Shown: positions 1-64,000 of the stretch, piece by piece | Layout of the letters: each line of letters begins with the position of its first letter | Numbering within the stretch: the first letter of the stretch is position 1 | DNA from: a virus | IMG/VR virus record: IMGVR_UViG_3300021185_003284 | Coordinates: 1 to 64,000 of that record | Reading direction: 5' to 3' (one strand) | Length of the DNA: 64,000 nucleotides | The notes under the pieces: generated by a model | The model's database searches: none | Told to the model about the DNA's origin: nothing | What the model saw: only the letters and a program-made list of their open reading frames with translations | Program-made: the position numbers and the translations under genes

Positions 1-1
1 A

Positions 2-103
2 GCTACAGAGTTACTTAACTCTAACAAAGAGTATAAAAGTGTTAAAACCTATGTAGATACATATAATAATATCACAGACAAGATTACTTCTATGATGAAG
101 TAA
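2..103 (+). CDS. 3' end of a gene truncated by the window edge
   Basis: Open frame from base 2 (ATELLNSNKEYKSVK...TSMMK) ending in TAA at 101-103. Confidence 0.6.
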   Translation, partial: ATELLNSNKEYKSVKTYVDTYNNITDKITSMMK

Positions 104-158
104 TTTTAACGTTAGCCTATACGTTTACAATACCTGGCAAATATTAAATTTAAATAAA

Positions 159-980
159 ATGGCAAAAAATGTTGTTGTTAGTCTAAGCGGAGGGATGGAC
201 TCCTCTACATTATTACTCAGATGTTTAAAAGAGTATGATCAAGTAACTGCTATATCGTTTGATTACGGTCAAAAGCATAGAGTAGAGCTTGAAAGAGCAC
301 AATCATTAGTAGATTATATTAATGAAACTTGTCCTTCAGATAATGAATGTTTTGGAGGTTGCAAGATTAACTATCAAGTTATTAAGTTAGACGGTTTAGT
401 AAATCTGTTAAATTCTAACCTTGTAGAAGGAGGAGAAGATGTACCGGAAGGTCATTACGAAGAAGATAACATGAAAGCTACTGTAGTACCTAATCGTAAT
501 AAAATTTTCGCTTCATTAGTTCAAGCTGTAGCTTTATCTGCTGCAAATGCGAATGGAAATGATACTGATATTGCTTTAGGAATACATGCAGGTGATCATG
601 CTATTTATCCAGACTGTAGACAAGAGTTTAGAGATGCAGACGATAATGCCTTTAGATTAGGTAACTGGGAAGCAGATAAGGTAGGGTATTTTACTCCTTA
701 CTTAGATACAGATAAATTAGGAATTTTACAAGATGGACAATTACTTATAGATGCATTGGAACTGGATTTTGTACAAGTATACAAGAGAACAAACACGTCT
801 TACAAACCTTACCCGTCCGGTAACTCAGACTACAAGTCTGCATCATCGGTGGAAAGAATTGAAGCGTTTATTGAGTTGGGTGTTGATGATCCCGTTCAGT
901 ATGAAGACGAAACTGGACCTGTGGATTACGCAATTGCGAAAGCACATGTTAAAAAATTATTAGCAGAGCATGAGCAATAA
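159..980 (+). CDS. queC: 7-cyano-7-deazaguanine synthase
   Basis: SLSGGMDS PP-loop, FDYGQKH, VVPNRN, GIHAGDHAIYPDCR motifs. Confidence 0.95.
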   Translation: MAKNVVVSLSGGMDSSTLLLRCLKEYDQVTAISFDYGQKHRVELERAQSLVDYINETCPSDNECFGGCKINYQVIKLDGLVNLLNSNLVEGGEDVPEGHYEEDNMKATVVPNRNKIFASLVQAVALSAANANGNDTDIALGIHAGDHAIYPDCRQEFRDADDNAFRLGNWEADKVGYFTPYLDTDKLGILQDGQLLIDALELDFVQVYKRTNTSYKPYPSGNSDYKSASSVERIEAFIELGVDDPVQYEDETGPVDYAIAKAHVKKLLAEHEQ

Positions 981-1116
981 CGATAACACAAGTACAGGAA
1001 ACCCACATACTAATAGTACTCGAAATGATTTTAATAGAAGAATTGAAAAGTATAAGATGTTGGGAGCGACAAAGAGAGTAGAGTGGGAGAACAGAAGAAG
1101 AAACCGCTCTATATAG
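970..1116 (+). CDS. small basic hypothetical protein (48 aa), not in ORF track
   Basis: ATG overlaps the queC 3' end; open to TAG just before the tRNA. Confidence 0.5.
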   Translation: MSNNDNTSTGNPHTNSTRNDFNRRIEKYKMLGATKRVEWENRRRNRSI

Positions 1117-1122
1117 TAGGTA

Positions 1123-1196
1123 GGGGGATTAGCTCAGCTGGCTAGAGCGCCTGCCTTGCACGCAGGAGGTCATCGGTTCGACTCCGATATTCTCCA
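1123..1196 (+). tRNA. tRNA-Ala(UGC)
   Basis: GGGGGAT/ATTCTCC acceptor stem with G3:U70, D arm AGCTCAGCTGGCTAGAGC, anticodon TGC, T arm GGTTCGACTCC; CCA not encoded. Confidence 0.97.
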
Positions 1197-1212
1197 CAAA
1201 CACTTCAGTAAT

Positions 1213-1887
1213 ATGAAATCAACGGCACATTTTTTCGGAGATAGTTTTACATGTGGTCACACTTTGTATAAAACCTCTAGTATTTGGCCTAGATTAATTG
1301 CTAAAGGATTAGATTTAAAGTATAAAAATTATGCTCAAGGAGGAGCAAGTCCACAGTTTATAATTAATCAAGTTATTAAAGCATTGCCGAATATTAAAGA
1401 AGGTGATAAAGTATTTTTACTAGAAACTGTACCGGATAGAATAGAGGTCTATAATGAATATAAGGATGAAATTGTTTCTGTTACGAATGGTAAATTAGTA
1501 GATGCACTTGAATTTGGAGTTCCTTTTGACAAAAATTATTTTAATAATCAAGATGAAATAAAAAGTATATTTAACTTTATATACGACCATAGATATAAGA
1601 AACTAAATCCTTTTGGTAAGTACTTTTCTAGTATATTCTCTGATTTCGGTATATTTTTTAAATCAATAAAAGTAGAATACATACATTTACCGTATAAGCT
1701 CTCTTTTGCTAATATTCAAAAAGGCGAAATGTTTGAAACTTCAAGAGTAGCATCTAATGGTAGTACTGCTGATGATCATTTTAGTATAAAAGGACATTGG
1801 CAATTTGCCAAATTTATCTCAAAGAATTACTTTAACAGTAGTATAAAACTCCCAGAGGAACCTAAAAGAGGATACAACATAATATGA
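1213..1887 (+). CDS. SGNH/GDSL hydrolase-like protein
   Basis: FGDSFT block I, NYAQGGAS block II, DDH block V; start moved to ATG 1213 because the 1156 start lies inside the tRNA. Confidence 0.75.
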   Translation: MKSTAHFFGDSFTCGHTLYKTSSIWPRLIAKGLDLKYKNYAQGGASPQFIINQVIKALPNIKEGDKVFLLETVPDRIEVYNEYKDEIVSVTNGKLVDALEFGVPFDKNYFNNQDEIKSIFNFIYDHRYKKLNPFGKYFSSIFSDFGIFFKSIKVEYIHLPYKLSFANIQKGEMFETSRVASNGSTADDHFSIKGHWQFAKFISKNYFNSSIKLPEEPKRGYNII

Positions 1888-3551
1888 TACAGTTAGGAAT
1901 ATCTGCTTTTTACCATGACTCAGCTGCTTGTTTAGTAGTAGACGGTAAAGTTATTGCAGCAGCAGAAGAAGAAAGATTTACCGGAATTAAGCATGACAGT
2001 TCATTTCCTTTTAATGCTATTAATTGGTGTTTAAGGTATACTAGAACAACTCTTAAAGCAGTAGATCAAGTCTGTTGGTATGAAAATCCTGAATTAAAAA
2101 AAGATAGAGTACTTACTACTTTTAATAAACATTTCTTTAAAACGTTATTGTTAAGGTATAGATATTTAAGAGATTATAAAAAATATAATCCTGAAACTAT
2201 TTTAAGAAGAGGTGGGTTTAAAGGTGAAATAGTATACACCGACCATCATACTTCTCATGCAGCTTTTAGCCTACATACAAGTCCCTATGAAAATCCTGCA
2301 ATACTAACAGTCGACGGAGTAGGTGAATGGGATACCACAGCAGTATATAGAAGTAGAAACGGCAAAGTACAGAAAATGCAATCTATTAAATATCCTAATT
2401 CTTTAGGATTAGTATACTCTACTATTACTGCGTATTTAGGGTTTAAACCTAATGAAGGAGAATATAAAATTATGGGATTAGCACCATACGGTAATCCAGA
2501 TGTATATTTAGGTAAGTTAATGAGTTTAGTAGAAAATACATCTAATCAGTTTAGATTAAATACTAAACCATTCTCTTGGGAATACTCTGATAAAGTAATG
2601 TTTAATAAAAACTTATTTAAGGCACTTGGCATACTTCCTAGATTTCCAGAAGAACCAGTTACTCAGGAACACAAAGATTTAGCAGCAGCTTTACAGAAAT
2701 GGTATGAATATCAATTTACTAAATTGCTGATAACTGCAAAAAATATGTCGAAGTCACCTAATTTATGTTTAGGAGGAGGATGTGCCTATAATGGAGTAGC
2801 AAATGCTTTAGCTTATAAATATTTTGACTCAGTACATATCCCTTTTTCTCCATCAGATGCAGGATCAGCTATAGGTGCATGTTTACACCACTATAAAGGA
2901 GAACGTAAGGATAATAGTAATCCGTATTTAGGACCAGACTATAAAGATATCGAAATACACAAGGCTATTAATGACTTTCAAGAAAAATGGCCTGATTTTA
3001 TAACTTCGTTTAGACTGTCTGATGATTTAATAGTTAAAAAAACTGCTGAGTTGCTTTCTAAACAGAAAATAGTAGCATGGTTTCAAGGTAGGATGGAATT
3101 TGGAGCAAGAGCATTAGGTAATAGGTCTATATTAGCAGCTCCTCAAGATCCTAAGATGAGAGAAAAATTAAATTATGTTATAAAGAAAAGAGAAGGGTTT
3201 AGACCTTTTGCTCCTTCTGTAAAAGCTGATGAAGCAAGTAAATATTTTGATCTAAAAGAAGAAGTTCCATATATGAACATAGTAGTTCAAGCTAAGACTA
3301 AAAGGATACCTTCAGCTGTTCATATTGACAATTCAGCAAGGGTACATACAGTAACACCAGAACAAAACGAACGTTACTATTTATTATTAGATGAAATTAA
3401 GAGGTTAACTGGATCTCCTATACTACTTAATACTTCGTTTAATTTAAAAGATCAAACTATAACAATGTCCCCAGAACAAGCTATATCAAGATTTATGAAA
3501 TCTAATATAGATTTTTTAGTTATCAATAATCATCTTATACAGAAATTATGA
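1884..3551 (+). CDS. carbamoyltransferase, NodU/CmcH family
   Basis: YHDSAA, EEERF, HH.SHA, DGVGE, GEYKIMGLAPYG, GRMEFGARALGNRSIL, NTSFN. Confidence 0.93.
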   Translation: MIQLGISAFYHDSAACLVVDGKVIAAAEEERFTGIKHDSSFPFNAINWCLRYTRTTLKAVDQVCWYENPELKKDRVLTTFNKHFFKTLLLRYRYLRDYKKYNPETILRRGGFKGEIVYTDHHTSHAAFSLHTSPYENPAILTVDGVGEWDTTAVYRSRNGKVQKMQSIKYPNSLGLVYSTITAYLGFKPNEGEYKIMGLAPYGNPDVYLGKLMSLVENTSNQFRLNTKPFSWEYSDKVMFNKNLFKALGILPRFPEEPVTQEHKDLAAALQKWYEYQFTKLLITAKNMSKSPNLCLGGGCAYNGVANALAYKYFDSVHIPFSPSDAGSAIGACLHHYKGERKDNSNPYLGPDYKDIEIHKAINDFQEKWPDFITSFRLSDDLIVKKTAELLSKQKIVAWFQGRMEFGARALGNRSILAAPQDPKMREKLNYVIKKREGFRPFAPSVKADEASKYFDLKEEVPYMNIVVQAKTKRIPSAVHIDNSARVHTVTPEQNERYYLLLDEIKRLTGSPILLNTSFNLKDQTITMSPEQAISRFMKSNIDFLVINNHLIQKL

Positions 3552-3661
3552 CAGACAAAGAAAAAAAAGAGAAGATTTTAAAAGAAAAGAAAGAAAAAGA
3601 ATTTCAAGAGAGGTTAAAGGAACTTAAAAAGAGAGACCCTTTTGTTTATAAGAATTTCTAG
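3548..3661 (+). CDS. small Lys/Glu-rich protein (37 aa), not in ORF track
   Basis: ATGA overlap with the carbamoyltransferase stop; ends LKKRDPFVYKNF. Confidence 0.55.
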   Translation: MTDKEKKEKILKEKKEKEFQERLKELKKRDPFVYKNF

Positions 3662-3664
3662 TAC

Positions 3665-3672
3665 TATTTATA
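3665..3672 (+). promoter_or_regulatory. TATTTAT(A/T) motif, putative late promoter (also 29734, 30350, 36830, 41028, 46144, 51692, 54839, 59613)
   Basis: Recurs in short intergenic gaps just upstream of gene starts, including structural and lysis genes. Confidence 0.55.
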
Positions 3673-3686
3673 AATAAACATAATTC

Positions 3687-5270
3687 ATGGCTACTTTAAC
3701 AGGAAATACAATAAAAGACACTTACTATAAGTTAGTGCAAGTTGACGATGGTCAATTAGTGCAGAATGGAATAGGTTCTCCACTCACAGGGTCAATAAAA
3801 CTTAGCGGTAGTTTGCATGTTACCGGTAGTCAAACAGTTGGAGGTGATTTAACAGTTACCGGTGATGTAAAAGCAAGAGCATTTATTACAGAATTAACTC
3901 AATCTACCGTATTATATAAGTCTGGTTCTACAGCTTTCGGGGATGATGCAACAGACACACATAGCTTTTCAGGATCAGTAACAATGCATAATTCTTTAGC
4001 ATTAGGAAACTATGCTAACGTATCAGCTTCATTAGATGCTGCAGAAGATGCTATTATTGCTAACTCACAATCAGCACATATTCATAGAGTAGCTTTAGAC
4101 ACAATATTAAGTGCTTCAGTAGATGCACATTTAGATGCCAATATTAGTGCTTTATCAGCTTCAACTGATAGTCATTTAGATTCTGAAATATCATTACTTT
4201 CAGCTTCAGCAGATACTCACTTAGACGCAAACATAACTGCTTTAAGTAGTTCAGCTCATTCTCAAAGAGTATCTGAAGATATAGTATTATCTGGTTCTGC
4301 ACACATACAGAGAGAAGCAATTAAAGGATTAGCATCAAGTGCTAATACAGCATTATCTACTTCTGCAGATGTAAGAAGAAACGAATTAAGTGGTTCAAGC
4401 GCAAGTGCTTTAAGAGCTGAATATATAGCAGCAGATAGTGCGTTAAGTGCATCACAAAACACCTACATTAATGCTAAAGTAGCAGCATTAGTAGATAGCT
4501 CACCAGGAACTTTAGATACGTTAAATGAATTAGCAGCAGCTTTAGGAGATGATGCAACATTTTCAGCTTCTATAGCAACTACTATAGGTACTAAATTACC
4601 TACAGCAACACATACAGCATTTTCATCTTCTAATGCATCAGCATTAAGAACAGAATTTTTAGCTGGTGACACTTCTTTGAGTTCTTCATTAAATACTAGA
4701 ATTGTTACTTTAGAAAGTGCAGAAACAACTGCTACAATATCAGCTTCAGCTCATACACAAAGAACAGCAATCTCAGGAGCATTAGATACAGCAATAGACA
4801 GTGTGATTTCATCAAACGTTTCTCATTCAGGAGGAATAGTAGACTTACCAGGTAAAAAGATACAATTTTCTAATGTTTATGCTACAGAAGGAGATCTACC
4901 AACTGCAGCTGACTACCATGGAATGTTCGCACATGTACATGCTACTGGATTAGGGTATTTTGCTCACGGAGGTAATTGGATAAAATTAGCTAATTCTGGT
5001 TCTGAAGCATCTGCAATAAGAACAGAATATATAGCAGCAGATAGTGCGTTAAGTAGTTCAGCAGCAACTGCATTAAGAAGTGAATATGTAGCAGGAGATA
5101 CAGCCTTATCTAGCTCAGCTCATACACAAAGAACAGCATTAAGTGCGAGCTCAGCAACAGTAATTCAAACATCAGCAAGTATTGCATCAGACTATATTAG
5201 TATAGAAAAGCTTAAAACATTTATTACAGGTTCATACGCAGAATTTCAAGCAGCTATAGGATCACTATAA
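3687..5270 (+). CDS. Ser/Ala-rich tail fibre-like structural protein
   Basis: LVDSSPGTLDTLNELAAALGDD fibre motif; internal ALRxEYxAxDxALS repeats. Confidence 0.7.
   Translation: MATLTGNTIKDTYYKLVQVDDGQLVQNGIGSPLTGSIKLSGSLHVTGSQTVGGDLTVTGDVKARAFITELTQSTVLYKSGSTAFGDDATDTHSFSGSVTMHNSLALGNYANVSASLDAAEDAIIANSQSAHIHRVALDTILSASVDAHLDANISALSASTDSHLDSEISLLSASADTHLDANITALSSSAHSQRVSEDIVLSGSAHIQREAIKGLASSANTALSTSADVRRNELSGSSASALRAEYIAADSALSASQNTYINAKVAALVDSSPGTLDTLNELAAALGDDATFSASIATTIGTKLPTATHTAFSSSNASALRTEFLAGDTSLSSSLNTRIVTLESAETTATISASAHTQRTAISGALDTAIDSVISSNVSHSGGIVDLPGKKIQFSNVYATEGDLPTAADYHGMFAHVHATGLGYFAHGGNWIKLANSGSEASAIRTEYIAADSALSSSAATALRSEYVAGDTALSSSAHTQRTALSASSATVIQTSASIASDYISIEKLKTFITGSYAEFQAAIGSL
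4419..5054 (+). repeat. identical 30-bp direct repeat inside the fibre gene (4419-4448 and 5025-5054)
   Basis: GAATATATAGCAGCAGATAGTGCGTTAAGT occurs twice; TCAGCTCATACACAAAGAACAGCA also twice (~4746, ~5115). Confidence 0.85.
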
Positions 5271-5281
5271 AATAAATTTAT

Positions 5282-6889
5282 ATGCCAGAATTTAATGAGA
5301 GAGAATATAATATTATCCTTCATAAAGAAGTAGACTATGATTTATTTTGGGAAGATCTAAAAGAAATTACAGAAAAAGATAATGTACCTAATAGGCAAGT
5401 GGAAATAGCCAATCCGAGATTAGGTAGTTATCGCCAAACACACTACTGGTTGACAGAAGCTGAAAAAGATGACCTCTTAGAACATCCTAGTGTTTTAGAT
5501 ATTGAAATACCACCTGAACAGAGAAATGATATAGTAAAAGAACACGGAGCTATAATTAGCGGATCGTATAATAGAAGCCCTTCATTATCTTCAGGAGATA
5601 AAAACTGGGGACTATTAAGATGCAATACTAAAGATAATACCTATAACGGTAATGAAATTATAGATGAAACTTATAATTATACTTTAGATGGAAAAGGAGT
5701 AGACGTAGTTATTGTTGATTCCGGAGTACAAACTGATCATCCAGAATGGGAAGATCAGCATGGAGTATCCAGGTATACATTTATAGATTGGGGTTCTATT
5801 CATACAGGATTTACTCAAAATGCTAACCATGAAAGAGATAATGATGGTCACGGTACTCATTGTGCAGGTATAGCAGCAGGAAAAACCTTTGGATGGGCTA
5901 AGAATGCAAAAATATACTCCTTAAAAATAAGAGGTTTAGAAGGCTCTGGTGACGGTGCTACTGGAATAGATGATAGTTATGCATTAGATGCAATTAAATT
6001 ATTCCACAGACAAAAGGCTATTGACCCTGCTACCGGGTATAAAAGACCGACAGTAGTCAATATGTCTTGGGGGTATTCTGCAAAATTTACAGGAGGCTCT
6101 ACAGCATACGCAGTAAATTATAGAGGAACGTCATATAGTTCTACCGTCATACAAAACTCCTTTGGAGGAGAACTTAAAGCGTTTGGGCTAAACGAATTTG
6201 CGCCTAGTATAGGTTTGTTAGGCACATGGAAACACCCAGTAAGAATAACTTCTGTAGATACCGATATTGAAGAAATGGTAGAAGAAGGCATCCACGTAAT
6301 AATTGCTTCAGGAAATAGTAATCATAAGATAGATGTACCTTCAGGAGCTGATTATAATAATCAAGCATTGATTAAAAATACTCAATGGAGATATTATTCT
6401 AGAGGTTCATCACCTTATTCTGATAAAGCTTTTATGGTTGGATGTATTGATGAAGATCAAGTACAATCTGGAAGTAACTACATAGATAAAAGAGCTTCTT
6501 TTTCAAATCACGGACCTGGAGTAAACATTTATGCACCCGGTTCACGTATACTTTCATCAGTAAGTAATACCTCAGGATACGCAAGAGGTTCTTATACTCA
6601 TAACGGTGCGTATTGGGAATCTATATTAAATGGTACATCAATGGCAGCTCCACAAGTATGCGGTGTAGTAGCTCTATATGCACAGTCATCCCCAGGATTA
6701 ACACCAGCTAAAATGCAAGAAGTAGTCTTTGCAAATGCTAGTGAAGTAATTTATAATCCTACAGAACATTTATCCGGTAGTTACTCACTACAGGCTGATT
6801 CAGTTAAAATGTTACATAATAAGTACGGTCAAAATTCACCATTAACATTCTCTGGGAGTTTTACTGCTACTACAAACTTAGACTTTTAA
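5282..6889 (+). CDS. subtilisin-like serine protease (S8)
   Basis: Catalytic triad motifs VDSG, HGTHCAG, GTSMAAP. Confidence 0.93.
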   Translation: MPEFNEREYNIILHKEVDYDLFWEDLKEITEKDNVPNRQVEIANPRLGSYRQTHYWLTEAEKDDLLEHPSVLDIEIPPEQRNDIVKEHGAIISGSYNRSPSLSSGDKNWGLLRCNTKDNTYNGNEIIDETYNYTLDGKGVDVVIVDSGVQTDHPEWEDQHGVSRYTFIDWGSIHTGFTQNANHERDNDGHGTHCAGIAAGKTFGWAKNAKIYSLKIRGLEGSGDGATGIDDSYALDAIKLFHRQKAIDPATGYKRPTVVNMSWGYSAKFTGGSTAYAVNYRGTSYSSTVIQNSFGGELKAFGLNEFAPSIGLLGTWKHPVRITSVDTDIEEMVEEGIHVIIASGNSNHKIDVPSGADYNNQALIKNTQWRYYSRGSSPYSDKAFMVGCIDEDQVQSGSNYIDKRASFSNHGPGVNIYAPGSRILSSVSNTSGYARGSYTHNGAYWESILNGTSMAAPQVCGVVALYAQSSPGLTPAKMQEVVFANASEVIYNPTEHLSGSYSLQADSVKMLHNKYGQNSPLTFSGSFTATTNLDF

Positions 6890-7521
6890 TGTTATCTATA
6901 CAGATTCCAACAACTGTTTCTCGTTCTCATGTTTTTAATCCTCTATTAGCTGAGCTAAAAAGACAAGCAGAACCTTTTGGCGATAAAGTAGAAATAATAT
7001 ACCTTTCAGATCAAAAAGAAATGCCTTTAGGTAAGAAAAGAAGACTTCTTTATGAAATGTCTACTATGCCTTACAGCGTACAGTGGGATGATGATGATTG
7101 GATTCACCCTTTAGGTATACATCATATAATGAAAGAATTAGAATTCCAACCAGACTCTGTATCGTATAGAATGGTACAAGAATTTGATGGAAAACCTAAC
7201 GAAAGTATCCCCGGCAAAATGTTAGTATGTGATTTTAGAAAGAGGTACGCGGAAAGATGGGAGAATATGTACGGTTTCGATATAGTAGCACCTACAGACT
7301 GCAAATGTGTTATTAAAACAGATATAGCAAAAGAAGCATGGAAAGAAATACCAGATAATACAAGATATGGTGAAGATGGAATGCTAGGTAGAATACTATA
7401 TAAGAGGAGGCTATTAAAGGTTGAGAGATATATAGATAAACATATTTATTGGTATTTAAATCTTACCGGAGATGCATTTGGATTTTGGAGGTATGGGTTA
7501 GAAGAAAATTATATAATCTAG
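6889..7521 (+). CDS. glycosyltransferase family 2-like
   Basis: SIQIPT start, WDDDD DxD motif, YGED. Confidence 0.75.
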   Translation: MLSIQIPTTVSRSHVFNPLLAELKRQAEPFGDKVEIIYLSDQKEMPLGKKRRLLYEMSTMPYSVQWDDDDWIHPLGIHHIMKELEFQPDSVSYRMVQEFDGKPNESIPGKMLVCDFRKRYAERWENMYGFDIVAPTDCKCVIKTDIAKEAWKEIPDNTRYGEDGMLGRILYKRRLLKVERYIDKHIYWYLNLTGDAFGFWRYGLEENYII

Positions 7522-7550
7522 TTGGAAATTAGAAATAACTTTCTTATATT
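7522..7550 (+). promoter_or_regulatory. Bacteroidota-type sigma70 promoter TTG-N20-TATMTT (one of 17 copies)
   Basis: Same 20-nt spacer at 7522, 9872, 13027(TAG), 16357, 20420, 21000, 24241, 24444, 29174, 37612, 39436(TAG), 46597, 53753, 55596, 56626, 57444, 58380. Confidence 0.8.
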
Positions 7551-7568
7551 ATAGTATAATTAGACGAC

Positions 7569-7596
7569 AGTGTCACAGCACCACTTAAAAAACACG
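7569..7596 (+). promoter_or_regulatory. preQ1-I riboswitch-like aptamer
   Basis: AGTG-TCACAGCAC-CACT-TAAAAAA-CACG between a promoter and the operon containing queD/queE. Confidence 0.65.
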
Positions 7597-7599
7597 AAA

Positions 7600-7872
7600 A
7601 TGATGGACTTAAAGGAAGTCGAGAATGATCTCTATGATGTAGAGTCTCGCAGAATGACGGAAGAGCAATACTTAGCGAACCGTATACATCAAAACAAAAT
7701 TACATCTGATGAATCGATTAACTACCCTGATGCAAAGAAGCACCAGATTGTATCGTTTATTAAATCCGGTATTAGAATACTAGGATACTGTTTTATACCA
7801 TTTAATTTGGTAACCTCAGCTATTCTTCTTATATTATCTGAAATAGTAGGTATAATAGAAGAATTAGTATAA
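7600..7872 (+). CDS. small membrane protein
   Basis: Hydrophobic C-terminus; ATG 7600 preferred over GTG 7570, which lies inside the aptamer. Confidence 0.7.
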   Translation: MMDLKEVENDLYDVESRRMTEEQYLANRIHQNKITSDESINYPDAKKHQIVSFIKSGIRILGYCFIPFNLVTSAILLILSEIVGIIEELV

Positions 7873-7882
7873 AAAATAAGTT

Positions 7883-8350
7883 ATGGCAAAATATCAATCA
7901 ACAAAAGTATTCGATGGATTTAGTACCGTCTTTCGTCAATGGAAAGCCGAAACAACTCACTGTAGATTTCTTCACGGTTATGGAGTATCATTTAAACTCT
8001 GGTTTGAAGGAGAATTAGATAATCGTAATTGGGTCTGGGACTTTGGAGGAATGAAAAGAGCTAAAACCTTAATTGACGGAAAATCACCTAAAGCATGGAT
8101 GGATTATATGTTTGATCATACATACTTGATAGCAGAAGACGATCCATTTTTACCTGAAGCATTAAAGCTAGATGAGAAGGGTATAGCACAGGTTAGAGTA
8201 GTACCTGCTACAGGAGCAGAGAAGTTCTCACAATATATATACGAAAAGCTAGCTCCGTTCATAGAGACGGAAACTGAAGGTAGAGTAAAAGTTATAAAAG
8301 TAGAATTTAGAGAACACGGTAAAAACTCAGCACTATATGTCCCTAGGTAG
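7883..8350 (+). CDS. queD: 6-carboxytetrahydropterin synthase
   Basis: CRFLHGY, WVWDFG, FDH, TGAE motifs; que cluster context. Confidence 0.92.
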   Translation: MAKYQSTKVFDGFSTVFRQWKAETTHCRFLHGYGVSFKLWFEGELDNRNWVWDFGGMKRAKTLIDGKSPKAWMDYMFDHTYLIAEDDPFLPEALKLDEKGIAQVRVVPATGAEKFSQYIYEKLAPFIETETEGRVKVIKVEFREHGKNSALYVPR

Positions 8351-9116
8351 AATAGAAGATTATGATAAAAACTTACCGATTGTAGAAATATATACTGCAG
8401 TCCAATCAGAAGGCTCAAGAGCAGGATACCCAACGGTAGTAATTAGGACTACAGGATGTACTCACAGATGTTATTTTGGTGAAGGCGGTTGGTGTGATTC
8501 TTGGTATACAAGTATTCATCCAGAAAAAGGTCAATATTCGTTTAACGATATTATAGAAATGTACGATAAGAATCCTCAAATATCAGAAATGATGTTAACT
8601 GGAGGTTCACCTACTATGCATAAAAAACTTGTAAACGAATTAACACACTTTGCTAATGAAAGAAATATCTTTATTACTATCGAGACTGAAGGAAGCCATT
8701 TTCTACCCACTGATTATCCTATTAATTTGCTTTCTATTAGTCCTAAGTTCTCCAATAGTGTTCCTGTACTGGGAGTATCTACGCCTCAAGGAGCGACTAC
8801 AGACGAAAGAATGATTAAACAACATAATAAATTTAGATTAAAATACGATACTATAAAACAGAGTATGGACTATCATTCTGATTACCATATTAAACCTGTT
8901 TGGGACGGTAAAGATAATAATGCTCTAAATGAAATTATGGAATGTATTGAAACACTAAATGCTCCAAAAGATAAAGTATGGTTTATGCCTGCTGGAGATA
9001 GTAGAGAAGCTTTATATAAATCTTACCCTATATTATTTGATTGGGTTAGAGATAATGGTTATAGAATGACCTGGAGACCTCATATTATTGCATTTGAAGA
9101 TCAAAGAGAAGTCTAA
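8337..9116 (+). CDS. queE: 7-carboxy-7-deazaguanine synthase (radical SAM)
   Basis: QSEG...IRTTGC...C...WCDS, TGGSP, IETEG, SISPK. Confidence 0.92.
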   Translation: MSLGRIEDYDKNLPIVEIYTAVQSEGSRAGYPTVVIRTTGCTHRCYFGEGGWCDSWYTSIHPEKGQYSFNDIIEMYDKNPQISEMMLTGGSPTMHKKLVNELTHFANERNIFITIETEGSHFLPTDYPINLLSISPKFSNSVPVLGVSTPQGATTDERMIKQHNKFRLKYDTIKQSMDYHSDYHIKPVWDGKDNNALNEIMECIETLNAPKDKVWFMPAGDSREALYKSYPILFDWVRDNGYRMTWRPHIIAFEDQREV

Positions 9117-9430
9117 TGAGTTATATAATTGGACATCCTTGCGTTAGTACCTGTGATACAGCTTGTGTAGCAGTTTGCCCAGTAGATTGTATACATGGTC
9201 CTATTAAAGTAGATGGAGCAGGAGCTGAAGTAGCAGATATGAGTAAAGAAGAGCTAGTTAATAAAATGCTCTATATTAATCCTGAAGAATGTATCGACTG
9301 TGGTGCTTGTCTTCCGGAATGTCCAGTAGATGCAATCTACGAAGATGAAGAAACAGCCATAGAAAAAGATGGCACAGATAAATATGTTAAATTAAATTAT
9401 GAATTTTTTGGAGAAAAGTGGAACGGATAA
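9116..9430 (+). CDS. 4Fe-4S dicluster ferredoxin
   Basis: CVAVCPVDCI and CIDCGACLPECPVDAI. Confidence 0.93.
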   Translation: MSYIIGHPCVSTCDTACVAVCPVDCIHGPIKVDGAGAEVADMSKEELVNKMLYINPEECIDCGACLPECPVDAIYEDEETAIEKDGTDKYVKLNYEFFGEKWNG

Positions 9431-9484
9431 CTCAGTTATCGCAACAATAGAATTACCAGATAATTACTGGACAACAAATCATAC

Positions 9485-9883
9485 ATGGGAGTAGAGAAAG
9501 TATATTTAACTTGGGACGATATAAATGTACTTTTAGATAAGTTACATGAACAAGTAGGAGGGAAAGCTAGATTAGTAACAGGTATTCCAAGAGGAGGAGC
9601 AATAATAGCTATCTTATATTCTCATAGATTTGGAGTTGAGTATTTTAACAACATTAGTAATCATTATCCTCACTTATTAGTTATTGATGATATAGCTGAC
9701 ACAGGAAAAACATTTAAAAAGTATTATGATGAATGTCCAAAACCTATGTATGCATCTCTACACTATAAAAAACAATCAGTATTTAAACCTAATTACTATG
9801 TTGAAGAAGTAGGACCTGAATGGATTGTATACCCATGGGAAAATGAAAACGCAAAATCCATCCAAGATTATTTGGATAATTAA
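9485..9883 (+). CDS. purine phosphoribosyltransferase (Gpt-like)
   Basis: GIPRGG, LVIDDIADTGKT PRPP loop, WIVYPWE. Confidence 0.88.
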   Translation: MGVEKVYLTWDDINVLLDKLHEQVGGKARLVTGIPRGGAIIAILYSHRFGVEYFNNISNHYPHLLVIDDIADTGKTFKKYYDECPKPMYASLHYKKQSVFKPNYYVEEVGPEWIVYPWENENAKSIQDYLDN

Positions 9884-9910
9884 AAATAAATTACTATATT
9901 GTATTAACAA

Positions 9911-9938
9911 TGAGTCGTAGAACCTCAATAAAAACAGA
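9911..9938 (+). promoter_or_regulatory. preQ1-I riboswitch-like aptamer upstream of folE
   Basis: TGAG-TCGTAGAAC-CTCA-ATAAAAA-CAGA between the 9872 promoter and the folE ATG. Confidence 0.75.
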
Positions 9939-9947
9939 AGTTATATT

Positions 9948-10661
9948 ATGCCTAAAAAGTTTATAGAAGGAACAGAATTAGTTCGAGCCGGTTTTGCTAA
10001 CGGAATATCAAGTCAATTAGCAAAGAAACAGGAGAAAGAAGGACCTGAAGCAAGGTTAAATGCTGAAGAGAAGCAAGTTATTATAGATAATGCAGCAAAA
10101 GCATATGCAGATTTTCTAACTGCCTTAGGATGTGATTATGCTGATGATCCTAACTCTTCAGATACTCCAATGAGAGTAGCAAAAGCATACGTTAACGATT
10201 TATGGGCTGGAAGATATGCTCCACTAGATCGTATTACAGCATTTCCATCTGACGGTTATGACGGTATTGTACAGGAAAGTAATATACCTGTAACGTCTAT
10301 GTGCTCTCATCACCATCAAGCTATTAGAGGTACAGTAAGTATTGCTTATATAGCATCAGAAGATGGTAAGGTAGTAGGACTATCTAAATTAAATAGAATA
10401 GTAGAGCAATTCGGCAGAAGAGGAGCTATTCAAGAACAGCTAACTGTAGCTATACATAATGCTGTAGATAAGATATGTGAAGGTAATTTAGGAGTAGCAG
10501 TTCAAGTAAATGCAACTCATGCATGTGTATCATGTAGAGGAGTTAAGCATGGAGGAGCTTCTATGCAAACAGCTAAATTAACTGGAGCATTTCTAAATGA
10601 AGACTCAGCTAAAGCAGAGTTTTATAAAAATATAGAATTAGCAAGTATATGCAAGCATTAG
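9948..10661 (+). CDS. folE: GTP cyclohydrolase I
   Basis: DTPMRVAK, SMCSHH, GLSKLNR, IQEQLT, HACVSCRG. Confidence 0.95.
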   Translation: MPKKFIEGTELVRAGFANGISSQLAKKQEKEGPEARLNAEEKQVIIDNAAKAYADFLTALGCDYADDPNSSDTPMRVAKAYVNDLWAGRYAPLDRITAFPSDGYDGIVQESNIPVTSMCSHHHQAIRGTVSIAYIASEDGKVVGLSKLNRIVEQFGRRGAIQEQLTVAIHNAVDKICEGNLGVAVQVNATHACVSCRGVKHGGASMQTAKLTGAFLNEDSAKAEFYKNIELASICKH

Positions 10662-10996
10662 AACACGATGAAAGACCTTGGGGTTGTTATGATGTATTAT
10701 TAGATACTGATACAACTAAGGTTAAAATTATAACTGTAAAACCAGGCGGTAGATTATCTTATCAATACCATCATAAAAGATCAGAAGTTTGGGCTTGTGT
10801 AAAAGGTAAATTATCAGTTATTTTAGATGATGTTTTACATGAGTTATATCCTGGGGATTCAATAGTTATTCCTCAAGGAGCTAAACACAGAGCATTTAAC
10901 GATACTATGGAAGTATCACAATTTATAGAAACACAAACAGGAAGCTATTTCGGAGAAGACGATATAGTAAGATTAGAAGACGATTATGAAAGATAA
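10649..10996 (+). CDS. mannose-6-phosphate isomerase type II C-terminal cupin
   Basis: RPWG, RLSYQYHHKRSEVW, ETQTGSYFGEDDIVR. Confidence 0.88.
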   Translation: MQALEHDERPWGCYDVLLDTDTTKVKIITVKPGGRLSYQYHHKRSEVWACVKGKLSVILDDVLHELYPGDSIVIPQGAKHRAFNDTMEVSQFIETQTGSYFGEDDIVRLEDDYER

Positions 10997-11531
10997 CCAA
11001 TTAACATTATTCTCAGATAATGAGATGAAAGACATGGAACCGCTACCAGTATGGACTAACGGAGTTCCTTTTGTAGATGAAGTAGAAACATTTAATAATA
11101 CATTCGGAAAAACTAATAACTATGAACCAGTCATCCCAGAATACAAAGAGTGGAAATTTGTCTATGATTTTATCCTCGAAGAACTCGAAGAATATAGAGA
11201 AGCTTGCGAAAGAGGGGACATTGTGGAAGTTTTGGACGCTTTGTGCGACATTACTTATGTTTCCCTTGGGAACGGTACTATGCTACATGGCCTTAAAGAT
11301 AAGATATGGCCAGCATATCAAGAAGTACAAGCTTCTAATATGTCAAAAGCTTGCAAAACTGAAGAAGAGGCCATACAGAGTGTCAGCCAAAGAGCTAAGG
11401 AGCAAGGTGAGGCCTGTCATTTTGAGAAGGTTGCGGAAGGACGGTACGTTGTCTACAGAACAAGAGATAGAAAAGTATTGAAAAGCCTTAGTTATTTTAG
11501 ACCCGACCTTAAACAATTTTTTAATGATTAA
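10986..11531 (+). CDS. MazG-like/PRA-PH nucleoside triphosphate pyrophosphohydrolase
   Basis: EELEEY...EVLDALCDITYV...EVQASNMSK...KVLKS. Confidence 0.85.
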   Translation: MKDNQLTLFSDNEMKDMEPLPVWTNGVPFVDEVETFNNTFGKTNNYEPVIPEYKEWKFVYDFILEELEEYREACERGDIVEVLDALCDITYVSLGNGTMLHGLKDKIWPAYQEVQASNMSKACKTEEEAIQSVSQRAKEQGEACHFEKVAEGRYVVYRTRDRKVLKSLSYFRPDLKQFFND

Positions 11532-11706
11532 CTTAGACGAACATAAAAAAGAAGTAGAAGGTACTTTATATGTACCTTACGATATAGCAGTGAAAGCTCT
11601 AGCAGAGGCTTATGCAAGTAATAAGTCACTTGAACAGGTAGTAGATACAATAAAAAAATCTACTATGGATTTAAATAACGCATTTAAAGATTTAGATATT
11701 GATTAA
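11524..11706 (+). CDS. hypothetical protein
   Basis: Overlap-coupled ORF within the operon. Confidence 0.6.
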   Translation: MINLDEHKKEVEGTLYVPYDIAVKALAEAYASNKSLEQVVDTIKKSTMDLNNAFKDLDID

Positions 11707-12526
11707 GATAGCACACGAATCACCAAAGAGTATTTTTAGTACTGTACAGAAATTTACAGACTACGATTATGCTTTAGTACATTTATTTGAAGAAGACGAA
11801 GAGTACCTTCAACACTTTAAAGATGCATTAGCAAACGGTAGAGAAGTAATTTTAGATAATTCTATATTTGAATTAGAAGAAGCATTCGATGCTGATAGAT
11901 TTGCATACTGGATAAAAGAACTAAAACCCACTTGGTATATAGTTCCAGATGCTTTAGAGCAATGTTTTAAGACTTGTGATCAAGCTCATAAGTTTTTTGA
12001 AAAGTATCCTAAAGATAGTCTACCGGGAAAAGCAATTGGAGTAGTACAAGGTAAAACATATGAATCAATAGCTAGCTGTTACGACTATATGGATAAAGTA
12101 GCTCCTGTAGATATGATTGCTATATCTTTTGATTATTCGTATTATGAAGAGGTTTGTCCGCATCCTAACAAGTACGTTAGTTGGATGCTAGGACGTGCAA
12201 AGCTACTTGGAGATTTAGTTAAAAACGATGTTATTAATAAAGATAAGCCTCATCATTTATTAGGATGTGGTTTACCTCAAGAGTTTATGTTATATAGAGA
12301 ATCTAACTATGATTGGATATACTCTTTAGATACATCTAATCCTGTAGTACATGGAATAAAAGAAATAATCTATAAAGATCAAGGACTATGGGATAAAGAA
12401 TCTCAGAAGTTATTTGAATTAATTAACTATGAAGTTAATGAAGATCAATTAACATATATTAAAAGTAATATTCAAAAATTTAGATGGTTTACAAATGGAC
12501 AGCAAAATGTGGATAACGTTCTTTAG
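11699..12526 (+). CDS. dpdA: TGT-fold 7-deazaguanine transglycosylase-like protein (DpdA family, probably DpdA3 type)
   Basis: ILDNS, VPD, VVQG, HHLLG, SLDTSNP resemble TGT motifs; lies in the que cluster. Confidence 0.7.
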   Translation: MIKIAHESPKSIFSTVQKFTDYDYALVHLFEEDEEYLQHFKDALANGREVILDNSIFELEEAFDADRFAYWIKELKPTWYIVPDALEQCFKTCDQAHKFFEKYPKDSLPGKAIGVVQGKTYESIASCYDYMDKVAPVDMIAISFDYSYYEEVCPHPNKYVSWMLGRAKLLGDLVKNDVINKDKPHHLLGCGLPQEFMLYRESNYDWIYSLDTSNPVVHGIKEIIYKDQGLWDKESQKLFELINYEVNEDQLTYIKSNIQKFRWFTNGQQNVDNVL

Positions 12527-13043
12527 CCAAACTGGTAAAGAAATAGCAGACATAGCGGAATCAATAGGTCGATGGCCTGATAGAATTTATACTAACGATA
12601 GACCGGAAGATCTTCGAACTGTAGATCCTAGAATTGTAGAAAAAGGATTCTATACATTACCTAATAAACCTACGTTAGAGGATTATGAAGAGTTTTTAGT
12701 TTATTTTCCGGAAGCTACAATAACATTACATGGTTGGTTAAGAATTATGCCTCCTGAAATTTGTGATAAGTTTAATATATACAATGGACATCCAGGTTTG
12801 ATTACTAGGTACCCTGAATTAAAAGGTAAAGATCCTCAACTTAAAGCATATCTAGCAAAACATGAAGTAATGGGAGCAGTAATACATAAAGTTACTGCAG
12901 GAGTAGATGAAGGAAGAGTCTTAAAGGAAATATTCTTTAACTCTTGGGGTATTACAGAAACGGAGATGTGGGAAACTATGAGGGATAGATCGTTATATTT
13001 GTGGTTAGAATTTTTAAAAGAATTATTAGGAAATACGAAGTAA
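12495..13043 (+). CDS. dpdN: PurN-like formyltransferase (DpdN-like preQ1 formyltransferase)
   Basis: GWLRIM, NGHPG...PELKG, GAVIHKVTAGVDEG; adjacent to the dpdA-like gene. Confidence 0.7.
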   Translation: MDSKMWITFFSQTGKEIADIAESIGRWPDRIYTNDRPEDLRTVDPRIVEKGFYTLPNKPTLEDYEEFLVYFPEATITLHGWLRIMPPEICDKFNIYNGHPGLITRYPELKGKDPQLKAYLAKHEVMGAVIHKVTAGVDEGRVLKEIFFNSWGITETEMWETMRDRSLYLWLEFLKELLGNTK

Positions 13044-13075
13044 ATTTCTTATCTTTATATAAATAAAAAGGTTTT

Positions 13076-13597
13076 ATGATTAAAAGAATAGCATTAGTAG
13101 GAGCTAGTAGTACAGGTAAGACTACTGTTTATGAACTACTTAAAAATAAATTACCTAAGTATGAATTCGTAAATGAGTCTACTAGAACTGTAAGTAGTTA
13201 CGAATTTCCTATTAATGAGAAAGGAACAGAAGCTACTCAGTTAGCTATTAGCTGTTTTCACTTAGAGGCTTTATTGCAACCTTATAATCAAGTTCTCGAT
13301 AGATGTTTTATGGATGTTGTAGTATATACAAGATTTATGGATAATGTTGGAGGAGGAACAATCAAGTATATTAATGATACTTGGAATAGAATAAAGCATG
13401 AATATACTCATTATATTTATTTTCCTATAGAATTTGATTCTGTAGATGATGGAGTTAGAAGTGTAAATGAAAAGTGGAGAACAGATATTGATGAAGAGTT
13501 TAAAGCAGTATTAGAAGGTGTACGTCAGCCTTACTTGACGATAACTGGTTCCCCTATGCAAAGGGTAGAACAAATATTAAAATTTATAAATGTTTAG
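13076..13597 (+). CDS. P-loop nucleotide kinase (NadR/AAA_28-like)
   Basis: GASSTGKTT, LDRCFMD, DDGVR. Confidence 0.8.
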   Translation: MIKRIALVGASSTGKTTVYELLKNKLPKYEFVNESTRTVSSYEFPINEKGTEATQLAISCFHLEALLQPYNQVLDRCFMDVVVYTRFMDNVGGGTIKYINDTWNRIKHEYTHYIYFPIEFDSVDDGVRSVNEKWRTDIDEEFKAVLEGVRQPYLTITGSPMQRVEQILKFINV

Positions 13598-13955
13598 ATA
13601 CGGAGCAAAATTACTAAGAGTAGTAGATGGTGACACAGCAGATGTTATGATCGATTTAGGATTTAGTACCTGGGTAAAAGCTAGGTTAAGATTTAAAGGT
13701 GTTGACACCTGGGAAAAGAGAACAAGAAACCTAGAGGAAAAAGCTAAAGGTTTACTTGCTTCGGAATTTACGAAAAAATACCTAGAGATGAATGATGGTA
13801 AGTTTGAAATACAATCTTACGGTAAAGGTAAGTACGGTAGAGTACTTGCAGAAATATTCATAGATGGAGAAGAAAAATCTCTTAATGATTTATTAATAGA
13901 AAACGGTCACGCTTATGTTTATGAGGGTGGTAAAAAACAATTATTTAAAGGTTAA
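13590..13955 (+). CDS. thermonuclease (SNase-like)
   Basis: RVVDGDT, RFKGVDTWE, GKYGRVLA. Confidence 0.9.
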   Translation: MFRYGAKLLRVVDGDTADVMIDLGFSTWVKARLRFKGVDTWEKRTRNLEEKAKGLLASEFTKKYLEMNDGKFEIQSYGKGKYGRVLAEIFIDGEEKSLNDLLIENGHAYVYEGGKKQLFKG

Positions 13956-13956
13956 T

Positions 13957-14865
13957 ATGGCAGAAGTTAAAAATTATCAAGAAGTTGTAGATATTGCATC
14001 TAAACATTTAGGAACTGTAGGAGGTGCTGGGTACAAAGATACCTATGCTCCTGAGCTACTAGTAAAAATACCAAGATACTTAAATAGAGAAGGTTACGGA
14101 TTAACATCTGATAGCTTTGTAGGAGTAGATACATGGAATTGTTACGAAGTATCAGCAATTACTACTAAAGGTCAACCAGTAGCAGGAATGCTAAAAATCG
14201 TTTGCCCTAGTAATAGTGAATTTCACGTAGAATCTAAGTCAATTAAATTATATTTGAATTCATTTAATATGACCAGAATAGGAGATAATGCAGCTGATTG
14301 TATTAGTGGTATTGAAGCAAGAGTTAAGAGAGATCTAGATGAATTATTAGAGACTACAACAACTGTTACTTTCTATGCTTCAGATCTAGAAACTGAACCT
14401 TTATCTTTTCAAGAGTATACAGATTTAGGAGAAATAGCTAACTTAGATGCTATAGACTTTACAGCTTTCCAATCAGATGAAAGTCAGCTTGATATTGAAG
14501 AGCATAGCGATACTACTACTGTTAGATTTAGTTCTAACTTATTAAGGTCTAATTGTAGAGTGACTAACCAACCAGATTGGGGTGATGTATTTATTAAGAT
14601 TATAGGTAAAAACGTACCAACAGCAGAATCAATAGCTAAATATATTGTTAGTCATAGAACAGTTAGTCATTTTCACGAGGAAATATGTGAAATGGTATTT
14701 AAGCATTTATCTGATGCTTGTAAACCAGAACAGTTAATGGTTGCTTGTTTATATACTCGTAGAGGAGGATTAGATATTAATCCTATTAGAGCTACTCATC
14801 AATCATTAATTCCAGAATTTTTTACTAACCCAGAATATACTATTAGGAAGACTTTAAGACAGTAA
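13957..14865 (+). CDS. queF: NADPH-dependent preQ0 reductase (bimodular QueF)
   Basis: VESKSIKLYLNSF, LRSNCRVTNQPDWG, FHEEICE, YTRRGGLDINP; start moved to ATG 13957. Confidence 0.95.
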   Translation: MAEVKNYQEVVDIASKHLGTVGGAGYKDTYAPELLVKIPRYLNREGYGLTSDSFVGVDTWNCYEVSAITTKGQPVAGMLKIVCPSNSEFHVESKSIKLYLNSFNMTRIGDNAADCISGIEARVKRDLDELLETTTTVTFYASDLETEPLSFQEYTDLGEIANLDAIDFTAFQSDESQLDIEEHSDTTTVRFSSNLLRSNCRVTNQPDWGDVFIKIIGKNVPTAESIAKYIVSHRTVSHFHEEICEMVFKHLSDACKPEQLMVACLYTRRGGLDINPIRATHQSLIPEFFTNPEYTIRKTLRQ

Positions 14866-15539
14866 TGGAAACTTGCATCATCAATGGACCACTGGGGTGT
14901 GATTTATCGCTCAGTCATGTAAATAAACATAATGGAGGAGGACCTTTCTTTATAGAAAAGTTTTTGAGTAAACCAGGTGTTCTCGATAAGTTTAATGCTA
15001 CTACATCCGTAATGGAAATGTGTAGCGGTCCAGGGTTTATGGGCTACTACCTAGCATATAAGTTAAACCTTAATAATGCTTACTTTTTAGATATTAATCC
15101 TGAAGTAGCAGATTCTTATAAGGAGAATAAAAAGAGAGTTAATTTTAAAGTTAGTCATAAAGTGTCTGATGGTTTTAAATCATATACAGGTCCAAAAGTT
15201 AATTTAATAGTTCTTAACCCTCCTCATTTAGTAGAAGAAAAACAATTTGATAATCTAGCTAAGACTGTCCCTGAATGGTTTCCTACAGAAACACCAGAAG
15301 AAGAGAGACAATCTAGATTAATTTTATTAGACGAAGATTTTAAATTTCATACTCATTTTTGTGAGGAAGTTTACGACAGGTTAACTAAAAATGGTCAAAT
15401 AGCTTTTTTAGAAAATGAAAAGTTTATACCTCATAAAAGACTAGAAGAACATTTAGGAGATAGATTTAGTTATGAGTTTATACAATTTCAAGATACACTC
15501 GATGAAGGATACTATTTATTAATAGCCACTAAAAAATAA
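14865..15539 (+). CDS. class I SAM-dependent amino-methyltransferase
   Basis: EMCSGPG motif I, LDIN, NPPH motif IV. Confidence 0.8.
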   Translation: METCIINGPLGCDLSLSHVNKHNGGGPFFIEKFLSKPGVLDKFNATTSVMEMCSGPGFMGYYLAYKLNLNNAYFLDINPEVADSYKENKKRVNFKVSHKVSDGFKSYTGPKVNLIVLNPPHLVEEKQFDNLAKTVPEWFPTETPEEERQSRLILLDEDFKFHTHFCEEVYDRLTKNGQIAFLENEKFIPHKRLEEHLGDRFSYEFIQFQDTLDEGYYLLIATKK

Positions 15540-15541
15540 TT

Positions 15542-15802
15542 ATGCCAGAAATACAAATTGAGGAAGAAAGAGTACTTATAGCGAATAGAATGCCTCCTGG
15601 AGATAACTGGGAATTAGTCATTGATCAGGGAACAACAATCGAGAGCCTTGTAATGGCTCTTACAATGTATATGCGTAAAACTAAATTTAAAGGATCTTAC
15701 CAACTAGATCCATTAGACGGTAAACTTTATGCTATTGAAAAACAAGAAGTAGAAGTTGTTGAACCAGAACCAATGAAATTCGATCTTTATGGAGAGTACT
15801 AA
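15542..15802 (+). CDS. hypothetical protein
   Basis: ORF in operon. Confidence 0.65.
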   Translation: MPEIQIEEERVLIANRMPPGDNWELVIDQGTTIESLVMALTMYMRKTKFKGSYQLDPLDGKLYAIEKQEVEVVEPEPMKFDLYGEY

Positions 15803-16368
15803 TGGACAAATCACTTGCCAAAATTTCACATAAGTATGAGTTCTTAAGATTAGAACTCGAAGAAAATCAAGAACAACTAGACGAGTATCTTGATAAGTGG
15901 AATAGCATTATCGGTAAGTACTTAATGGACAAACAAAAGGTTATGTGGGTTGATGAAGAAACTGGTGAGATTAGAGAGGAAAAACCTGATAAAGAATCTA
16001 AACCAGAAGCAGATCCAAGATTAAGAAAACTTTATAAAAGACTTAGTAAGCATGCTCACCCAGACAAAGGAGGAACTGTAGATGACTTTAATGAGTTAAA
16101 AAAAGCATACGAAGAAAGAGATGTAATAGAGCTTATTAAATTTGCTGTTAAGTATAACGTTAAAGTAAAATTGGTAGAGTCAGATTCTAAATTAATAGAA
16201 GCTAGGATAAACTCTTTATCTAATAAAATAAACACTATACATCAGAGCTTAGTATGGACTTATTTTAATGGCGACATACCTACAAAACAAGCAGTAATTA
16301 ATGAACTAGAAAAAGTTCATCAGATTAAATTATCAGAAAAAGATATAGGTACTTTCTTGGCATTCTGA
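15802..16368 (+). CDS. J-domain (DnaJ-like) protein
   Basis: LRKLYKRLSKHAHPDKGG...FNELKKAY. Confidence 0.8.
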   Translation: MDKSLAKISHKYEFLRLELEENQEQLDEYLDKWNSIIGKYLMDKQKVMWVDEETGEIREEKPDKESKPEADPRLRKLYKRLSKHAHPDKGGTVDDFNELKKAYEERDVIELIKFAVKYNVKVKLVESDSKLIEARINSLSNKINTIHQSLVWTYFNGDIPTKQAVINELEKVHQIKLSEKDIGTFLAF

Positions 16369-16403
16369 TATATTATTCGTATATTGTATATTATTAAACG
16401 GTT

Positions 16404-16862
16404 ATGGATTACTTAAATCAATTAGAGTGGGAAAAGATAATAGATATCACTAAAACTCCCTCTGGTCTATTTTGGCCTGAATGTCCTAGAGAATTTGCAA
16501 CGTTGTATAAACAAGGAGTTTATCGTATCTTAGTACAAGATAATGAAGGTGTAGTTAGAGTACGTAAAAATGGTATATACGGTGAAGGAAAAAAGAAAGG
16601 CGTAAACAATAGGATTAGTCAATATAGGAGTGCTAATAATAATCTACTTGAGTGGAGAAAAGGTAATAAAAAAGATAACGGTAGTTTTAAGACTTGTGAT
16701 ATATTAGATAAAAAGCTTAAAAATGGCCAAAAAGCAGTTATGATATCAGCTAAACTACCTGATAATTGGGTTAATGATACTGGATTTCCTTGCAAGATAG
16801 ACTTATACGAAATTGAATACGATCTTAAACAACAAACTTTAGAAGAAATATGGCTAACTTAG
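16404..16862 (+). CDS. hypothetical protein, possibly GIY-YIG-like nuclease
   Basis: GVYRI...KNG...RISQY pattern; weak similarity. Confidence 0.4.
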   Translation: MDYLNQLEWEKIIDITKTPSGLFWPECPREFATLYKQGVYRILVQDNEGVVRVRKNGIYGEGKKKGVNNRISQYRSANNNLLEWRKGNKKDNGSFKTCDILDKKLKNGQKAVMISAKLPDNWVNDTGFPCKIDLYEIEYDLKQQTLEEIWLT

Positions 16863-19381
16863 AAAAAAAGTACTACACAGTCCAAGATAAAGCGGACTTA
16901 AAATTATTACATCAGCATATTGTAGAATCTGATATACTTGCAGTCGATACAGAGACTACTGGTCTTAATCCTAGGAAGGATAAGATAGTAGGTTGGTCTG
17001 TTTCTGGTGATGAAGGTATAGGATTTTATCTTCCTACGTTAGTATGGAACTTTGATAAAGGAGAATTAGAGTTGCAAACTATCGATGGTACTTCTACTGA
17101 GACTATTTCCAGAAACTTACTTAACTTACTTAAAGGTAAAAAACTAGTATTCCATAACGCATCGTTTGATGTTCAATTTATTAAGAATTACTTAGGAGTT
17201 GATTTATTACCTGACGTATGGGTAGATACTGGATTACTAGTACATACTGTATTTGAAGAAGGAGCATTTGGTTTTGGTAACCCCTTTGGTTTAAAGTCTA
17301 TTGCTAAGATGAATCAGAAAGAGCTAGGTCTTGATATGGACAAAGCGGCTAATGATGAGCAAGTAGAATTGAAAGAGAGTATTAAAGGTAACGGAGGTTC
17401 TGTTACTAAAGATTTATATGAAATTTATAAAGCCGATCTTAGTATTCTTTCTAAGTATGCTTCTGCAGATACCGATTTAACATTACGTATATGTAATATG
17501 TACCTTAAAAAACTTGAAGAAGAAGGACTAACTAAATTCTTCTTTGAAGATGAGGTAATGCCAATCTATAGAGAAGTTACTGTTCCTATGGAAGCTTATG
17601 GAGTAGATTTAGATAATGACCTTATTGAAAAGATTCATAGTGAGATTGAAAAAGATCAGAAAGAGAATAAAGAGATTGTTATGAAATCCCTACTTGACTT
17701 AAGACAGGTTCAGGAATGGGTAATACATACTGCTACGTCTGCTTACCCTCCTAATCATAAAGGTACTTGGGCTCAGAGATTAATTAGCAGGTATTCATTA
17801 CCGTTACCTAAGTCTGAAAAGACAGGTAAGTATTCTATTACTCAAAAGAATATAGAGGAGTTAGAAGACTCTAACATTAAAGAGTTTCTTCTCACTGGTA
17901 ATTTAGAATTGATTGAGTTAAAAGAACAGGCTCGTATATCTATGGACTTGTGGAGAGAATCTAATGATGGAGATTATATTAATATTCAATCTAAGAAGCA
18001 TTTAGGTGAAATAGTTTTTCAATACCTAAAAGAAAAGCCTAAAACGTCAGGTGCTAATACCAAGTCAGGTAGAGATAAATTTGATATGACTATGGTAGAA
18101 GAGTTAGCTAAGAAGTATCCCTGGGCTGAAAACTTACGTATATATAATAAGTTACTTAAGATTAAATCTACCTACGTAGACAGGTTTAGAGACCGTCAGG
18201 AAGACGGTAAGTACTTCTTTTACTTTAAGCAGAACGGTACAGTATCTGGTCGTTATGGATCTGATGCTCAACAGCTACCTAAGCCTTTAGAAGAAGGAGA
18301 AGATGCTCCTATTATTATGAAGTATGTTAATATAGTTAGAGCTTTCCTGACTGCTGGTAAAGGTAGAAAAGTTATTGACTGTGATTACGAATCTCTAGAA
18401 CCTCACTGCTTTGCATCTGTATCAGGAGATAAAAAACTGCAAGAGATATTTGCTAATAATTGGGACTTTTATTCTTATGTAGCTATACAAACTGAAAATC
18501 TTGAAGGAGTATCTGCTGATAAAAAAGCTGATAACTATCTTAAGAAGTTAGATCCTGTAAAGAGAAATAAAGCTAAAGCTTATTCGTTAGGAGTTGCATA
18601 CGGTATGGAGGCATTTGCTTTAAAAATGACTTTAGGAGTAGAGCAGAATGTAGCTGAAGAGTTAATCAAAGGTTATCTAGAGGGATTCCCAGGATTAGCT
18701 AAATGGAGAGAGGATTCTAGATTACAAGTAGAAACTCATGGTAGAATTACTAATTATCTTGGCAGGATACGTCATTTACCTAAGGTGCAGAGAATACAAG
18801 AAGAGCACGGTACTTATATAGATAAGAAATCTGGTGATGTTAAATGTAATATACTAAACTGGAGATATAGACAAGATTGGCAAGATACTACTCTAACTGA
18901 AAAGTGGAGAGAAGAGACTTGGGATAAAATATCAGATGGGGATACTTGGGACTTAGAATCGTTTCATGAAATTATAGGAGCTCCTAAGGTAAAAGAGTCT
19001 ATGCCTCCTCAACAGATTAATCAAATGTATACCGATGCTTTTACTCGTTTTGTTAGAGATAAAGCTAAAGCTGAAGCTTTACAGACTTATAGAGATTATA
19101 GAAACGGTAGAAATAACTGCTTAAACTTTCAATTGCAATCATTAGCAGCTGCTGTAGTCAATAGAGCTGCTTTAAAGATTAATAGAAAAGCTAAAGAATT
19201 AGGTATCGATGCTATAGTGCAAGCACAGGTTCATGATCAACTTGTTGTTAACGTAGATGAGAAAGATGCTAAGATGTTCGCCCCTATAGTCCAAGAGTTA
19301 ATGGAGAATACTACAATACTACCTGGCGTAACTTTAAAAGCTCCTCCAGAGATAGCTAATAACTGGAAAGACGGTCACTAG
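16850..19381 (+). CDS. polA: DNA polymerase family A with 3'-5' exonuclease
   Basis: DTETTG, FHNASFD, YASAD exonuclease motifs; DYESLE (A), RNKAKAYSLGVAYG (B), QVHDQL (C). Confidence 0.95.
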   Translation: MANLEKKYYTVQDKADLKLLHQHIVESDILAVDTETTGLNPRKDKIVGWSVSGDEGIGFYLPTLVWNFDKGELELQTIDGTSTETISRNLLNLLKGKKLVFHNASFDVQFIKNYLGVDLLPDVWVDTGLLVHTVFEEGAFGFGNPFGLKSIAKMNQKELGLDMDKAANDEQVELKESIKGNGGSVTKDLYEIYKADLSILSKYASADTDLTLRICNMYLKKLEEEGLTKFFFEDEVMPIYREVTVPMEAYGVDLDNDLIEKIHSEIEKDQKENKEIVMKSLLDLRQVQEWVIHTATSAYPPNHKGTWAQRLISRYSLPLPKSEKTGKYSITQKNIEELEDSNIKEFLLTGNLELIELKEQARISMDLWRESNDGDYINIQSKKHLGEIVFQYLKEKPKTSGANTKSGRDKFDMTMVEELAKKYPWAENLRIYNKLLKIKSTYVDRFRDRQEDGKYFFYFKQNGTVSGRYGSDAQQLPKPLEEGEDAPIIMKYVNIVRAFLTAGKGRKVIDCDYESLEPHCFASVSGDKKLQEIFANNWDFYSYVAIQTENLEGVSADKKADNYLKKLDPVKRNKAKAYSLGVAYGMEAFALKMTLGVEQNVAEELIKGYLEGFPGLAKWREDSRLQVETHGRITNYLGRIRHLPKVQRIQEEHGTYIDKKSGDVKCNILNWRYRQDWQDTTLTEKWREETWDKISDGDTWDLESFHEIIGAPKVKESMPPQQINQMYTDAFTRFVRDKAKAEALQTYRDYRNGRNNCLNFQLQSLAAAVVNRAALKINRKAKELGIDAIVQAQVHDQLVVNVDEKDAKMFAPIVQELMENTTILPGVTLKAPPEIANNWKDGH

Positions 19382-19382
19382 A

Positions 19383-20402
19383 GTGTACAACCTTAAAGTT
19401 ACATATAAATCTAAAGTTACACTGGATATCAGACTACTTGATACACCGGCAGTTAGAAAATGGGTTTATTGCTTTCTTAAAAACAAGCCTTCAAATGATA
19501 TGGAAGCTACGAATGTCAAATGGGCATTGGACGGTAATTCTAAATCGAGCTCAGTATCCCAAAAAGATAAAAAAGATATTAGCATAAAATTAAATACTGC
19601 TATAAGCAATGTTAATAAAGCAATAAAAGGAAAGAAATTTCCACATTGGGCAAAACAAAAAATGACAATTGCTGAGACTCAGCTAATACACAGATGTTTC
19701 ACAACGGGAATCACCACACTTAAAGCTTGGAAGCATAACTGGGATCATAAACAATTGCTGCAGTTTAAGAGTATGAATTGGCCGGAAAAACGTCAAGCAT
19801 TTATTGATCTCGCTCCTAAGCAATTCGAAATTTTAGACCAAACAGTATTCGAAGAAAACTGTCACCTAATTAATGACCTTATACATCAATACGAACCGTC
19901 AATAGTCTTACCAAGGAGTATACAGAGTCTTAGTAAAAAAGAATCCGCAGATTACGTTTATGTTAAATTTATGAGAAAAGAAGCACAACACGTAACTTCA
20001 TTAACTCTTACGGTTAAGGAACTTCAATCATGTTTTCCTGGTGACTATGCGGATTACGATGTTCATATACATTCTTCTATTTTTGGGAAATCATATAGAG
20101 AAACTTATTTTGAAGAAGACCCTCCTATTGAATTTGACGTAACAAACGTTGAAAATATAGAAGGAGAGTTTTTATTCTTTACTCCTAGTCTTAATAAAAA
20201 CGAAGCAAATTATAAACGATGTGTAGATAACTCAGACTGGAGTAAATGGCTCGACGATACTAACATACCTTTCTATTTAACTAGGAACCCACCTTTAGGT
20301 AAGATAGTTGGTTGGACTAATCTAAAAGATAATTACGAAGAACGCACTAAACAATTACAAGGAGAAATAGAACATGTAGATGTAATATGGGAAGATAATT
20401 AA
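19383..20402 (+). CDS. hypothetical protein
   Basis: 339-aa ORF with no recognised motif. Confidence 0.7.
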   Translation: MYNLKVTYKSKVTLDIRLLDTPAVRKWVYCFLKNKPSNDMEATNVKWALDGNSKSSSVSQKDKKDISIKLNTAISNVNKAIKGKKFPHWAKQKMTIAETQLIHRCFTTGITTLKAWKHNWDHKQLLQFKSMNWPEKRQAFIDLAPKQFEILDQTVFEENCHLINDLIHQYEPSIVLPRSIQSLSKKESADYVYVKFMRKEAQHVTSLTLTVKELQSCFPGDYADYDVHIHSSIFGKSYRETYFEEDPPIEFDVTNVENIEGEFLFFTPSLNKNEANYKRCVDNSDWSKWLDDTNIPFYLTRNPPLGKIVGWTNLKDNYEERTKQLQGEIEHVDVIWEDN

Positions 20403-20526
20403 TATAATTTAATAGGTAGTTGGTTCGTTTAGTTTTTTTTCATATATTTATATTATATAAAGGTCGACTCGAGAGCGATTTTTTATTTTAACCCGATGAT
20501 CTTAGGACATCACAAAACATAATGAT

Positions 20527-20964
20527 ATGAGTACATTAATTTACGAACGTAATCCGTTCGACATTTTAGTCAGGAACTTCCTGCAAACAACAAATAGGTA
20601 TCAACCTATATCAGATTCAAAATTACCTCACCCAGTAGATATTTACGAAATTGAAAACGGCCTAGCTTTAGATATAGCTTGTACCGGTATTTCTAAAGAA
20701 GATATCGAAATTCTTATTGAAGGTAATATAATCAGAATAAATTACGATAAAGACAAAGACGACTGCCATTGTGCTCCAGAGTGCGATTGCAAAGACGTGT
20801 CTTATATACATAAAGGTATTGCTAAAAGATCCTTCAACTTAGGTTGGAAAATTGATAGTAAGTTTAACCTTTCTAAAGCATCGGCTGACTTTAAGAACGG
20901 TCTATTGCAAGTTATAATTCCTTTTGCTAAAGGATCAGAGCCAAAAACTCTGAAGATTAGCTAA
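20527..20964 (+). CDS. small heat-shock protein Hsp20
   Basis: PVDIYE, HKGIAKRSF, ADFKNGLLQV. Confidence 0.92.
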   Translation: MSTLIYERNPFDILVRNFLQTTNRYQPISDSKLPHPVDIYEIENGLALDIACTGISKEDIEILIEGNIIRINYDKDKDDCHCAPECDCKDVSYIHKGIAKRSFNLGWKIDSKFNLSKASADFKNGLLQVIIPFAKGSEPKTLKIS

Positions 20965-21057
20965 ATTTTAAGTTTTTTAGTTTTTTTTCGCTCTCGACGT
21001 TGGTCCTTTAATTAAATTTTCTTATATTAATTAATATTAAAAGTTATAAAATATTTT

Positions 21058-21402
21058 ATGGATAAAAAGTTATACCCAAAAAACGATCGAATACTGTTAA
21101 TACCTATAGACGAAGGTGAGCAGACATACGGTTCGATTGTAATCCCTGACATGGGGAAGGAAAAGCCTGAAATGGGCAAAGTTATTGCAGTTGGTCCTGG
21201 TAGACTATCTGAATATGGAAAAAACATTCCCGTTAGAACTTGTAGAGAAGGAGATATAGTACTTGTACCTAAAATTGGTACTTTGAGAATTGACTTTGAA
21301 GGTCAAGAGTATTATATTGCTCAAGATAGAGAAGTATTAGCGGTGATTAAAGAAGTAGAATCAGAACCAAAAACTAAAATAGATCCAGAGTACTATGACT
21401 AA
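21058..21402 (+). CDS. groES: co-chaperonin GroES
   Basis: PKNDRIL, IVIPD..KEKP..G.VIAVGPG. Confidence 0.93.
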   Translation: MDKKLYPKNDRILLIPIDEGEQTYGSIVIPDMGKEKPEMGKVIAVGPGRLSEYGKNIPVRTCREGDIVLVPKIGTLRIDFEGQEYYIAQDREVLAVIKEVESEPKTKIDPEYYD

Positions 21403-23038
21403 AAAGATTACATTTTCAGACGATGCTAGGAATAATCTAGCTGATGGAGTCGATAAACTAGCAAATGCAGTTACGGCAACCTTAGGACCTGCAGGACGAA
21501 ACGTTATTATAGAACAAGATATGGGTAACCCAGTATCTACTAAAGACGGAGTTACTGTAGCAAAATCAATTACATTAAAAAATAAAGTAGAGAACCTAGG
21601 AGCACAAATAGTTAAACAAGCAGCTATTAAAACAGCTGACTTAGCTGGAGATGGAACTACTACTTCAACATTATTAGCCCAATCTATACTTAATGAAGGA
21701 CTGGATAGGCTAAAAGCAGGATCAAATGCCGTAGACGTAAAGAGAGGTATTGAGAAAGCTGTTAAAATAATTGTAGAAGGACTACAAGAAGATTACTCTA
21801 AAGAAATCACGGACGAGGAACAGTTGAAACAGGTAGCCACCATTTCAGCTAATAATGATAAAGAAGTTGGTGAATTAATTTCCACTGCCATGGACAAAGT
21901 TGGTCAGGATGGAGTCGTAACAATTGAAGAATCTAAAACAGGAGAAACATATCTCGAAACAGTCGAAGGTATGCAATTCAATCGCGGTTATAAGTCTCCT
22001 TACTTCGTTACAGACAATAATACCATGTCAGCTGTTCTCTCGAATCCGTTAGTATTATTAATCGACAAAAGAGTTAGTGCTATTAAAGAGTTACTACCTA
22101 TCTTAGAAGGAGCTTCTCAGCAAAACAAATCATTACTAGTAATAGCAGATGATATAGAAGGAGAGGCACTATCTACTATGGTAGTTAATAAGATGAGAGG
22201 TATTTTGCCTGTAGTAGCAGTTAAAGCTCCTGAATTTGGTGATAGAAAAAAAGCAATGTTAGAAGATATAGCAGTGCTTACTGGTGCAACAGTCATATCT
22301 CCAGATAAAGGAATGAGGTTAGAAAAGTTCGATGCTAAATGGTTAGGTTCTTCCGGAAAGGTAACCGTTACAAAAGATACCTGTACTATAATCGATGCAA
22401 AAGGAGAAGAGTCAGTAATTACACAGAGGATTGAAGAAATCAAAACTCAAATAGATGAAAGCAATTCACCTTATGAAAAAGAAAAACTTCAAGATAGGTT
22501 AGCAAAATTTATGGGTGGCGTAGCTCTAGTTCATGTTGGAGGACATACTGAAGTTGAAATGAAAGAGAAAAAAGATAGAGTTGATGATGCTCTACATGCC
22601 ACCAAAGCTGCCTTGGAAGAAGGAATTTTACCTGGAGGAGGAGTAGCTTTACTTAACGCTTCTATGGAATTAGTACATACATTAAGTTCTTTTGATAGTG
22701 ATGATGAAAGATTAGGAGCTGATATAGTTATTAATGCTTGTGAAAGACCATTCTATACTATCTTATTAAATGCAGGTTATACTAATGATCAGATAGGAGA
22801 TATAGAAGAAGATTTAAAAACCAACTATGATAAATGGTCAGGTTATAATCCAAGAAACAAAAACATAGTTAATATGTTTGCAGAAGGAATAATCGATCCA
22901 ACTAAGGTAACGAGACTAGCCTTAGAAAATGCAGCATCAGTAGCAGGTACGTTACTTATTACTGAAGCAGTTGTCTCAAAAGGAAAAGAGAAAAAAGATA
23001 CAGCACCGGGAGTAGATCCTAATATGCTGTTAGGTTAA
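21395..23038 (+). CDS. groEL: chaperonin GroEL
   Basis: TLGPAGRNV, TKDGVTVAK, GDGTTT, GIIDPTKV. Confidence 0.98.
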   Translation: MTKKITFSDDARNNLADGVDKLANAVTATLGPAGRNVIIEQDMGNPVSTKDGVTVAKSITLKNKVENLGAQIVKQAAIKTADLAGDGTTTSTLLAQSILNEGLDRLKAGSNAVDVKRGIEKAVKIIVEGLQEDYSKEITDEEQLKQVATISANNDKEVGELISTAMDKVGQDGVVTIEESKTGETYLETVEGMQFNRGYKSPYFVTDNNTMSAVLSNPLVLLIDKRVSAIKELLPILEGASQQNKSLLVIADDIEGEALSTMVVNKMRGILPVVAVKAPEFGDRKKAMLEDIAVLTGATVISPDKGMRLEKFDAKWLGSSGKVTVTKDTCTIIDAKGEESVITQRIEEIKTQIDESNSPYEKEKLQDRLAKFMGGVALVHVGGHTEVEMKEKKDRVDDALHATKAALEEGILPGGGVALLNASMELVHTLSSFDSDDERLGADIVINACERPFYTILLNAGYTNDQIGDIEEDLKTNYDKWSGYNPRNKNIVNMFAEGIIDPTKVTRLALENAASVAGTLLITEAVVSKGKEKKDTAPGVDPNMLLG

Positions 23039-23057
23039 TTAACATTAAATTTAAAAG

Positions 23058-23228
23058 ATGAACAAAGAAGAATTATTCGAACAAATTGCAGAGCAATTTA
23101 ACGTACTAGCTGAAAATAATAGCGGAAGTACAAAAGCTTCTCAAGCAAGAGCTAGAAAAGCAGCAGGAGAAATTAAGAAATTAATTACCCCTTATAAGAA
23201 AGCCAATATGGAGGCTACAAAATCCTAG
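23058..23228 (+). CDS. small basic protein, histone H1-like Hc1 type (56 aa), not in ORF track
   Basis: MNKEELFEQI...GSTKASQARARKAAGEIKKLITPYKK. Confidence 0.65.
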   Translation: MNKEELFEQIAEQFNVLAENNSGSTKASQARARKAAGEIKKLITPYKKANMEATKS

Positions 23229-23302
23229 AGAAGCAATTCTCATATAAAAAGGTTAGGGGTTCGATTCCCCTTTCCTTTTCTACGTTAATTAAATACGTAA
23301 TT

Positions 23303-24130
23303 ATGAATAAATCAATTTTTATTTTAATGTTTATACTTGCTGGTGTAAGTGTAAGCTGTGAGAAATCAGACTGGTTCTCACCTGAAGATGTTCAAGAAAT
23401 TAGAAGTAGTTATCAAGCACAAATTAATGAGCTTACTATTTCTAAAAATGAGTTAACTACTCAAACAACATCTTTAACAGAGCAGATTGACGATTTAAAT
23501 GCTACGATTACTGCATTGGGAGTAACTTCTGATGACCAAGTAGCCGAAATCGCCACTCTAACTACATCTGTAACAACTCTGACAGATCAGATTGCTACTT
23601 TAGATGCAGAAATAGTGACTCTTAACGCTACAATTACAGCGAATGGGAGTTCAACTACTGACTTAAATGCACAAATTACTACATTAACTTCACAAGTAAC
23701 TAGCCTTACAGCAAACGCAGTTACTCTACAAGCATCAATAGATGCAGCAGAAGCTGATGTTTTAGTTTTACAGCAATTCAAAGATTTAAGACATAAAGTC
23801 GATGCAATGGTTGCAGCTACTATCTCAGATACAAATCTGAATAAAGCTATAGACTCTGTATCGATTGGATTAACTTCAACAAGTATAACTCCAGCAACTC
23901 TTAAAGGATTAATTACAGCAGAATCTAATTGGGTTTTTAATAACGCAGTTAAATCTGGTACTGTATCAATGACTACAGCAGCAAGTTCATTTTATGATAC
24001 TTCAACTGATACTAACGTTGTAAACTTTAGAACATTAGTAACAGAAATGACAGCAGCATGGGATGCAGCTAAAGAGTCAAAATTCATTTTATGGTGGATT
24101 GAATTTATAAAAGAGTTCGAGAACTTATAA
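23303..24130 (+). CDS. coiled-coil lipoprotein
   Basis: Lipobox VSVSC, Thr-rich heptad repeats. Confidence 0.7.
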   Translation: MNKSIFILMFILAGVSVSCEKSDWFSPEDVQEIRSSYQAQINELTISKNELTTQTTSLTEQIDDLNATITALGVTSDDQVAEIATLTTSVTTLTDQIATLDAEIVTLNATITANGSSTTDLNAQITTLTSQVTSLTANAVTLQASIDAAEADVLVLQQFKDLRHKVDAMVAATISDTNLNKAIDSVSIGLTSTSITPATLKGLITAESNWVFNNAVKSGTVSMTTAASSFYDTSTDTNVVNFRTLVTEMTAAWDAAKESKFILWWIEFIKEFENL

Positions 24131-24200
24131 AAGCATGGACGAGGGGGTGAGGGGGCGTTTTTCTCTCTCTCCTCCGAAGGAGCCACGCGCGAATTTAACT

Positions 24201-24228
24201 AACCCTTCCCTAATCGGAGGGGTTTTTT
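24201..24228 (+). terminator. intrinsic terminator
   Basis: AACCCTTCC-ctaatc-GGAGGGGTT followed by a T run. Confidence 0.75.
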
Positions 24229-24280
24229 ATTGGGTAATAGTTGCATATTCGAGATATTATTCATATATTGTGGTAAATTA

Positions 24281-24388
24281 GTTAAGGTAAGAAAGTCGGT
24301 AAGGAGTAGTCCGGCGTCAAGTACCCCAATAGCGTAAAAGAAATTTCCGGTAATCTTAAATGCATCCGGTTGCAGTACACTTCTTAAC
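24281..24388 (+). ncRNA. candidate ~110-nt small RNA
   Basis: Own promoter (24241) and terminator (24396), no ORF, terminal helix GTTAAGG/TCTTAAC. Confidence 0.4.
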
Positions 24389-24395
24389 AGTATAA

Positions 24396-24420
24396 GCCCG
24401 GCAGACGTGCCGGGTTTTTT
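24396..24420 (+). terminator. intrinsic terminator
   Basis: CCCGGCA-gacg-TGCCGGG-TTTTTT. Confidence 0.85.
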
Positions 24421-24513
24421 ATTGGAGATATATGGCCATATTGTTGCTTATAAAAAGTTTAATTCTTATATTTATTAATATGACAGAATTTACTTACTTC
24501 AATGAAGAGTGGA

Positions 24514-24645
24514 ATGATGAAAAAATTAGAAAAGGTAATATTGACAAGGGAAGAGTGGCACCATGCGTTGGTCATGCCTACGCCAGTGAAGAACAAGAAG
24601 AAATATACCAGAACAGTAAAACACAAAAATGATAAATCATCTTAA
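24514..24645 (+). CDS. small basic protein, ArfA-like C-terminus (43 aa), not in ORF track
   Basis: MMKKLEKVILTREEWHHALVMPTPVKNKKKYTRTVKHK; downstream of the 24444 promoter. Confidence 0.5.
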   Translation: MMKKLEKVILTREEWHHALVMPTPVKNKKKYTRTVKHKNDKSS

Positions 24646-24934
24646 AAAGTACTTAGGGTGGTATGTAGTTATACCAACAGTCTATCTAATATTAGCAGGA
24701 GAATCCGAAATGTGGTTCGTGCTCATTATATGTCTTTTAAAAATGCCACCATTTGATTGGGTGGGTAGATATGAGTCATGGTTAGCTAAGAAAATGAAAA
24801 TCGAAGAAAGAAGTGAGAAGATATCGACATGGAGGTCAAAACAATCCGTGCCGGTTAAGATAGTTCTTACTATAGTTGGTATAATAGTTTTAATTTTATG
24901 GGCATTATATATGCCTGAATGTGAGTTATGTTAG
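24629..24934 (+). CDS. membrane protein
   Basis: About 3 hydrophobic segments; ends CELC. Confidence 0.65.
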   Translation: MINHLKKYLGWYVVIPTVYLILAGESEMWFVLIICLLKMPPFDWVGRYESWLAKKMKIEERSEKISTWRSKQSVPVKIVLTIVGIIVLILWALYMPECELC

Positions 24935-25410
24935 AAAAATTTATTAAGGAAGTGCCCGACTTTCCAAAAAAAGGGATAATCTATAAAGACATACAGCCTT
25001 TACTTGAAGATGCAGGTGCTTTCAAGCACAGCATAGTAGGAATGAAACAACTATGCAATTTTGTAGGAGTTGACTATTGGGTAGGTATAGAATCTAGAGG
25101 GTTTATATTTGCAGCAGCTATTGCTGATCATTCTTATGATGGTTTTAAAATGATACGTAAAGCTGGAAAGCTTCCTAATCAAAAAAATCTTGTATCCTTT
25201 CAGTACGATCTAGAATATGGTTCTGATACTATTGAAATGAAAAAAGGAAAAGGAAATGTTATAATAGTAGATGATGTTTATGCTACCGGAGGAACTATGC
25301 AAGCTGCAAAAGAGCTTTGTGTGCAAGCGGGTTACACCGTACTAGATACAGTATGCTTACTTGATATCGGATTAGTAAAAGATCATGATACAAAAGTTTT
25401 AATAAAATAA
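24928..25410 (+). CDS. apt: adenine phosphoribosyltransferase
   Basis: PDFPKKGIIYKDI, GIESRGF, RKAGKLP, VDDVYATGGT. Confidence 0.95.
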   Translation: MLEKFIKEVPDFPKKGIIYKDIQPLLEDAGAFKHSIVGMKQLCNFVGVDYWVGIESRGFIFAAAIADHSYDGFKMIRKAGKLPNQKNLVSFQYDLEYGSDTIEMKKGKGNVIIVDDVYATGGTMQAAKELCVQAGYTVLDTVCLLDIGLVKDHDTKVLIK

Positions 25411-25950
25411 ATGAGCAAAATATTATTAGTTTCAGCTACTGACTTGGAGCACGGTCAGACTGAGTTACATGGAGTGCCTATACACATTATAGGTATAGGT
25501 AAAGTAAACGCAGCAGTAAATACAACTAGACTTATCAAAGAATACGATCCAGATATCGTAGTTAATTTTGGTTCCTGCGGTAGCGTTCAAGATCATAAAG
25601 TAGGAGATGTCTTAGAAGTAGGTACAGCTGTATATGATTTTGATGGCGGAGGTACAGTAGAATTTGAACCTATTACATTCAATGAAAAAGCAAATAAAAC
25701 CTGCTTTACTACGGATTCATTCTACAATAAATCAAGCAGTCAATATACAAATCAATACCTAAGACTTATAGAGACTTGTGATGTAGTTGATATGGAATTA
25801 TATTCTATAGCAGTTAGTTGCCTCTTCGAAGAAAAATCCTTATATTGTTATAAATGGGTTAGTGATGATGGTGATCCATCTCATTGGCTAGAGAATGCAG
25901 CTTTAGGCTTCGAAAATTTTAAAGAAATATTTAAATCAAAGTTTTTATGA
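25411..25950 (+). CDS. mtnN: MTA/SAH nucleosidase (PNP/UDP family)
   Basis: GIGKVNAA, NFGSCG, VDME, KWVSD. Confidence 0.85.
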   Translation: MSKILLVSATDLEHGQTELHGVPIHIIGIGKVNAAVNTTRLIKEYDPDIVVNFGSCGSVQDHKVGDVLEVGTAVYDFDGGGTVEFEPITFNEKANKTCFTTDSFYNKSSSQYTNQYLRLIETCDVVDMELYSIAVSCLFEEKSLYCYKWVSDDGDPSHWLENAALGFENFKEIFKSKFL

Positions 25951-26918
25951 TACAGAGAACAGCAGAGGTAGTTTCACCAAAGCACCCTGATAAATTATGT
26001 GATAGAGTTTCTGACGCTATCCTAGATTTATTTTTAGAAAAAGATCCATTAGTAAGATGTGCAGTTGAAACATGCGGCGGTCACGGTAAGTTATTTATTA
26101 CAGGAGAGATAACATATTATGGTCCAGTAATTGAAGAGAGTCAAATTAAAAATATTGCTAAAATTATTACAGGTATTGAACCTGAAAACGTCACTCTTAA
26201 TATTGTAGCACAATCACCAGAAATAGCACAAGGAGTCGACACAGGAGGTGCAGGTGATCAAGGTATTATGATAGGTTATGCATGTAACGACAATGAGGAA
26301 TACATACCGCAAGAGTATTACTTGGCTAGAAAATTAAATAGGGAGATATACAAAGAGTATCCATACGATGGAAAAACTCAAGTTACTATAGCCGGTAAAA
26401 ATGTTTCAATTGTTGCTTCATTTCAAATGGCTCCTAAGAGTGCATTAGAGAGAATATGTAAAGCTTTTGCTAAAACAGAGAAATTAAAAATTAAATCACT
26501 TCATTGTAACCCGGCGGGAGACTGGAAGCTTGGAGGATTTGATGCAGATGCAGGAGTAACTGGTAGAAAACTAGCAGTAGATAATTACGGACCAAGAGTA
26601 CCTTTGGGAGGAGGAGCTTTTAGCGGTAAAGATGCTACTAAGGTTGACAGATCAGCTGCATATATGGCAAGGTATATTGCTGTAGATTTACTTAAAAAGA
26701 AGAAAGCTGAAGAAGTCTTTGTTGAATTGTCATATGCAATTGGACATAATAGACCTATTCAAGCTACTGCTACTGTAGACGGTAAGCAGATATCGTTAGC
26801 TAAATATGATTATAAATTAGCTCCTAATAGTATTATTAGTTTCTTAGATTTGAGAAAACCTATATTTGCAGGAACTGCTACTTGGGGTCATATGGGAAGA
26901 GGATTTAATTGGAATTAG
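25947..26918 (+). CDS. metK: S-adenosylmethionine synthetase
   Basis: HPDKLCD, GAGDQG, DGKTQV, GRK, GGGAFSGKDATKVDRS. Confidence 0.97.
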   Translation: MIQRTAEVVSPKHPDKLCDRVSDAILDLFLEKDPLVRCAVETCGGHGKLFITGEITYYGPVIEESQIKNIAKIITGIEPENVTLNIVAQSPEIAQGVDTGGAGDQGIMIGYACNDNEEYIPQEYYLARKLNREIYKEYPYDGKTQVTIAGKNVSIVASFQMAPKSALERICKAFAKTEKLKIKSLHCNPAGDWKLGGFDADAGVTGRKLAVDNYGPRVPLGGGAFSGKDATKVDRSAAYMARYIAVDLLKKKKAEEVFVELSYAIGHNRPIQATATVDGKQISLAKYDYKLAPNSIISFLDLRKPIFAGTATWGHMGRGFNWN

Positions 26919-26919
26919 T

Positions 26920-28053
26920 ATGATTACAGATGAGGTTATAATTTATCAGTCCTTATTATTAGATAAGATAGCTAAACCTAATAAATGCGTCTTAGACGTT
27001 GGTTTTGGATGGGGGATGACTTCTAAGTATATATACGAAAAAGGATGTAAGTCTCTTACTATTATCGAACAGAGAAGTGATATAGCTGCAAGAGCAAGTG
27101 AATGGGCAGCAGATAAACCTAATGTAACTGTTTATCAAGGGGACTGGCAAGATGTAATCCCAGAGTTAGCAGCAGCAGGAGAAAAGTACGATGGTATATA
27201 TATGGATACTTTCTGCCCTGAAAATGAAGATTTTACTTTTAATAAAACTGAAGAAGAGTATAAAGAAATGCTTAACTATTTTTATGTTAAGCCTACTCAA
27301 GCAGAAGAGAATAAGTATAGTTCATTTGAAAGTTATGCTGAATCTGTAGCAGATGAAAATTGTATCTTATGTTTATACGAGTATAGTAAATATAGAAAGT
27401 TAGAAGATTTAAATTTTTACTACGTTGATACTCCATGGATGACTTCTGGATTTCCTTCTACTCATAAGATATGTTGGACGTATTTTACTGCAGGTAAATT
27501 TAGAAAAGATAAGTATTTCGATAGAGAAGATAATTTTCTTTCTGATAAACTATGTGATGAACTAATATCAGATAATAAAGAAACTCTAGTATATACAGAA
27601 CAAGAAGCTGTTATAAATAAAATAAAACATCAAAGAAAATTTTATTTTACTCATATAAAATATAATGCTGAATTAGAATCTATATTAAATAATACCATTT
27701 TTAGTAGATTTAAAGAAATAGATATTAATGATTTATGGATAGCATTAGTTAAATATGAACCTGGACAAGGTTATGATAGACATGTAGAATCATTAAAAGG
27801 TATGCCGTTAGACGATAAAGAACAGTATGTAGATACTGTGGAAATATCACTTACTGATAATGGAGTAACTCAGATATACGATGATTTTAGAAAAGAGAAT
27901 AGACTTATTTATTCTACTCTTAAATGTAAAAAAGGACAAATGTTGAAATATAAGACCTATCAACATGTTCAGTATAATAAATTAAAAGAAGGAGTTAGAT
28001 ATCAACTTTTAATTTTCTTAAAAAACAGTGATTATAATAAATTTTTAATTTAA
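26920..28053 (+). CDS. methyltransferase (GAMT/Rmt2-like) fused to a C-terminal 2OG-Fe(II) oxygenase-like domain
   Basis: LDVGFGWG, GDWQDV, YDGIYMDTF; C-terminal KYEPGQGYDRHVE...H...GVRY. Confidence 0.7.
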   Translation: MITDEVIIYQSLLLDKIAKPNKCVLDVGFGWGMTSKYIYEKGCKSLTIIEQRSDIAARASEWAADKPNVTVYQGDWQDVIPELAAAGEKYDGIYMDTFCPENEDFTFNKTEEEYKEMLNYFYVKPTQAEENKYSSFESYAESVADENCILCLYEYSKYRKLEDLNFYYVDTPWMTSGFPSTHKICWTYFTAGKFRKDKYFDREDNFLSDKLCDELISDNKETLVYTEQEAVINKIKHQRKFYFTHIKYNAELESILNNTIFSRFKEIDINDLWIALVKYEPGQGYDRHVESLKGMPLDDKEQYVDTVEISLTDNGVTQIYDDFRKENRLIYSTLKCKKGQMLKYKTYQHVQYNKLKEGVRYQLLIFLKNSDYNKFLI

Positions 28054-28058
28054 ATGTT

Positions 28059-28253
28059 ATGAGCGATTCAGTAAAGAAGTATTACGAAATGGTTGAAGAT
28101 GGTATTTTAAAAGATACTACATTATCACCCAAACCAAATATTGATAGTTACCTTGTTAGTGAAGGACATAAGAAAGAAGCTTACACCATCTTATGTACGT
28201 ACCAATCGGAATCTATAATAGAGGCAGCTAGAATTTTAAAGAGTGGGAACTAA
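28059..28253 (+). CDS. hypothetical protein
   Basis: ORF in operon. Confidence 0.55.
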   Translation: MSDSVKKYYEMVEDGILKDTTLSPKPNIDSYLVSEGHKKEAYTILCTYQSESIIEAARILKSGN

Positions 28254-28674
28254 CGAAGTTTGGTATACTATAGAGAATAATTTAAGTTACCCTCATGTTG
28301 ACGGAGTAGTCTGCATCGGACCAGATACTTTTTGTTCTTATAAGAATACTATTCAAGCTAGTATTGACTCTTTTAATAATAGTATAGTTTGGACTGAGAT
28401 GTGGGACTTAGAAGATGCTAAATCTAGATTAGATGAAGGTCATGTTCTATTTATAGGAGTAGATAAAGATGGTCCACTTGCACATGTTTGGTTTGACAAC
28501 GATTATCTTTATAATATGTACGTTAATCCTAGACGGCCAGAAGGTTATGGAGTTAACTTTGTACAGTTTTGCCTTCAATTTATAGTACATGATAAGATAC
28601 GTTTATATTGTGATGACTGGAATATTAGAGCACAGAAATTTTTTGAAAAGATAGGATTTGAAAAAAATAGTTGA
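28243..28674 (+). CDS. GNAT-family acetyltransferase
   Basis: LYNMYVNPRRPEGYG, NIRAQKFFEKIGF. Confidence 0.75.
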   Translation: MGTNEVWYTIENNLSYPHVDGVVCIGPDTFCSYKNTIQASIDSFNNSIVWTEMWDLEDAKSRLDEGHVLFIGVDKDGPLAHVWFDNDYLYNMYVNPRRPEGYGVNFVQFCLQFIVHDKIRLYCDDWNIRAQKFFEKIGFEKNS

Positions 28675-29173
28675 AGTTAGTAATTTATTATCAAAGAAAG
28701 ATATAACTTTCATTATGTCTAATCTTACGCTTCTAGGTGAACTTAGAAATGAGGACGAGACTTTTAACAGATCTATTTACATTGCCAAAAGAGAAAATAA
28801 GTTATTTACTAACTTGTTCGATAAATGTGATAATACTTTTTTTGAACACTTTGGGAAGAAACTTAAGAGCCATGAATTATACTTTATAAAATATTACAAA
28901 GGAGATTATATTAAAAAGCATAATGACAATTGGCAAACATCTACAAGTTCTGGCAGACTCTATTCCTTAGTAGCACAAATGACTCATCCTAATTTGTATA
29001 AAGGAGGAGATACTATAGTTTATGGAGATAAAGAAGTAAAGCTTTCGAAAAATCAAGGAGACGGTATAATTTTTCCTAGTAGTACTGATCACGAACTAAC
29101 AGAAATAACAGAAGGAATAAGGTTTTCTTTTGTAGTTATGTTCAAAGAAACTCTAAAGTTTCCTCTCTTATAG
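28658..29173 (+). CDS. 2OG-Fe(II) oxygenase
   Basis: KY..GD...HND, Y.GG, FPS...H......G.R.S. Confidence 0.88.
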   Translation: MKKIVEVSNLLSKKDITFIMSNLTLLGELRNEDETFNRSIYIAKRENKLFTNLFDKCDNTFFEHFGKKLKSHELYFIKYYKGDYIKKHNDNWQTSTSSGRLYSLVAQMTHPNLYKGGDTIVYGDKEVKLSKNQGDGIIFPSSTDHELTEITEGIRFSFVVMFKETLKFPLL

Positions 29174-29207
29174 TTGTTATTCAGAAAAAAGTTTCTTATA
29201 TTTAAGT

Positions 29208-29732
29208 ATGAATCAGTTACCTTATAAACCTCGTTTTTCTAGACAATGGATTGAAACGAAACTACGAAAGACTCACTACAAGAAACCTTATGATAGATTT
29301 ATGTGGTGGAGAAGTTATACTCCTAAGAATAAACCTCTAGATAAAAGAGCTTCCTTTAGGGATAGAATTTTAAATGGTGACTTCGAACAAGCAACTTATC
29401 TACTTGAAATCGACTTAGCTCAACATACTATGAACGACAAGTATCTGAATACTATTACAACAAATGGTGATGCCGATACTGGTAAGTTTCATAGTGAAAC
29501 TGCAATCGATAGAGCTCGTATCAAACGATTGAACGAAGACTACGAGAAAGACGAACATAACAAGTTAGAAGATATACGTAAAGGGTTTGTACTGCATCTT
29601 AAAATGACTAAAGAGCAGTATGACAAGGAAGTAATTAAGACTACTTCTAAAGATTTATTAGCCTTTTATGACAAGATGTCCGATAAATATGGGACATATT
29701 GGAAACCTTTATCTTATGTTAAGAAAACATAG
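29208..29732 (+). CDS. hypothetical protein
   Basis: ORF after the 29174 promoter. Confidence 0.7.
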   Translation: MNQLPYKPRFSRQWIETKLRKTHYKKPYDRFMWWRSYTPKNKPLDKRASFRDRILNGDFEQATYLLEIDLAQHTMNDKYLNTITTNGDADTGKFHSETAIDRARIKRLNEDYEKDEHNKLEDIRKGFVLHLKMTKEQYDKEVIKTTSKDLLAFYDKMSDKYGTYWKPLSYVKKT

Positions 29733-29774
29733 ATATTTATAAGTAACACTAATTATTAACTAAATTTAGAATTC

Positions 29775-30002
29775 ATGAAAGTTATTATCATTTTATTAAT
29801 TATTGCCGTCGGAGTCGGAGTGTATCTCTGGAAACGCGGTGACCAAGATGGAGATGGAGATGTCGATGTAAATGACATTAAAATATCCGCAAAAGAAGTT
29901 TCTAAAGAAGCCAAAGACAAAATCGAAGACGTGGTCGATGACGCCAAAGAAGTTGTCAAAAAGGTGACTAGAAAGAAACCAGGTAGGAAGAAAAAGTCCT
30001 AG
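29775..30002 (+). CDS. small membrane-anchored protein with a Ca-binding-like loop
   Basis: N-terminal TM; DQDGDGDVDVND; basic tail. Confidence 0.65.
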   Translation: MKVIIILLIIAVGVGVYLWKRGDQDGDGDVDVNDIKISAKEVSKEAKDKIEDVVDDAKEVVKKVTRKKPGRKKKS

Positions 30003-30003
30003 T

Positions 30004-30228
30004 ATGCAAAACCTAAATGTTGACATTAATCAAACACTTCCGGTTGTATGCGAGGAATGTAATGAGAAGTATTTTGAACAAAGACTACTCCTCAGAAAAG
30101 CCTCAGGACTACTCACGGGTCAATCGAAACCCACCTATATCCCAATCCCCGTCTTCGCCTGCACAGACTGCGGACACGTCAACGGAGATTTCCTCCCAAG
30201 AGAAATTGAATCGCTTGATAAGGAATAG
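30004..30228 (+). CDS. zinc-ribbon protein
   Basis: CEEC...CTDCGH. Confidence 0.7.
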   Translation: MQNLNVDINQTLPVVCEECNEKYFEQRLLLRKASGLLTGQSKPTYIPIPVFACTDCGHVNGDFLPREIESLDKE

Positions 30229-30265
30229 TTATTCCGGACTACACGAATACGGACAATCAAAGGAG

Positions 30266-30293
30266 TGGGATCATTAGATCCCATTTTTTTTTT
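30266..30293 (+). terminator. intrinsic terminator
   Basis: TGGGATC-atta-GATCCCA followed by T10. Confidence 0.85.
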
Positions 30294-30384
30294 GCCTACT
30301 TTTTTTTAAATAAGTTTAAGAATATTTTGTATTTTCCTCGTTGAATGCATATTTATTACCGATGAACGTTTCTTCGTTCACAAC

Positions 30385-30437
30385 AACCGTTTTTCCTAAC
30401 CGTTTTCTCATATTGTTTCATTATTGGTAACCGTTTT
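30385..30437 (+). repeat. three AACCGTTTT direct repeats in the leader of the surface cassette
   Basis: Copies at 30385, 30398, 30429. Confidence 0.7.
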
Positions 30438-30469
30438 TTAATTGTTGCAGTCGCAAAGCAGTAATTAGT

Positions 30470-30946
30470 ATGAGACTATTATTATTTTTACTTAGTTTCC
30501 TTTTTAGTTTTAGTTTAGTTGCACAAGAACTGAAAATAGGGGACGTAGAGAATAACATCGTTCTAGGTGAGCTAGCTGGTAACAGAGACTTATCATTCGG
30601 AGTAAAGAATGTATTAGAGGAAGTTGTCCAAGACTACGGCTGGTATCTCAATCCTAATTCAAACAACATTTTAGAAGTTGAACTGCTTTATTTTGACGTT
30701 CAGAGAAATAACGTTCAGTTGGCAGCATTCGCTAAAAACATAGACGTATATCAAATAGTAGCTAGAGGTACTTTTACTAGAGAAGGTAAAAAACCTAAAA
30801 AAGCAACAGCAAAGGGAGTTGCTAAAAGCATATCAACAGCTACATTAATCATAGATCAAGGAGGTAACTTCTCCCAAGCTAATGTTTCATCAGCAATTAA
30901 AAAGCTTTGTGAACAGTTAGTTAAAAAGTTAAAAATGGAATTATGA
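30470..30946 (+). CDS. secreted protein (possible CsgG/LptE-like alpha/beta fold)
   Basis: Signal peptide ...SLVA|Q; C-terminal helix SSAIKKLCEQLV. Confidence 0.55.
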   Translation: MRLLLFLLSFLFSFSLVAQELKIGDVENNIVLGELAGNRDLSFGVKNVLEEVVQDYGWYLNPNSNNILEVELLYFDVQRNNVQLAAFAKNIDVYQIVARGTFTREGKKPKKATAKGVAKSISTATLIIDQGGNFSQANVSSAIKKLCEQLVKKLKMEL

Positions 30947-31044
30947 ATAAAATAATTAATATAATATTAAAAATCGACAAATGGCTCTCTGATCAGGTAC
31001 ATGATATGTACCCTGGGCTGACTAAACACATGAAAAAAAAATGA
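30943..31044 (+). CDS. 33-aa hypothetical protein, not in ORF track
   Basis: ATGA overlaps at both ends. Confidence 0.4.
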   Translation: MNKIINIILKIDKWLSDQVHDMYPGLTKHMKKK

Positions 31045-32726
31045 GACAACTACTTTTAACCCTTTTATTAGTACCTGCTCTAGCTCTAGGTCAATCATCT
31101 TCAGATGGTATAGACATAGACTTAGATTTTAAAGGTACGACCTCAGGTGAAAACGATATTACTAAAATTCAGGTTAATGATACCTTAGTGTTCGCACTAA
31201 ATATTACTGATTTGAACGATAGTAACGACGTTACTTATATTCACACTGATGTAGAATACAATAAGAACGCTTATACGTTACTAGACCCAGTATGGAAAGT
31301 ATCAGGAGCAAATAATAATTTATTCTTCTATGACGATACAAAATGGAATCCTAACACAAATTACGACCTTAGTGACTTATGGGCACAGTGGTCTGGAGGA
31401 GGAGGAAATTATGCCTCTACTACTGGATGGAAAGTAGGACATTGGACAACACAATATACTAGTGCATTTGCTGGAGATTATGTTGAACTACACTTTATAG
31501 CTAAGACTACAGATAATTCTAATTATGCAAAAGCAATAAATGTAACAATGGCTAAAGTAACTGATAACAATACTGGATATACTTATCCAATTGGTAAAGT
31601 TAGAGGACACGATACTCAGTTTATATCTCAAGTACCTTTAGAAGATTTTGATAACAATGTATATATTAAAGTAGAAACTAGTTCAAATGTAGATGCAACT
31701 AAAATTAAAGCAACATTAGGTAAAGGATCAAATAATGAAACTATTACTACTTTAAATTTAGATGCAAATGGAGAAGCTAATGTAACAGATTACTTTAATA
31801 GTTCTTCAGAGACTTATCATATTACTTTCGACTGGGATGGAACAGAACAAGAATGGCAAGATTTAAAAGATGATGCAATTACGATTTCAGATGCTGTTCT
31901 ACTATTAAAAGAAACTGGAGACTTTGAACATGGTAATGCTGGTAATGCTTATGAGCATCCTATTCAGTATATAGCTACAGATTTTGATGCTAACGGAACT
32001 CTTAATAATCAAGATTCATTTGATCTATTAGCACACGTATTAGATGTAGCAGATGTATTTGTTAAGTACATAGAAGATACATTTAGTTCTGGTTTTGCAT
32101 TAGTACCTAGTGCTGTTTACAATGCAATAACAATGAACAATTGGACAGATGAAGACTTACCTGATATGGGAGATGGATCATTTAGTTTAGATTTATCAAA
32201 TGGAGATGTTAATTTAGCTTATAAATCTGCTCTATGGGGGGATGCTAACTTATCTCACGGAACAGTACAAGATAATGCAACAGGATCAGGAGTTACTTAT
32301 TCTATAGCTAACTCTTCACCATTAACTTCTAAATCAATGACTCAATATGCAGTATCAGATTCTACAGTAGAAGCTACATTAGTTACTGAGATAAAAGACA
32401 ATGGTAATGTTCATGTTGAATTTGAAATTTTATCTGATGATACAGCAGCATTACAATTAAAAGTTAATTACGATAGTTCAAGATTACAATTTAAAGAAGT
32501 AATATTTGACACAGGTGATACTACTACTAACTTTGGTAACTCAGATTACTCTACAGTTAATATGGGTAGTATAATCCAAAATGGAGGAGCTATACCAGTC
32601 AATTCAACAATGAAAATTGTATTTGAACCATTAGAAACAATAACATCCGCTGCAGGATTGGTAAGTATAAGAAATACTGATGCAGCAAGCACAGAAGGAT
32701 TACAACAACATTTAAATATACAATAA
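31041..32726 (+). CDS. secreted protein with cohesin-like and dockerin-like domains
   Basis: Signal ALG|Q; ITISDAVLLLK...DFDANGTLNNQDSFDLL dockerin-like; C-terminal AALQLKVNYDSSRLQF cohesin-like. Confidence 0.6.
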   Translation: MRQLLLTLLLVPALALGQSSSDGIDIDLDFKGTTSGENDITKIQVNDTLVFALNITDLNDSNDVTYIHTDVEYNKNAYTLLDPVWKVSGANNNLFFYDDTKWNPNTNYDLSDLWAQWSGGGGNYASTTGWKVGHWTTQYTSAFAGDYVELHFIAKTTDNSNYAKAINVTMAKVTDNNTGYTYPIGKVRGHDTQFISQVPLEDFDNNVYIKVETSSNVDATKIKATLGKGSNNETITTLNLDANGEANVTDYFNSSSETYHITFDWDGTEQEWQDLKDDAITISDAVLLLKETGDFEHGNAGNAYEHPIQYIATDFDANGTLNNQDSFDLLAHVLDVADVFVKYIEDTFSSGFALVPSAVYNAITMNNWTDEDLPDMGDGSFSLDLSNGDVNLAYKSALWGDANLSHGTVQDNATGSGVTYSIANSSPLTSKSMTQYAVSDSTVEATLVTEIKDNGNVHVEFEILSDDTAALQLKVNYDSSRLQFKEVIFDTGDTTTNFGNSDYSTVNMGSIIQNGGAIPVNSTMKIVFEPLETITSAAGLVSIRNTDAASTEGLQQHLNIQ

Positions 32727-33088
32727 TGAAGAAACTTACTTACTTACTATTCGCCATACTTGCAGTATCATGTATGAAAGACGAAGAAATGTTTATCGAT
32801 GCTCCCGTTGATTCTCAGTTAGAGATATTAGATATAGAAGGATTAAAATTTCAAAGCAGCGATATAACAGATGGTTCATTATGGAACTTTAAAACATTAA
32901 CAGAGGGAAAATATACTCTAGAAATTAGAAATCATTTTAAAACATTAATATCAAAAAATAAATTCAACGCTGAAATCGGAGATAATGTATCTAAATTTTA
33001 TACTAAAGCGCTCCTAGACGGTGACTATACAATAGTCATATTGAATGGACAGGACGTCATCCATGAGAGGAAATTAACAATTCGTTAA
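32726..33088 (+). CDS. lipoprotein with a T9SS C-terminal sorting-domain-like region
   Basis: LAVSC lipobox; YTLEIRN...LLDGDYTIVI...ERKLTIR. Confidence 0.55.
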   Translation: MKKLTYLLFAILAVSCMKDEEMFIDAPVDSQLEILDIEGLKFQSSDITDGSLWNFKTLTEGKYTLEIRNHFKTLISKNKFNAEIGDNVSKFYTKALLDGDYTIVILNGQDVIHERKLTIR

Positions 33089-33634
33089 ATGAGAAAAGCA
33101 ATTATCGCAGTAATAGGTTTCGTAATGGTTGGGTGTGCAAACCCTTCCTTGGAAAGAGGATTTGAATCCTTAAGTGAATCATTAGCAGAGTTAGATGCAG
33201 CTTTTATAGCATTAGACATCGAACAAATGCAAAATGATATAGCATCTGCACAAGACGCAGTAGACCAAATGACATTAGACATGGAAGCTACTGAAGCAAT
33301 GTTGCAGGAAATGGCAGACAATCTAGCATGGGGTGACGATTTCGACACTACTGTTCTAGGTCAACTAACAGCCATGGAGCAGATCGTACTTAACATAACT
33401 GTTAGGCTACAGGAAACTCTCACAGTTGTAGAAAATATGGCAACAACAGAACAAGTTCAAGCTTTATTAGCTCAAGTACAAGATGCAGGAGATAAAGTAA
33501 AGCAACTTGTAGCTATAGCTGACTACGACTATGATGGAGTTATTAACGCATTAGATCAATGCCCAGATACTCCAATAGAAGAAATAAACGAAGTAGATGG
33601 AAACGGATGTAGTCCATCTCAATTATCTAATTAA
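33089..33634 (+). CDS. coiled-coil lipoprotein with a thrombospondin type 3-like repeat
   Basis: VMVGC lipobox; DYDYDGVINALDQCPDTP...VDGNGC. Confidence 0.7.
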   Translation: MRKAIIAVIGFVMVGCANPSLERGFESLSESLAELDAAFIALDIEQMQNDIASAQDAVDQMTLDMEATEAMLQEMADNLAWGDDFDTTVLGQLTAMEQIVLNITVRLQETLTVVENMATTEQVQALLAQVQDAGDKVKQLVAIADYDYDGVINALDQCPDTPIEEINEVDGNGCSPSQLSN

Positions 33635-33635
33635 A

Positions 33636-33935
33636 ATGAGTAAAGAAAAAAAAGAAGGATTCTTTTCAAACGTCAGAAATCAATTAATAGCAGGAGCTGG
33701 AGTAGTGTTAACTACCTTAGGTACTGTATTTACTGATAAGATCGAAGAGTTATTCGGAGTAGAAGATGATACAGCAATTGAAGTCGTTCAAGAACAAAAT
33801 GTAAATGTTGAAGGACCCTCGATTACTATCAATATTCCGGAACAACAAAAAGATACTGTAGTTAAAAAAGTTTACGTTAAACCTAAACCTAAATTAACAG
33901 ATACAGAAAAACGTAAGAAAGAAATCGACTGGTAA
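33636..33935 (+). CDS. membrane-anchored hypothetical protein
   Basis: N-terminal TM segment; ATG 33636. Confidence 0.6.
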   Translation: MSKEKKEGFFSNVRNQLIAGAGVVLTTLGTVFTDKIEELFGVEDDTAIEVVQEQNVNVEGPSITINIPEQQKDTVVKKVYVKPKPKLTDTEKRKKEIDW

Positions 33936-34027
33936 GAAACAAAAAAGAAGGGCCTGAATGTCGCAAATCCAGACCCCTCACATAGTTTCGAAAGAACTTG
34001 ATTGGTAACCTTTAAAATTAACTAACT

Positions 34028-34252
34028 ATGAATGTAATTAACTTTTTCGCAAGCCCCTTCATCTTAATGTATGAAGAAATCTTCGAGCAGCCAACTTTAT
34101 TATGGAAAATTTGGCAAACTCTTTTGCTAGTATGGGTATCTAGCTTATTTTTATTGTTTATTGTAGGCTGGTCTAGCTTAGTATTTGAACTAATTACTAA
34201 CCCATCATCATTCGACAACGCAACATTCGGGGTATTCGATACCCTTGGGTAA
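34028..34252 (+). CDS. small membrane protein
   Basis: Long hydrophobic segment. Confidence 0.55.
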   Translation: MNVINFFASPFILMYEEIFEQPTLLWKIWQTLLLVWVSSLFLLFIVGWSSLVFELITNPSSFDNATFGVFDTLG

Positions 34253-34964
34253 GTATATTAGTGTATTATTCGTAATATTCGGATTTGCACTAGTAAATGG
34301 ACAAGTCGTCGGAAAGACTACGACTGAGAATTATCAAGCGGAATTTGAGAGACAAGCCTCGTTATACTCAATTCCCGAATACTTTGGTGATCCAGTACCA
34401 GTAGCACTTCTAGACGTAGGTTTAACAGATGACATATTGCTACAGTATCCTGAACTAGGAGACTATCGTGTAGGCTTAGGTCTAACAAATATTACTGTAG
34501 CTTTTTTAGATGAAACTTTTAGATTTGAATTTGTAGAAACTAAAGATGAGATAAAGGACCGTATGATTGTACAGTTCAAAGCATCTCAGAAAGGATTTAC
34601 TGCTAATGAAATAGAGATAAGAGGAAAGATAACTCTTGCTCGATATTTTGCTTATGTAGAGATCTATGACTTTTCTATATCTGAAGATGAATCAATCAAT
34701 TTAAAAGACGGAGTGAAAAATACTCTTGTGACCAGACTTGGGCTCCAAGTTAAAATGGTCGATGCTCAAACCGGTCTATATATGACTGGTTCGGGATTAG
34801 GACTCGCTACAACTACTAGAGAGGTGACCATACTTAATGATCAAAATTTATCAGAAGTATCTTTCAATCAATCATCGATTGGGGTATCAACACGTAAAGC
34901 ATTAGAGACAGCAGTTGCTAAGATCGTTAAAAGGATGATAAGAAAGAAAATATTTGATCACTAA
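34245..34964 (+). CDS. CsgG/HfaB-like secretion/assembly protein
   Basis: Signal VNG|Q; RFEFVE, LGLQVKMVDAQTG, RKALETAVAKIV. Confidence 0.65.
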   Translation: MGKYISVLFVIFGFALVNGQVVGKTTTENYQAEFERQASLYSIPEYFGDPVPVALLDVGLTDDILLQYPELGDYRVGLGLTNITVAFLDETFRFEFVETKDEIKDRMIVQFKASQKGFTANEIEIRGKITLARYFAYVEIYDFSISEDESINLKDGVKNTLVTRLGLQVKMVDAQTGLYMTGSGLGLATTTREVTILNDQNLSEVSFNQSSIGVSTRKALETAVAKIVKRMIRKKIFDH

Positions 34965-34974
34965 TTCAAGTGTT

Positions 34975-36825
34975 ATGAGATGGTTACTATTCATAGTAAT
35001 TGCTGCGATGGGGATGTTCAAGGGTCATTCACAGGCCCTTGTTCAAACCTATACTGACAGATGTACAGGAGAAGTCAAAGTAATGACTGTACAGATGAAC
35101 AGCTCTACTGTGGTGGCTTATTATAATAGATCTAGAGTCTTTACAGCGGCTGAGTTTACTAACGGTACTTTAATAACATGGTTAGAAGAAACTTATTCAT
35201 GGTGGCAAGCATTATCACCTTGTTCAACAAATAATGCTACGTCTAATACAACTCAACAGACGACTCAAAACGCTACAACAAACGCTACTAATGCAGCATC
35301 TAATGCTACTAGTAATGCTACTAGTAATGCAACATCAAGTGCTGCTGGAACAACAGGTACAACTGGGACTACCGGAACAACTAATACAGGTAGTACTAAT
35401 ACAGGTAGTACTAATACAGGTACAACTAATACAAACACATCAAATGGAAATACAGGATCAACAGGATCTTCAAGCTCAGGAAGCTCAGGATCATCAACAG
35501 GAAATGGATCAAGCAGTGGTAGTTCAGGAAGCTCCTCTGGATCAAGCAGTTCAGGAAGCAGCGAAGGAAACTCTAGTGGATCAAGCTCAGGAGGGGATTC
35601 AGGCAGTTCTTCAAATGATAACTCAGGAGGAAGTGATTCCGGCAACAGTGGAGGAGGAGACTCTTCTGGCGATAGCAGCTCAGGAGGGAGTGAAGATTCA
35701 GGTGGGTCTGATAGCTCGGGTGATAACAGTGATTCGTCAGATTCAGATAACTCTTCTGGGGATGGAGATAGCAGCGATGGTGATTCGTCAGGAGGAGAAG
35801 AAAGTGATTCAGGAAGCGAAACAGAAGAAAATTCAGACGATTCAAAAAATGAGGAAAGTAAGGATGAAAAGTCTGACGAAAAGTCTGAAGAAAAATCTGA
35901 AGAAAAAGAAAAAGAAGAAGAAGTAGAAGAAGATAAGAAAGAAGAAAAGGAAGAGGAAAAAGAAGAGGAAAAGAAAGAAGAGGAAGAAGAAGAAAAGAAA
36001 GAAGATAAAGAAGAAGAAGAGGAAGAAGAAAAAAAGGAAGATAGTAAAGAAGAGGAAGAGGAAGAAGAAGAGGAGAAAGAAAAAACTTTAGCTCCTCCAA
36101 TTGTTACAGCTAACTTGGTAACAATGCAAATGATAGATGGAGCACTAACTAATGCTGCATCTTTTGGTTACTCTCAATCTTCATTAACAGGAGAAGATAC
36201 ATATGCAGCTAATGCAATGCTCTGGTCTAATCTTAAACAGTATAGTATTAACTTATCAAAGAGTCATGTATTCTTTAAATACGACAAACCAGTAGATTAT
36301 TATATTGATAATCCTATGACTGGAGGAAAAGATAAGCTAGGTACTCATATGGAGAGAGGATCTATAATGAAAGTACAATCTATATCAGCAGGATATATGA
36401 GAATGTTTTCAACTCATATTGCAACAGCAGGTATTAGTGATGTATATATGGGACAGAAAGATAATAAATGGAAAGGATTTGTAGGTGGATGGGCATTAAC
36501 TGGAATGTCAATATTCCCAGAAGGGAGTAAACCTATTTTAGTAGCAGCAGTTACAGTATTTGGTACTAAACCTTTTAATTTTAAAAAATGGGATAGATTA
36601 ACTGTTTCACCTATGCTTGCTTATTCTATGACTCCTATAACATTTGATATTAACCTAATGTATCCACAAGGTAATTATCATGGTACATGGATAGCAGGTA
36701 GTAACTTTGATTTTAATTTAACTCAAAGATTTAAAGCTAACATAGGAGGAACTTTAATTGGAAATACTGGACCAGGAGTACCACTTTCATGGGCAATCAC
36801 AGTAGGCTCTAGATTCCAATTCTAG
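34975..36825 (+). CDS. outer-membrane protein with a long T/N/S/G- and E/K-rich low-complexity linker and a C-terminal beta-barrel
   Basis: Signal GHS|Q; alternating beta strands; ends VGSRFQF, a BAM-type C-terminal Phe. Confidence 0.65.
   Translation: MRWLLFIVIAAMGMFKGHSQALVQTYTDRCTGEVKVMTVQMNSSTVVAYYNRSRVFTAAEFTNGTLITWLEETYSWWQALSPCSTNNATSNTTQQTTQNATTNATNAASNATSNATSNATSSAAGTTGTTGTTGTTNTGSTNTGSTNTGTTNTNTSNGNTGSTGSSSSGSSGSSTGNGSSSGSSGSSSGSSSSGSSEGNSSGSSSGGDSGSSSNDNSGGSDSGNSGGGDSSGDSSSGGSEDSGGSDSSGDNSDSSDSDNSSGDGDSSDGDSSGGEESDSGSETEENSDDSKNEESKDEKSDEKSEEKSEEKEKEEEVEEDKKEEKEEEKEEEKKEEEEEEKKEDKEEEEEEEKKEDSKEEEEEEEEEKEKTLAPPIVTANLVTMQMIDGALTNAASFGYSQSSLTGEDTYAANAMLWSNLKQYSINLSKSHVFFKYDKPVDYYIDNPMTGGKDKLGTHMERGSIMKVQSISAGYMRMFSTHIATAGISDVYMGQKDNKWKGFVGGWALTGMSIFPEGSKPILVAAVTVFGTKPFNFKKWDRLTVSPMLAYSMTPITFDINLMYPQGNYHGTWIAGSNFDFNLTQRFKANIGGTLIGNTGPGVPLSWAITVGSRFQF
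35230..36085 (+). repeat. low-complexity coding repeats (TSNA, TNTGS, SSGG, GAA-rich)
   Basis: Tandem ACTAATACAGGTAGT, ACTAGTAATGC and GAAGAA arrays. Confidence 0.85.
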
Positions 36826-36873
36826 AAACTATTTATATTAAATAACGTTACACTAAAAACAGTTTTCATTATT

Positions 36874-37128
36874 ATGAACTATATAAAACGTAAATGGATG
36901 AGCTTTAGAGACATATTTAAAGACGAAAACGATATCAATGAAAAATCAGTAGTTGGTTTCGCAGCTTTCATAATCATGGTAATATTTGCATTTGCAGATT
37001 TAATTACTGGATATGTAGGCAAAGATTTAGTTATCAATGAGTACATATACAACTCATTTGTATGGATTGTATTAGGTGCTTTTGGTATTGCAGAAGCAGG
37101 AAAAGCTTTTGGACAAAGAAATAAATAA
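36874..37128 (+). CDS. putative holin
   Basis: 84 aa with 2 TM segments, immediately upstream of a lysin-like gene. Confidence 0.55.
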   Translation: MNYIKRKWMSFRDIFKDENDINEKSVVGFAAFIIMVIFAFADLITGYVGKDLVINEYIYNSFVWIVLGAFGIAEAGKAFGQRNK

Positions 37129-37131
37129 ATT

Positions 37132-37611
37132 ATGAAATTAGAAGTATTAAGATTCAGCTCACAGAGCGATTCTACACTCGGGTTATTATTCGATGTAACT
37201 AATGGTAGAAAGTTTTTATGTTTCACTATAGAAGATGAAGCAAGAGAAACTAAAGTAAAAGGAGAAACTAGAATACCTCAAGGTACGTATAAACTTAATT
37301 TACGTAAAGAAGGAGGATATCATAACAGATATGTTAAGAAGTACGGTTCAATGCATAAAGGTATGATTCATGTACAAGATGTACCGAATTTTACTTACAT
37401 ACTATGGCATACCGGTAATACTGACGAACATACAATGGGATGTTTACTATTCGGAGATACATCTCAGCAAAATATTTCTAAATCAGGATTTATAGGAGCT
37501 TCTACTGAAGCTTACAAAAGAGTTTACCCATCTATAGCAGAAGCTATTGAAAGAGATGGAGAAGCAGAAGTAACATATATTGACTTTGACGAAGGAATTA
37601 TCCACGGATAG
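37132..37611 (+). CDS. DUF5675-family putative endolysin
   Basis: STLG.L...CFTIED...ETRIPQGTY...VPNF..IL.HTGN...HTMGCLL.G. Confidence 0.8.
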   Translation: MKLEVLRFSSQSDSTLGLLFDVTNGRKFLCFTIEDEARETKVKGETRIPQGTYKLNLRKEGGYHNRYVKKYGSMHKGMIHVQDVPNFTYILWHTGNTDEHTMGCLLFGDTSQQNISKSGFIGASTEAYKRVYPSIAEAIERDGEAEVTYIDFDEGIIHG

Positions 37612-37647
37612 TTGCTCGTCTGAGAAATATTTATTATATTGTATTAT

Positions 37648-38010
37648 ATGAAAGTAAAAGGTTTACAAGGATACCTACTGTTCGCTATATTAGGCGGGTT
37701 CGTAGCTTGGATGATATGGGGTCAACCTAAGATAAGTGTTGACATAGAGTCTTATGAATTAAAGATTCAGCTACTAGAACAGAGAATCGATTCTATAAAT
37801 ACTCAGAATAATGCTTTAAAATTAGAAGCTGATTCATTATATTTAAGAATAACCTCTTACGATCAAGAGATAAAGAAATTAAATTCTAGAATTTATGTTA
37901 TTAAGAAACAAACAGAGCAAAAAATTAATGCTGTTGATAGTATGTTTGATGATGAGCTTCAACAGTTTTTCGCAAACCGCTACAGACAGCATAAAGATTC
38001 AATTAACTAA
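37648..38010 (+). CDS. spanin-like inner-membrane coiled-coil protein
   Basis: N-terminal TM plus coiled coil; follows the lysin. Confidence 0.5.
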   Translation: MKVKGLQGYLLFAILGGFVAWMIWGQPKISVDIESYELKIQLLEQRIDSINTQNNALKLEADSLYLRITSYDQEIKKLNSRIYVIKKQTEQKINAVDSMFDDELQQFFANRYRQHKDSIN

Positions 38011-38323
38011 GCCTATAGCTAAGTTAGTTATTAAAGACTTAATTCAGTTTGATGGACTATCAACTGAAATGCTTACTATGCAGTCTATTCTTACTGAGAC
38101 TAATAATAAGCTACTCACTCAGAACCAATTAGTTGTTAATTTAGAGCTACAAAATAACAATTTACAATCAGTTATCTCAGGTCTGAATAAGAAATATGAT
38201 GTTCAAACTAATCTTTCCAAGGATTTGGAAATAGCTTTAAAGAGACAAAAGAGACAATCTACTATTTATAAAATAGGAGCGGGTATCGGTGCAGCAGCTA
38301 CTCTTTTATTGCTAGTACAATGA
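37895..38323 (+). CDS. spanin-like partner (signal peptide, coiled coil, C-terminal TM)
   Basis: Overlaps the previous gene in another frame; SFS|Q signal. Confidence 0.5.
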   Translation: MLLRNKQSKKLMLLIVCLMMSFNSFSQTATDSIKIQLTKPIAKLVIKDLIQFDGLSTEMLTMQSILTETNNKLLTQNQLVVNLELQNNNLQSVISGLNKKYDVQTNLSKDLEIALKRQKRQSTIYKIGAGIGAAATLLLLVQ

Positions 38324-39438
38324 TAAAAAGATTTAAACAGAACATATTCCCAAGTATTATAGCAATTTCAGCATTGTCTGTTAGTGCTTCAGCTGCTTTC
38401 TATTCAGTTAGCGGACTATCTAAACTATTTGCAGGAGCTACATTTGAAGTAATTATAATGGCTGGTTCATTAGAGGTAGCAAAGTTAGTAATTGCATCTC
38501 TTTTATACCAATACTGGAATACAATTAATAAGCTTCTTAGAACGTATCTCACTATAGCTGCAGTAGTATTGGTACTCATTACTAGTATGGGTATATACGG
38601 CTTTTTAAGTGCAGCATATCAAGATACTTACAGACAGTTAACAGTTAAGAATAATCAAGTAGCATTTCTAGAACAAAAGACAGATTTTTATGGAAAGGAT
38701 GTGGCAAGGTATGATCAGGAACTTGAAAGAATCTCTAATAACATTTCTACTCTATCTGGTGCGAAAGCGACCTCGATTCAAGTACGAGACACGACATCAT
38801 CTACAGGCTTTCGATCAACAGTTAGTACTGCCGAACTTAGATTATCCCAAAGTCGTATTAATGTTGAAGAGGAAAATAGAGCATCTGTTCAATTAAAAAG
38901 AGAACAAGTAGCTGATAGTCTTCAGAAATACCAATTAGAAATATTAGATTTAGAGAATAATACAGATCTAGCAGGAGAGTTAGGACCACTAGAATACCTT
39001 TCTGGATTAACTGGCACTCCAATGGATAAGATTATTAATATACTACTCCTTGTAATTATATTTGTATTTGATCCTTTAGCTATTTCATTAGTAATAGCAG
39101 CAAACTTTGCCTTCGATCAAGCTAATAGAAAAAACTTATATGATGAATATGAGGATGAGGTTGAAGATGACTTATGGGATAGTAACGATAGTCCTAAAGA
39201 ATCAGAAGATACTTTACTGAACTACGATGAAGAAGATGAGAAAAGAATGGACGTTATAGGACGTAACGGTAATGATGGAGAACATTATGATGAGGATCCT
39301 AAAGACTGGAAAGTTGTAGACGGAGATCCAGTACCACAAAAGATACTACAAAAAGGACCAAGTGAACACAGAGTACTTTACAGTGATGGTTCTGAAAGAA
39401 AGGTTAGTAAAGACGACAACATTATCAAATATCTGTAG
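38320..39438 (+). CDS. multi-pass membrane protein with a periplasmic coiled coil
   Basis: 3 N-terminal TMs, coiled coil, VFDPLAI TM, acidic tail. Confidence 0.7.
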   Translation: MIKRFKQNIFPSIIAISALSVSASAAFYSVSGLSKLFAGATFEVIIMAGSLEVAKLVIASLLYQYWNTINKLLRTYLTIAAVVLVLITSMGIYGFLSAAYQDTYRQLTVKNNQVAFLEQKTDFYGKDVARYDQELERISNNISTLSGAKATSIQVRDTTSSTGFRSTVSTAELRLSQSRINVEEENRASVQLKREQVADSLQKYQLEILDLENNTDLAGELGPLEYLSGLTGTPMDKIINILLLVIIFVFDPLAISLVIAANFAFDQANRKNLYDEYEDEVEDDLWDSNDSPKESEDTLLNYDEEDEKRMDVIGRNGNDGEHYDEDPKDWKVVDGDPVPQKILQKGPSEHRVLYSDGSERKVSKDDNIIKYL

Positions 39439-39493
39439 GTATTCTGATTTTTTCTTCGTATATTGTATAGATATACAAACTTAAATAATAGTT

Positions 39494-39712
39494 ATGGCAC
39501 AGCATAGAGTTATAAAAATGCTCACAAAGACCTATGAGGCTCAAAGAGAAAAGGCACTAATGACTTTCGACTTATTAATAGACCATCCTGCTGGTATAGG
39601 AGATCATTCAACTTCTGATTTCTATAAGAATGCTGAAGAAGCAGCAGTGGCATTAGCTGAAAGTGAAGACGTTTTAGAAACCCTTAAAAGACATTTTGGA
39701 AAGTATGAGTAG
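39494..39712 (+). CDS. hypothetical protein
   Basis: PAGIGDH motif; follows a promoter. Confidence 0.7.
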   Translation: MAQHRVIKMLTKTYEAQREKALMTFDLLIDHPAGIGDHSTSDFYKNAEEAAVALAESEDVLETLKRHFGKYE

Positions 39713-40082
39713 TAGAGAAATTAGCGATGCAATGAGTGGGAAAAGAACCACAGCAATTGAGATACTTAGAGATGAGTACCCAACAATTTATAATGCTTAC
39801 AAAGAAGTAGTTGACGAACAGTTTGAACTATTTGCTAAGAAGCATCTTGATTACGGAATGCATAATGTAAGTGCTGGTACGAATTTAGATACACCAGATG
39901 AAATCGAATTTGCAATGACAGGATTATGGTACAGACTTTCAGATAAAATTAATAGATGGAAGAATATGATCATATCAGGCCGTAAAGCTCAAAATGAAAC
40001 TCTAATAGATACTTTTCAAGATGTTACTAACTATGGTATTATAGCGCAGTTAGTACAGAGAGGTCTCTGGAAAAACGATTAA
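39705..40082 (+). CDS. nucleotide-modification-associated domain 1 (DUF1599-like)
   Basis: KKHLDYG...RLSDKINR...E.LIDTFQDVTNYGII. Confidence 0.8.
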   Translation: MSSREISDAMSGKRTTAIEILRDEYPTIYNAYKEVVDEQFELFAKKHLDYGMHNVSAGTNLDTPDEIEFAMTGLWYRLSDKINRWKNMIISGRKAQNETLIDTFQDVTNYGIIAQLVQRGLWKND

Positions 40083-41024
40083 ATGCCGAAAAGAATATAT
40101 CCTGATTCTGAAAAGAAGAAGACTAATCCTTTAGTTAAAGAAGTTTGGGAGAGTAAAATTAAACAATCTCCTTCTAAGAATAAACATATTTCATATAGTT
40201 CACTTAGTACATATAATAAATGTCCTAAGAAATGGGAGCTAATGTATTTGAGAAATGAAATACCATTTACTCAGAACATTTATACTTGCTTCGGTACAGC
40301 TATGCATGAAACATTACAAACTTACTTAGAAACTTTATACTACGATAAGGTAAAGACAGCTAATGATATAAACATTAATCAATTGCTTTATGATAATATG
40401 ATTAAGTCATATAAATCTGGCAAAGCAATAAATGGACATACTCACTTCTCTTCAGCAGAAGAGTTACAAGAATTCTGGTTAGACGGAAAACATATTCTAG
40501 AGTTTATCAAGAAGAAAAGAGCTGCATACTTTAGTACTAAGACAGCTAAATTGGCTGGGATAGAGACACTCTTATACCAGGAGATACGTCCTGGAGTAAT
40601 GTTTAAAGGACTAGTAGATTTGATCTTCTACCATCCAAATACTGATAGATGGACTGTTATGGACATAAAGACTTCTACTAGAGGTTGGAATGATGCTTAC
40701 AAGAAGAATCCTAATCTAACTGCTCAAGTTATTCTATATAGAGAGTTTTTTGCTAAGCAGTTTAAAATTGATCCTAGTAAAATAGATGTTGAGTTTTTTA
40801 TCGTTAAGAGAAGAGTACCTGCAGAAGCAGAGTTTGCTACTCAACAGAGAAGAGTTCAAGAATTTACTCCTGCATCTGGACCTAGAAAGACAAAACAAGT
40901 TATTGAATCTATGAACAAATTTATATCAGATGTATTAGATAGCGATAACAACTATATAGATAAGGAATACTCTTGTACTTCTCCTTTAGGTAAGTGCAAT
41001 GAATGTAAAGATTATGTAAATTAA
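40083..41024 (+). CDS. PD-(D/E)XK nuclease (RecB/Cas4-like)
   Basis: SYSSLSTYNKCP, FGTAMHE, GLVD, DIKTS, C-terminal C..C. Confidence 0.85.
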   Translation: MPKRIYPDSEKKKTNPLVKEVWESKIKQSPSKNKHISYSSLSTYNKCPKKWELMYLRNEIPFTQNIYTCFGTAMHETLQTYLETLYYDKVKTANDININQLLYDNMIKSYKSGKAINGHTHFSSAEELQEFWLDGKHILEFIKKKRAAYFSTKTAKLAGIETLLYQEIRPGVMFKGLVDLIFYHPNTDRWTVMDIKTSTRGWNDAYKKNPNLTAQVILYREFFAKQFKIDPSKIDVEFFIVKRRVPAEAEFATQQRRVQEFTPASGPRKTKQVIESMNKFISDVLDSDNNYIDKEYSCTSPLGKCNECKDYVN

Positions 41025-41060
41025 GCCTATTTATATATAAATATATAATTATATACTGTT

Positions 41061-41249
41061 ATGATAAAAGACGAAAAGCTTACCTCGGTTAAAATCACAC
41101 AACCTCTTTTTGACGAATTTAAAATGGCTGCCCTCAAAGACAACTTTTCTTTTAAAAAGCTTGCAGATCGGGCAATTTTTCTCTATCTTACTGATAAGGA
41201 GTTTAAGAAGCAAATACACAAAATAAATTCAATCAATATAAAAAGTTAA
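41061..41249 (+). CDS. ribbon-helix-helix-like small protein
   Basis: LTSVKI..PLFDEFK...SFKKLADRAI. Confidence 0.55.
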   Translation: MIKDEKLTSVKITQPLFDEFKMAALKDNFSFKKLADRAIFLYLTDKEFKKQIHKINSINIKS

Positions 41250-42697
41250 TGGAAGAAAAATTAGGTTATATACCAAAGGATAAAAGAAAGAAGATACTAC
41301 TTTTATCTGATGATATCAGAATGCACTCAGGAGTTGCTACTATGTCGAGAGAGATTGTAGTAAAAACTGCTCATCACTTTAATTGGTTTCAATTAGGAGC
41401 AGCTTTAAAGCATCCAGAAGCAGGTAAGACATTTGATCTATCAGAAGATATAAATAAAAGAAGAGGTCTTAAAGATGCGGATATTAAAGTTCAACCTTAC
41501 AATGGATATGGAGATGCATTGAAAATACGTCAGCTACTCTTTACTGAAAAGCCAGATGCTATTTTTATATTTACTGACCCTAGATATTGGATATGGTTAT
41601 TTGAAATAGAAAGAGAGATAAGAAGTAAGATTCCTATTTTTTGGTTAAACATATGGGATGAGTATCCTGCTCCTATGTACAACAAACAGTATTATAATTC
41701 TGTTGATACTCTTATGGGTATATCTAAACAGACAGTTAATATTAATAAACTAGTATTAGGAGAAGAAGCTAAAGATAAGGTTATAGAGTATGTTCCTCAC
41801 GGAATAGATGAAGAGGCATTCTATCCTATTACTAAAGAACATCCATCTTGGGATAACTTTTCTAACTTTAGAAAAGACTTATTCGGAGAAAAAGAGATCG
41901 AGTATGTAGTTTTCTTTAACTCCAGAAATATTCAAAGGAAGCACCCAGGTGATACTATATTAGCTTATAAATACTTCTGTGATAAGATAGGACCTGAAAA
42001 AGCTAAGAAATGTGCTTTAGTAATGAAAGGAGAGATAAGTTCACCTCATGGTACAGATCTAAGAGCAGTAAGAGATGCTATATGTGATACAGAGTATGTT
42101 AATGTATTCTTTAACGAAGAGAGATTAACTCCAGAACAAATGAATATGTTATATAACGTAGCAGATGTTAATGTTTTAATGAGCTCTAATGAAGGATGGG
42201 GATTATCTTTAACTGAATCAATGATGTCAGGTACTATGATTATTCCTAACACTACTGGAGGTATGCAAGACCAATCTAGGTTCGAAGATGAAAATGGGAA
42301 GTGGATAGACTTTGATTCTGATTTTCCTTCTAACCATAGAGGTAAGTATAAAAAATGTGGAGAGTGGTCATTACCAGTCTTTCCTTCTAACTTAGCTCTT
42401 ATGGGGTCTCCTTTAACTCCTTATATATTTGACGATAGATGTAACTCAGAAGACGTAGCAGATAGAATGCTAGAGGCATATGAATTAGGTCAGGATGAAA
42501 GAAATAGAAGAGGCCTTAAAGGACGTGAGTGGGCTATGTCGGATGAAGCTAGTATGACAGCTGAGAAGATGGGCGATAGAATTATCGAAGTTATGGATAA
42601 AGGGTTTGATAGCTTTACTCCTAGAAGTGAATTCGATATTATTAAAGTAGAAAATTATGTTAAACCAAAAGTTACCCATAACTTGTTAGATTATTAA
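41249..42697 (+). CDS. glycosyltransferase family 4 (GT-B)
   Basis: SGVA, VPHGID, RNIQRK, EGWGLSLTE. Confidence 0.9.
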   Translation: MEEKLGYIPKDKRKKILLLSDDIRMHSGVATMSREIVVKTAHHFNWFQLGAALKHPEAGKTFDLSEDINKRRGLKDADIKVQPYNGYGDALKIRQLLFTEKPDAIFIFTDPRYWIWLFEIEREIRSKIPIFWLNIWDEYPAPMYNKQYYNSVDTLMGISKQTVNINKLVLGEEAKDKVIEYVPHGIDEEAFYPITKEHPSWDNFSNFRKDLFGEKEIEYVVFFNSRNIQRKHPGDTILAYKYFCDKIGPEKAKKCALVMKGEISSPHGTDLRAVRDAICDTEYVNVFFNEERLTPEQMNMLYNVADVNVLMSSNEGWGLSLTESMMSGTMIIPNTTGGMQDQSRFEDENGKWIDFDSDFPSNHRGKYKKCGEWSLPVFPSNLALMGSPLTPYIFDDRCNSEDVADRMLEAYELGQDERNRRGLKGREWAMSDEASMTAEKMGDRIIEVMDKGFDSFTPRSEFDIIKVENYVKPKVTHNLLDY

Positions 42698-42698
42698 T

Positions 42699-43958
42699 AT
42701 GAGTAAACCGTTATTTATTATAAGCGCTCCTGTAGATACCTATTCAGGATATGGAGCAAGATCAAGAGATATAGTTGATGCTATCATTGCAACAGATAGA
42801 TATGATGTAAAAATATTATCTCAACGATGGGGTAATACTAGATTTGGATATTTAGCTGATCATAAACGTCAAGATATGATTAAACTAATACTACCTCATG
42901 TAGTAAAGAAACCAGATTATTGGATGCAGATTACAGTACCTAATGAGTTTACTCCTGCAGGTAAATATAATATAGGTTGTACTGCTGGGATGGAAAATAC
43001 ATTAGTAGCCCCTCAATGGATTGAAGGTGTAAACAGAATGGACGTAGTATGGACATCATCAGAACATTCTAAGTTAGTATTTGAAGCAACTGCATATGAT
43101 ACTGAAGATAAGAAAACTAAAACGAAAGGACAGTTAAAATGTACTACACCTATAGAGGTAATATTTGAAGGAGTAGATACTACAAAGTACCTACCATCTC
43201 CAGGTGATAAGTTAGATTTATCTGATATACAAGAGCAGTTCTGTTATCTACTTGTTGGTCATTGGATGCAAGGAGACTTTGGAGAGGACAGAAAGAATGT
43301 AGGGTATACAATTAAAACTTTCTTAGAAACATTTAAAAATAAACCTAAGCAACCAGCATTAATATTAAAGACTTCTTTAGTTAATACATCTATATTAGAT
43401 AGAGATAGGTTACTACAGAGAATAGATGATATTAGAAAAACTGTAAAAGGTAAGTTACCCAACATTTATTTACTGCATGGAGAGCTTTCTGATGATAATA
43501 TAAACAATTTATATAATCACTCTAAGGTTAAAGTAATGGTAAGCCATACAAAAGGTGAAGGCTTTGGAAGACCTCTCTTAGAGTTTACTACTACAGGTAA
43601 ACCAGTTATAGCTTCCGGATGGTCAGGACAGGTAGACTTTTTAGATAAAGATAAAAGTATATTAATAGGAGGAACATTAGAGAATGTACATCAGTCGGCT
43701 ACGGTTAAAGATATGATACTTAAAGATGCGAAATGGTTTAAACCTAATGATGGAGAAACAGCTAGAGCATATAAAGAAACTTTTAAGCATTATAAGAAAT
43801 ACTTAATACCTGCTAAACAACAAAGAGCTAGAACTAATAAAGAGTTTACTCTAAATCATATGTTTACTTTAGTAGACAATAGACTAAAAGAATTACTTCC
43901 TGAGTTTCCTCAAGAGGTAGAATTGAAATTACCTGAATTAGAATTACCTAAATTATAG
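42699..43958 (+). CDS. glycosyltransferase family 4 (GT-B)
   Basis: SGYG, DRKN, GEGFGRPLLE. Confidence 0.9.
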   Translation: MSKPLFIISAPVDTYSGYGARSRDIVDAIIATDRYDVKILSQRWGNTRFGYLADHKRQDMIKLILPHVVKKPDYWMQITVPNEFTPAGKYNIGCTAGMENTLVAPQWIEGVNRMDVVWTSSEHSKLVFEATAYDTEDKKTKTKGQLKCTTPIEVIFEGVDTTKYLPSPGDKLDLSDIQEQFCYLLVGHWMQGDFGEDRKNVGYTIKTFLETFKNKPKQPALILKTSLVNTSILDRDRLLQRIDDIRKTVKGKLPNIYLLHGELSDDNINNLYNHSKVKVMVSHTKGEGFGRPLLEFTTTGKPVIASGWSGQVDFLDKDKSILIGGTLENVHQSATVKDMILKDAKWFKPNDGETARAYKETFKHYKKYLIPAKQQRARTNKEFTLNHMFTLVDNRLKELLPEFPQEVELKLPELELPKL

Positions 43959-43960
43959 TT

Positions 43961-44419
43961 ATGAATATAGAAAAAGATCAATTAGTAGAAGGTCCATTCG
44001 GGAGTAATGCTTGTTATGAGCAAAACTTCGAACAAGATGGACAACAGATAACAACTTGGTTATGTTTCGGAAGTGGGTTTACAACTTCAACTTTAATGAC
44101 AGAAGGATCTAAACCTGTAAAAGATTTAACTGAAACATCTCCTGAATTATATAAAGACTTAATGCATACTGATAAGAACGGTAGAGTTTGGTTCCCTGCT
44201 ACTATTACTCTTCCGGAAAAAGGAATGGTGTTTGTGGACGGTAAAACAACTAAAGACTGGAAATGGTCATCAGTAAATGCGATCAAGTTGACAGAAGAAG
44301 AACTTAGTAGCGGTAAGTTCCCTAAAGGACAAGAGTGGAAGATGGATATGGCAAACGCTAAGTTATATGATCAAAGAGACTTTATGGATGCTTTAGAAAC
44401 TATAGGGTTCTATAATTAG
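43961..44419 (+). CDS. hypothetical protein
   Basis: ORF in operon. Confidence 0.7.
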   Translation: MNIEKDQLVEGPFGSNACYEQNFEQDGQQITTWLCFGSGFTTSTLMTEGSKPVKDLTETSPELYKDLMHTDKNGRVWFPATITLPEKGMVFVDGKTTKDWKWSSVNAIKLTEEELSSGKFPKGQEWKMDMANAKLYDQRDFMDALETIGFYN

Positions 44420-44422
44420 AAT

Positions 44423-45034
44423 ATGAAAATAAGTTATGCTATTACAGTTTGTAATGAGGTTAAAGAGATTAAGAAACTCATTTCTATTCTTCTTGAAAGT
44501 AAAAGAGAAGATGATGAAGTAGTAGTACTCTTTGATAAACAGAACGGTACGGCTGAGGTCTGGTCTTATTTACAAGACCAAGATGTAATATGTGAAGCTA
44601 AGTCTTTTAAGAATCATTTTGCAGACTGGAAGAACTACTTAACAGGTATGTGCTCAGGAGATTATATCTTTCAAATAGATGCAGATGAATTTCCTCACAA
44701 GTCACTCTTAACTGCTCTTCCAGTCATCTTAGGATCAAATCCTGATAACGAAGTATATTTAGTTCCTAGAGTTAATACTGTAAATGGTTTAACAGAAGAG
44801 CATAGAGCTAAATGGAATTGGAGAGTAGATGAGAACGGATGGGTAAACTATCCAGACTATCAATGGAGATTATGGAAGAATAAATCAGAGATTAAATGGG
44901 TAAATAAAGTACATGAAGTATTAGAAGGTTTTAAAACTTATGCTCCATTACCTCCTAAAGAAGAATTATCTTTATATCATCCAAAAGAGATAAAAAGACA
45001 AGAGAAACAAAATGCTTATTACGACACACTATGA
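44423..45034 (+). CDS. glycosyltransferase family 2
   Basis: ISYAITVCNE, QIDADE, PDYQ, VHE. Confidence 0.88.
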   Translation: MKISYAITVCNEVKEIKKLISILLESKREDDEVVVLFDKQNGTAEVWSYLQDQDVICEAKSFKNHFADWKNYLTGMCSGDYIFQIDADEFPHKSLLTALPVILGSNPDNEVYLVPRVNTVNGLTEEHRAKWNWRVDENGWVNYPDYQWRLWKNKSEIKWVNKVHEVLEGFKTYAPLPPKEELSLYHPKEIKRQEKQNAYYDTL

Positions 45035-45459
45035 TATATTGGTTTACAGGACAGCCTTGTGCAGGTAAGACAACATTAGCAGATTTATTAAAGAAAGAAA
45101 AGCCTGGTGCTTTTAGAATCGATGGTGACGATATGAGAGAGTTATTTTCTAATAAAGATTATTCTGCTAAAGGTAGAATAGATAATGTAGGAACAGCTCA
45201 ACGTATTGCTCACTACCTACACAATCAAGGTAGAGATGTAATTGTATCATTAGTATCTCCTTATGTTGATCAAAGAGAAGAATTTAAAACTCTCTTAGGT
45301 GATAATATAAAAGAGATATATGTACATACAACAGAACCAAGAGAAAGAGATCATTTTAAAGCTATAGCTTATACTCCACCTCTTGAGAACTATATAGATA
45401 TTGACACAACAAAAGATTCAATCAATGAATCATTCGAAAAAATATTAAATGAAATATAG
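45031..45459 (+). CDS. cysC: adenylyl-sulfate kinase
   Basis: WFTGQPCAGKTT, IDGDDMR, VSLVSPY. Confidence 0.85.
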   Translation: MIYWFTGQPCAGKTTLADLLKKEKPGAFRIDGDDMRELFSNKDYSAKGRIDNVGTAQRIAHYLHNQGRDVIVSLVSPYVDQREEFKTLLGDNIKEIYVHTTEPRERDHFKAIAYTPPLENYIDIDTTKDSINESFEKILNEI

Positions 45460-45799
45460 TTTATTTATAGGTAGATGGCAACCATGGCATTCAGGCCACA
45501 GATGGTTAATAGATCAAAGATTAAAAGAAGGTAAAAAAGTTTGGATAGCAATTAGAGATGTAGAACCAAACGAAAAACAACCTTGGACTCCTCAAGAAGT
45601 TTTAATGAATCTCTCTAATGAATTAGCAGATCTTTTAGAAGAGGGCAGTATAAAAATTACAATAGTACCTGATATAGAATCTATCAATTACGGTAGAGGT
45701 GTAGGGTATGAAATTATAGAACATGTACCTCCTCAGAATGTTGAAGAAATATCAGCTACAAAGATTAGAGAACAAATGAGGAAAGATGGCAAGTTATAA
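45449..45799 (+). CDS. HxGH nucleotidyltransferase (cytidylyltransferase-like)
   Basis: GRWQPWHSGH, ISATKIR. Confidence 0.85.
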   Translation: MKYSLFIGRWQPWHSGHRWLIDQRLKEGKKVWIAIRDVEPNEKQPWTPQEVLMNLSNELADLLEEGSIKITIVPDIESINYGRGVGYEIIEHVPPQNVEEISATKIREQMRKDGKL

Positions 45800-45983
45800 A
45801 AGTACTTTAATAAAGACTCTCATATGGAGAGTAATAGCAACTAGTATAACTTTTCTAGTCGGCTGGGTAGTTTCAGGTAATTGGAGATTTGGTTTAGTTA
45901 TAGGAAGTATAGATACAGTTTTAAAGACTATAGGTTACTTTAGTTTTGAAAGACTCTGGATTAAATATAAAGGTAATGATTAA
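45786..45983 (+). CDS. DUF2061-like membrane protein
   Basis: KTLIWRVIA...K...Y..FERLW. Confidence 0.75.
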   Translation: MASYKSTLIKTLIWRVIATSITFLVGWVVSGNWRFGLVIGSIDTVLKTIGYFSFERLWIKYKGND

Positions 45984-46134
45984 AATAAATGTTAAGGTCG
46001 GCGATACTATTATGGTAGGTCGATTTAAGAATAAGAGAGTAAAAGTTAAGAGTATAGAATATGATGAATTTGGTATGCCAATGATAAATGGTAAACCCGG
46101 ATGTAATTTTAGGTTAGTACCTAACCCAAGATAA
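45976..46134 (+). CDS. small KOW/SH3-like hypothetical protein
   Basis: VKVGDTIMVGRFKNK. Confidence 0.5.
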   Translation: MIKINVKVGDTIMVGRFKNKRVKVKSIEYDEFGMPMINGKPGCNFRLVPNPR

Positions 46135-46154
46135 ATTACAACCTATTTATATAC

Positions 46155-46697
46155 ATGGCAATGATACAAACTTTAGAGACAAACCAGCAATACGTAGGAA
46201 AAACAGTCGTATTAGGTTGCATTAACTATTCGATTACAGATTTACTACTCACTAACATGAATAGCGGTAATCTTGTAAAGAGAGATGTAGACTTTTACCT
46301 TCCTGTCAATACTCAAGGTTGGCAAAAATGGTACGATAGTCATATATCGTTACAAAATGATACTGGAGTAAAATCATCATTCATTAAAAAGAAAGACATA
46401 TACAGTATTGACTATAGTGATACAGGAAATATAGGAATAGCTATAGTAGAAGCACCAGATGTTGATTATGCTATTAAACTTATTAATAAAATAACTCCCA
46501 GCATTAAAGAATCTGGATTAATAATTGTTCCCTATAAACCTCTACACAGAATTCAATTTGTATCAAAAATAAATTCTGAATTTGATGCACAATATCTTGT
46601 CCATCTGGAAAATTATTCTTATATTAATTTTATCAAAGGTAAGGTACCTTTAAATAAGAATAAAAAGATTAGCAGGAGTAGATCGATACTCACTTAA
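46155..46697 (+). CDS. hypothetical protein (possibly a degenerate methyltransferase fold)
   Basis: IGIAIVE...ITPSIKESGLIIV. Confidence 0.5.
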   Translation: MAMIQTLETNQQYVGKTVVLGCINYSITDLLLTNMNSGNLVKRDVDFYLPVNTQGWQKWYDSHISLQNDTGVKSSFIKKKDIYSIDYSDTGNIGIAIVEAPDVDYAIKLINKITPSIKESGLIIVPYKPLHRIQFVSKINSEFDAQYLVHLENYSYINFIKGKVPLNKNKKISRSRSILT

Positions 46698-46716
46698 ATT
46701 TACAGGTTAAAAAGTT

Positions 46717-47547
46717 ATGAAAAGAAAAGTAGGAGTTATAGGTAATGGTTTCGTAGGTGAAGCTATTTCATTTGCATTTTCCCCAACTACAGACTTAAGA
46801 GTATACGATATTGATCCTTTAAGGTCAACTCATACGAAAGAAGAAATAGACGAATGTGAGTTTATATTTGTCTGTGTTCCTACTCCGATGTTTAGAGACG
46901 GTACTCAAGATTTAAGTTATATAGAAAAAGTATTTGAAGATGCAGTAGACGGGCCTGTATACATAATAAAATCTACGGTTCTACCCGGTACTACTAACAC
47001 CTTATGTAGTAAGTTCCCAACATTAAGTATTATATTTAATCCTGAATTTCTTACTGAGAGAACCGCTAAGTTAGATATGCTTACTCAAGCTAGAATTATA
47101 CTAGGAGGTAGGAAAGATCTTACTATGCGAACTAAAGAGCTTTATGAAGAGAGGTTTATGAATAGACATATTATAGAAACTGACTCTGCAACAGCTGAAT
47201 TAACTAAATATATGAACAATACTTATTTTGCTACTAAAGTTAGTATAATGAATGAGTTCAAAAGACTATCAGATAAATTAGGAACCAATTGGCCAGATGC
47301 TTTATATGGTTTCGCTTCTGATCATAGAATAGGAGACAGTCATTTGCATGTTCCTGGACCAGACGGTAAGCATGGCTACGGAGGTACTTGTTTTCCTAAA
47401 GATGTAAACGCATTAATTAAGTTAGGTAATAAATTAGATACTCCTATGCATACTATAGAGGCAGGATGGAAAACTAACTTAGAAGTAAGACCAGAAAAAG
47501 ATTGGGAATCAAAATTAGGAAGAGCAGTTAGCGATGATAAAAAATAG
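46717..47547 (+). CDS. ugd: UDP-glucose/GDP-mannose dehydrogenase
   Basis: GNGFVG, CVPTP, KSTV.PG, NPEFL, GYGGTCFPKD. Confidence 0.9.
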   Translation: MKRKVGVIGNGFVGEAISFAFSPTTDLRVYDIDPLRSTHTKEEIDECEFIFVCVPTPMFRDGTQDLSYIEKVFEDAVDGPVYIIKSTVLPGTTNTLCSKFPTLSIIFNPEFLTERTAKLDMLTQARIILGGRKDLTMRTKELYEERFMNRHIIETDSATAELTKYMNNTYFATKVSIMNEFKRLSDKLGTNWPDALYGFASDHRIGDSHLHVPGPDGKHGYGGTCFPKDVNALIKLGNKLDTPMHTIEAGWKTNLEVRPEKDWESKLGRAVSDDKK

Positions 47548-48223
47548 TTTTAGAGAAGATATAGAATTTCTTTATACCAGATTAAGCAATAAAGATAAGT
47601 TTAGCTTCAGCAAATATGCTGATGGTGAATTTGCTATATTGGCAAATCAGAATATTACTAACGTTGACAATTGGACTTTCGATAACACTAAGCATGATTA
47701 TGTTAGAGACCAATTAATAGAATCATTTAAATTTAATGATCCAGATTACTACGTAGGAGTTAGTTGTGTATGCTGTCAACCTGTTAATCATGTTATGTGG
47801 ATGAGAGAACAATCACAACAAGATAAGTTAACTTGGGCAAATATATTTGTTAACAGCAATTATCCATATTTTGTAGATAAGTTTATACCTGAATTTAGTA
47901 ATCATAAAGTAATACTATTTGCTAGAGATGATGCAAGGTATACAGAATTACCATTTGCTGTAGATCAATTCGTACCTATCACATCAGAAGCAATGATAGA
48001 TAACTTTGAGTTAGTAAACGAATTTCCAGTAGAAAGCTATAAAGATTACTTATTTCTATTTTGTGCTGGTCCACTAGGTAATATGTTAGCAGCTAAATTC
48101 TGGGAGAAAAATAAAACTAATACTTATCTTGATATAGGATCTACACTCAATCCTTATTTAACTGAAACTAATAGAAGCTATCTAAGAGGAGGAGCTACAG
48201 AATTAAAAACTTGCATATGGTAG
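47534..48223 (+). CDS. GT-D fold (DUF1792-like) glycosyltransferase
   Basis: SKYADGE, FCAGP, LDIGS. Confidence 0.65.
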   Translation: MIKNSFREDIEFLYTRLSNKDKFSFSKYADGEFAILANQNITNVDNWTFDNTKHDYVRDQLIESFKFNDPDYYVGVSCVCCQPVNHVMWMREQSQQDKLTWANIFVNSNYPYFVDKFIPEFSNHKVILFARDDARYTELPFAVDQFVPITSEAMIDNFELVNEFPVESYKDYLFLFCAGPLGNMLAAKFWEKNKTNTYLDIGSTLNPYLTETNRSYLRGGATELKTCIW

Positions 48224-49224
48224 TAGGTAAAGAATTATTAATATGTTTTGGAACTAGACCTGAATGGTTAAAAGTTAAGCCATTACTTAAGGAGATAAGT
48301 AACTACAAATTGTTATTTACTGGTCAACATAAAGACTTATTAAAAGATATTAAAGTAGATTATAGAATCGAAATAGGAGATCAAACTAATAGATTAGATC
48401 AAATCATAAGCGATTGCTTAACCCAGTTCCCAGAAGGAGACTTCGATGTATTAGTTCATGGAGATACTGTATCAGCATTTGCTTGTGCTTTAGCAGCATT
48501 TAGTAGAAAATTAAAGATTATACATTTAGAGGCTGGCTTAAGGTCTTATGACTTAAAGCAACCTTATCCTGAAGAAGGATATAGACAGATGATATCTAGA
48601 ATAGCTGATATAAACTTTCCACCGACTTCTATTTCAGCACAGAATTTATTCAATGAAAAGACAGATGGAATGTCATATGTAGTTGGTAATTCAGTATTAG
48701 ATAATCTTATTGAATATAAAGATGATTGTGAGTATACTGATAAAGTATTAGTTACATTACATAGATGGGAGAATCACCATTGGATGGATGAATGGTTTAC
48801 AGAACTAAATAAAGTAGCTGAGAAGTATTCAAATATTGAATTTACTATTCCTCTTCATCATAACCCAGCTGTAAGAAAACATAAACATTTACTAACAAAT
48901 GTTAATATAGTTCCAGCATTACCTCATGATGAAATGTTAAAGCTTATGTCTAAATGTAAGTTTATTATTTCTGATAGTGGGGGCTTACAAGAAGAAGGAG
49001 CATTTTTAAATAAGAAAGTAATTGTATGTAGAGACGTAACTGAAAGACCAGAAGGTATTTATACAGGTCACTTAACATTATGTAAGACTCCTTCTGATTT
49101 AATGGACATAGTAGACAGAATAAATAGAGATTATATTATAAAAAAAGACTCACCTTACGGTAAAGGTGATACAGCTAAAAGAGTTAAACGAATATTATAT
49201 GGCGAAGATAACAGTAATACTTAA
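48217..49224 (+). CDS. wecB: UDP-N-acetylglucosamine 2-epimerase
   Basis: GTRPE, TGQH, HGDT, HLEAGLRS, DSGGLQEE, TERPE. Confidence 0.93.
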   Translation: MVVGKELLICFGTRPEWLKVKPLLKEISNYKLLFTGQHKDLLKDIKVDYRIEIGDQTNRLDQIISDCLTQFPEGDFDVLVHGDTVSAFACALAAFSRKLKIIHLEAGLRSYDLKQPYPEEGYRQMISRIADINFPPTSISAQNLFNEKTDGMSYVVGNSVLDNLIEYKDDCEYTDKVLVTLHRWENHHWMDEWFTELNKVAEKYSNIEFTIPLHHNPAVRKHKHLLTNVNIVPALPHDEMLKLMSKCKFIISDSGGLQEEGAFLNKKVIVCRDVTERPEGIYTGHLTLCKTPSDLMDIVDRINRDYIIKKDSPYGKGDTAKRVKRILYGEDNSNT

Positions 49225-49924
49225 TTGCTATAAAAGAGCAGAGTACCTTAAAGAGCAGATAGAAGCTGTAACAGGTCAATCAATTCCACCAGAGGATATA
49301 ATGATTTGGTCTAATAAACCTGAAGAAGGTCAGCAATTTAATCTAGATGAATTAGGAGTAAAGGTAGCTTATAGCAATACTAATTTAAAGTTTCATGCTA
49401 GGTTTGCATATGGCTTACTTGCTAAATCTGAGTATGTAGCATTCTTTGATGACGATACAATACCAGGTAAAGATTGGTTTAAGAATTGCCTTGCTTGTAT
49501 GAAACATGGAAATTATATTTTAGGAACTTCAGGAGTAAGGTTAGAAAGTGAGAATTATGACCCTAATAAAAAGGTAGGATGGAATGGAGTTCTAAGCAAT
49601 AAGTTGGAATTAGTTGATTTAGTAGGACATGCCTGGTTTATGAAAAGAGATACGTTAAAGTACCTTTGGCAAGAAGATCCTATTTCATGGGAGAACGGAG
49701 AAGATATACAACTTTCAGCTTTTGCTTATTTACATGGAGGTATTGAAACAGCAGTACCACCGCATCCTGAAGGTAAAGAACACTTATGGGGTAGCATAAA
49801 TGGGTATAAAAAAGGAAATGACCAAAATGCTTCTCATTGGAAGAGCAATCATGCTCCTTTACGTAACGAAATTTGTAGTAAACTATCTGATAAAGGGTAT
49901 AAAAGAGTAATGAAAAGAAAATGA
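49199..49924 (+). CDS. glycosyltransferase family 2-like
   Basis: FFDDD, GEDI. Confidence 0.8.
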   Translation: MAKITVILNCYKRAEYLKEQIEAVTGQSIPPEDIMIWSNKPEEGQQFNLDELGVKVAYSNTNLKFHARFAYGLLAKSEYVAFFDDDTIPGKDWFKNCLACMKHGNYILGTSGVRLESENYDPNKKVGWNGVLSNKLELVDLVGHAWFMKRDTLKYLWQEDPISWENGEDIQLSAFAYLHGGIETAVPPHPEGKEHLWGSINGYKKGNDQNASHWKSNHAPLRNEICSKLSDKGYKRVMKRK

Positions 49925-50769
49925 AAAAAATACTAGTAACAGGAGGAGCAGGCTTTGTAGGATCTAATTTAATTAAGTTACTATTAGAAAAAGGTCATAA
50001 GGTAACTTCTTTAGATAATTATGATTCCGGAACAATGAAGAATCATCACCAAGGAGCAGATTATATTCCCGGTGATATAGAATTGATTAATACTTTAGAT
50101 AAGGACTTTGATATAATTTATCACTGTGCAGCTTTATCTAGAATACAACCTTCATTCAATAACCCAGATGAGACTTATAGAGTTAATACCTTAGGTACTC
50201 AGAAAGTATGTGAGTTTGCTAGAAAGAATGGTATAAAGGTAGTTTATGCTGGTTCATCCTCAAAGCATCATGATCCATATCAATCTCCTTATGCTGCTTG
50301 TAAGTATATGGGTGAAGAAGTATGTAAGATGTATAAGAAGACTTACGGTATGGACATAGAGATAGCTAGATTTTATAACGTATACGGTCCAGGAGAGATA
50401 GTTTACGGTGATTGGGCAGCAGTAATAGGAATATGGAGACGTCAATCAGAAGCTAAAGAACCTATAACTATAGTTGGTGATGGAGAACAAAAGAGAGATT
50501 TTACTCATGTCGAAGATATAGTAGAAGGTTTATTTAGAATAGGATTTAAATTAGAAGTGCATGAAGATGCATGGGAGTTAGGAACAGGTATTAATTACTC
50601 TATTAATGATGTTTACTTAATGTTTAAAGAAAAGTTTGGAACAGACTATAAATACATTCCAGATCAAAATGGTAATTATAGAGAAACGTTAAGAGAAAAT
50701 AATGATGCTTTATTAAGATTAGGTTGGAAACCTGAAGATAAATTACTATCTTATATCAATAGCTTATGA
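49921..50769 (+). CDS. NAD-dependent sugar epimerase/dehydratase
   Basis: TGGAGFVGS, YAACK, RFYNVYGP. Confidence 0.92.
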   Translation: MKKILVTGGAGFVGSNLIKLLLEKGHKVTSLDNYDSGTMKNHHQGADYIPGDIELINTLDKDFDIIYHCAALSRIQPSFNNPDETYRVNTLGTQKVCEFARKNGIKVVYAGSSSKHHDPYQSPYAACKYMGEEVCKMYKKTYGMDIEIARFYNVYGPGEIVYGDWAAVIGIWRRQSEAKEPITIVGDGEQKRDFTHVEDIVEGLFRIGFKLEVHEDAWELGTGINYSINDVYLMFKEKFGTDYKYIPDQNGNYRETLRENNDALLRLGWKPEDKLLSYINSL

Positions 50770-51515
50770 AACTAGTAGTATACACAGCACTGTTTGCAGA
50801 TGAATCACTACCTTTAGAAGAGGTAGGAAGATTCTTTCCGTTTACTCATGAAAGAGGAGATGTTAAGTATATAGCTTTTACAAACAGAGAAGATTTAAAA
50901 TCAGATTTCTGGGATGTTAAAGTTTTAAAGAAAGATAAAGACAAGTCTTTTAGAATGATGTCAAGATTTCTTAAATGGAATCCATCTAAAGCTAAGTTAC
51001 CGAAACATACTCATAGTCTCTGGATGGACTCTCAATGTTATTTTAAATTTGAACCAAAGGCTATTGTAGATCATTATTTAAAAGATAACAAACATACAGC
51101 TATCCATCACCATACAGATCTAAGAAGTATATATGTAGAAGGAATGGTTACATCGTATGCTTATATGAATGATAAACCTTCTATAGTAAACAGACAGTTA
51201 GAAAGGTATCATGAGAATGGAATGCCATATCAATACGATCATTTCGAAACTGGAGTACTAATTAGAAAAAATAATAAAGACGCAAATGAATTTTCAAAAG
51301 AAGTTTATACTGAGCTTACAACTGATAGTATTAGAGATCAGATATCAACTCCATATATTGTTTGGAATAGAAGAGAAAAAGGAGACAAAGGAATACTAAC
51401 TATAACAGAATCTTTTACAGCACACAAAGGTCAGTTACCTTTAGAGAAATCTAAAATATTTTTTACTGAACCTAAGCCAAGTGATAAGTTAAAAGAGGAT
51501 TTAACAAAAAGATAA
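50766..51515 (+). CDS. DUF616-like glycosyltransferase
   Basis: VVYTALF, SLWMDS, RDQIS. Confidence 0.75.
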   Translation: MKLVVYTALFADESLPLEEVGRFFPFTHERGDVKYIAFTNREDLKSDFWDVKVLKKDKDKSFRMMSRFLKWNPSKAKLPKHTHSLWMDSQCYFKFEPKAIVDHYLKDNKHTAIHHHTDLRSIYVEGMVTSYAYMNDKPSIVNRQLERYHENGMPYQYDHFETGVLIRKNNKDANEFSKEVYTELTTDSIRDQISTPYIVWNRREKGDKGILTITESFTAHKGQLPLEKSKIFFTEPKPSDKLKEDLTKR

Positions 51516-51516
51516 T

Positions 51517-51690
51517 ATGAAAAAGTATATTGTAGAATTTAACTTATTAGATGGTACATCTGAAGAAATAGAGTTTGTAACTGACAAAATTGATTGGAGT
51601 ATAGAGCAATGGGGACGCAATAGAGCAGTAAGAAGTTACCAAATAATTCAAGAAGGTTCATCAAATACTAAAAGAATGTTATTAGACTAA
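51517..51690 (+). CDS. 57-aa hypothetical protein, not in ORF track
   Basis: Fills the intergenic gap exactly (MKKYIVEFNLLDG...RMLLD). Confidence 0.6.
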   Translation: MKKYIVEFNLLDGTSEEIEFVTDKIDWSIEQWGRNRAVRSYQIIQEGSSNTKRMLLD

Positions 51691-51703
51691 CTATTTATTA
51701 AAT

Positions 51704-52081
51704 ATGAAACAGCTAGAAAAGTATATAAGAAACGTATTAAGTGAGTCAGCAAAGATTAATTTTGCTGGACATAAGTTTGTGCTTAAGGTAGATACCAACG
51801 AAGATCCACAGAAGAAAGGTGTCAAAGTTCAATTTCTACCAACAGAGTTTGGTACTCTAACTAAAACTCAACAAGATGATATAGCAATTGAGCTTGAATC
51901 TAGATTGGAGAAAGGGTTAGCAAGCTTTGATATGAGAGTAGAAAGAGATAGAAATCTCAAAGACAAGACTATAATTGGCTTTTTCATCTACATTGAATAT
52001 TTTGATAGAATAATCAGAAAAGCATTATCAGGACAGAATCCAACGACTGATGACCCTGTAGACGGACCAGCCGAAGTTTAA
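51704..52081 (+). CDS. hypothetical protein
   Basis: ORF after a TATTTAT motif. Confidence 0.7.
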   Translation: MKQLEKYIRNVLSESAKINFAGHKFVLKVDTNEDPQKKGVKVQFLPTEFGTLTKTQQDDIAIELESRLEKGLASFDMRVERDRNLKDKTIIGFFIYIEYFDRIIRKALSGQNPTTDDPVDGPAEV

Positions 52082-52096
52082 AAACTAACGCAAAAT

Positions 52097-52504
52097 ATGG
52101 TGTCACCGAACAAGAAGATTAGAGAAGTTCTCTTCTCATTACATCCATTATCTTATCGTATCAAGAAGAAAGGTCTTGATAAAGAATCTATGAATAAAAA
52201 ACTATTTACTGGAATTATTACTCAGTTAAAGAAGATTGAGGACAGGAGAGACTTTATGGCTGAAGAGATAGGAATGGATATGACTACTTACGAAGATCAA
52301 TTCTTTAATGTTATAGAAGATCTAATGAAGATGTCATTTAATAAATCTCAGTTAGGATTAATACAATTATATCTCTACACTCTTTCACCAGATAAAGAAT
52401 GGGATGGAACTATAGTTGTTGAAGTAGGAGAATCAAAAGAAGAGAAAGTAGTAAAATTTAAAACACCTGAAGAGGTTTGGAAAGTAGTTACTGAGTTCTC
52501 ATAA
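52097..52504 (+). CDS. hypothetical protein
   Basis: ORF in operon. Confidence 0.7.
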   Translation: MVSPNKKIREVLFSLHPLSYRIKKKGLDKESMNKKLFTGIITQLKKIEDRRDFMAEEIGMDMTTYEDQFFNVIEDLMKMSFNKSQLGLIQLYLYTLSPDKEWDGTIVVEVGESKEEKVVKFKTPEEVWKVVTEFS

Positions 52505-52513
52505 TAATAAGTT

Positions 52514-53734
52514 ATGGATTTAGATTTTTATAATGAGCATGGATATCTCCATATCGAAAATGCTATCCCAAAAGAGTATATAGAAATTGCAAGAGAAAAA
52601 GGCATGCCTTTAGTCAAATGGTCTAGAGAAAATGTTAATAAACCTGCACTAGCTGGCCCACCTACATTAAATCTACATGTAGGATGTGCTGGAGCATATG
52701 AAGGAGAGTTAATGAACCTTTATACTTCTAAAATCTCATATGATTTAGTTACCACTATTTTACAGAAAAAAGATATATTTTTATTTAATGATCAAATGGT
52801 CTATAAGTTTCCAAATGATAACTTTACATTTGCTCCTCATTACGATAATCAATATGGAGCTGAAAATAAGGATGGTAAAATGCATACTGTTAATATGAGT
52901 TGGGTACTAGATGACTTTACAGATGATAACGGAACATTAGAACTTCAAAGCTTAAAAACAAAAGAGTGGCATAGAGTCTATCCTAAAGCAGGAGATATTA
53001 TAGCCATAAACGGAAACTGTATACATAGATCAGGTCCTAATACTTCTGATAAACCTAGAGGACTATATGCTTGTGTGTATTCTGAAGGACAGATAAACTT
53101 ACAAAATTACTATAAGGAACCTTTTCTACTTAAAGATACAGATACACAGCACCTTCATCATCTATCTAATGGCATACCAATACAACAATTTAGAGGATTT
53201 GAGGAGTACTTTACTAAATTTTTAGAACTAAATAAATTTGATAGGATATTAGAATTAGGAACTTCAAGAGGAGGTTTAACATATTTCCTCTCTACTATAT
53301 TTGACGGACCTATTATTACAGTTGATAACGTAACTAAGCTAATAGACCAAAAAGTATATAGTGTAGCACGAGTAATGGAAGCAGATCATATGAGCTTTCA
53401 AACTCAGCAGTTCTTACATAAAGAGTTTATTTCTAAAGAAGGAAAGACATTAGTACTTTGTGATGGAGGTGACAAACCTTCTATCTTTAATGCTTATGCT
53501 ACTTTAATAAAGGAGGGAGACTTTATAGGAGTGCATGATTTCTTTGTATCAAAGGAAGAATATGAAAAACAAAACGCTTGGAACTGGATGGAATGCTCAG
53601 AAGATCAAATAAAAAACGTGATACGTGAGTATAAACTAGAAAAGACTGATACTTATTTACTCAACATCGTTTGGGGTATGTATAAGAAGAACTCTAAGAA
53701 AGTAGATCTACCAACTTATTCATCTATAATATGA
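52514..53734 (+). CDS. PhyH-family dioxygenase fused to a class I methyltransferase
   Basis: FYNEHGY, HYD, LDDFTDDNG, HRSGPN; C-terminal ILELGTSRGG, CDGG, GVHD. Confidence 0.8.
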   Translation: MDLDFYNEHGYLHIENAIPKEYIEIAREKGMPLVKWSRENVNKPALAGPPTLNLHVGCAGAYEGELMNLYTSKISYDLVTTILQKKDIFLFNDQMVYKFPNDNFTFAPHYDNQYGAENKDGKMHTVNMSWVLDDFTDDNGTLELQSLKTKEWHRVYPKAGDIIAINGNCIHRSGPNTSDKPRGLYACVYSEGQINLQNYYKEPFLLKDTDTQHLHHLSNGIPIQQFRGFEEYFTKFLELNKFDRILELGTSRGGLTYFLSTIFDGPIITVDNVTKLIDQKVYSVARVMEADHMSFQTQQFLHKEFISKEGKTLVLCDGGDKPSIFNAYATLIKEGDFIGVHDFFVSKEEYEKQNAWNWMECSEDQIKNVIREYKLEKTDTYLLNIVWGMYKKNSKKVDLPTYSSII

Positions 53735-53808
53735 AAATATACATTAAATTAGTTGGAATCCTGGATCTTTATTCTTATCTTTATATCTAATTAAAACGGT
53801 TATACTAT

Positions 53809-54207
53809 ATGCAAAAATTAAAAATGATTCCATGCCCTAAATGTGGCAACGATTTCCCAGAACTTAGAAAGACATTATACAACTATCATGTATGTGTTGA
53901 TTGCTCGACTACTAAACCTGTCGTAGGTATTACTACAGTAGAAGGAACAGGCGATCATACCTATAATGATATTATTATAATGGATCAAGATAGAGCTTTG
54001 GCTATTGAAAGAGCAGCTAATGAAGCTATGGGTAAGAAAGCAATTGATGTAGAAGTTTTAGACTTTGATAAAGAGCCTATGAATGATAACGAAGTTACTC
54101 AATCAATTAAAGATCAAACTAAAAACATACTAGAAGGAGAAGAGGAACAATATGATATGTTGGATCCTGATAAAGAACCTGAAGGTATAGAAGGAATAGA
54201 TTATTAA
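53809..54207 (+). CDS. C4 zinc-finger protein (DksA/TraR-like finger)
   Basis: CPKCG..FPELR.......CVDCS. Confidence 0.6.
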   Translation: MQKLKMIPCPKCGNDFPELRKTLYNYHVCVDCSTTKPVVGITTVEGTGDHTYNDIIIMDQDRALAIERAANEAMGKKAIDVEVLDFDKEPMNDNEVTQSIKDQTKNILEGEEEQYDMLDPDKEPEGIEGIDY

Positions 54208-54836
54208 TGGCAAGACCGTCTAAAATAGTTACTAAAGAAGATATTCTTAGAGCACAACAGAATACTCGTTCTAATATGGCAGCAGCCAGATATCTACATA
54301 TATCTTATAACCACTATAAGAAGTATGCTAAGATGTTTAAAAATGACGAAGGAGTAACTCTGTTGGAAGCTCATAAGAATCAAGAAGGGAAAGGTATCCC
54401 TAAATTTGCTGTAGCTGGTATAGATAATGTACCCTTAATGGATGTACTGGAAGGAAGAGTTCCTATAGAACATTTCGATTCCAGAAAAATTAAGGCTAGA
54501 TTATTAAGTGAAGGTAAGTTAGTTGAGGTATGTACTAGATGTAAATTCTCTGAAAGAAGAATTGTAGATCAAAAAATACCTGTTATCTTAAGTTTTAAAG
54601 ACGGAAATAAAAAAAATTGGCATTTAGAGAATTTAGAGTTTCTCTGTTACAATTGTTCTTTTCTCTATGCAGCATCACCTATCGAGGAGAAACGTGCAGA
54701 GGCAATGGAAGACTACGTAAAAACTAAAAGAGATGAGCCGGATTGGGAACTAGATGAACACCATAAGGAACATTTAAGAGAGTTAGGGCTATTAGACGAA
54801 TCTAACCCCGGAGATGAATTTATCTCTAGATTATAA
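54207..54836 (+). CDS. HTH plus HNH-like zinc-binding protein
   Basis: AAARYLHIS; CTRC...DGNKKNWHLENLEFLCYNC. Confidence 0.7.
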   Translation: MARPSKIVTKEDILRAQQNTRSNMAAARYLHISYNHYKKYAKMFKNDEGVTLLEAHKNQEGKGIPKFAVAGIDNVPLMDVLEGRVPIEHFDSRKIKARLLSEGKLVEVCTRCKFSERRIVDQKIPVILSFKDGNKKNWHLENLEFLCYNCSFLYAASPIEEKRAEAMEDYVKTKRDEPDWELDEHHKEHLRELGLLDESNPGDEFISRL

Positions 54837-54849
54837 ACTATTTATAACC

Positions 54850-54999
54850 ATGGCCAAAAAAGAAAAGAATAAATTTTCAACATGGAAAAAGAAAAAACCT
54901 TTAGAAAGAAAGGTTGCTGACGATCTAGTCAAGCAGTCTGAGAAAAATGAAAAGCTCAGAGAAAAAAGTATAGGAACTAGTTTCTTAGACTTATTTTAA
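54850..54999 (+). CDS. small basic hypothetical protein
   Basis: ATG after TATTTATA. Confidence 0.5.
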   Translation: MAKKEKNKFSTWKKKKPLERKVADDLVKQSEKNEKLREKSIGTSFLDLF

Positions 55000-55013
55000 C
55001 TTAAAACTATTTT

Positions 55014-55607
55014 ATGAAAAACTTATTATTAACTATAGTTGTGTCTTTAGCCAGCACCGTTGTGATGGCATTTAGTTTAGCAACAAGAGGAGAAGTAAAG
55101 AGTGCAATAGAATTAGAACCAGAGAGGCCCTTGGCCTTAATTAACATCACCCCAGAAATCACAGCTCCAAAAATAGAGCTCATAATTAAAAATCACAGTA
55201 AGTTTCTAGAAGACATCGGAATGAGAGAGTCTTCCGGAAACTATAAAGCAGTCAATCAATTCGGATATTTAGGTAAGTATCAGTTCGGAAGAAGAACTCT
55301 TGATGCATTAGGATATGATAATGTATCTAATAGAGAGTTTTTATCTAATGGATCTATCCAAGAAGAAGCTATGTATGCTCTACTTACTCATAATAGAAAG
55401 ATACTTAGAAGACAGATAAGCAAATACGTAGGACAAACAATAGCAGGTGTATACATTACAGAGTCAGGTCTGTTAGCAGCAGCTCATTTAGCTGGTCCAG
55501 GTAATGTTAAAAAGTTCCTTAGAAAAGGTTATGAATTTAAAGATGGTAACGGTACTACAATGACATCTTATATGACAAAGTTTAGTAACTATAGGTTGGA
55601 ATTCTGA
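55014..55607 (+). CDS. lysozyme-like/lytic transglycosylase with a signal anchor
   Basis: RESSGNY, GKYQFG, AAHLAG. Confidence 0.8.
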   Translation: MKNLLLTIVVSLASTVVMAFSLATRGEVKSAIELEPERPLALINITPEITAPKIELIIKNHSKFLEDIGMRESSGNYKAVNQFGYLGKYQFGRRTLDALGYDNVSNREFLSNGSIQEEAMYALLTHNRKILRRQISKYVGQTIAGVYITESGLLAAAHLAGPGNVKKFLRKGYEFKDGNGTTMTSYMTKFSNYRLEF

Positions 55608-55656
55608 TATAATTTTCTTATATTAAGGTATAATTAATTAATAAAAAATAAAGGTT

Positions 55657-55959
55657 ATGACAAAAGCGAAACGCCACTACGAATCTTGGTCAATTGATGA
55701 AGCAAGATTATTTATGAATTACTATTTAGCTAATATTACTAGAAAAGATTATAGTCTAGTATTAGATAATTTTTCAAAGGAAGTTGATAGAACTTATGAT
55801 GCTATTGCATTTAGAGTAAAAGAAGTTTTGAGTATATTAACTGATGGAGATCAAGGTCTTAAAAAAGATAAATGGACAAAAGAATTTATCTATGTTGTTG
55901 ATGAAAAGCTAAATGAAGGCTCTATTTCTAAAGCTAAAATGATAATGTTGTTTGAATAA
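55657..55959 (+). CDS. hypothetical protein (possibly Myb-like helical)
   Basis: WSIDE...RTYDAI..R. Confidence 0.6.
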   Translation: MTKAKRHYESWSIDEARLFMNYYLANITRKDYSLVLDNFSKEVDRTYDAIAFRVKEVLSILTDGDQGLKKDKWTKEFIYVVDEKLNEGSISKAKMIMLFE

Positions 55960-56294
55960 TGGGTAGAGAAAAAGCAGGACATACTGAGAAAATCAGGTTC
56001 GACTTTCCTACTGAAGCAGTATTGGAAGTTAATATTAAAGGTAATTGGTATAGAGTCACTTCACAAGACTTTAGATCTTTTGACGGTAAAAGAAGATATT
56101 CTAAACCTACTCGTCAACCAGGCCTTGGCATGAAAGATATGCACGAGATAGAATTTATTACTGTTGATTATACTGATGAACCTCTTTACATGTTTGGTAC
56201 TAATATTCAGGTACTAGATAGAGAGATGAATGAAAAGATAGTCAATAGTCCTTATTACGAAAAAGTAACTAAAGTATCAGGATCAAGAACATGA
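55959..56294 (+). CDS. hypothetical protein
   Basis: WYRVTSQDFRSFDG. Confidence 0.7.
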   Translation: MGREKAGHTEKIRFDFPTEAVLEVNIKGNWYRVTSQDFRSFDGKRRYSKPTRQPGLGMKDMHEIEFITVDYTDEPLYMFGTNIQVLDREMNEKIVNSPYYEKVTKVSGSRT

Positions 56295-56587
56295 TAAAAT
56301 TACATTTTGAAAATACTAATGAATTTGAAGGTTTATTTAAATCTAAAAAATTAGCAGTCACTCAGGGCATTGTCCAAGGTATAGAAGAAGCTATGAAAAG
56401 AAATGTTAAGAGTGCTGATTTATTTCAACTCTCTTTTGGAGACTCAGATATGATGTATGAACTTTCACTACCTAGATCTCAATGGGTTGTTGCATTAGAG
56501 TCTTGTCTAGAACATTACCATGAATTACAATTAGCAGATGATGCTATAGATACGTGGAAACTTCTAGAAGCAGCTAAAGTCTGGTAA
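56291..56587 (+). CDS. hypothetical protein
   Basis: ORF in operon. Confidence 0.7.
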   Translation: MIKLHFENTNEFEGLFKSKKLAVTQGIVQGIEEAMKRNVKSADLFQLSFGDSDMMYELSLPRSQWVVALESCLEHYHELQLADDAIDTWKLLEAAKVW

Positions 56588-56685
56588 ATAAAGTTAAACT
56601 TTTCCGGAAATAACTATGTAAATAGTTGCCTAGGAACTTAATTATTCATATATTAAGGTATAATTAAAAAGGTAAAATAAAGGTT

Positions 56686-57429
56686 ATGACAAATATTAAA
56701 ACAGTTAAAATGAAGGACATGAAGTTTGATCCTTCTCTATTCCGTCCAATGAAATCAGGACGTATAATCGATGCTCACTTCTCTTCTCAGAAAGGTTTGA
56801 TGAAAGGTACTAACTATGCAATCGTAGGTGATCCAGGTATTGGTAAAACTACTGTTATGTTAGATATGTTAGCTGACTTACAGAATAAAGGTAAGAAAGT
56901 TTTATTTATTTCTGGTGAAATGAATCAGATTGATATGTACGGTTACGTAAAAAGATACCCTAAGTTTGGTGAACTTCCAATATTATTTATGGGTGACCAT
57001 ACTGAAGATAATAACTTAGAAGTTATTGAAAATATCTTATCAGAAGGTTGGGATGTTGTACTTATAGATTCTATGGCAGAGGTTCAAAATGCTGTTGTAG
57101 ATACTCATAAAGGATGGATGTCATCTAAAAAAGCTGAGACTGAATTATTGAACTTATTTGAAAAGCATAATTTAGGTCAGAATGATTCTAATACTAATAC
57201 TTCTTTCTTAGTTATTCAACAAGTTACTAAAGGTGGTGAGTTTGCTGGATCGAATAGATTTAAGCATATGATGACTGGAATGGCTCATATGAAATGGACT
57301 AAAGAAGGTGATAGAACTTTCTTCTTCTCAAAAAACAGAAGAGGTGGTGATATGTCTGTAAGAATGTTTAGCTTGCAGAATAGAAATAGAATCGGATGGT
57401 TAGGAACTGTTGCAGTAGGTCAAGAATAA
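56686..57429 (+). CDS. RadA/Sms-like RecA-fold ATPase
   Basis: GDPGIGKTT, FISGEM, LIDS, QVTKGGEFAGS, KNRRG. Confidence 0.85.
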   Translation: MTNIKTVKMKDMKFDPSLFRPMKSGRIIDAHFSSQKGLMKGTNYAIVGDPGIGKTTVMLDMLADLQNKGKKVLFISGEMNQIDMYGYVKRYPKFGELPILFMGDHTEDNNLEVIENILSEGWDVVLIDSMAEVQNAVVDTHKGWMSSKKAETELLNLFEKHNLGQNDSNTNTSFLVIQQVTKGGEFAGSNRFKHMMTGMAHMKWTKEGDRTFFFSKNRRGGDMSVRMFSLQNRNRIGWLGTVAVGQE

Positions 57430-57515
57430 AGTTACTTAAATAGTTGCCTCACAAAGATAAAATTCGTATATTGTAAATATAAATTAATAATTAATAATTA
57501 AATAAAAATCAGGTT

Positions 57516-58361
57516 ATGTCAGATATTATGTTCAATTTTAAGCAAGATGAAACTTACATGAGTAAGGAAGATCTTAGGAATGAATGCCCTTTAGCATTCG
57601 CTAGTGCACCAACTAACCCTAATGTTAGTGGTAAATACTTATTCGTTAATACAGAAACTATTGTAGACGATTTAGATAAGTTAGGATGGAAACCAGTTCA
57701 AGCTGCTCAAAGAAAAGCTAGAGGTAATGCAGGTACTATTTTTAGTAAGCATATGGTTGCATTCCAGAATCCAGATATTAAGATTAAAGGTGAAGGCGGA
57801 GATGATGCTTGGCCTAGAATTATTATGACGAACAGTCATGATGGTATGCAAGCGTTTAAGTTTAGCGTTGGTATATTTAGAATGGTTTGTTCTAATGGTT
57901 TAGTAGTTGCAGATGAGCAATTTAGTGACTTTAAGATTAAGCATAAAGGTTATACCTTTGGTGAACTTAGAGAAGTAGTTAATCAAGCTGTAGCTGATCT
58001 TCCTAATAGAGTCCAAGTATTAAACGATATGAAAGATAGAGTTCTTACTCAAGAAGAAAAGAATAAATTAGCTTTAGATGCTATGTTAATTAGAGCTAAT
58101 ATTACTCCTGGTTCTGAAAAAGCAAAAGAGTTTAATTATGATGCTGAGACTATTGAAGATATTCTTGATCCTAAAAGAGATGAAGATAAAGGAGATGATC
58201 TTTGGAGAGTATTTAATGTAGTACAAGAAAAGATTACTCAAGGAGATTTCCATGCTGCATTAACAGGTGCAAAAGTAAGAAAAGTTCGTAAAATTAAATC
58301 TTTCGAAAAGGACTTGAAAGTTAATAAGGAACTATTTAAATTAGCGACTAATTTAATTTAG
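57516..58361 (+). CDS. DUF932/DUF945 family protein
   Basis: NSHDG, GIFRMVCSNGLV, LWRVFNVVQE. Confidence 0.88.
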   Translation: MSDIMFNFKQDETYMSKEDLRNECPLAFASAPTNPNVSGKYLFVNTETIVDDLDKLGWKPVQAAQRKARGNAGTIFSKHMVAFQNPDIKIKGEGGDDAWPRIIMTNSHDGMQAFKFSVGIFRMVCSNGLVVADEQFSDFKIKHKGYTFGELREVVNQAVADLPNRVQVLNDMKDRVLTQEEKNKLALDAMLIRANITPGSEKAKEFNYDAETIEDILDPKRDEDKGDDLWRVFNVVQEKITQGDFHAALTGAKVRKVRKIKSFEKDLKVNKELFKLATNLI

Positions 58362-58414
58362 AAACATTCTAAATAAAAGTTGGTTATTAACTCTTAAAAG
58401 ACTATATTGTATAT

Positions 58415-59140
58415 ATGAATGTAGCAGTATTAGTAGAAATTATAAAAGAGACGGACAAAAATTGGCGATTCATATTTGAGTCGCCTTTGTACGATAAGAT
58501 AGATTTCGTCTCTGGCCAGCTTGTTCAATTAGCGATCCAGGATCCTATTGAGGCAGGCTACTACCATAAAAGAAATTATTCAGTAGCATCTTGGCCAGAT
58601 GGTACAAACAGGTTTGAACTTATCATAACCTACATACCTGGAGGTTTATTCTCTGAGTTTTTATTTAAGGAAGCAAAGATAGGAGATGAATTTCTCTACA
58701 GAGGTCCATTAGGAGTATTTACTTTACCGAACTTACAGAAACTAGATAGAGATATATACTTTGTGAGTACTGGTTCCGGAATAAGTCCTTTTAGATCCAT
58801 AATGGGTTGGATAGGAGAAAATCCTGATAAGATAGAAACTAAGAAGCTTAAATTATTCTTTGGTACACGAACTGAAAAGGAAATACTTTATAGAGATGAA
58901 ATGGAGGCTTTAGAAAAGAAGCTTCCTAACTTTGAATTCATTCCAACATTATCTCAAGAACAATGGGACGGTAAAACAGGATATGTCCATGACCACTACC
59001 TTAAACTAATAGATGAGATGGATGAAAAACCTTTAGTATACTATTGTGGATGGGATAAAATGATTAGAGAAGGAAGAAGCCATCTAGATGCTAGAGGATT
59101 TGAAATGACTAAAGATATCAGAGTAGAAATATTTGGATAA
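58415..59140 (+). CDS. FAD/NAD(P)H ferredoxin reductase-type oxidoreductase
   Basis: RNYSVAS, GGLFS, GPLG, TGSGISPF, YYCG. Confidence 0.9.
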   Translation: MNVAVLVEIIKETDKNWRFIFESPLYDKIDFVSGQLVQLAIQDPIEAGYYHKRNYSVASWPDGTNRFELIITYIPGGLFSEFLFKEAKIGDEFLYRGPLGVFTLPNLQKLDRDIYFVSTGSGISPFRSIMGWIGENPDKIETKKLKLFFGTRTEKEILYRDEMEALEKKLPNFEFIPTLSQEQWDGKTGYVHDHYLKLIDEMDEKPLVYYCGWDKMIREGRSHLDARGFEMTKDIRVEIFG

Positions 59141-59586
59141 TGGAAGGACCAATGGCAGCTTTAGACCTTCTTAACGAAAAGGCATTTCAGCATATAAAAA
59201 ATAACGTCGTCACTCAATTAACTTGTAGAAAAATTGGTCTTACGTTTTGTGCTTTGACCGATATTTATAAAGGACAAGAGGTATTCCTACCTTGGGATGG
59301 ACCAACAAGGGAATACAGCTTTATTGTAGATAGGATCGAAGAACTCCACGGAAACGTATTTGGTACCCTACTACGATACTTTGACAATCATTCTTATTTA
59401 GAAAAGGGTGTTGTTAATTTTAAATTAGTGCACGGTGTTAACTTTATAGTGGCACAACCTGAATGTATTTTATCCCCCGATGGAGAGGGTGGCAACTTAG
59501 AGTCAGGAACTATAAAGGCTAGATGGGATATTATTGCTACAACAGAGCTTTCACTCTATGAAGCAAGAAGTAGACCACTTTTGTAA
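59140..59586 (+). CDS. degenerate SET-domain-like protein
   Basis: GLTFCALTDIYKGQEVF and ARWDIIATTELSLY; canonical NHS motif absent. Confidence 0.5.
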   Translation: MEGPMAALDLLNEKAFQHIKNNVVTQLTCRKIGLTFCALTDIYKGQEVFLPWDGPTREYSFIVDRIEELHGNVFGTLLRYFDNHSYLEKGVVNFKLVHGVNFIVAQPECILSPDGEGGNLESGTIKARWDIIATTELSLYEARSRPLL

Positions 59587-59646
59587 TACTATGCGTAATT
59601 GATAATTAACAATATTTATAATAAACACTAATAAAACCCAAAAAGA

Positions 59647-61881
59647 ATGAAAGGTACATTATTTTCAGCTGACTTTGTAAAAGACGGAAACGGCGATAGT
59701 AAACTAATCGAAATCAACACTGATACAGCTTGTATCGCAGGATTAGCTTCTAACATCGACTTTACTGATCTTTACTCAGTTTTAGCTACAAACACAATCA
59801 CAGACCTACAGGTAATCTATAAAGAATTTCAAGAGCCAATCTTAGATAGACTTAAAGCTCAGAAACCTGAGGGAGTAACAATCACCGAACATAAGGAAAT
59901 ACACTCTTCTATATATCCAACTTCTATAGCAGACGATGCTACTAAGTTTATATTGAGATTAGCTTATGACGAAAATGCATTATTAGATGCCATTTACGCT
60001 AAAAATGATGCAAACTTACATGGTTTGTTCGGAGCACAAGGACCAGCATCAGCATCACTTGTAGTATCTGCTAAACAGTCAGCAGATTCCTCTAACCTTA
60101 ATTACGTATTAAACGGACCAACAGAACCAGATTTTGCTGTTAAGCCTAAAGTTCCTACTAAATCAGGAATTGACTTTTATAAGCTAGGAGGTTCAACAGG
60201 ATCTATTGAAGACAGGATAAACGAATTTACTGCTTCTATTGATTCAGGCGTTAATGTAATTACAAACTACGTTAGTGATGCAACAGATACAGCTAAGTCA
60301 GTAAGATCATATCAAATCGTATATGGAGCTGATTTAGATATCACTTGGTTAGGTGCTTATACTCTTGATGCTTTATTTACTCATACTTTAAGTTTAGTAT
60401 ACGATGATAATAAAGTAGTTAATAAATTAGCTAACAAGCATTACTATGAATTTGCTACTAATGACATCTCAGATAACGAAGGTGTTTATTATGAGGCTAA
60501 AATTAAGAAAGAAGATGGTAACTACGATGTAGCGGAAGATGCAGTAATAGGTACATTATATGATTCTTATTATGTAAGTGGATCGCCGATGACTGATAAC
60601 AGTCTTATATTAGACTCATGGTCTTTTGCTGGAGATACTCTACCTTCTGGTTCATATAGTACATCATCATCTTTACAGTCAAACACTTCAGTCACAATGG
60701 GAGATAATTCATTAAGAAGAATTACTCTTGATGACGGACAAACAGTACTATTAGGAGGAGCTAACAGAGCATTAGTACATGATAATGTTAATAATGAAAC
60801 TTCTTACTTAAGAGCTAGAGATATTAAAGCTGGATTCAAATTATTTGATGAAAACGGAGCTAGTAAAGGAGTTACTGCACATGATATAATCATATTAGAT
60901 AACGACTCAGATTCTAAAATTATAGAATTAGGAGTAGAGGATGTAGATAACTATGTTGTAAGTGGGTCTAATACTATTATTCACAACGCACCTTGTTTCA
61001 TTGCCGGAACTAAAGTTAATATGGAAGACGGTTCAATGAAGAATATTGAAGACGTTAAAGAAGGAGATCAAGTATGTTGTTGGGACTTTGAAATAAATGG
61101 TTTCTCAAATGAGAAAGTATTAATAACTACTGAAACAGAAGATCAGAAAGTAGTACAGATAACATTTAAATGCTTCGGTAATGATCTAGATATATATGCA
61201 ACTCCAGACCATCCATTCTTTGTAGAAGGTGGTAAAGGTTGGGCATGTCAAGATCCAGAATTACTTAAAGAAAAGACTGGAATGGAAGCTGCTCTATTAG
61301 ATGCAGGAGATAGTATACTGACAGGTAAGGAAGGAGAAACTTCTATTGTTACAGGAATTACTTCTTGTGACTGGACAGCGACAGTATATAACTTAGATAA
61401 CGTATTCAAATATAATAACTACTTTATATATGGAATGTTAGTACACAACAGATTTATCTTTTCTTGTCATACTTATGATAGTAAAGTAGAAATGGCTGAT
61501 GGTACTCACAAAGCTATAGGAGAAGTAAAAGTTGGAGATAAAGTAAAATCTATCAAAGACGGAATCGTAACAGAAGGTACTGTTACTGATCATTTAATTC
61601 ACGTTACTAACGATGTAATGAGAACAATCAAAACTACTAATGGATATACAGAAATCAATCACCCAATCTTAGTTGACGGTGAGTGGGTAGCTGCTAAAGA
61701 ATTAGGAGAAGTAGAAAGTGTATTTGTTGATAACTTCTATAACTTAGAAATTGACGGAAACATTTCTGAAAGTGATCATAACTATATCGTTGACGGAATG
61801 GTATCATCAGGATTAGGAGACAGCAAAGAGCTTAATGCTAAATATCAGAGACAACCTAAACAATTAACTAAACACTTATAA
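59647..61881 (+). CDS. ATP-grasp-like domain fused to three tandem Hint (intein-like) domains
   Basis: ADF...KLIEINTD and AVKP; ...IIHN-AP-CFIAGT...ATPDHPF...LVHN-RFIFS-CHTYDS...NHPI...HNYIVDG. Confidence 0.8.
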   Translation: MKGTLFSADFVKDGNGDSKLIEINTDTACIAGLASNIDFTDLYSVLATNTITDLQVIYKEFQEPILDRLKAQKPEGVTITEHKEIHSSIYPTSIADDATKFILRLAYDENALLDAIYAKNDANLHGLFGAQGPASASLVVSAKQSADSSNLNYVLNGPTEPDFAVKPKVPTKSGIDFYKLGGSTGSIEDRINEFTASIDSGVNVITNYVSDATDTAKSVRSYQIVYGADLDITWLGAYTLDALFTHTLSLVYDDNKVVNKLANKHYYEFATNDISDNEGVYYEAKIKKEDGNYDVAEDAVIGTLYDSYYVSGSPMTDNSLILDSWSFAGDTLPSGSYSTSSSLQSNTSVTMGDNSLRRITLDDGQTVLLGGANRALVHDNVNNETSYLRARDIKAGFKLFDENGASKGVTAHDIIILDNDSDSKIIELGVEDVDNYVVSGSNTIIHNAPCFIAGTKVNMEDGSMKNIEDVKEGDQVCCWDFEINGFSNEKVLITTETEDQKVVQITFKCFGNDLDIYATPDHPFFVEGGKGWACQDPELLKEKTGMEAALLDAGDSILTGKEGETSIVTGITSCDWTATVYNLDNVFKYNNYFIYGMLVHNRFIFSCHTYDSKVEMADGTHKAIGEVKVGDKVKSIKDGIVTEGTVTDHLIHVTNDVMRTIKTTNGYTEINHPILVDGEWVAAKELGEVESVFVDNFYNLEIDGNISESDHNYIVDGMVSSGLGDSKELNAKYQRQPKQLTKHL

Positions 61882-61883
61882 TC

Positions 61884-62021
61884 ATGCCAGAAATATATAA
61901 AACAATCTCACTAGCAGATTACGGAAACAGAAATGCAACGGCTTTGACTGCTGACGAACAAACAGATGTAAGAGCAACTGTTACTAAGTTCATCGAACTT
62001 TTCAAAGCAGAACATTTATAA
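61884..62021 (+). CDS. 45-aa hypothetical protein, not in ORF track
   Basis: Fills the gap after the Hint gene; MPEIYKTISLADYG...FKAEHL. Confidence 0.6.
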   Translation: MPEIYKTISLADYGNRNATALTADEQTDVRATVTKFIELFKAEHL

Positions 62022-62030
62022 GATAGTTAA

Positions 62031-62573
62031 ATGATCTTAGAGCAAAAGGTTTTATTGACTCCTAAGGAGTGTCAAGATGTAATAGCATCATGTAAAGACA
62101 TTTGGTACCCATCATTATTGGGTAAGGAGGAATATAAACCTAAGCTTAGAAATAGTTTCGTACATATTAAGAAACCAAGAAAAGGAGAGGCCTTGTATGA
62201 ATACATACAAAGAGGCCTTTCCCTTGTTTCTGAAGAGCTCGTATCTGAAGAACCTTTACTTATTCAGATATTAAAATACAAAAAAGGAGGATTTATCTAC
62301 AAGCATAAAGATGACGTTACCTCTTCATTAAATGGTTTAGTTCAAGCACGTTACTACTTTATTATTCTTCTTAATGATGATTTTGAAGGAGGAGATTTTC
62401 TAGCATATGATAATAAAGATACTGTGTATAAATTAGATAGGAAACAAGGTAACATACTTATAGGAGATCCGACTATGTTTCATGAAGTTACTAAAGTTAC
62501 AAAAGGTACAAGATATAGCCTAATATGTTTTATTACACCAGACCTTCTTAAACCTAATAATACTATAATTTAA
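62031..62573 (+). CDS. 2OG-Fe(II) oxygenase (prolyl-hydroxylase-like)
   Basis: KY..GG...HKD, LNDDFEGG, HEVTKVTKGTRYS. Confidence 0.9.
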   Translation: MILEQKVLLTPKECQDVIASCKDIWYPSLLGKEEYKPKLRNSFVHIKKPRKGEALYEYIQRGLSLVSEELVSEEPLLIQILKYKKGGFIYKHKDDVTSSLNGLVQARYYFIILLNDDFEGGDFLAYDNKDTVYKLDRKQGNILIGDPTMFHEVTKVTKGTRYSLICFITPDLLKPNNTII

Positions 62574-63121
62574 TGAAACCTAATTTTAAACATTATGGTT
62601 CTATAAATGTAGCTCCTTTTCTTTCTGCTTTGGAAGCTATCAAACCTCAAGACTGGAGTAAATATACCTACCGTCAAGACTTATTTCCTATGCATAACAA
62701 AACTCAAACTATACCAGTACTATATGATACAGACTACGAAATAGGAGTAAGTAAAAAATCATCTTTTTACAAAATATTTGAAAGTTCAATAGAGCATGCA
62801 ACTAAAAAGATATCTGAGTTAACCAAATCTAACTGCTCTATAATAAGATTTATTATTACTAACCTTCCAGCTAATACAGTAGTCGATGAGCATAGAGATA
62901 AAGCAAATAGTTTTAAACTTTATAATAGAGTACATATACCTTTAATTACTAATGATAAAGTTCTTTTCACAGTAGGAGAAGAAACAATCAATATGCCTGT
63001 AGGAGAAATGTATGAAATAAACAACAATGATCAACTTCATGGAGTAGTAAATAGCAGTAACCAAGACAGGCTACATATTATTTTAGATTGGTATGATTAT
63101 ACTAAAAGAACAGCCATATGA
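62573..63121 (+). CDS. aspartyl/asparaginyl beta-hydroxylase-like oxygenase
   Basis: HRD, RVHIPLITN, EINN...HGVVN...DRLHIILD. Confidence 0.85.
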   Translation: MKPNFKHYGSINVAPFLSALEAIKPQDWSKYTYRQDLFPMHNKTQTIPVLYDTDYEIGVSKKSSFYKIFESSIEHATKKISELTKSNCSIIRFIITNLPANTVVDEHRDKANSFKLYNRVHIPLITNDKVLFTVGEETINMPVGEMYEINNNDQLHGVVNSSNQDRLHIILDWYDYTKRTAI

Positions 63122-63609
63122 AAAATATACTAATAATAGCATTACCAAGATCAGGAGGAACTTCTATTATGCATCAGTTAGCTGAAAAGCATAATTTAAA
63201 AGCAAGATTTGAACCTGAATTAACTCAATGGCCAGTAGCACCTAAAGACGACGTTACCAAAGTTATTGTTGATAGATTCAGTATGGTAGATATTTTTTCT
63301 ATAGCTGAAAATTACGATAATATTATATTGCATAGCAGACATGATATAGAATCTACAGCAGAATCTTTAGCTACAATGCTTCATCACTGGGGAGATGAAA
63401 GTCATGCTGAGAAACCATGGCATGCTGATTTACTCAAAGAAGTACCGCAGTGGTATTTAGAGCAAACTAACCATAGAATAGTACATTGTCAATTACTAAT
63501 GCATGTATTAAGTGACGAACTTAAAGTACCTATTCAATATTATGAAGATCTATTTGACCTTAATTCAAAAGAAAGATTAAGAAAAGATTTAGATAGAACA
63601 CTGTTATGA
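63118..63609 (+). CDS. sulfotransferase-like protein
   Basis: ALPRSGGTS PAPS loop, FEP, R......ES, YYEDLF. Confidence 0.7.
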   Translation: MKNILIIALPRSGGTSIMHQLAEKHNLKARFEPELTQWPVAPKDDVTKVIVDRFSMVDIFSIAENYDNIILHSRHDIESTAESLATMLHHWGDESHAEKPWHADLLKEVPQWYLEQTNHRIVHCQLLMHVLSDELKVPIQYYEDLFDLNSKERLRKDLDRTLL

Positions 63610-64000
63610 TAAAAATTATATGGACATACGATAAAAATGTATTTCACGATGAGGGTACCATTAAAAATAATAAAGCTTACTATAAAAGATCTATTATAGA
63701 TGCTAAAATATTTGGACATCCAACAGAAATGTACTCTAATGATAGAGATTTTGAACACCTAGTAGATACTTTTCATTATGTAGATACACCAGTAATGTTC
63801 TGGGATGAATTTAAATCATTTCCTCTTCATGATAATAAAAGTGATTTTCTACTATCAGATGGTGATATAATTTGGCACCAAGGCTTCAAAGTAAATAAAA
63901 ATGTTGATGTTTTAATTGATAGTTATGAAGACTTTAATTGGAAATCACTTTACGAAATAGATGTTAATACATTATCTTATTTAGAAATTAATAAGGTTAT
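63606..64000 (+). CDS. partial ORF, possibly a nucleotide-sugar transferase-like protein
   Basis: MIKIIWTY...FWDEFK...LLSDGDII; runs off the window end. Confidence 0.55.
   Translation, partial: MIKIIWTYDKNVFHDEGTIKNNKAYYKRSIIDAKIFGHPTEMYSNDRDFEHLVDTFHYVDTPVMFWDEFKSFPLHDNKSDFLLSDGDIIWHQGFKVNKNVDVLIDSYEDFNWKSLYEIDVNTLSYLEINKV

Follow-up and report, generated by a model that had tools for sequence, protein, structure and literature searches.

The question raised by this locus is whether a short and strongly conserved RNA stretch, lying directly before the queD-queE operon of a marine phage, senses a product of the pathway that the operon serves, and by which route it could act on translation. 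The window, meaning the whole stretch of DNA that was analysed, is 64,000 nucleotides long; it is a strand-uniform part of a 113-kb marine virus record and is found in seawater and marine metagenomes from 17 studies. The named phages closest to it are the Flavobacterium phage vB_FspM_immuto and the Cellulophaga phages phiST and phi13:1, and the hosts of these named relatives are Flavobacteriia. In the DNA of immuto, all G are replaced by formyl-preQ1 (PMC10516641). The QueC, QueF, DpdA-like and formyltransferase genes of the window make up the same set as in immuto, and between queE and folE lie a ferredoxin-like gene and then a phosphoribosyltransferase gene (Table 1).

Other genes of the cluster deserve mention. 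A carbamoyltransferase gene (1884-3551) lies shortly 3′ of queC, past a tRNA gene (1123-1196, 66.8 bits), and a small-domain methyltransferase gene (14865-15539) abuts queF; the carbamoyltransferase and the methyltransferase may be further tailoring enzymes of the modified base. Related contigs also carry tRNAs near their que clusters.

Table 1. Positions in the window of the leader element, its sister copy, the promoters and the pathway genes, with the counterparts of Tte preQ1-I residues
Feature	Position	Strand	Basis or remark
QueC	159-980
Conserved phage promoter: AGTTGG (7520-7525), 19-nt spacer, TATATT (7545-7550)	7520-7550	+	motif conservation
P1 5′ strand, AGUG	7569-7572	+	paired with 7582-7585
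Loop, UCACAGCAC (DNA TCACAGCAC)	7573-7581	+	columns 7, 8, 11, 12 and 15 invariant (44-46 distinct sequences)
P1 3′ strand, CACU	7582-7585	+	covariation with the 5′ strand
A-rich L3, UAAAAAA	7586-7592	+	last five A invariant
Putative P2 3′ strand, CACG	7593-7596	+	C27 and A28 invariant
Counterpart of Tte G5-C16 (P1 closing pair)	G7572-C7582	+	alignment
Counterpart of Tte U6	U7573	+	alignment
Counterparts of Tte C7 and G11-C30	C7574, G7578, C7593	+	alignment
Counterpart of Tte C9-G33	C7576-G7596	+	alignment
Counterpart of Tte C15, preceded by A in type II	A7580-C7581	+	alignment
Counterpart of Tte A29	A7592	+	alignment
Small ORF, 90 aa, C-terminal hydrophobic domain, first gene 3′ of the element	7600-7872	+	virus-only
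queD, 6-carboxytetrahydropterin synthase, PTPS fold	7883-8350	+	PF01242, E 2e-13
queE, radical SAM 7-carboxy-7-deazaguanine synthase	8337-9116	+	PF04055; immuto homologue annotated QueE
Second promoter copy, TTGGAT-N17-TATATT, before folE	9872-9900	+	motif conservation
Sister element, UGAG-UCGUAGAAC-CUCA-AUAAAAA-CAGA	9911-9938	+	42.4 bits, family covariance model
folE, GTP cyclohydrolase I, first pathway step	9948-10661	+	PF01227, E 5e-42
Homologue of the DpdA of immuto	11699-12526
DpdN-like formyltransferase	12495-13043
QueF, two-domain	13915-14865

The leader element and its phage family

The element reads AGTG-TCACAGCAC-CACT-TAAAAAA-CACG-AAA at 7569-7599, exactly as in the sequence-only reading that had drawn attention to it, and the AAA that follows CACG leads into the ATG at 7600 of the small ORF of the queD-queE operon. 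In this aptamer-like unit of about 28 nt, a P1 of 4 bp encloses a loop of 9 nt and is followed by an A-rich tail of 7 nt that ends in CA. A second copy heads folE, as that reading had held: written as DNA it is TGAG-TCGTAGAAC-CTCA-ATAAAAA-CAGA, 10 nt 5′ of the folE ATG at 9948, and its P1 differs from that of the first copy at two of the four pairs, both stems being fully complementary. The folE copy is also kept in phage immuto, where the outer P1 pair is G-C instead of U-A.

Relatives of the element occur in about 60 distinct contexts on viral contigs, with one or two members per phage genome, and only before (small ORF-)queD-queE, queE-folE or folE. Sixteen of the 32 alignment columns are invariant, among them columns 7 (U), 8 (C), 12 (G), 26 (A) and 27 (C) and the G-C pair of columns 6 and 16; every sequence has C at column 15, and at least 90% have A at column 14. 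In one variant of the family, L3 has 8 nt instead of 7. The neighbouring genes share 40-90% protein identity while the loop and the A-tail are nearly invariant, and the adjacent small ORF is 33-87% identical despite the 16 invariant columns. Much of the alignment was collected by patterns that fixed the loop and tail letters, hence the apparent invariance is inflated where scans fixed those letters; a sequence set seeded by protein similarity shows the same invariance as the pattern-collected set. In contigs with a full-length relative of the small ORF (47-87% protein identity), the 32 bases 5′ of the start codon are nearly the same as those of the window.

The specificity of the element was assessed at several levels. 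A loose descriptor (a 4-bp stem, a loop of 7-12 bases with T first and C last, and an A-rich tail ending in C) matches 15 places in the window on both strands; because this descriptor alone is not rare, the case rests on the shared loop and tail sequence and on the relatives. When IMG/VR was scanned with the loop and tail letters fixed and the stem left free, 119 matches were obtained. All four P1 pairs are present in 36 of them, 35 of which lie directly before small ORF-queD-queE, queD, queE-folE or folE, and the other 83, with zero to three pairs, stand in unrelated, random-looking contexts. A family covariance model built from 46 distinct sequences finds exactly two sites in the 113-kb genome, scoring 42.9 and 42.4 bits with the next best at 12 bits. 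In five related phage genomes, of which two are 100% complete, it finds one or two sites each.

An exact-pattern scan for cellular homologues, covering a single genome for each of 185,579 prokaryote species, returned one chance match in a coding region and one MAG contig, NYWG01000135.1 (‘Verrucomicrobiales’, 5.9 kb). The latter carries two elements 2.3 kb apart and a QueE 96% identical to that of the window, and is thus almost certainly a phage fragment mis-binned in a bacterial MAG. Since the relatives, the pattern scan, the covariance model and the prokaryote scan agree, the element is real, restricted to phages and specific to que genes. Canonical preQ1 riboswitches were looked for in 20 related que loci that do not have the element, and none was found.

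The covariation of P1 is clear. As the sequence-only reading had seen between the two copies of one genome, changes in the stem are compensatory, and two of the four pairs change on both sides across the family. Four stem types occur (AGUG/CACU, GGUG/CACC, UGAG/CUCA and GGAG/CUCC), with P1 paired in 99-100% of cells, the outer pair being AU, UA or GC and the third pair UA or AU. The covariation score of P1 is matched by none of 500 shuffles and collapses in slid controls. The two G-C pairs of P1 never vary across the family, and targeted scans for stems with G/C at the third pair gave no match, while those for a second pair other than G-C gave two matches, both due to chance. With only four stem types, few independent events lie behind the variation. 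For the queD type, the lowest predicted energy belongs to another hairpin, GUGU/GCAC with a tetraloop; since neither the folE type nor the CCC-loop variants preserve it, P1 was preferred. The hairpin alone (-1.5 to -3.9 kcal/mol) has a z-score of about 0 against shuffled sequence, which is uninformative for so small a motif and is expected if the motif needs tertiary contacts or a partner.

The evidence on P2 is of another kind. In the queD copy the putative P2 pairs are C7593-G7578 and G7596-C7576. The first corresponds to G12-C27, which is uninformative on covariation because it is invariant. The second, column pair 10/30 and the equivalent of 9/33 in Tte numbering, had been presented as a further case of compensatory covariation; it is indeed C-G here and U-A in the folE copy, and the covariation claimed from it rests on these two sequences. 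Among 44 family sequences the pair is UA in 21, CG in 7, UG in 6 and unpaired in 10, and a phylogeny-aware sign test with five independent pairs gives p 0.25, so that the pairing amounts to a trend. All 12 contexts with the AC loop variant of the window end in CACG, and GU-loop variants have A (15), G (11), T (3) or C (2) at the same tail position. The AC variant does not form one clade, since at least five changes are needed on the QueE tree; whole-leader recombination could also account for the association of the AC loop with CACG. In a folE-type variant with the loop UCGCAGUAC, C10 stands opposite A30. Hence a P2 pseudoknot extending beyond the invariant G-C pair is plausible. If P2 is instead drawn in another register, as CGU with ACG, the AC-loop variants disrupt it.

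At 7575-7576 (columns 9-10) the loop dinucleotide takes the form GU or AC, with a single case of GC and none of AU. On the QueE tree, GU and AC flip at least five times without intermediates, by recurrent double change or by leader recombination.

Promoter, leader and first gene of the operon

The promoter that the sequence-only reading had placed at 7522 (TTGGAA-N17-TATATT) is confirmed by the relatives, nearly all of which have AGTTG-N17-TATATT before the element, and the predicted transcript start lies at about 7557-7560. The promoter motif has 20 matches on the (+) strand of the window vs 3 on the (-) strand. About 15 of the (+) matches are intergenic, and of these only the two que leaders carry the element.

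The motif (T)AGTTG(G/C)-N17-(T)TATATT stands on the (+) strand before many genes, at 16357, 20420, 21000, 24241, 24444, 25818, 29174, 37612, 55596, 56626, 57444 and 58380; it is conserved in related phage contigs and is unlike the usual Bacteroidota -33/-7 consensus. The leaders at 55640-55660, 56670-56690, 57500-57520 and 16395-16407 end in (A)AGGTTATG, which the two que leaders lack; it may be a context favoured for initiation, or else a short SD-like element that serves another class of genes.

The proximity of the element to the promoter raises the question of whether it acts in the DNA, as the operator of a transcription factor, or is a functionless leader module hitch-hiking with the promoter. 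The element does lie 10-18 nt 3′ of the -10 hexamer, with a stem that reads as an inverted repeat at the DNA level too. Nevertheless such a role is very unlikely, because the half-sites differ between the two copies of one genome yet stay complementary, the conserved part is the asymmetric loop and tail, and the orientation and the distance to the AUG are fixed. In addition, there are relatives in which the folE promoter is retained and the element is missing (L011:5650-5760, L018:5830-5935 and L034:5890-5993); the element is thus a module separable from the promoter, and its gain or loss among relatives has been independent of the promoter.

Four metatranscriptome runs gave contigs over the operon, and three contigs, from three studies, begin at 7570, 7598 and 7608; the RNA-library contigs take in the element from 7570 onward, and none covers 7364-7504. 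Because contig ends do not reveal transcript ends, and because DNA may have been carried over into the libraries, these starts are a weak hint of a transcript start near the predicted one.

The element could in principle be coding, if translation started at GTG 7570 and read through it to the ATG at 7600, a start that would have undone the sequence-only reading. This frame is open in the window, through a CAG where most relatives have TAG. An in-frame stop lies within the element in 44 of the 46 relatives, so GTG 7570 is not the start; the number of nucleotides between the tail C and the ATG, 4-12, does not change by threes, and conservation does not follow codon position. A coding element is thus hardly tenable, and the element is a non-coding leader.

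The small ORF that follows has no Pfam or PHROG match. Its Atlas clusters are 100% viral, with neighbours that are all viral hypothetical proteins, and homologues were found in 80 viral loci, in which the C-terminal hydrophobic half (about 50 aa) is conserved. The co-occurrence with que genes that the sequence-only reading had suggested examining is borne out, as most of the 80 loci have queD, queE, folE, MazG or DpdA within 3 kb. The small ORF lies beside these genes in at least three gene orders, including in phages without the RNA element. On the basis of this co-occurrence, it is a candidate for a role in deazapurine handling.

Comparison with the preQ1-I riboswitches

The sequence-only reading had described both copies as preQ1-I-like and had pointed to the Rfam PreQ1 covariance model for comparison; this model, RF00522, recognises neither copy. 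At its gathering threshold (39 bits) it has no match in the whole window, where the Rfam scan found only a tRNA, and at E<=10 neither copy was matched on stretches of 301, 671 and 47 bases (under about 7 bits). A search of the whole genome with RF00522 gave other weak sites and neither of the two copies. The best of these, at 20971-21004 on the (-) strand (17.4 bits), consists of a 2-bp stem and an A-run on the intergenic non-coding strand and was attributed to chance. It is worth noting that RF00522 leans heavily on the AUAAAAAACUAAGG tail. No model of Rfam 15 detects the element. Because RF00522 does not recognise either copy, the element is described here as preQ1-I-like.

The aptamers of Thermoanaerobacter tengcongensis (Tte) and Bacillus subtilis (Bsu) were taken for alignment from PMC10639078, and the roles of Tte residues, together with the definition of type II by an A before the specificity cytosine, from PMC11625349. 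In the Tte aptamer, C15 is the Watson-Crick specificity base and U6 reads N9, while G5-C16 forms the pocket floor and contacts the aminomethyl group, and C7 with G11-C30 forms the ceiling triple (PMC11625349). Equivalents of all Tte pocket positions, as well as the ‘AC’ of type II, are present in the element and are invariant or nearly so in its family (Table 1), and the variant loop UCGCAGUAC is nearly the same as that of Tte.

The element shares with the type II aptamers, Tte and Bsu queC, the layout of an H-type pseudoknot, in which a hairpin is followed by an A-rich tail, a U right after the P1 5′ strand and ‘AC’ right before the P1 3′ strand. The G-C floor, the loop C and G with the tail C, and the A preceding the tail C are also common to both, as is a position before queuosine or 7-deazaguanine genes near the start codon, like that of the translational Tte switch. 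The loop, UCGYAG or UCACAG beside UCGCAG in Tte, is a further point of likeness. As for differences, P1 has 4 bp instead of 5, L2 has 3 nt instead of 4-6 and L3 has 7 nt instead of 8-9, so that the aptamer is about 28 nt long and those of type II are 33-34 nt. Unlike type II, the element has neither CUAAGG nor a Shine-Dalgarno segment, its P2 is down to one sure pair, and it is confined to phages, on DNA-hypermodification genes rather than tRNA queuosine genes.

The class I topology and the specificity cytosine are also shared with types I and III (Carnobacterium antarcticum, E. coli). In type I, however, P1 is followed by UU, UC precedes the P1 3′ strand and a C breaks up the A-tail, an arrangement for two ligands; in type III, UU is combined with an AAGG that is buried completely. 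The element has none of these sequence features. On these grounds the element probably works like a type II preQ1-I aptamer.

A phage-borne RNA that senses preQ1 on queuosine-type genes has a precedent in the preQ1-II riboswitches reported in the Streptococcus phage Dp-1. These belong to an Rfam-recognised family in a phage of a Firmicutes host and form an HLout pseudoknot of about 70-80 nt, a fold unlike that of the element. In the literature searched, no paper ties a riboswitch to the phages considered here or to phage 7-deazaguanine DNA modification, and the word ‘riboswitch’ is absent from the immuto paper (PMC10516641).

The main rival explanation is that the hairpin and A-tail are a translational operator bound by a protein, be it a phage enzyme, a repressor or a host protein, and that the RNA senses no ligand. 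In favour of such an operator, the hairpin is short, weak and beside the start codon with a highly conserved loop, as in phage operators, and shuffled sequences are just as stable; the element is phage-restricted and essentially absent from the 185,579 prokaryote species; and RF00522 does not match it. The operator leaves the full set of pocket residues unexplained, since the eight pocket positions, the length of the A-tail, the preQ1-I topology and the location on genes of the preQ1 pathway only would all be coincidence, and no candidate binding protein was identified. We therefore regard a protein-bound operator as unlikely.

Somewhat more doubtful still is a true riboswitch of the same fold that responds to another ligand (preQ0, the formyl-preQ1 base, 7-carboxy-7-deazaguanine or guanine) or that acts as an ON switch. 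The pocket ceiling may indeed differ, given the 3-nt L2, the 4-bp P1 and the reduced P2; the end product of the phage is formyl-preQ1 and not preQ1; and class I preQ1 aptamers bind preQ0 too. Nevertheless, the specificity C, U6, A29 and the floor G are exactly those that read preQ1. Moreover, QueF, the preQ1-forming enzyme, and the DpdN formyltransferase are encoded in all five element-bearing genomes tested, with which a signal at the level of preQ1 fits.

Proposed regulation and its significance

Taken together, we consider it reasonably likely, and the best reading of the locus, that the element is a miniaturised OFF switch of preQ1-I-like type, specific to phages and acting on translation, which controls the first three steps of the formyl-preQ1 DNA-modification pathway. 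As the positions that contact the ligand in preQ1-I are kept, the element probably senses the modified-guanine supply and would throttle its synthesis.

In the proposed mechanism, the general phage promoter would transcribe the element as the start of a 5′ UTR of about 40 nt, and the pseudoknot would be locked once a 7-deazaguanine base was bound, preQ1 being the most likely one. The bound base would lie stacked over the invariant G-C closing pair, with the A-tail docked in the minor groove of P1 and the C of the tail paired to the loop G. Regarding the expression platform, the tail (CACGAAA) contains no SD-like purine tract, and the ATG, 6 nt away, is not preceded by a terminator; with neither terminator nor SD, we infer an occlusion that is independent of SD pairing. 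Flavobacteriia ribosomes favour unstructured A-rich leaders over SD pairing. The compact pseudoknot, ending 4-12 nt 5′ of the AUG, would hide the A-rich unstructured leader needed by the ribosomes of Shine-Dalgarno-poor Bacteroidota. Translation of the small ORF-queD-queE operon would then fall, likewise that of folE via the twin copy, and the outcome would be feedback on the first three steps of the pathway. Coordinated control of the queD-queE and folE units by preQ1, already suggested by the sequence-only reading, would be of this kind. A point against an OFF switch is that a phage obliged to replace every G has no obvious use for feedback.

A bolder proposal, about which we are nearly evenly divided, leaning slightly against it, is that the element is the smallest natural metabolite-sensing aptamer so far (about 28 nt), derived from preQ1-I by evolution in phages and acting without an SD, through the hiding of an A-rich landing site for ribosomes, in feedback on the replacement of G by formyl-preQ1, and that the co-regulated 90-aa membrane protein is a new component of phage 7-deazaguanine metabolism. 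The idea is directly testable because the cultured relative immuto, whose host is Flavobacterium sp. LMO8, carries the folE copy. The analysis also flags a virus-only family of small membrane proteins as tied to que genes. If ligand binding is borne out, the minimum of natural aptamers would move from 33-34 nt to about 28 nt and the element would define the irreducible preQ1 pocket. It would also show a translational riboswitch working in a Bacteroidota-type system without Shine-Dalgarno pairing and, in a phage group that is widespread, a virus that controls its own DNA hypermodification, an anti-restriction trait, by means of a metabolite sensor.

Follow-up and report, generated by a model that had tools for sequence, protein, structure and literature searches.

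The window (the whole 64,000-nucleotide stretch analysed) belonged to an immuto-like phage: its best cultured match was Flavobacterium phage vB_FspM_immuto, with ~75% DNA identity across the deazaguanine cluster. A short element occupied the 64-nt gap from a phosphoribosyltransferase-like ORF (end 9883) to folE (9948), and positions 9911-9938 read UGAG UCGUAGAAC CUCA AUAAAAA CAGA (TGAG TCGTAGAAC CTCA ATAAAAA CAGA in the DNA form). The stem began 10 nt past a TATATT box, the folE ATG (9948) lay 9 nt past A9938, and folE was the first ORF in the ORF map of a tightly packed or overlapping run reaching queF and beyond. The features at this site, at a second copy, and at two genes of the pathway were as follows, with equivalent positions numbered after the T. 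tengcongensis (Tte) preQ1-I aptamer:

9873..9900, plus strand: promoter-like site TGGATA-16-TATATT (sigma-70-type consensus scan)
9895-9900, plus strand: TATATT box, conserved as (C/G)TTATATT(A/G) in relatives
9911..9914, plus strand: P1 5' strand UGAG, pairing with 9924-9927; G9914 is the equivalent of Tte G5 at the pocket floor
9915..9923, plus strand: loop UCGUAGAAC, corresponding to Tte U6 C7 G8 N9 A10 G11 N12 A14 C15
9924..9927, plus strand: P1 3' strand CUCA; C9924 is the C16 equivalent
9928..9934, plus strand: A-rich L3 AUAAAAA, 7 nt; A9934 is the equivalent of Tte A29
9935..9938, plus strand: P2 3' strand CAGA, in which C30 pairs with G9920 (G11), A31 and G32 follow, and A33 is the putative partner of U9918 (N9)
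9939..9947, plus strand: AU-rich linker of 9 nt with no Shine-Dalgarno sequence (sequence reading)
9948..10661, plus strand: folE (GTP cyclohydrolase I), the putative regulated gene (PF01227, 5.3e-42; NCBIfam FolE)
7569..7599, plus strand: twin element AGUG UCACAGCAC CACU UAAAAAA CACG AAA (model R1, 38 bits, E=1.4e-5)
12495-13043: DpdN-like formyltransferase gene (family search)
13915..14865, plus strand: queF (preQ0 to preQ1 reductase; TIGR03138, 1e-70)

The genes folE, queD, queE, and queF were all identified by family search, and DpdA was assigned solely via the immuto annotation under matching DNA; the presence of queF made preQ1 an intermediate in this phage. The twin was preceded by the same promoter box and ended 3 nt (AAA) before ATG 7600, which opened a 90-aa ORF with a hydrophobic C-terminus and no family match, followed downstream by queD (7883), queE (8337), a ferredoxin gene, and a phosphoribosyltransferase gene. 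A covariance model built from 22 phage-element sequences (R1) gave exactly two matches in the 113-kb phage genome, the folE copy and the twin; both placements were 5' leaders heading 7-deazaguanine synthesis genes (folE and queD-queE, respectively). Three further genes were recorded in the window: (i) a HemK/PrmC-like N5-glutamine-type methyltransferase gene at 14865-15539, whose start was the last base of the queF stop codon and whose product may have DNA as its substrate or add a further modification to the base; (ii) a thermonuclease/EcnA-like nuclease gene at 13590-13955, within the deazaguanine run between a P-loop kinase-like gene and queF; and (iii) a tRNA gene at 1123-1196 (Rfam tRNA, 66.8 bits).

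An earlier note on this DNA had read the site as a preQ1-I riboswitch directly upstream of folE. Its sequence, coordinates, spacings (10 nt and 9 nt), and placing of the C15 equivalent at 9923 were all correct on re-reading, and what it stated of Tte (ligand contacts U6, C15, and A29; pairs G11-C30 and C9-G33) agreed with the published structure (PMC7641330). The Tte ligand is read by U6, C15, and A29; S2 is built from C9-G33 and G11-C30, which flank the non-canonical A10-A32 and G8-A31, and C7 forms a triple with G11-C30 (PMC7641330); the roles of U6 and of the G-C closing pair in the pocket and its floor have also been described (PMC11625349, PMC7641330). The specificity cytosine lies directly 5' of the P1 3' strand and is preceded by A in types II and III, and the resulting 'AC' before the P1 3' strand is a hallmark of type II (PMC11625349). 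Compared with this, the site showed a 4-bp P1 hairpin at 9911-9927 with a 9-nt loop, a 7-nt A-rich L3, CAGA at 9935-9938, and a putative two-pair pseudoknot made of G9920-C9935 and U9918-A9938; C9923 was the equivalent of the specificity cytosine C15, and every Tte pocket and S2 position had its equivalent, U9-A33 included (PMC7641330).

The loop-plus-tail pattern, with up to three mismatches, occurred once in the window against 0.17 expected. The minimum free energy of the 77-nt leader was no better than that of shuffled sequence (z=0.42), as would be expected of a 4-bp hairpin, and it was thus the comparison with relatives, rather than the folding energy, that supported the element. The stability of P1 was marginal, with -1.5 kcal/mol at 37 C against -3.9 at 10 C in folding runs that included Tte and B. 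subtilis sequences for comparison. In the copies folded, L3 could alternatively pair with a U-rich stretch ahead of the AUG, and this appeared in the minimum-free-energy structure only at 10-20 C. The source of immuto was a Baltic Sea mesocosm; a cool habitat, which would stabilise short helices, is plausible for the immuto group and, by extension, for the window phage.

The earlier note had named absence of conservation upstream of folE in related phages as evidence against its reading; the element was conserved there, with a covarying P1. The immuto folE leader harbored the same element with identical loop and tail and the stem GGAG/CUCC instead of UGAG/CUCA. The pattern TCGTAGAAC NNNN ATAAAAACA, in which loop and tail were fixed and the stem strand was left free, matched in 44 IMG/VR contigs, and the stems of the matches before folE were complementary in all cases (GGAG/CUCC, UGAG/CUCA, or UGUG/CACA); two unrelated groups of matches outside folE leaders, one inside an open frame and the other without a long frame, had unpaired stems. 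A motif-blind set of leaders from the 80 best folE relatives added the stems AGUG/CACU, GGUG/CACC, and UAAG/CUUA and the loop variants UCGUAGCAC, UCGGAGCAC, UCGAAGAAC, and UUGAAGCAC, and it also included relatives that had the TATATT box yet no folE element. Across related phage leaders the TATATT box stood 8-14 nt upstream of the stem and was kept in relatives without the element as well, and the distance from C30 to the AUG was 6-14 nt in most relatives.

Covariation was assessed on alignments fitted to the covariance model (A4 and A5), which were used instead of a MAFFT alignment (A2) that misplaced CA behind A-runs of unequal length. Over 56 distinct sequences, 99.1% of the P1 cells were paired, against 28-70% in slid-partner controls; three of the four pairs had compensatory changes, and the closing G-C pair (G9914-C9924) was present in 56 of 56. 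Crystallised preQ1-I members have a P1 of 5 bp, one more than here. Judged by this comparison, the element at 9911-9938 is more than a product of chance. U6 (U9915), A10, G11, and C15 (C9923) were invariant in the fitted rows, some loop letters having been fixed by the motif-anchored searches; in the same motif-anchored collection, C7 changed to U only in UUGAAG rows and G8 to A only in UCACAG rows. A31 and the last L3 adenine were conserved, and in every copy collected CA came directly after a run of at least 3-4 A, as the collecting patterns required, with an L3 of 5-9 nt; the sequence after CA varied freely among relatives. A14 was kept everywhere except in one variant with the loop UCGUAGCCC, which had C at this position in two copies (L197 and L198; G194:13308-13339 and G193:37241-37272). 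A14 in Tte fills the empty pocket, and the C may alter the ligand-free state of these two copies. Taken together, the positions invariant in the phage family corresponded to those that in Tte make up the pocket floor, the plane of the ligand, the triple at the ceiling, and the non-canonical pairs of S2 (PMC7641330).

The two pairs of P2 behaved differently. G11-C30 was found in 55 of 56 sequences, the exception being a misaligned row, and a pair that never changes is by itself uninformative about covariation. N9-N33 was paired in 38 of 56 (UA 25, CG 7, GC 3, GU 2, and UG 1), and permutation on 55 distinct but related sequences gave p=0.003 for position 33, with p>0.12 for each of positions 32, 34, 35, and 36, values that ignore relatedness and come from a shuffle that overstates independence. 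A first test on 43 sequences had given 67% paired with p=0.13, which was not significant; significance came only after IMG/VR scans chosen by N9 identity (C9, G9, and A9) with the tail left free had contributed C9 and G9 variants. In leader context, these N33-blind scans found C9 with G33 in eight of nine cases and G9 with C33 or U33 in five of five, the exception (L225) being a folE leader with the Tte-like loop UCGCAGUAC that combined C9 with A33. The pair was also absent from all A9 variants and from about a third of the U9 variants. The second P2 pair thus appears from these counts to have register-specific support and not to be obligatory.

The Infernal search with the Rfam PreQ1 model that the earlier note had asked for was negative, both at gathering and at E<=10. 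RF00522, whose curated gathering threshold is 39 bits, had no match in the whole window at gathering; the Rfam families at E<=10 gave no riboswitch match on 151-nt and 42-nt slices around the site; and RF00522 at E<=10 gave five noise matches of 10-17 bits in the 113-kb genome, none of them at 9911-9938 or 7569-7599. The best of the five, at 20971-21004 on the minus strand (17.4 bits), was rejected as noise, being an intergenic A-rich stretch without a convincing stem. The negative result was real, since the same search detected its positive controls, namely B. subtilis and a Flavobacteriaceae aptamer (L176, see below) at 50 bits, and the element could therefore not be filed as a member of RF00522 and was treated as a shorter variant. 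The reciprocal search of R1 against a canonical aptamer scored 2.9 bits, with no detection, so that homology to the known family rested on architecture and key nucleotides. Both low scores were attributed to deletions (a single pair in P1, a single nucleotide in L2, and about two nucleotides in L3), which brought the element, with its 4-bp P1, 3-nt L2, and 5-9-nt L3, below the size of any described member.

Among 48 related phage records, 41 carried one or two copies and none carried more, and in the records examined among these 41 the copies headed folE or queD-queE gene blocks. The two copies of two-copy records were 2.2-3.6 kb apart in all but one pair; records without a folE copy had a single element, 1.4-2.8 kb upstream of folE where both could be placed, and this upstream element headed a gene block in the leaders read. 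Such loci (L076, L080-L085, L105, and L121; G189-G194, G196, and G200) had the promoter box before folE, no folE copy, and a single upstream element, so that the folE copy has been gained or lost within the group. QueF was encoded in 38 of the 41 element-bearing records, and in the other three the folE element lay no more than about 2 kb from the contig end. Seven records had no element: two of them had QueF and five, phi13:1 and MA9V-3 among them, did not. When the contigs ending near the element were set apart, all five QueF-less records thus lacked the element. phiST, a species-mate of phi13:1, carries 7-deazaguanine DNA (PMC10516641). The association with QueF fits a preQ1-related ligand and is confounded by shared ancestry.

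Outside these phages, R1 found no genuine element in 151 sampled Flavobacteriaceae genomes; one 27-bit match was rejected, as it lay inside a minus-strand ORF and had no loop motif. When R1 was run on the leaders of 40 folE homologues from bacteria or MAGs, it matched in two contigs only, L170 (NYWG01000135.1, a 'Verrucomicrobiales' MAG) and L135 (CALMEO010000044.1). Each had the element before a phage-like folE, with 92% and 76% identity, respectively, and both are probably phage DNA binned into MAGs. Three IMG/VR loci (L228, L232, and L234) carried G9 variants of the loop (UCGGAGCAC) with the tail CACC and headed a different first gene, whose product started with MKKLL and looked like a signal peptide or membrane segment; L232 also bore an A9 folE-type copy. 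These variants indicate that the clade is more diverse than the immuto group. Streptococcus phage Dp-1 presumably has a preQ1 riboswitch before its que operon; the first 5 kb of Dp-1 gave no Rfam riboswitch match. The literature search returned no account of phage preQ1 riboswitches or of riboswitch control of phage 7-deazaguanine DNA modification, which agreed with the earlier note's statement that it was aware of no description of such control, and the literature searched described no regulation of phage DNA 7-deazaguanine pathways of any kind. A review of the preQ1 family has no mention of phages (PMC11625349), and the paper on immuto modification mentions neither riboswitches nor regulation (PMC10516641).

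The best explanation of the element, with a probability of roughly 75%, is a 7-deazaguanine-sensing riboswitch, a compact variant of the class I type II preQ1 kind that has so far been seen in phages only. The preQ1-I identity proposed in the earlier note was thus right in kind, as to architecture, pocket, and covariation, and did not extend to membership of RF00522 by the model test. In the proposed mechanism, the hairpin, L3, and CAGA would form an H-type pseudoknot at the 5' end of the folE mRNA, and a pocket bounded by the G9914-C9924 floor and the G9920-C9935 ceiling, with U9915, C9923, and A9934 between them, would bind preQ1 or its close precursor preQ0. Binding would fold the 5'-terminal 28 nt into the knot and tie up the A-rich leader together with the nucleotides that lie 10-20 nt upstream of the AUG.

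The expression platform had no hidden Shine-Dalgarno sequence (no purine-rich one was read between 9935 and 9947), and a different read-out must therefore apply. Bacteroidia ribosomes sequester the anti-Shine-Dalgarno sequence and do not use Shine-Dalgarno sequences, and initiation in F. johnsoniae is tuned by mRNA structure and upstream adenines (PMC6847099, PMC7797042). Because such ribosomes take no account of Shine-Dalgarno sequences and rely on a start region that is rich in A and unstructured, loss of this landing region from the locked leader would leave folE poorly initiated, which would make the element an OFF switch that probably represses translation without a Shine-Dalgarno sequence. 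The twin at 7569-7599 would repress the queD-queE operon likewise, and the two copies together would exert product feedback on the first three steps of 7-deazaguanine DNA-base supply; feedback on the GTP-consuming first steps would make sense physiologically. For this putative switch, we infer both the OFF/ON polarity and the exact ligand (preQ1, preQ0, or formyl-preQ1). The fuller proposition, namely that of a functional metabolite sensor with the smallest natural aptamer known (~28 nt), confined to phages, acting in product feedback, and maybe tuned to formyl-preQ1 or preQ0, is one towards which the comparison tips the balance slightly.

Four other explanations were weighed against this one. 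The same fold could serve another 7-deazaguanine, namely formyl-preQ1, should DpdN formylate the free base, or else chiefly preQ0 or CDG; the short L2 and P1 would then reflect a retuned pocket. Every G of immuto DNA is replaced by formyl-preQ1 (100%), with no preQ1 (PMC10516641), the window encodes a DpdN-like formyltransferase (12495-13043), L2 has one nucleotide fewer than that of Tte, and the Rfam model fails, all of which speak for such a shift; all class I positions that read preQ1 are nevertheless kept, including the equivalent of G5, whose O6 contacts the methylamine, and the element was found only in phage records that have QueF or whose contig ends near the element, and a changed ligand is accordingly rated as unlikely. 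The main rival, rated equally unlikely, dispenses with a small molecule altogether: the hairpin and A-rich tail would be a translational operator for a phage or host RNA-binding protein, in the style of the T4 RegA or gene 32/43 operators. A covarying short stem, an invariant loop, and proximity to the start codon are typical of protein-bound RNA operators, and the failure of the Rfam model and the weakness of P1 alone are in keeping with one; the position-by-position match to the Tte pocket and S2, including the N9-N33 covariation in the tail, would then be coincidence, the element is confined to deazaguanine biosynthesis genes, and no candidate repressor was identified.

A constitutive leader without switching, be it an mRNA-stabilising 5' hairpin or a translation enhancer rich in A, would draw on the preference of Bacteroidia initiation for A-rich leaders (PMC6847099) and on the position of the element at the predicted 5' end of the transcript. 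Such a leader has no need for an invariant 9-nt loop, for an equally invariant CA after the A-run, or for loop-to-tail covariation, nor does it explain why the 113-kb genome has the element in just two leaders, both of a single pathway, or the relatives that have the same folE promoter box without the element, and it is regarded as very improbable. Hardly any weight is given to a palindromic operator in the DNA (TGAG-N9-CTCA) for a dimeric transcription factor, to which the inverted repeat 10 nt downstream of a promoter-like box might point: the half-sites differ between the two copies (TGAG/CTCA versus AGTG/CACT) around an asymmetric spacer that is nearly the same, the conserved tail is one-sided, and the orientation always follows the gene. 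Two copies with different stems and near-identical loops fit an RNA fold and not a palindromic DNA operator.

If the type II-like riboswitch does bind its ligand, it would lower the known size limit of natural riboswitch aptamers from ~33-34 nt to ~28 nt and would mark a pair of P1, a nucleotide of L2, and two nucleotides of L3 as dispensable parts of the class I fold. It would also document a phage that balances a DNA hypermodification pathway by means of a metabolite-sensing RNA, and it would offer a simple model for translational riboswitch action in Bacteroidia without Shine-Dalgarno sequences. The searches also show that a widespread phage RNA family is overlooked by Rfam-based annotation.

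The element was finally compared with three known preQ1 riboswitches. The Tte 33-mer (PDB 3Q50; PMC7641330, PMC11625349) and the phage element shared the H-type pseudoknot plan and a near-identical loop (UCGUAG-AAC in the phage and UCGCAGUAAC in Tte), the G-C floor pair, U6, C7, G8, A10, G11-C30, A14-C15, and A31, an L3 rich in A whose last residue is the ligand-plane adenine, and a putative N9-N33 pair of matching register, for which the twin has C9 and G33 as in Tte; both lie directly before a start codon, which implies translational control. They differed in P1 (4 pairs in the phage versus 5 in Tte), L2 (3 versus 4 nt), L3 (5-9 nt with a mode of 7 versus 9 nt), and aptamer size (~28 versus 33 nt), and the 3' strand of the phage element had no Shine-Dalgarno sequence. 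Moreover, the phage element was not scored by RF00522, was found so far in phages only, and stood before genes of a DNA-modification pathway and not before tRNA queuosine genes.

The Bacillus subtilis queC type II aptamer (RF00522) shared with the phage element the P1 hairpin, the specificity cytosine with an A in front of it, a tail of the AUAAAAA type with C next to it, and a position upstream of 7-deazaguanine biosynthesis genes, but it had a longer L2, a contiguous UAG/CUA P2, and control by transcription termination; no terminator was found between the phage element and the folE ATG, where 9 nt leave no room for one. The third known aptamer came from Flavobacteriaceae, the family infected by immuto, which is the nearest cultured relative of the window phage: one of the 151 genomes (G036) harbored a canonical type I preQ1-I aptamer (L176, 1507-1542, minus strand; RF00522, 50 bits), which ended 11 nt ahead of the ATG of a gene for a yhhQ/Vut_1 queuosine-precursor transporter; the leader there had no Shine-Dalgarno sequence. 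It differed from the phage element in its 5-bp P1, its 12-nt loop with the UU...UC signature of type I, and its CUAAG tail, and the phage element, being type II-like and undetected by RF00522, was thus not a recent copy of this host version. Judged by where the host aptamer lies, class I aptamers seem to be usable at the start codon in a host group whose ribosomes do not respond to Shine-Dalgarno sequences.

What the first reader, a model, noticed from the sequence alone, without database searches (positions are those of the whole stretch)
59647..62021. ATP-grasp-like enzyme fused to three tandem Hint domains with tiny peptide linkers: possible self-processing peptide-ligation system
Seen: the 744-aa protein has an N-terminal region with 'ADFVKDGNGDSKLIEINTD' and 'FAVKP'. 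Three Hint-like units follow. Hint1 (~G279-N447) has Gly instead of Cys1 but ends IIHN. A linker 'AP' leads to Hint2 (C450-N601), which has CFIAGT, TPDHPF and LVHN. A linker 'RFIFS' leads to Hint3 (C607 onward), which has Cys1 and NHPI but no terminal HN and ends in a Vint-like 'HNYIVDGMVSSGLG'. Established: Cys1 drives N-terminal cleavage or thioester formation and His-Asn drives C-terminal cleavage. The D-F...E-x-N-x-D then K-P order matches glutathionylspermidine-synthase/circularly permuted ATP-grasp ligases. Inference: the arrangement (C-cleaving only, then both, then N-cleaving only) would excise exactly the two short peptides AP and RFIFS, possibly as thioesters. Hint2 is followed by Arg, not Cys/Ser/Thr, so canonical splicing is unlikely. 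The ATP-grasp and the downstream oxygenases and sulfotransferase could ligate or modify these peptides. A coupled 45-aa ORF follows and, like the polyprotein, ends in HL. I know of no described system with this architecture.
Basis: partly seen in the sequence, partly recalled or inferred. Interest (0 to 1): 0.92.

Follow-up and report, generated by a model that had tools for sequence, protein, structure and literature searches.

The report
Phage ATP-grasp ligase with three Hints
A large marine phage encodes a probable ATP-using bond-forming enzyme fused to three self-cutting "Hint" domains. It is always followed by a tiny partner gene, and this layout recurs in hundreds of uncultured phages and in no described family, though what it makes is still unknown.

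Summary
Window 59647-61881 (+) encodes a 744-aa protein with four confident domains.

- **Residues 1-273:** a glutathione-synthetase / glutathionylspermidine-synthase type, circularly permuted ATP-grasp fold. Its metal and nucleotide residues are invariant.
- **Residues 276-447 (Hint1):** Gly at position 1, no TxxH, ends His-Asn.
- **Residues 450-601 (Hint2):** a type-A bacterial intein-like Hint with Cys1 and His-Asn.
- **Residues 607-744 (Hint3):** a Vint-type Hint with Cys1 and no terminal Asn.

Relatives occur only on uncultured phage contigs. The ATP-grasp+Hint1 core is constant. What follows His-Asn varies: 0-3 further intact Hints, a short tail, or a 26-34-aa six-cysteine peptide. Junction residues are almost invariant, but the linkers run from 0 to 14 residues.

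The 45-aa ORF is real. A homologous 43-55-aa gene ending in K-H-(L/S/T) lies directly downstream in 149 of 152 non-identical loci. It usually sits with 2OG oxygenase, SET-like and sulfotransferase-like genes.

Best reading (about 0.5): a self-cleaving ligase precursor within a protein or peptide modification cassette. Substrate and product are unknown. A follow-up elsewhere in this scan reached the same fold assignment on another genome.

The parts
59647..61881 (+). Gene for the 744-aa ATP-grasp / three-Hint precursor (P0001), stop codon included
   Evidence: ORF list and translation. Full-length homologues run from 98% down to 34% identity.
59647..60465 (+). Residues 1-273: minimal circularly permuted ATP-grasp domain of the GS/GspS class. 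Near-invariant residues are K2, D9, E22, N24, T25, K59, R104, D108, D162, K166, K179, R220 and E268.
   Evidence: VIA Z 9.4-7.8 to 5oeu, 7uka (YgiC), 2io7 (GspS), 9cjn and 2vpm. Foldseek E 8e-7 to human GS. hhalign to E. coli YgiC/YjfC/GspS gives E 6e-5 and aligns D9/E22/N24/D26 with D102/E115/N117/D119. Conservation over 240 sequences.
60472..60987 (+). Residues 276-447: Hint1, a degenerate Hint. It has Gly279 at position 1, no TxxH block, retains E431, D434, H446 and N447, and ends His-Asn.
   Evidence: Z 18.8 to 2lwy, 18.4 to 6tmm and 18.2 to 1at0. G at position 1 in 233/240 sequences; ends HN in 225/230 and N in 229/230.
60988..60993 (+). Linker Ala-Pro (residues 448-449)
   Evidence: Linker length in relatives is 0 (29 proteins), 1 (7), 2 (144) or 3-14. 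pLDDT is below 50 in the full-length model.
60994..61449 (+). Residues 450-601: Hint2, a type-A bacterial intein-like (BIL) domain with Cys450, T519-x-x-H522, H600-N601 and Arg at +1
   Evidence: Pfam PT-HINT 6e-18 and Intein_splicing. PDB profile hit to BIL2 at 9e-22. Z 21.6 to 6y75. Cys1 in 259/259, HN in 258/259, and +1 never C/S/T.
61450..61464 (+). Linker RFIFS (residues 602-606)
   Evidence: Linkers at this position are 1-14 residues with no sequence conservation. pLDDT is below 50.
61465..61878 (+). Residues 607-744: Hint3, a Vint-type Hint. It has Cys607 and H672-P673. VSS replaces the terminal VHN. A conserved SGLGD...RQ...KHL tail follows.
   Evidence: Pfam Vint 2e-16. Z 15.5 to Vint 8r2c over residues 606-739. 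Cys1 in 126/126. It is the most conserved part of the protein, at 51-56% mean pairwise identity.
61884..62021 (+). 45-aa partner gene that starts 2 nt after the stop codon of the big gene. Y5 and F36 are invariant; K6 and F40 are conserved in over 90%. It ends in HL.
   Evidence: A homologue lies directly downstream in 32/32, 50/51, 62/63 and 5/6 non-identical loci. The two clades' versions are homologous: hhalign 91.8%, E 7e-7.
59140..59586 (+). 148-aa SET-like gene directly upstream
   Evidence: It matches the HMM of a neighbour cluster at E 2e-44. A member of that cluster hits Pfam SET at 2.8e-8. The cluster lies next to the gene pair in 15/32 loci. It is single-copy in this 113-kb record.
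62031..62573 (+). 2OG-Fe(II) oxygenase
   Evidence: Pfam 2OG-FeII_Oxy_3 at 3e-9. A member of this cluster lies within 8 kb in 32/32 loci and within 6 kb in 63/63 loci of the other clade.
62573..63121 (+). Asp/Arg beta-hydroxylase-like oxygenase
   Evidence: Pfam Asp_Arg_Hydrox at 4.6e-11. Found near the gene in only 4 related loci.
63118..63609 (+). Sulfotransferase-like gene (weak family assignment)
   Evidence: Pfam Sulfotransfer_3 at 0.083, below cut-off. Cluster present in 19/32 and 50/63 loci, and single-copy in this record.

Best explanation
The gene encodes a self-processing precursor of a phage amide-bond ligase.

Shown:
- Residues 1-273 are a minimal circularly permuted ATP-grasp domain of the glutathione-synthetase / glutathionylspermidine-synthase class. 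Its Mg/ATP residues are kept intact.
- It is rigidly joined to a degenerate Hint domain (276-447) that has lost the N-terminal nucleophile and keeps only the terminal His-Asn.
- This 447-residue core is the constant unit of a phage-only family.

Inferred from established Hint chemistry:
1. Asn447 cyclises and cuts the chain after Hint1.
2. Cys450 makes a thioester at Pro449-Cys450 and Asn601 cyclises, which frees the type-A BIL domain.
3. Cys607 of the Vint-type domain makes a thioester at Ser606-Cys607. Water or an unknown nucleophile resolves it.

The net result is a free ligase core, free Hint domains and incidental linker scraps (AP, RFIFS).

Also inferred: the freed core then uses ATP to join a carboxylate to an amine. 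The most likely substrate or partner is the 45-aa protein encoded 2 nt downstream, which is inherited with the core across the whole family. The neighbouring 2OG oxygenases, SET-like and sulfotransferase-like enzymes probably act on the same target.
For: - Fold and motif evidence for the ATP-grasp domain.
- D9, E22, N24, R104 and R220 are kept in at least 95% of 240 sequences, and K59, K166 and K179 in 90-95%. The metal triad and both arginines are also invariant in the distant six-Cys clade.
- All three Hint folds are confident.
- Junction residues are near-invariant: Hint1 N in 229/230, BIL Cys1 in 259/259 and HN in 258/259, Vint Cys1 in 126/126.
- Linkers vary from 0 to 14 residues.
- Only the junction segments and the C-terminal end are low-confidence in the full-length model. 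pTM is 0.57 for the full length against 0.82 for the core, so the appended Hints look like beads on a string.
- The core always sits at the N-terminus, followed by 0-3 Hints, a short tail or a six-Cys peptide.
- The Hints are as conserved as the enzyme domain, and copies within one protein are old, at 23-52% identity.
- The partner gene is present in 149 of 152 non-identical loci and is homologous between the two clades.
- Type-A BIL chemistry is as reviewed in PMC4031507.
Against: - No biochemical datum exists. Cleavage, ATP use and ligation are all inferred.
- If Asn447 alone released everything downstream, there would be little reason for the downstream Hints to keep perfect catalytic residues. 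Their chemistry probably has a purpose beyond self-removal that this model does not name.
- The domain lacks the first ~95 residues that YgiC and GspS have before the D...ExN motif. It also falls below every Pfam ATP-grasp threshold, so its substrate pocket cannot be read from relatives.
- Binding of the 45-aa protein could not be tested.
- 2OG oxygenases have three copies in this record, so their proximity is weaker evidence than that of the single-copy neighbours.
Confidence: 0.5

Rival explanations
1. The Hints act as ATP-independent conjugation modules, as in the Tetrahymena BUBL locus. The thioesters made by Cys450 and Cys607 are not hydrolysed. They are passed to an amine or other nucleophile, for example the conserved Lys6 of the 45-aa partner or a host or virion protein. 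This would attach the ligase core (or the preceding Hint) covalently to a target.
For: The best sequence and structure match of Hint2 is BIL2. BIL2 conjugates its upstream domain to lysines without ATP. The downstream Hints keep perfect catalytic residues although Hint1 could shed them. The Vint tail (715-744) is the most conserved segment, as expected for a nucleophile-recruiting region like the hedgehog sterol-recognition region. The same Vint+tail module ends virion structural proteins of other phages. The partner protein has a near-invariant Tyr-Lys.
Against: The core also occurs with no further Hint at all, yet with the partner gene still present. Thioester transfer therefore cannot be the family's common mechanism. 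No acceptor is identified. Cleavage products dominate in characterised type-A BILs (PMC4031507).
Confidence: 0.15
2. The extra BIL and Vint domains are selfish or neutral passengers. They landed behind Hint1 and persist only because they cut themselves out, and they contribute nothing to the phage.
For: Copy number varies from 0 to 3 among relatives and the modules are swappable. The Vint module also sits on unrelated proteins. The linkers are unconstrained.
Against: There is no homing endonuclease. Copies within one protein are old (23-52% identity) and fall into positional types, internal versus terminal. Hint3 and its tail are more conserved than the enzyme domain. At least one residue, usually Lys, is kept after the last His-Asn even at the protein's end (HNK ends 83 of 262 Hint-tailed proteins). 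Hint1's own cleavage would make their activity dispensable, yet it is conserved.
Confidence: 0.15
3. One reading: the arrangement exists to excise the two short peptides AP and RFIFS, possibly as thioesters. The ATP-grasp and neighbouring enzymes then ligate or modify them.
For: The complementary half-activities of the three Hints are real. In the distant clade, Hint1 is followed by a conserved 26-34-aa six-Cys peptide that would be released the same way.
Against: The linkers are not conserved in length or sequence. The first is absent in 29 proteins. The second is a single Lys or Arg in 23, with unrelated sequences elsewhere. Forms with one Hint, or none, bracket no peptide.
Confidence: 0.04
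4. The ATP-grasp-like domain is a catalytically dead scaffold of a virion or assembly protein. The C-terminal self-cleaving domains would act like the intramolecular chaperone domains of tail fibres.
For: The Vint module is shared with phrog_14478 virion structural proteins. Two distant members carry a weak Peptidase_S74-like end (below cut-off).
Against: Invariance of the metal triad and the basic residues over 22-98% identity is not expected of a dead scaffold. The gene sits among enzymes, not structural genes. There is no PHROG structural hit.
Confidence: 0.06

Closest known systems
E. coli YgiC/YjfC (peptide-spermidine ligases) and the synthetase domain of glutathionylspermidine synthetase/amidase; eukaryotic glutathione synthetase
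   Same: The permuted ATP-grasp fold is the same (Z 9.1 to 7uka, 8.8 to 2io7, 9.4 to 5oeu). The signature D-x9-(K/R)-L-L-E-x-N-x-D-T comes first in the chain and aligns with the invariant D102, K112, E115, N117 and D119 of the three E. coli paralogues. A later VKP strand is also shared.
   Different: The domain is only about 273 residues. It lacks the ~95 residues that precede the motif in YgiC and GspS. The Arg two residues before the first Asp is Ser here. No Pfam or NCBIfam model reaches threshold. It is fused to Hints and found only in phages.
Type-A bacterial intein-like (BIL) domains: Tetrahymena BUBL BIL2 (6tmm/6y75), Clostridium thermocellum BIL (2lwy)
   Same: Hint2 has Cys1, TxxH, a terminal His-Asn and no +1 nucleophile. 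These structures are its best matches by sequence profile (9e-22 and 8e-18) and by structure (Z 21.6).
   Different: In BUBL the BIL follows ubiquitin-like domains, and in bacteria it follows secreted or variable proteins. Here it follows an enzyme plus another Hint, and it occurs in tandem with distinct internal (HN-R) and terminal (HN-K-stop) types.
Vint domains and hedgehog/Hog autoprocessing domains
   Same: Hint3 passes the Pfam Vint cut-off (60.6 against 27 bits). It matches the Tetrahymena Vint structure (Z 15.5, 25% identity). It has Cys1 and no terminal Asn, so only N-terminal thioester chemistry is expected.
   Different: There is no von Willebrand A or signalling domain upstream. 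It lies at the end of phage proteins, and the nucleophile is unknown.
PT-HINT domains of bacterial polymorphic toxins
   Same: The Pfam PT-HINT model is the top hit for Hint2. The logic is also similar: a Hint that releases whatever lies C-terminal to it.
   Different: No toxin domain follows. The cargo is further Hints, a short tail or a six-Cys peptide.
Canonical inteins
   Same: The Hint fold and the Cys1 / His-Asn chemistry are shared.
   Different: There is no +1 Cys/Ser/Thr after Hint2-type domains (0 of 259). There is no C-extein of a host protein to rejoin and no homing endonuclease. Hint1 lacks any N-terminal nucleophile.

Membership tests
ATP-grasp superfamily, circularly permuted GS/GspS class | ATP-grasp fold as in glutathione synthetase / GspS / YgiC | tested here: met
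   VIA Z 9.4-7.8 with 190-222 aligned residues to ten or more enzymes of this class over residues 1-273. Foldseek E 8e-7 to 4e-5.
ATP-grasp superfamily, circularly permuted GS/GspS class | Permuted order: the D...E-x-N metal-binding strands precede the Lys-bearing nucleotide strands | tested here: met
   D9, E22 and N24 lie at the very N-terminus, and VKP (K166) and K179 come later. hhalign places D9/E22/N24/D26 on YgiC D102/E115/N117/D119.
ATP-grasp superfamily, circularly permuted GS/GspS class | Conserved metal and phosphate ligands | tested here: met
   D9, E22, N24, R104 and R220 are kept in at least 95% of 240 sequences, and K59, K166 and K179 in 90-95%. The triad and both arginines are also invariant in the six-Cys clade. 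Assigning each Lys or Arg to a role rests on general ATP-grasp knowledge, not on a residue-level superposition.
ATP-grasp superfamily, circularly permuted GS/GspS class | Match to a curated family HMM (GSP_synth, GSH_synth_ATP, CP_ATPgrasp) | tested here: not met
   GSP_synth scores E 0.14 in 1 of 22 members, and nothing else appears. NCBIfam and PHROGs find none.
ATP-grasp superfamily, circularly permuted GS/GspS class | N-terminal ~95-100 residues that precede the metal motif in YgiC and GspS | tested here: not met
   Model residue 1 aligns with YgiC residue 94 and GspS residue 311. All homologues start MKGT....
ATP-grasp superfamily, circularly permuted GS/GspS class | ATP-dependent carboxylate-amine ligation | not testable with these tools
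   Needs an enzyme assay.
Hint (hedgehog/intein) superfamily | Hint fold, three times | tested here: met
   Hint1 Z 18.8. Hint2 Z 21.6 and Hint3 Z 15.5. Pfam covers Hint2 and Hint3.
Type-A BIL domain (Hint2) | Cys at position 1, C-terminal His-Asn, no nucleophile at +1 | tested here: met
   C450, H600-N601 and R602 in this protein. Across copies: Cys 259/259, HN 258/259, and +1 is R, K or hydrophobic, never C/S/T. The definition is taken from PMC4031507.
Type-A BIL domain (Hint2) | Autocleavage or splicing activity | not testable with these tools
   Needs expression and mass spectrometry.
Canonical intein | Cys/Ser/Thr at +1 and a C-extein that restores a host protein | tested here: not met
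   +1 is Arg602. None of the 259 related copies has C/S/T at +1. What follows is another Hint or the stop codon.
Vint / hedgehog-type Hint (Hint3) | Pfam Vint above cut-off, Cys1, no terminal Asn | tested here: met
   Vint scores 60.6 bits against a cut-off of 27. C607 is invariant (126/126). VSS stands where Hint2 has VHN. The structure match to 8r2c runs through residue 739.
Vint / hedgehog-type Hint (Hint3) | Upstream von Willebrand A (Vint) or signalling (hedgehog) domain | tested here: not met
   The upstream parts are the ATP-grasp, Hint1 and Hint2.
PT-HINT polymorphic toxin | A toxin domain C-terminal to the Hint | tested here: not met
   Only a Vint-type Hint follows, and Pfam finds no toxin family.
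RiPP-like precursor with AP / RFIFS as core peptides | Conserved core peptide between the processing sites | tested here: not met
   Linker lengths are 0-14 and 1-14 residues with unrelated sequences.

The most novel reading that the evidence does not exclude
The ATP-grasp+Hint1 core, together with its ~46-aa K-H-L partner, would be a new kind of self-contained peptide or protein ligation machine. Hint1's Asn cyclisation would expose the alpha-amine of whatever is encoded behind it: a six-Cys 29-mer ending in Lys plus a hydrophobic residue in the larger clade, or Cys-initiated Hints here. The permuted ATP-grasp, whose relatives activate C-terminal peptide carboxylates, would then join that amine to a C-terminal carboxylate. 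The carboxylate could belong to the cargo itself, giving head-to-tail cyclisation and cyclotide-sized knotted peptides. It could instead belong to the partner protein, giving protein tagging. In the window's clade, the BIL and Vint thioesters would add an ATP-independent second ligation route.
Probability: 0.12. Interest if true: 0.95.

Novelty: new variant of a known kind. Interest (0 to 1): 0.78.

Why it matters
Both building blocks are textbook. ATP-grasp ligases make amide bonds, and Hint domains cut or splice proteins. I found no paper or family library that describes their fusion. A ligase permanently joined to a Hint that can only do C-terminal cleavage, followed by swappable self-cleaving cargo and an obligatory ~46-aa partner gene, is undescribed. 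The layout recurs on hundreds of uncultured phage contigs. It is absent from 50,697 GenBank phage records and from all but one of 185,579 species genomes; the exception is a 2.8-kb contig in a Cyanobium MAG.

If the precursor processes itself as predicted, it offers a natural set of orthogonal N-only, C-only and dual-cleaving Hints. These would be useful for protein engineering. It also points to a phage-encoded protein or peptide modification pathway of unknown product in abundant aquatic phages. The six-cysteine clade suggests that phages may release small knotted peptides.

Tried and rejected
- Sequence libraries gave nothing for residues 1-448: Pfam, PHROGs and NCBIfam.
- A PDB sequence search, with the single protein and with a profile, found only Hint matches.
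- The ESM Atlas gave only the protein's own kind of cluster.
- BFVD returned only Hint-containing viral proteins, with no annotated viral ATP-grasp relative.
- GenBank phages hold no relative of the core. P0001 hits only mycobacteriophage inteins, and P0233 hits nothing.
- Literature searches for Hint plus ATP-grasp, BIL plus phage, and Vint found no description of this architecture. PMC3268129 is not held.
- Promoter and terminator scans were uninformative.
- I considered a class-2-intein-like role for Hint1, with a +1 Cys attacking the Gly279 junction. I rejected it because Cys is at +1 in only 29 of 211 proteins and is absent in the short-tail forms.
- I considered recent tandem duplication of the BILs. 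I rejected it because copies within one protein are 23-52% identical and sort by position.
- I could not do a residue-level superposition on YgiC-ADP, because model coordinates are not exposed.
Full report
**The object.** Window 59647-61881 (+) is a 744-aa ORF. It follows a 60-nt AT-rich spacer and is itself followed, 2 nt after its stop codon, by a 45-aa ORF at 61884-62021. The window is the first 64 kb of a 113-kb IMG/VR virus record. That record is about 68% complete, has 33% G+C, and carries almost all its genes on one strand. It encodes GroEL, a family-A DNA polymerase, a carbamoyltransferase and tail-fibre genes. The polymerase is 60% identical to that of Flavobacterium phage vB_FspM_immuto, a 160-kb myovirus. 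A host in Flavobacteriia is therefore a reasonable inference, not a result.

**Checking the observation.** Pfam recognises Hint families only at residues 450-601 (PT-HINT 6e-18) and 606-724 (Vint 2e-16). Nothing in Pfam, PHROGs or NCBIfam covers residues 1-448.

An AlphaFold2 model of residues 1-449, built on 73 homologues, is confident (pLDDT 90.4, pTM 0.82). An aligner that does not depend on Foldseek splits it into two domains.
- Residues 276-447 are a textbook Hint fold. They match the C. thermocellum BIL at Z 18.8 (rmsd 1.7 A over 138 residues), BIL2 at Z 18.4 and hedgehog at Z 18.2.
- Residues 1-273 match enzymes of a single class. These are glutathione-synthetase-like proteins (Z 9.4), E. 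coli YgiC with ADP (9.1), GspS (8.8), the E-64 ligase Cp1B (8.4) and trypanothione synthetase (7.8), with 190-222 aligned residues each. Foldseek agrees.

Sequence supports the fold assignment. A profile comparison with E. coli YgiC, YjfC and GspS gives E 6e-5. It places D9, E22, N24 and D26 on their invariant D102, E115, N117 and D119. The metal-binding strands therefore come first in the chain, which is the permutation that defines this class.

The full-length model has pLDDT 84. It confirms Hint2 (Z 21.6 to BIL2) and Hint3 (Z 15.5 to the Tetrahymena Vint domain, aligned through residue 739). Its only low-confidence stretches are 439-449, 602-606 and 736-744. The first two are the junctions and the third is the C-terminal end. 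pTM falls to 0.57, so the extra Hints behave as beads on a string attached to a rigid core.

**The family.** Word-indexed and exhaustive searches found more than 800 close proteins and 204 representatives at the 50% clustering level. The ATP-grasp+Hint1 unit is always at the N-terminus and always starts MKGT.

I parsed 296 unique proteins with domain HMMs. After the core they carry BIL+Vint (124 proteins), one BIL (42), two BILs (36), three BILs (7), Vint alone (2) or no further Hint (19).

A second and larger clade gave 289 matches in IMG/VR. There, His-Asn is followed by a 26-34-aa peptide with six cysteines. The pattern C-x-C-x3-6-C-x3-C-x4-C-x2-C occurs in 61 of 73 tails. A Lys lies within the last three residues in 69 of 73.

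No record among 50,697 GenBank phages holds the core. Among 185,579 species genomes, only one 2.8-kb contig in a Cyanobium MAG does.

**What is conserved.**
- In the ligase domain, K2, D9, E22, N24, T25, R104, Y107, D114, Y117 and R220 are kept in at least 95% of 240 sequences. K59, D108, D162, K166, K179 and E268 are kept in 90-95%.
- The metal triad and both arginines are also invariant in the six-Cys clade, which is only 22-26% identical. This pattern fits an active enzyme and not a scaffold.
- Hint1 has Gly at position 1 (233/240), no TxxH block, and keeps E431, D434, H446 and N447 (N in 229/230). It can only be expected to perform Asn cyclisation.
- BIL copies start with Cys (259/259) and end His-Asn (258/259). 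The next residue is Arg (132), Lys (101) or hydrophobic (26), and never Cys/Ser/Thr. This is the definition of a type-A BIL (PMC4031507).
- Vint copies start with Cys (126/126), and VSS stands where the BIL has VHN.
- Mean pairwise identity is 44% for the ligase domain, 35% for Hint1, 38% for Hint2, 51% for the Hint3 core and 56% for its tail.
- BIL copies within one protein are 23-52% identical. They sort into an internal type (HN-R) and a terminal type (HN-K-stop).

The Hints are therefore old and under selection, and they are not decaying.

**What is not conserved.** The linker after Hint1 is 0 residues in 29 proteins, 1 in 7, 2 in 144 (AP in 122) and 3-14 in the rest. The linker after a BIL is 1-14 residues of unrelated sequence. 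AP and RFIFS therefore cannot be the selected products.

**Context.** A 43-55-aa ORF lies directly downstream in four sets of non-identical loci. The counts are 32/32 in the first set, then 50/51 Hint-tailed, 62/63 six-Cys and 5/6 short-tail loci. It ends K-H-(L/S/T) with 0-2 further residues. The versions from the two clades are homologous (hhalign 91.8%, E 7e-7).

Other neighbours recur as well.
- A 2OG-Fe(II) oxygenase lies within 6-8 kb in 32/32 and 63/63 loci.
- A sulfotransferase-like gene is present in 19/32 and 50/63 loci.
- A SET-like gene is present in 15/32 loci, usually right after the small ORF.
- A radical-SAM gene is present in 16/32 loci.

The window's upstream 148-aa ORF, which Pfam leaves blank, belongs to the SET-like cluster (E 2e-44). 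In this record the SET-like and sulfotransferase-like genes are single-copy, and the oxygenase has three copies.

**Interpretation.** The following is shown: the four folds, the family, the conservation pattern and the gene pair.

The following is inferred from established Hint chemistry.
- Asn447 cuts after Hint1.
- Cys450 and Asn601 free the BIL.
- Cys607 forms a thioester at the last junction.

The following is inferred from the enzyme class and the synteny.
- The released core is an ATP-dependent carboxylate-amine ligase.
- Its target is the small partner protein or the cargo.
- The neighbouring enzymes tailor the same target.

One thing remains unexplained. The downstream Hints keep perfect catalytic residues although Hint1 could shed them. 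That keeps a BUBL-like thioester-conjugation role alive. It is also consistent with the Vint+tail module appearing at the end of virion structural proteins in other phages.

**Relation to earlier notes.** A follow-up on another genome (e1-5730965) independently called a permuted ATP-grasp fused to Hints. I reached the same result with my own models and searches. Notes on the 45-aa ORF and the tailoring cluster are borne out by synteny. The note that proposed AP and RFIFS as core peptides is contradicted.

**Limits.** No coordinates were available, so I could not measure the distance between Asn447 and the ATP site. The complex predictor, the contig look-up and the read-run finder were unavailable.

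Noticed in passing
window 59140-59586 (+): This 148-aa ORF has no Pfam or PHROG hit of its own. It nevertheless belongs to a SET-domain-like cluster (HMM E 2e-44). In other phages that cluster sits just after the small partner ORF.
   Followed up: partly
L056-L135 (IMG/VR), e.g. L056:6001-7497: There is a larger sister clade of ~495-aa proteins. Each has the ATP-grasp+Hint1 core, then His-Asn, then a conserved 26-34-aa six-cysteine tail that ends in Lys plus a hydrophobic residue. The tail is cyclotide-sized and would be released by Asn cyclisation.
   Followed up: partly
L043:66-8420, L044:4161-8420, L047:4722-8426, L049:6636-8444: The same Vint-type Hint with the SGLGD...RQ tail ends unrelated large phage proteins of 602-2784 aa. 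Two of them hit phrog_14478 (virion structural protein) and one has a crAss muzzle C-terminal domain. The module looks like a portable C-terminal self-cleaving unit in phage structural proteins.
   Followed up: partly
proteins P0220 and P0232 (distant family members): After Hint1's His-Asn, and after a Cys-rich stretch in P0232, comes an S-D-x-N-L-K-K motif and a weak Peptidase_S74-like domain (E 0.004-0.007, below cut-off). This would be a second, unrelated self-cleaving module behind the same core.
   Followed up: partly
window 58415-59140 (+): This is a ferredoxin-NADP reductase-like FAD/NAD oxidoreductase (Pfam 4e-22). It lies near the family gene in only 2 related loci, so it is probably not part of the cassette.
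   Followed up: partly
window 26866-28053, 28658-29173 and 62031-62573 (+): The 113-kb record holds three members of the same 2OG-Fe(II) oxygenase cluster. Only the last one is next to the Hint gene.
   Followed up: no
window 16850-19381 and 21395-23038 (+): The family-A DNA polymerase is 60% identical to that of Flavobacterium phage vB_FspM_immuto. The phage also encodes a GroEL-type chaperonin (PHROG 2e-162). The immuto phages lack the ATP-grasp/Hint gene.
   Followed up: partly
L215 (CAYNGR010000277.1, 2.8-kb contig binned with a Cyanobium MAG): This is the only match to the family in 185,579 species genomes. It is probably phage DNA binned with a cyanobacterial MAG.
   Followed up: no
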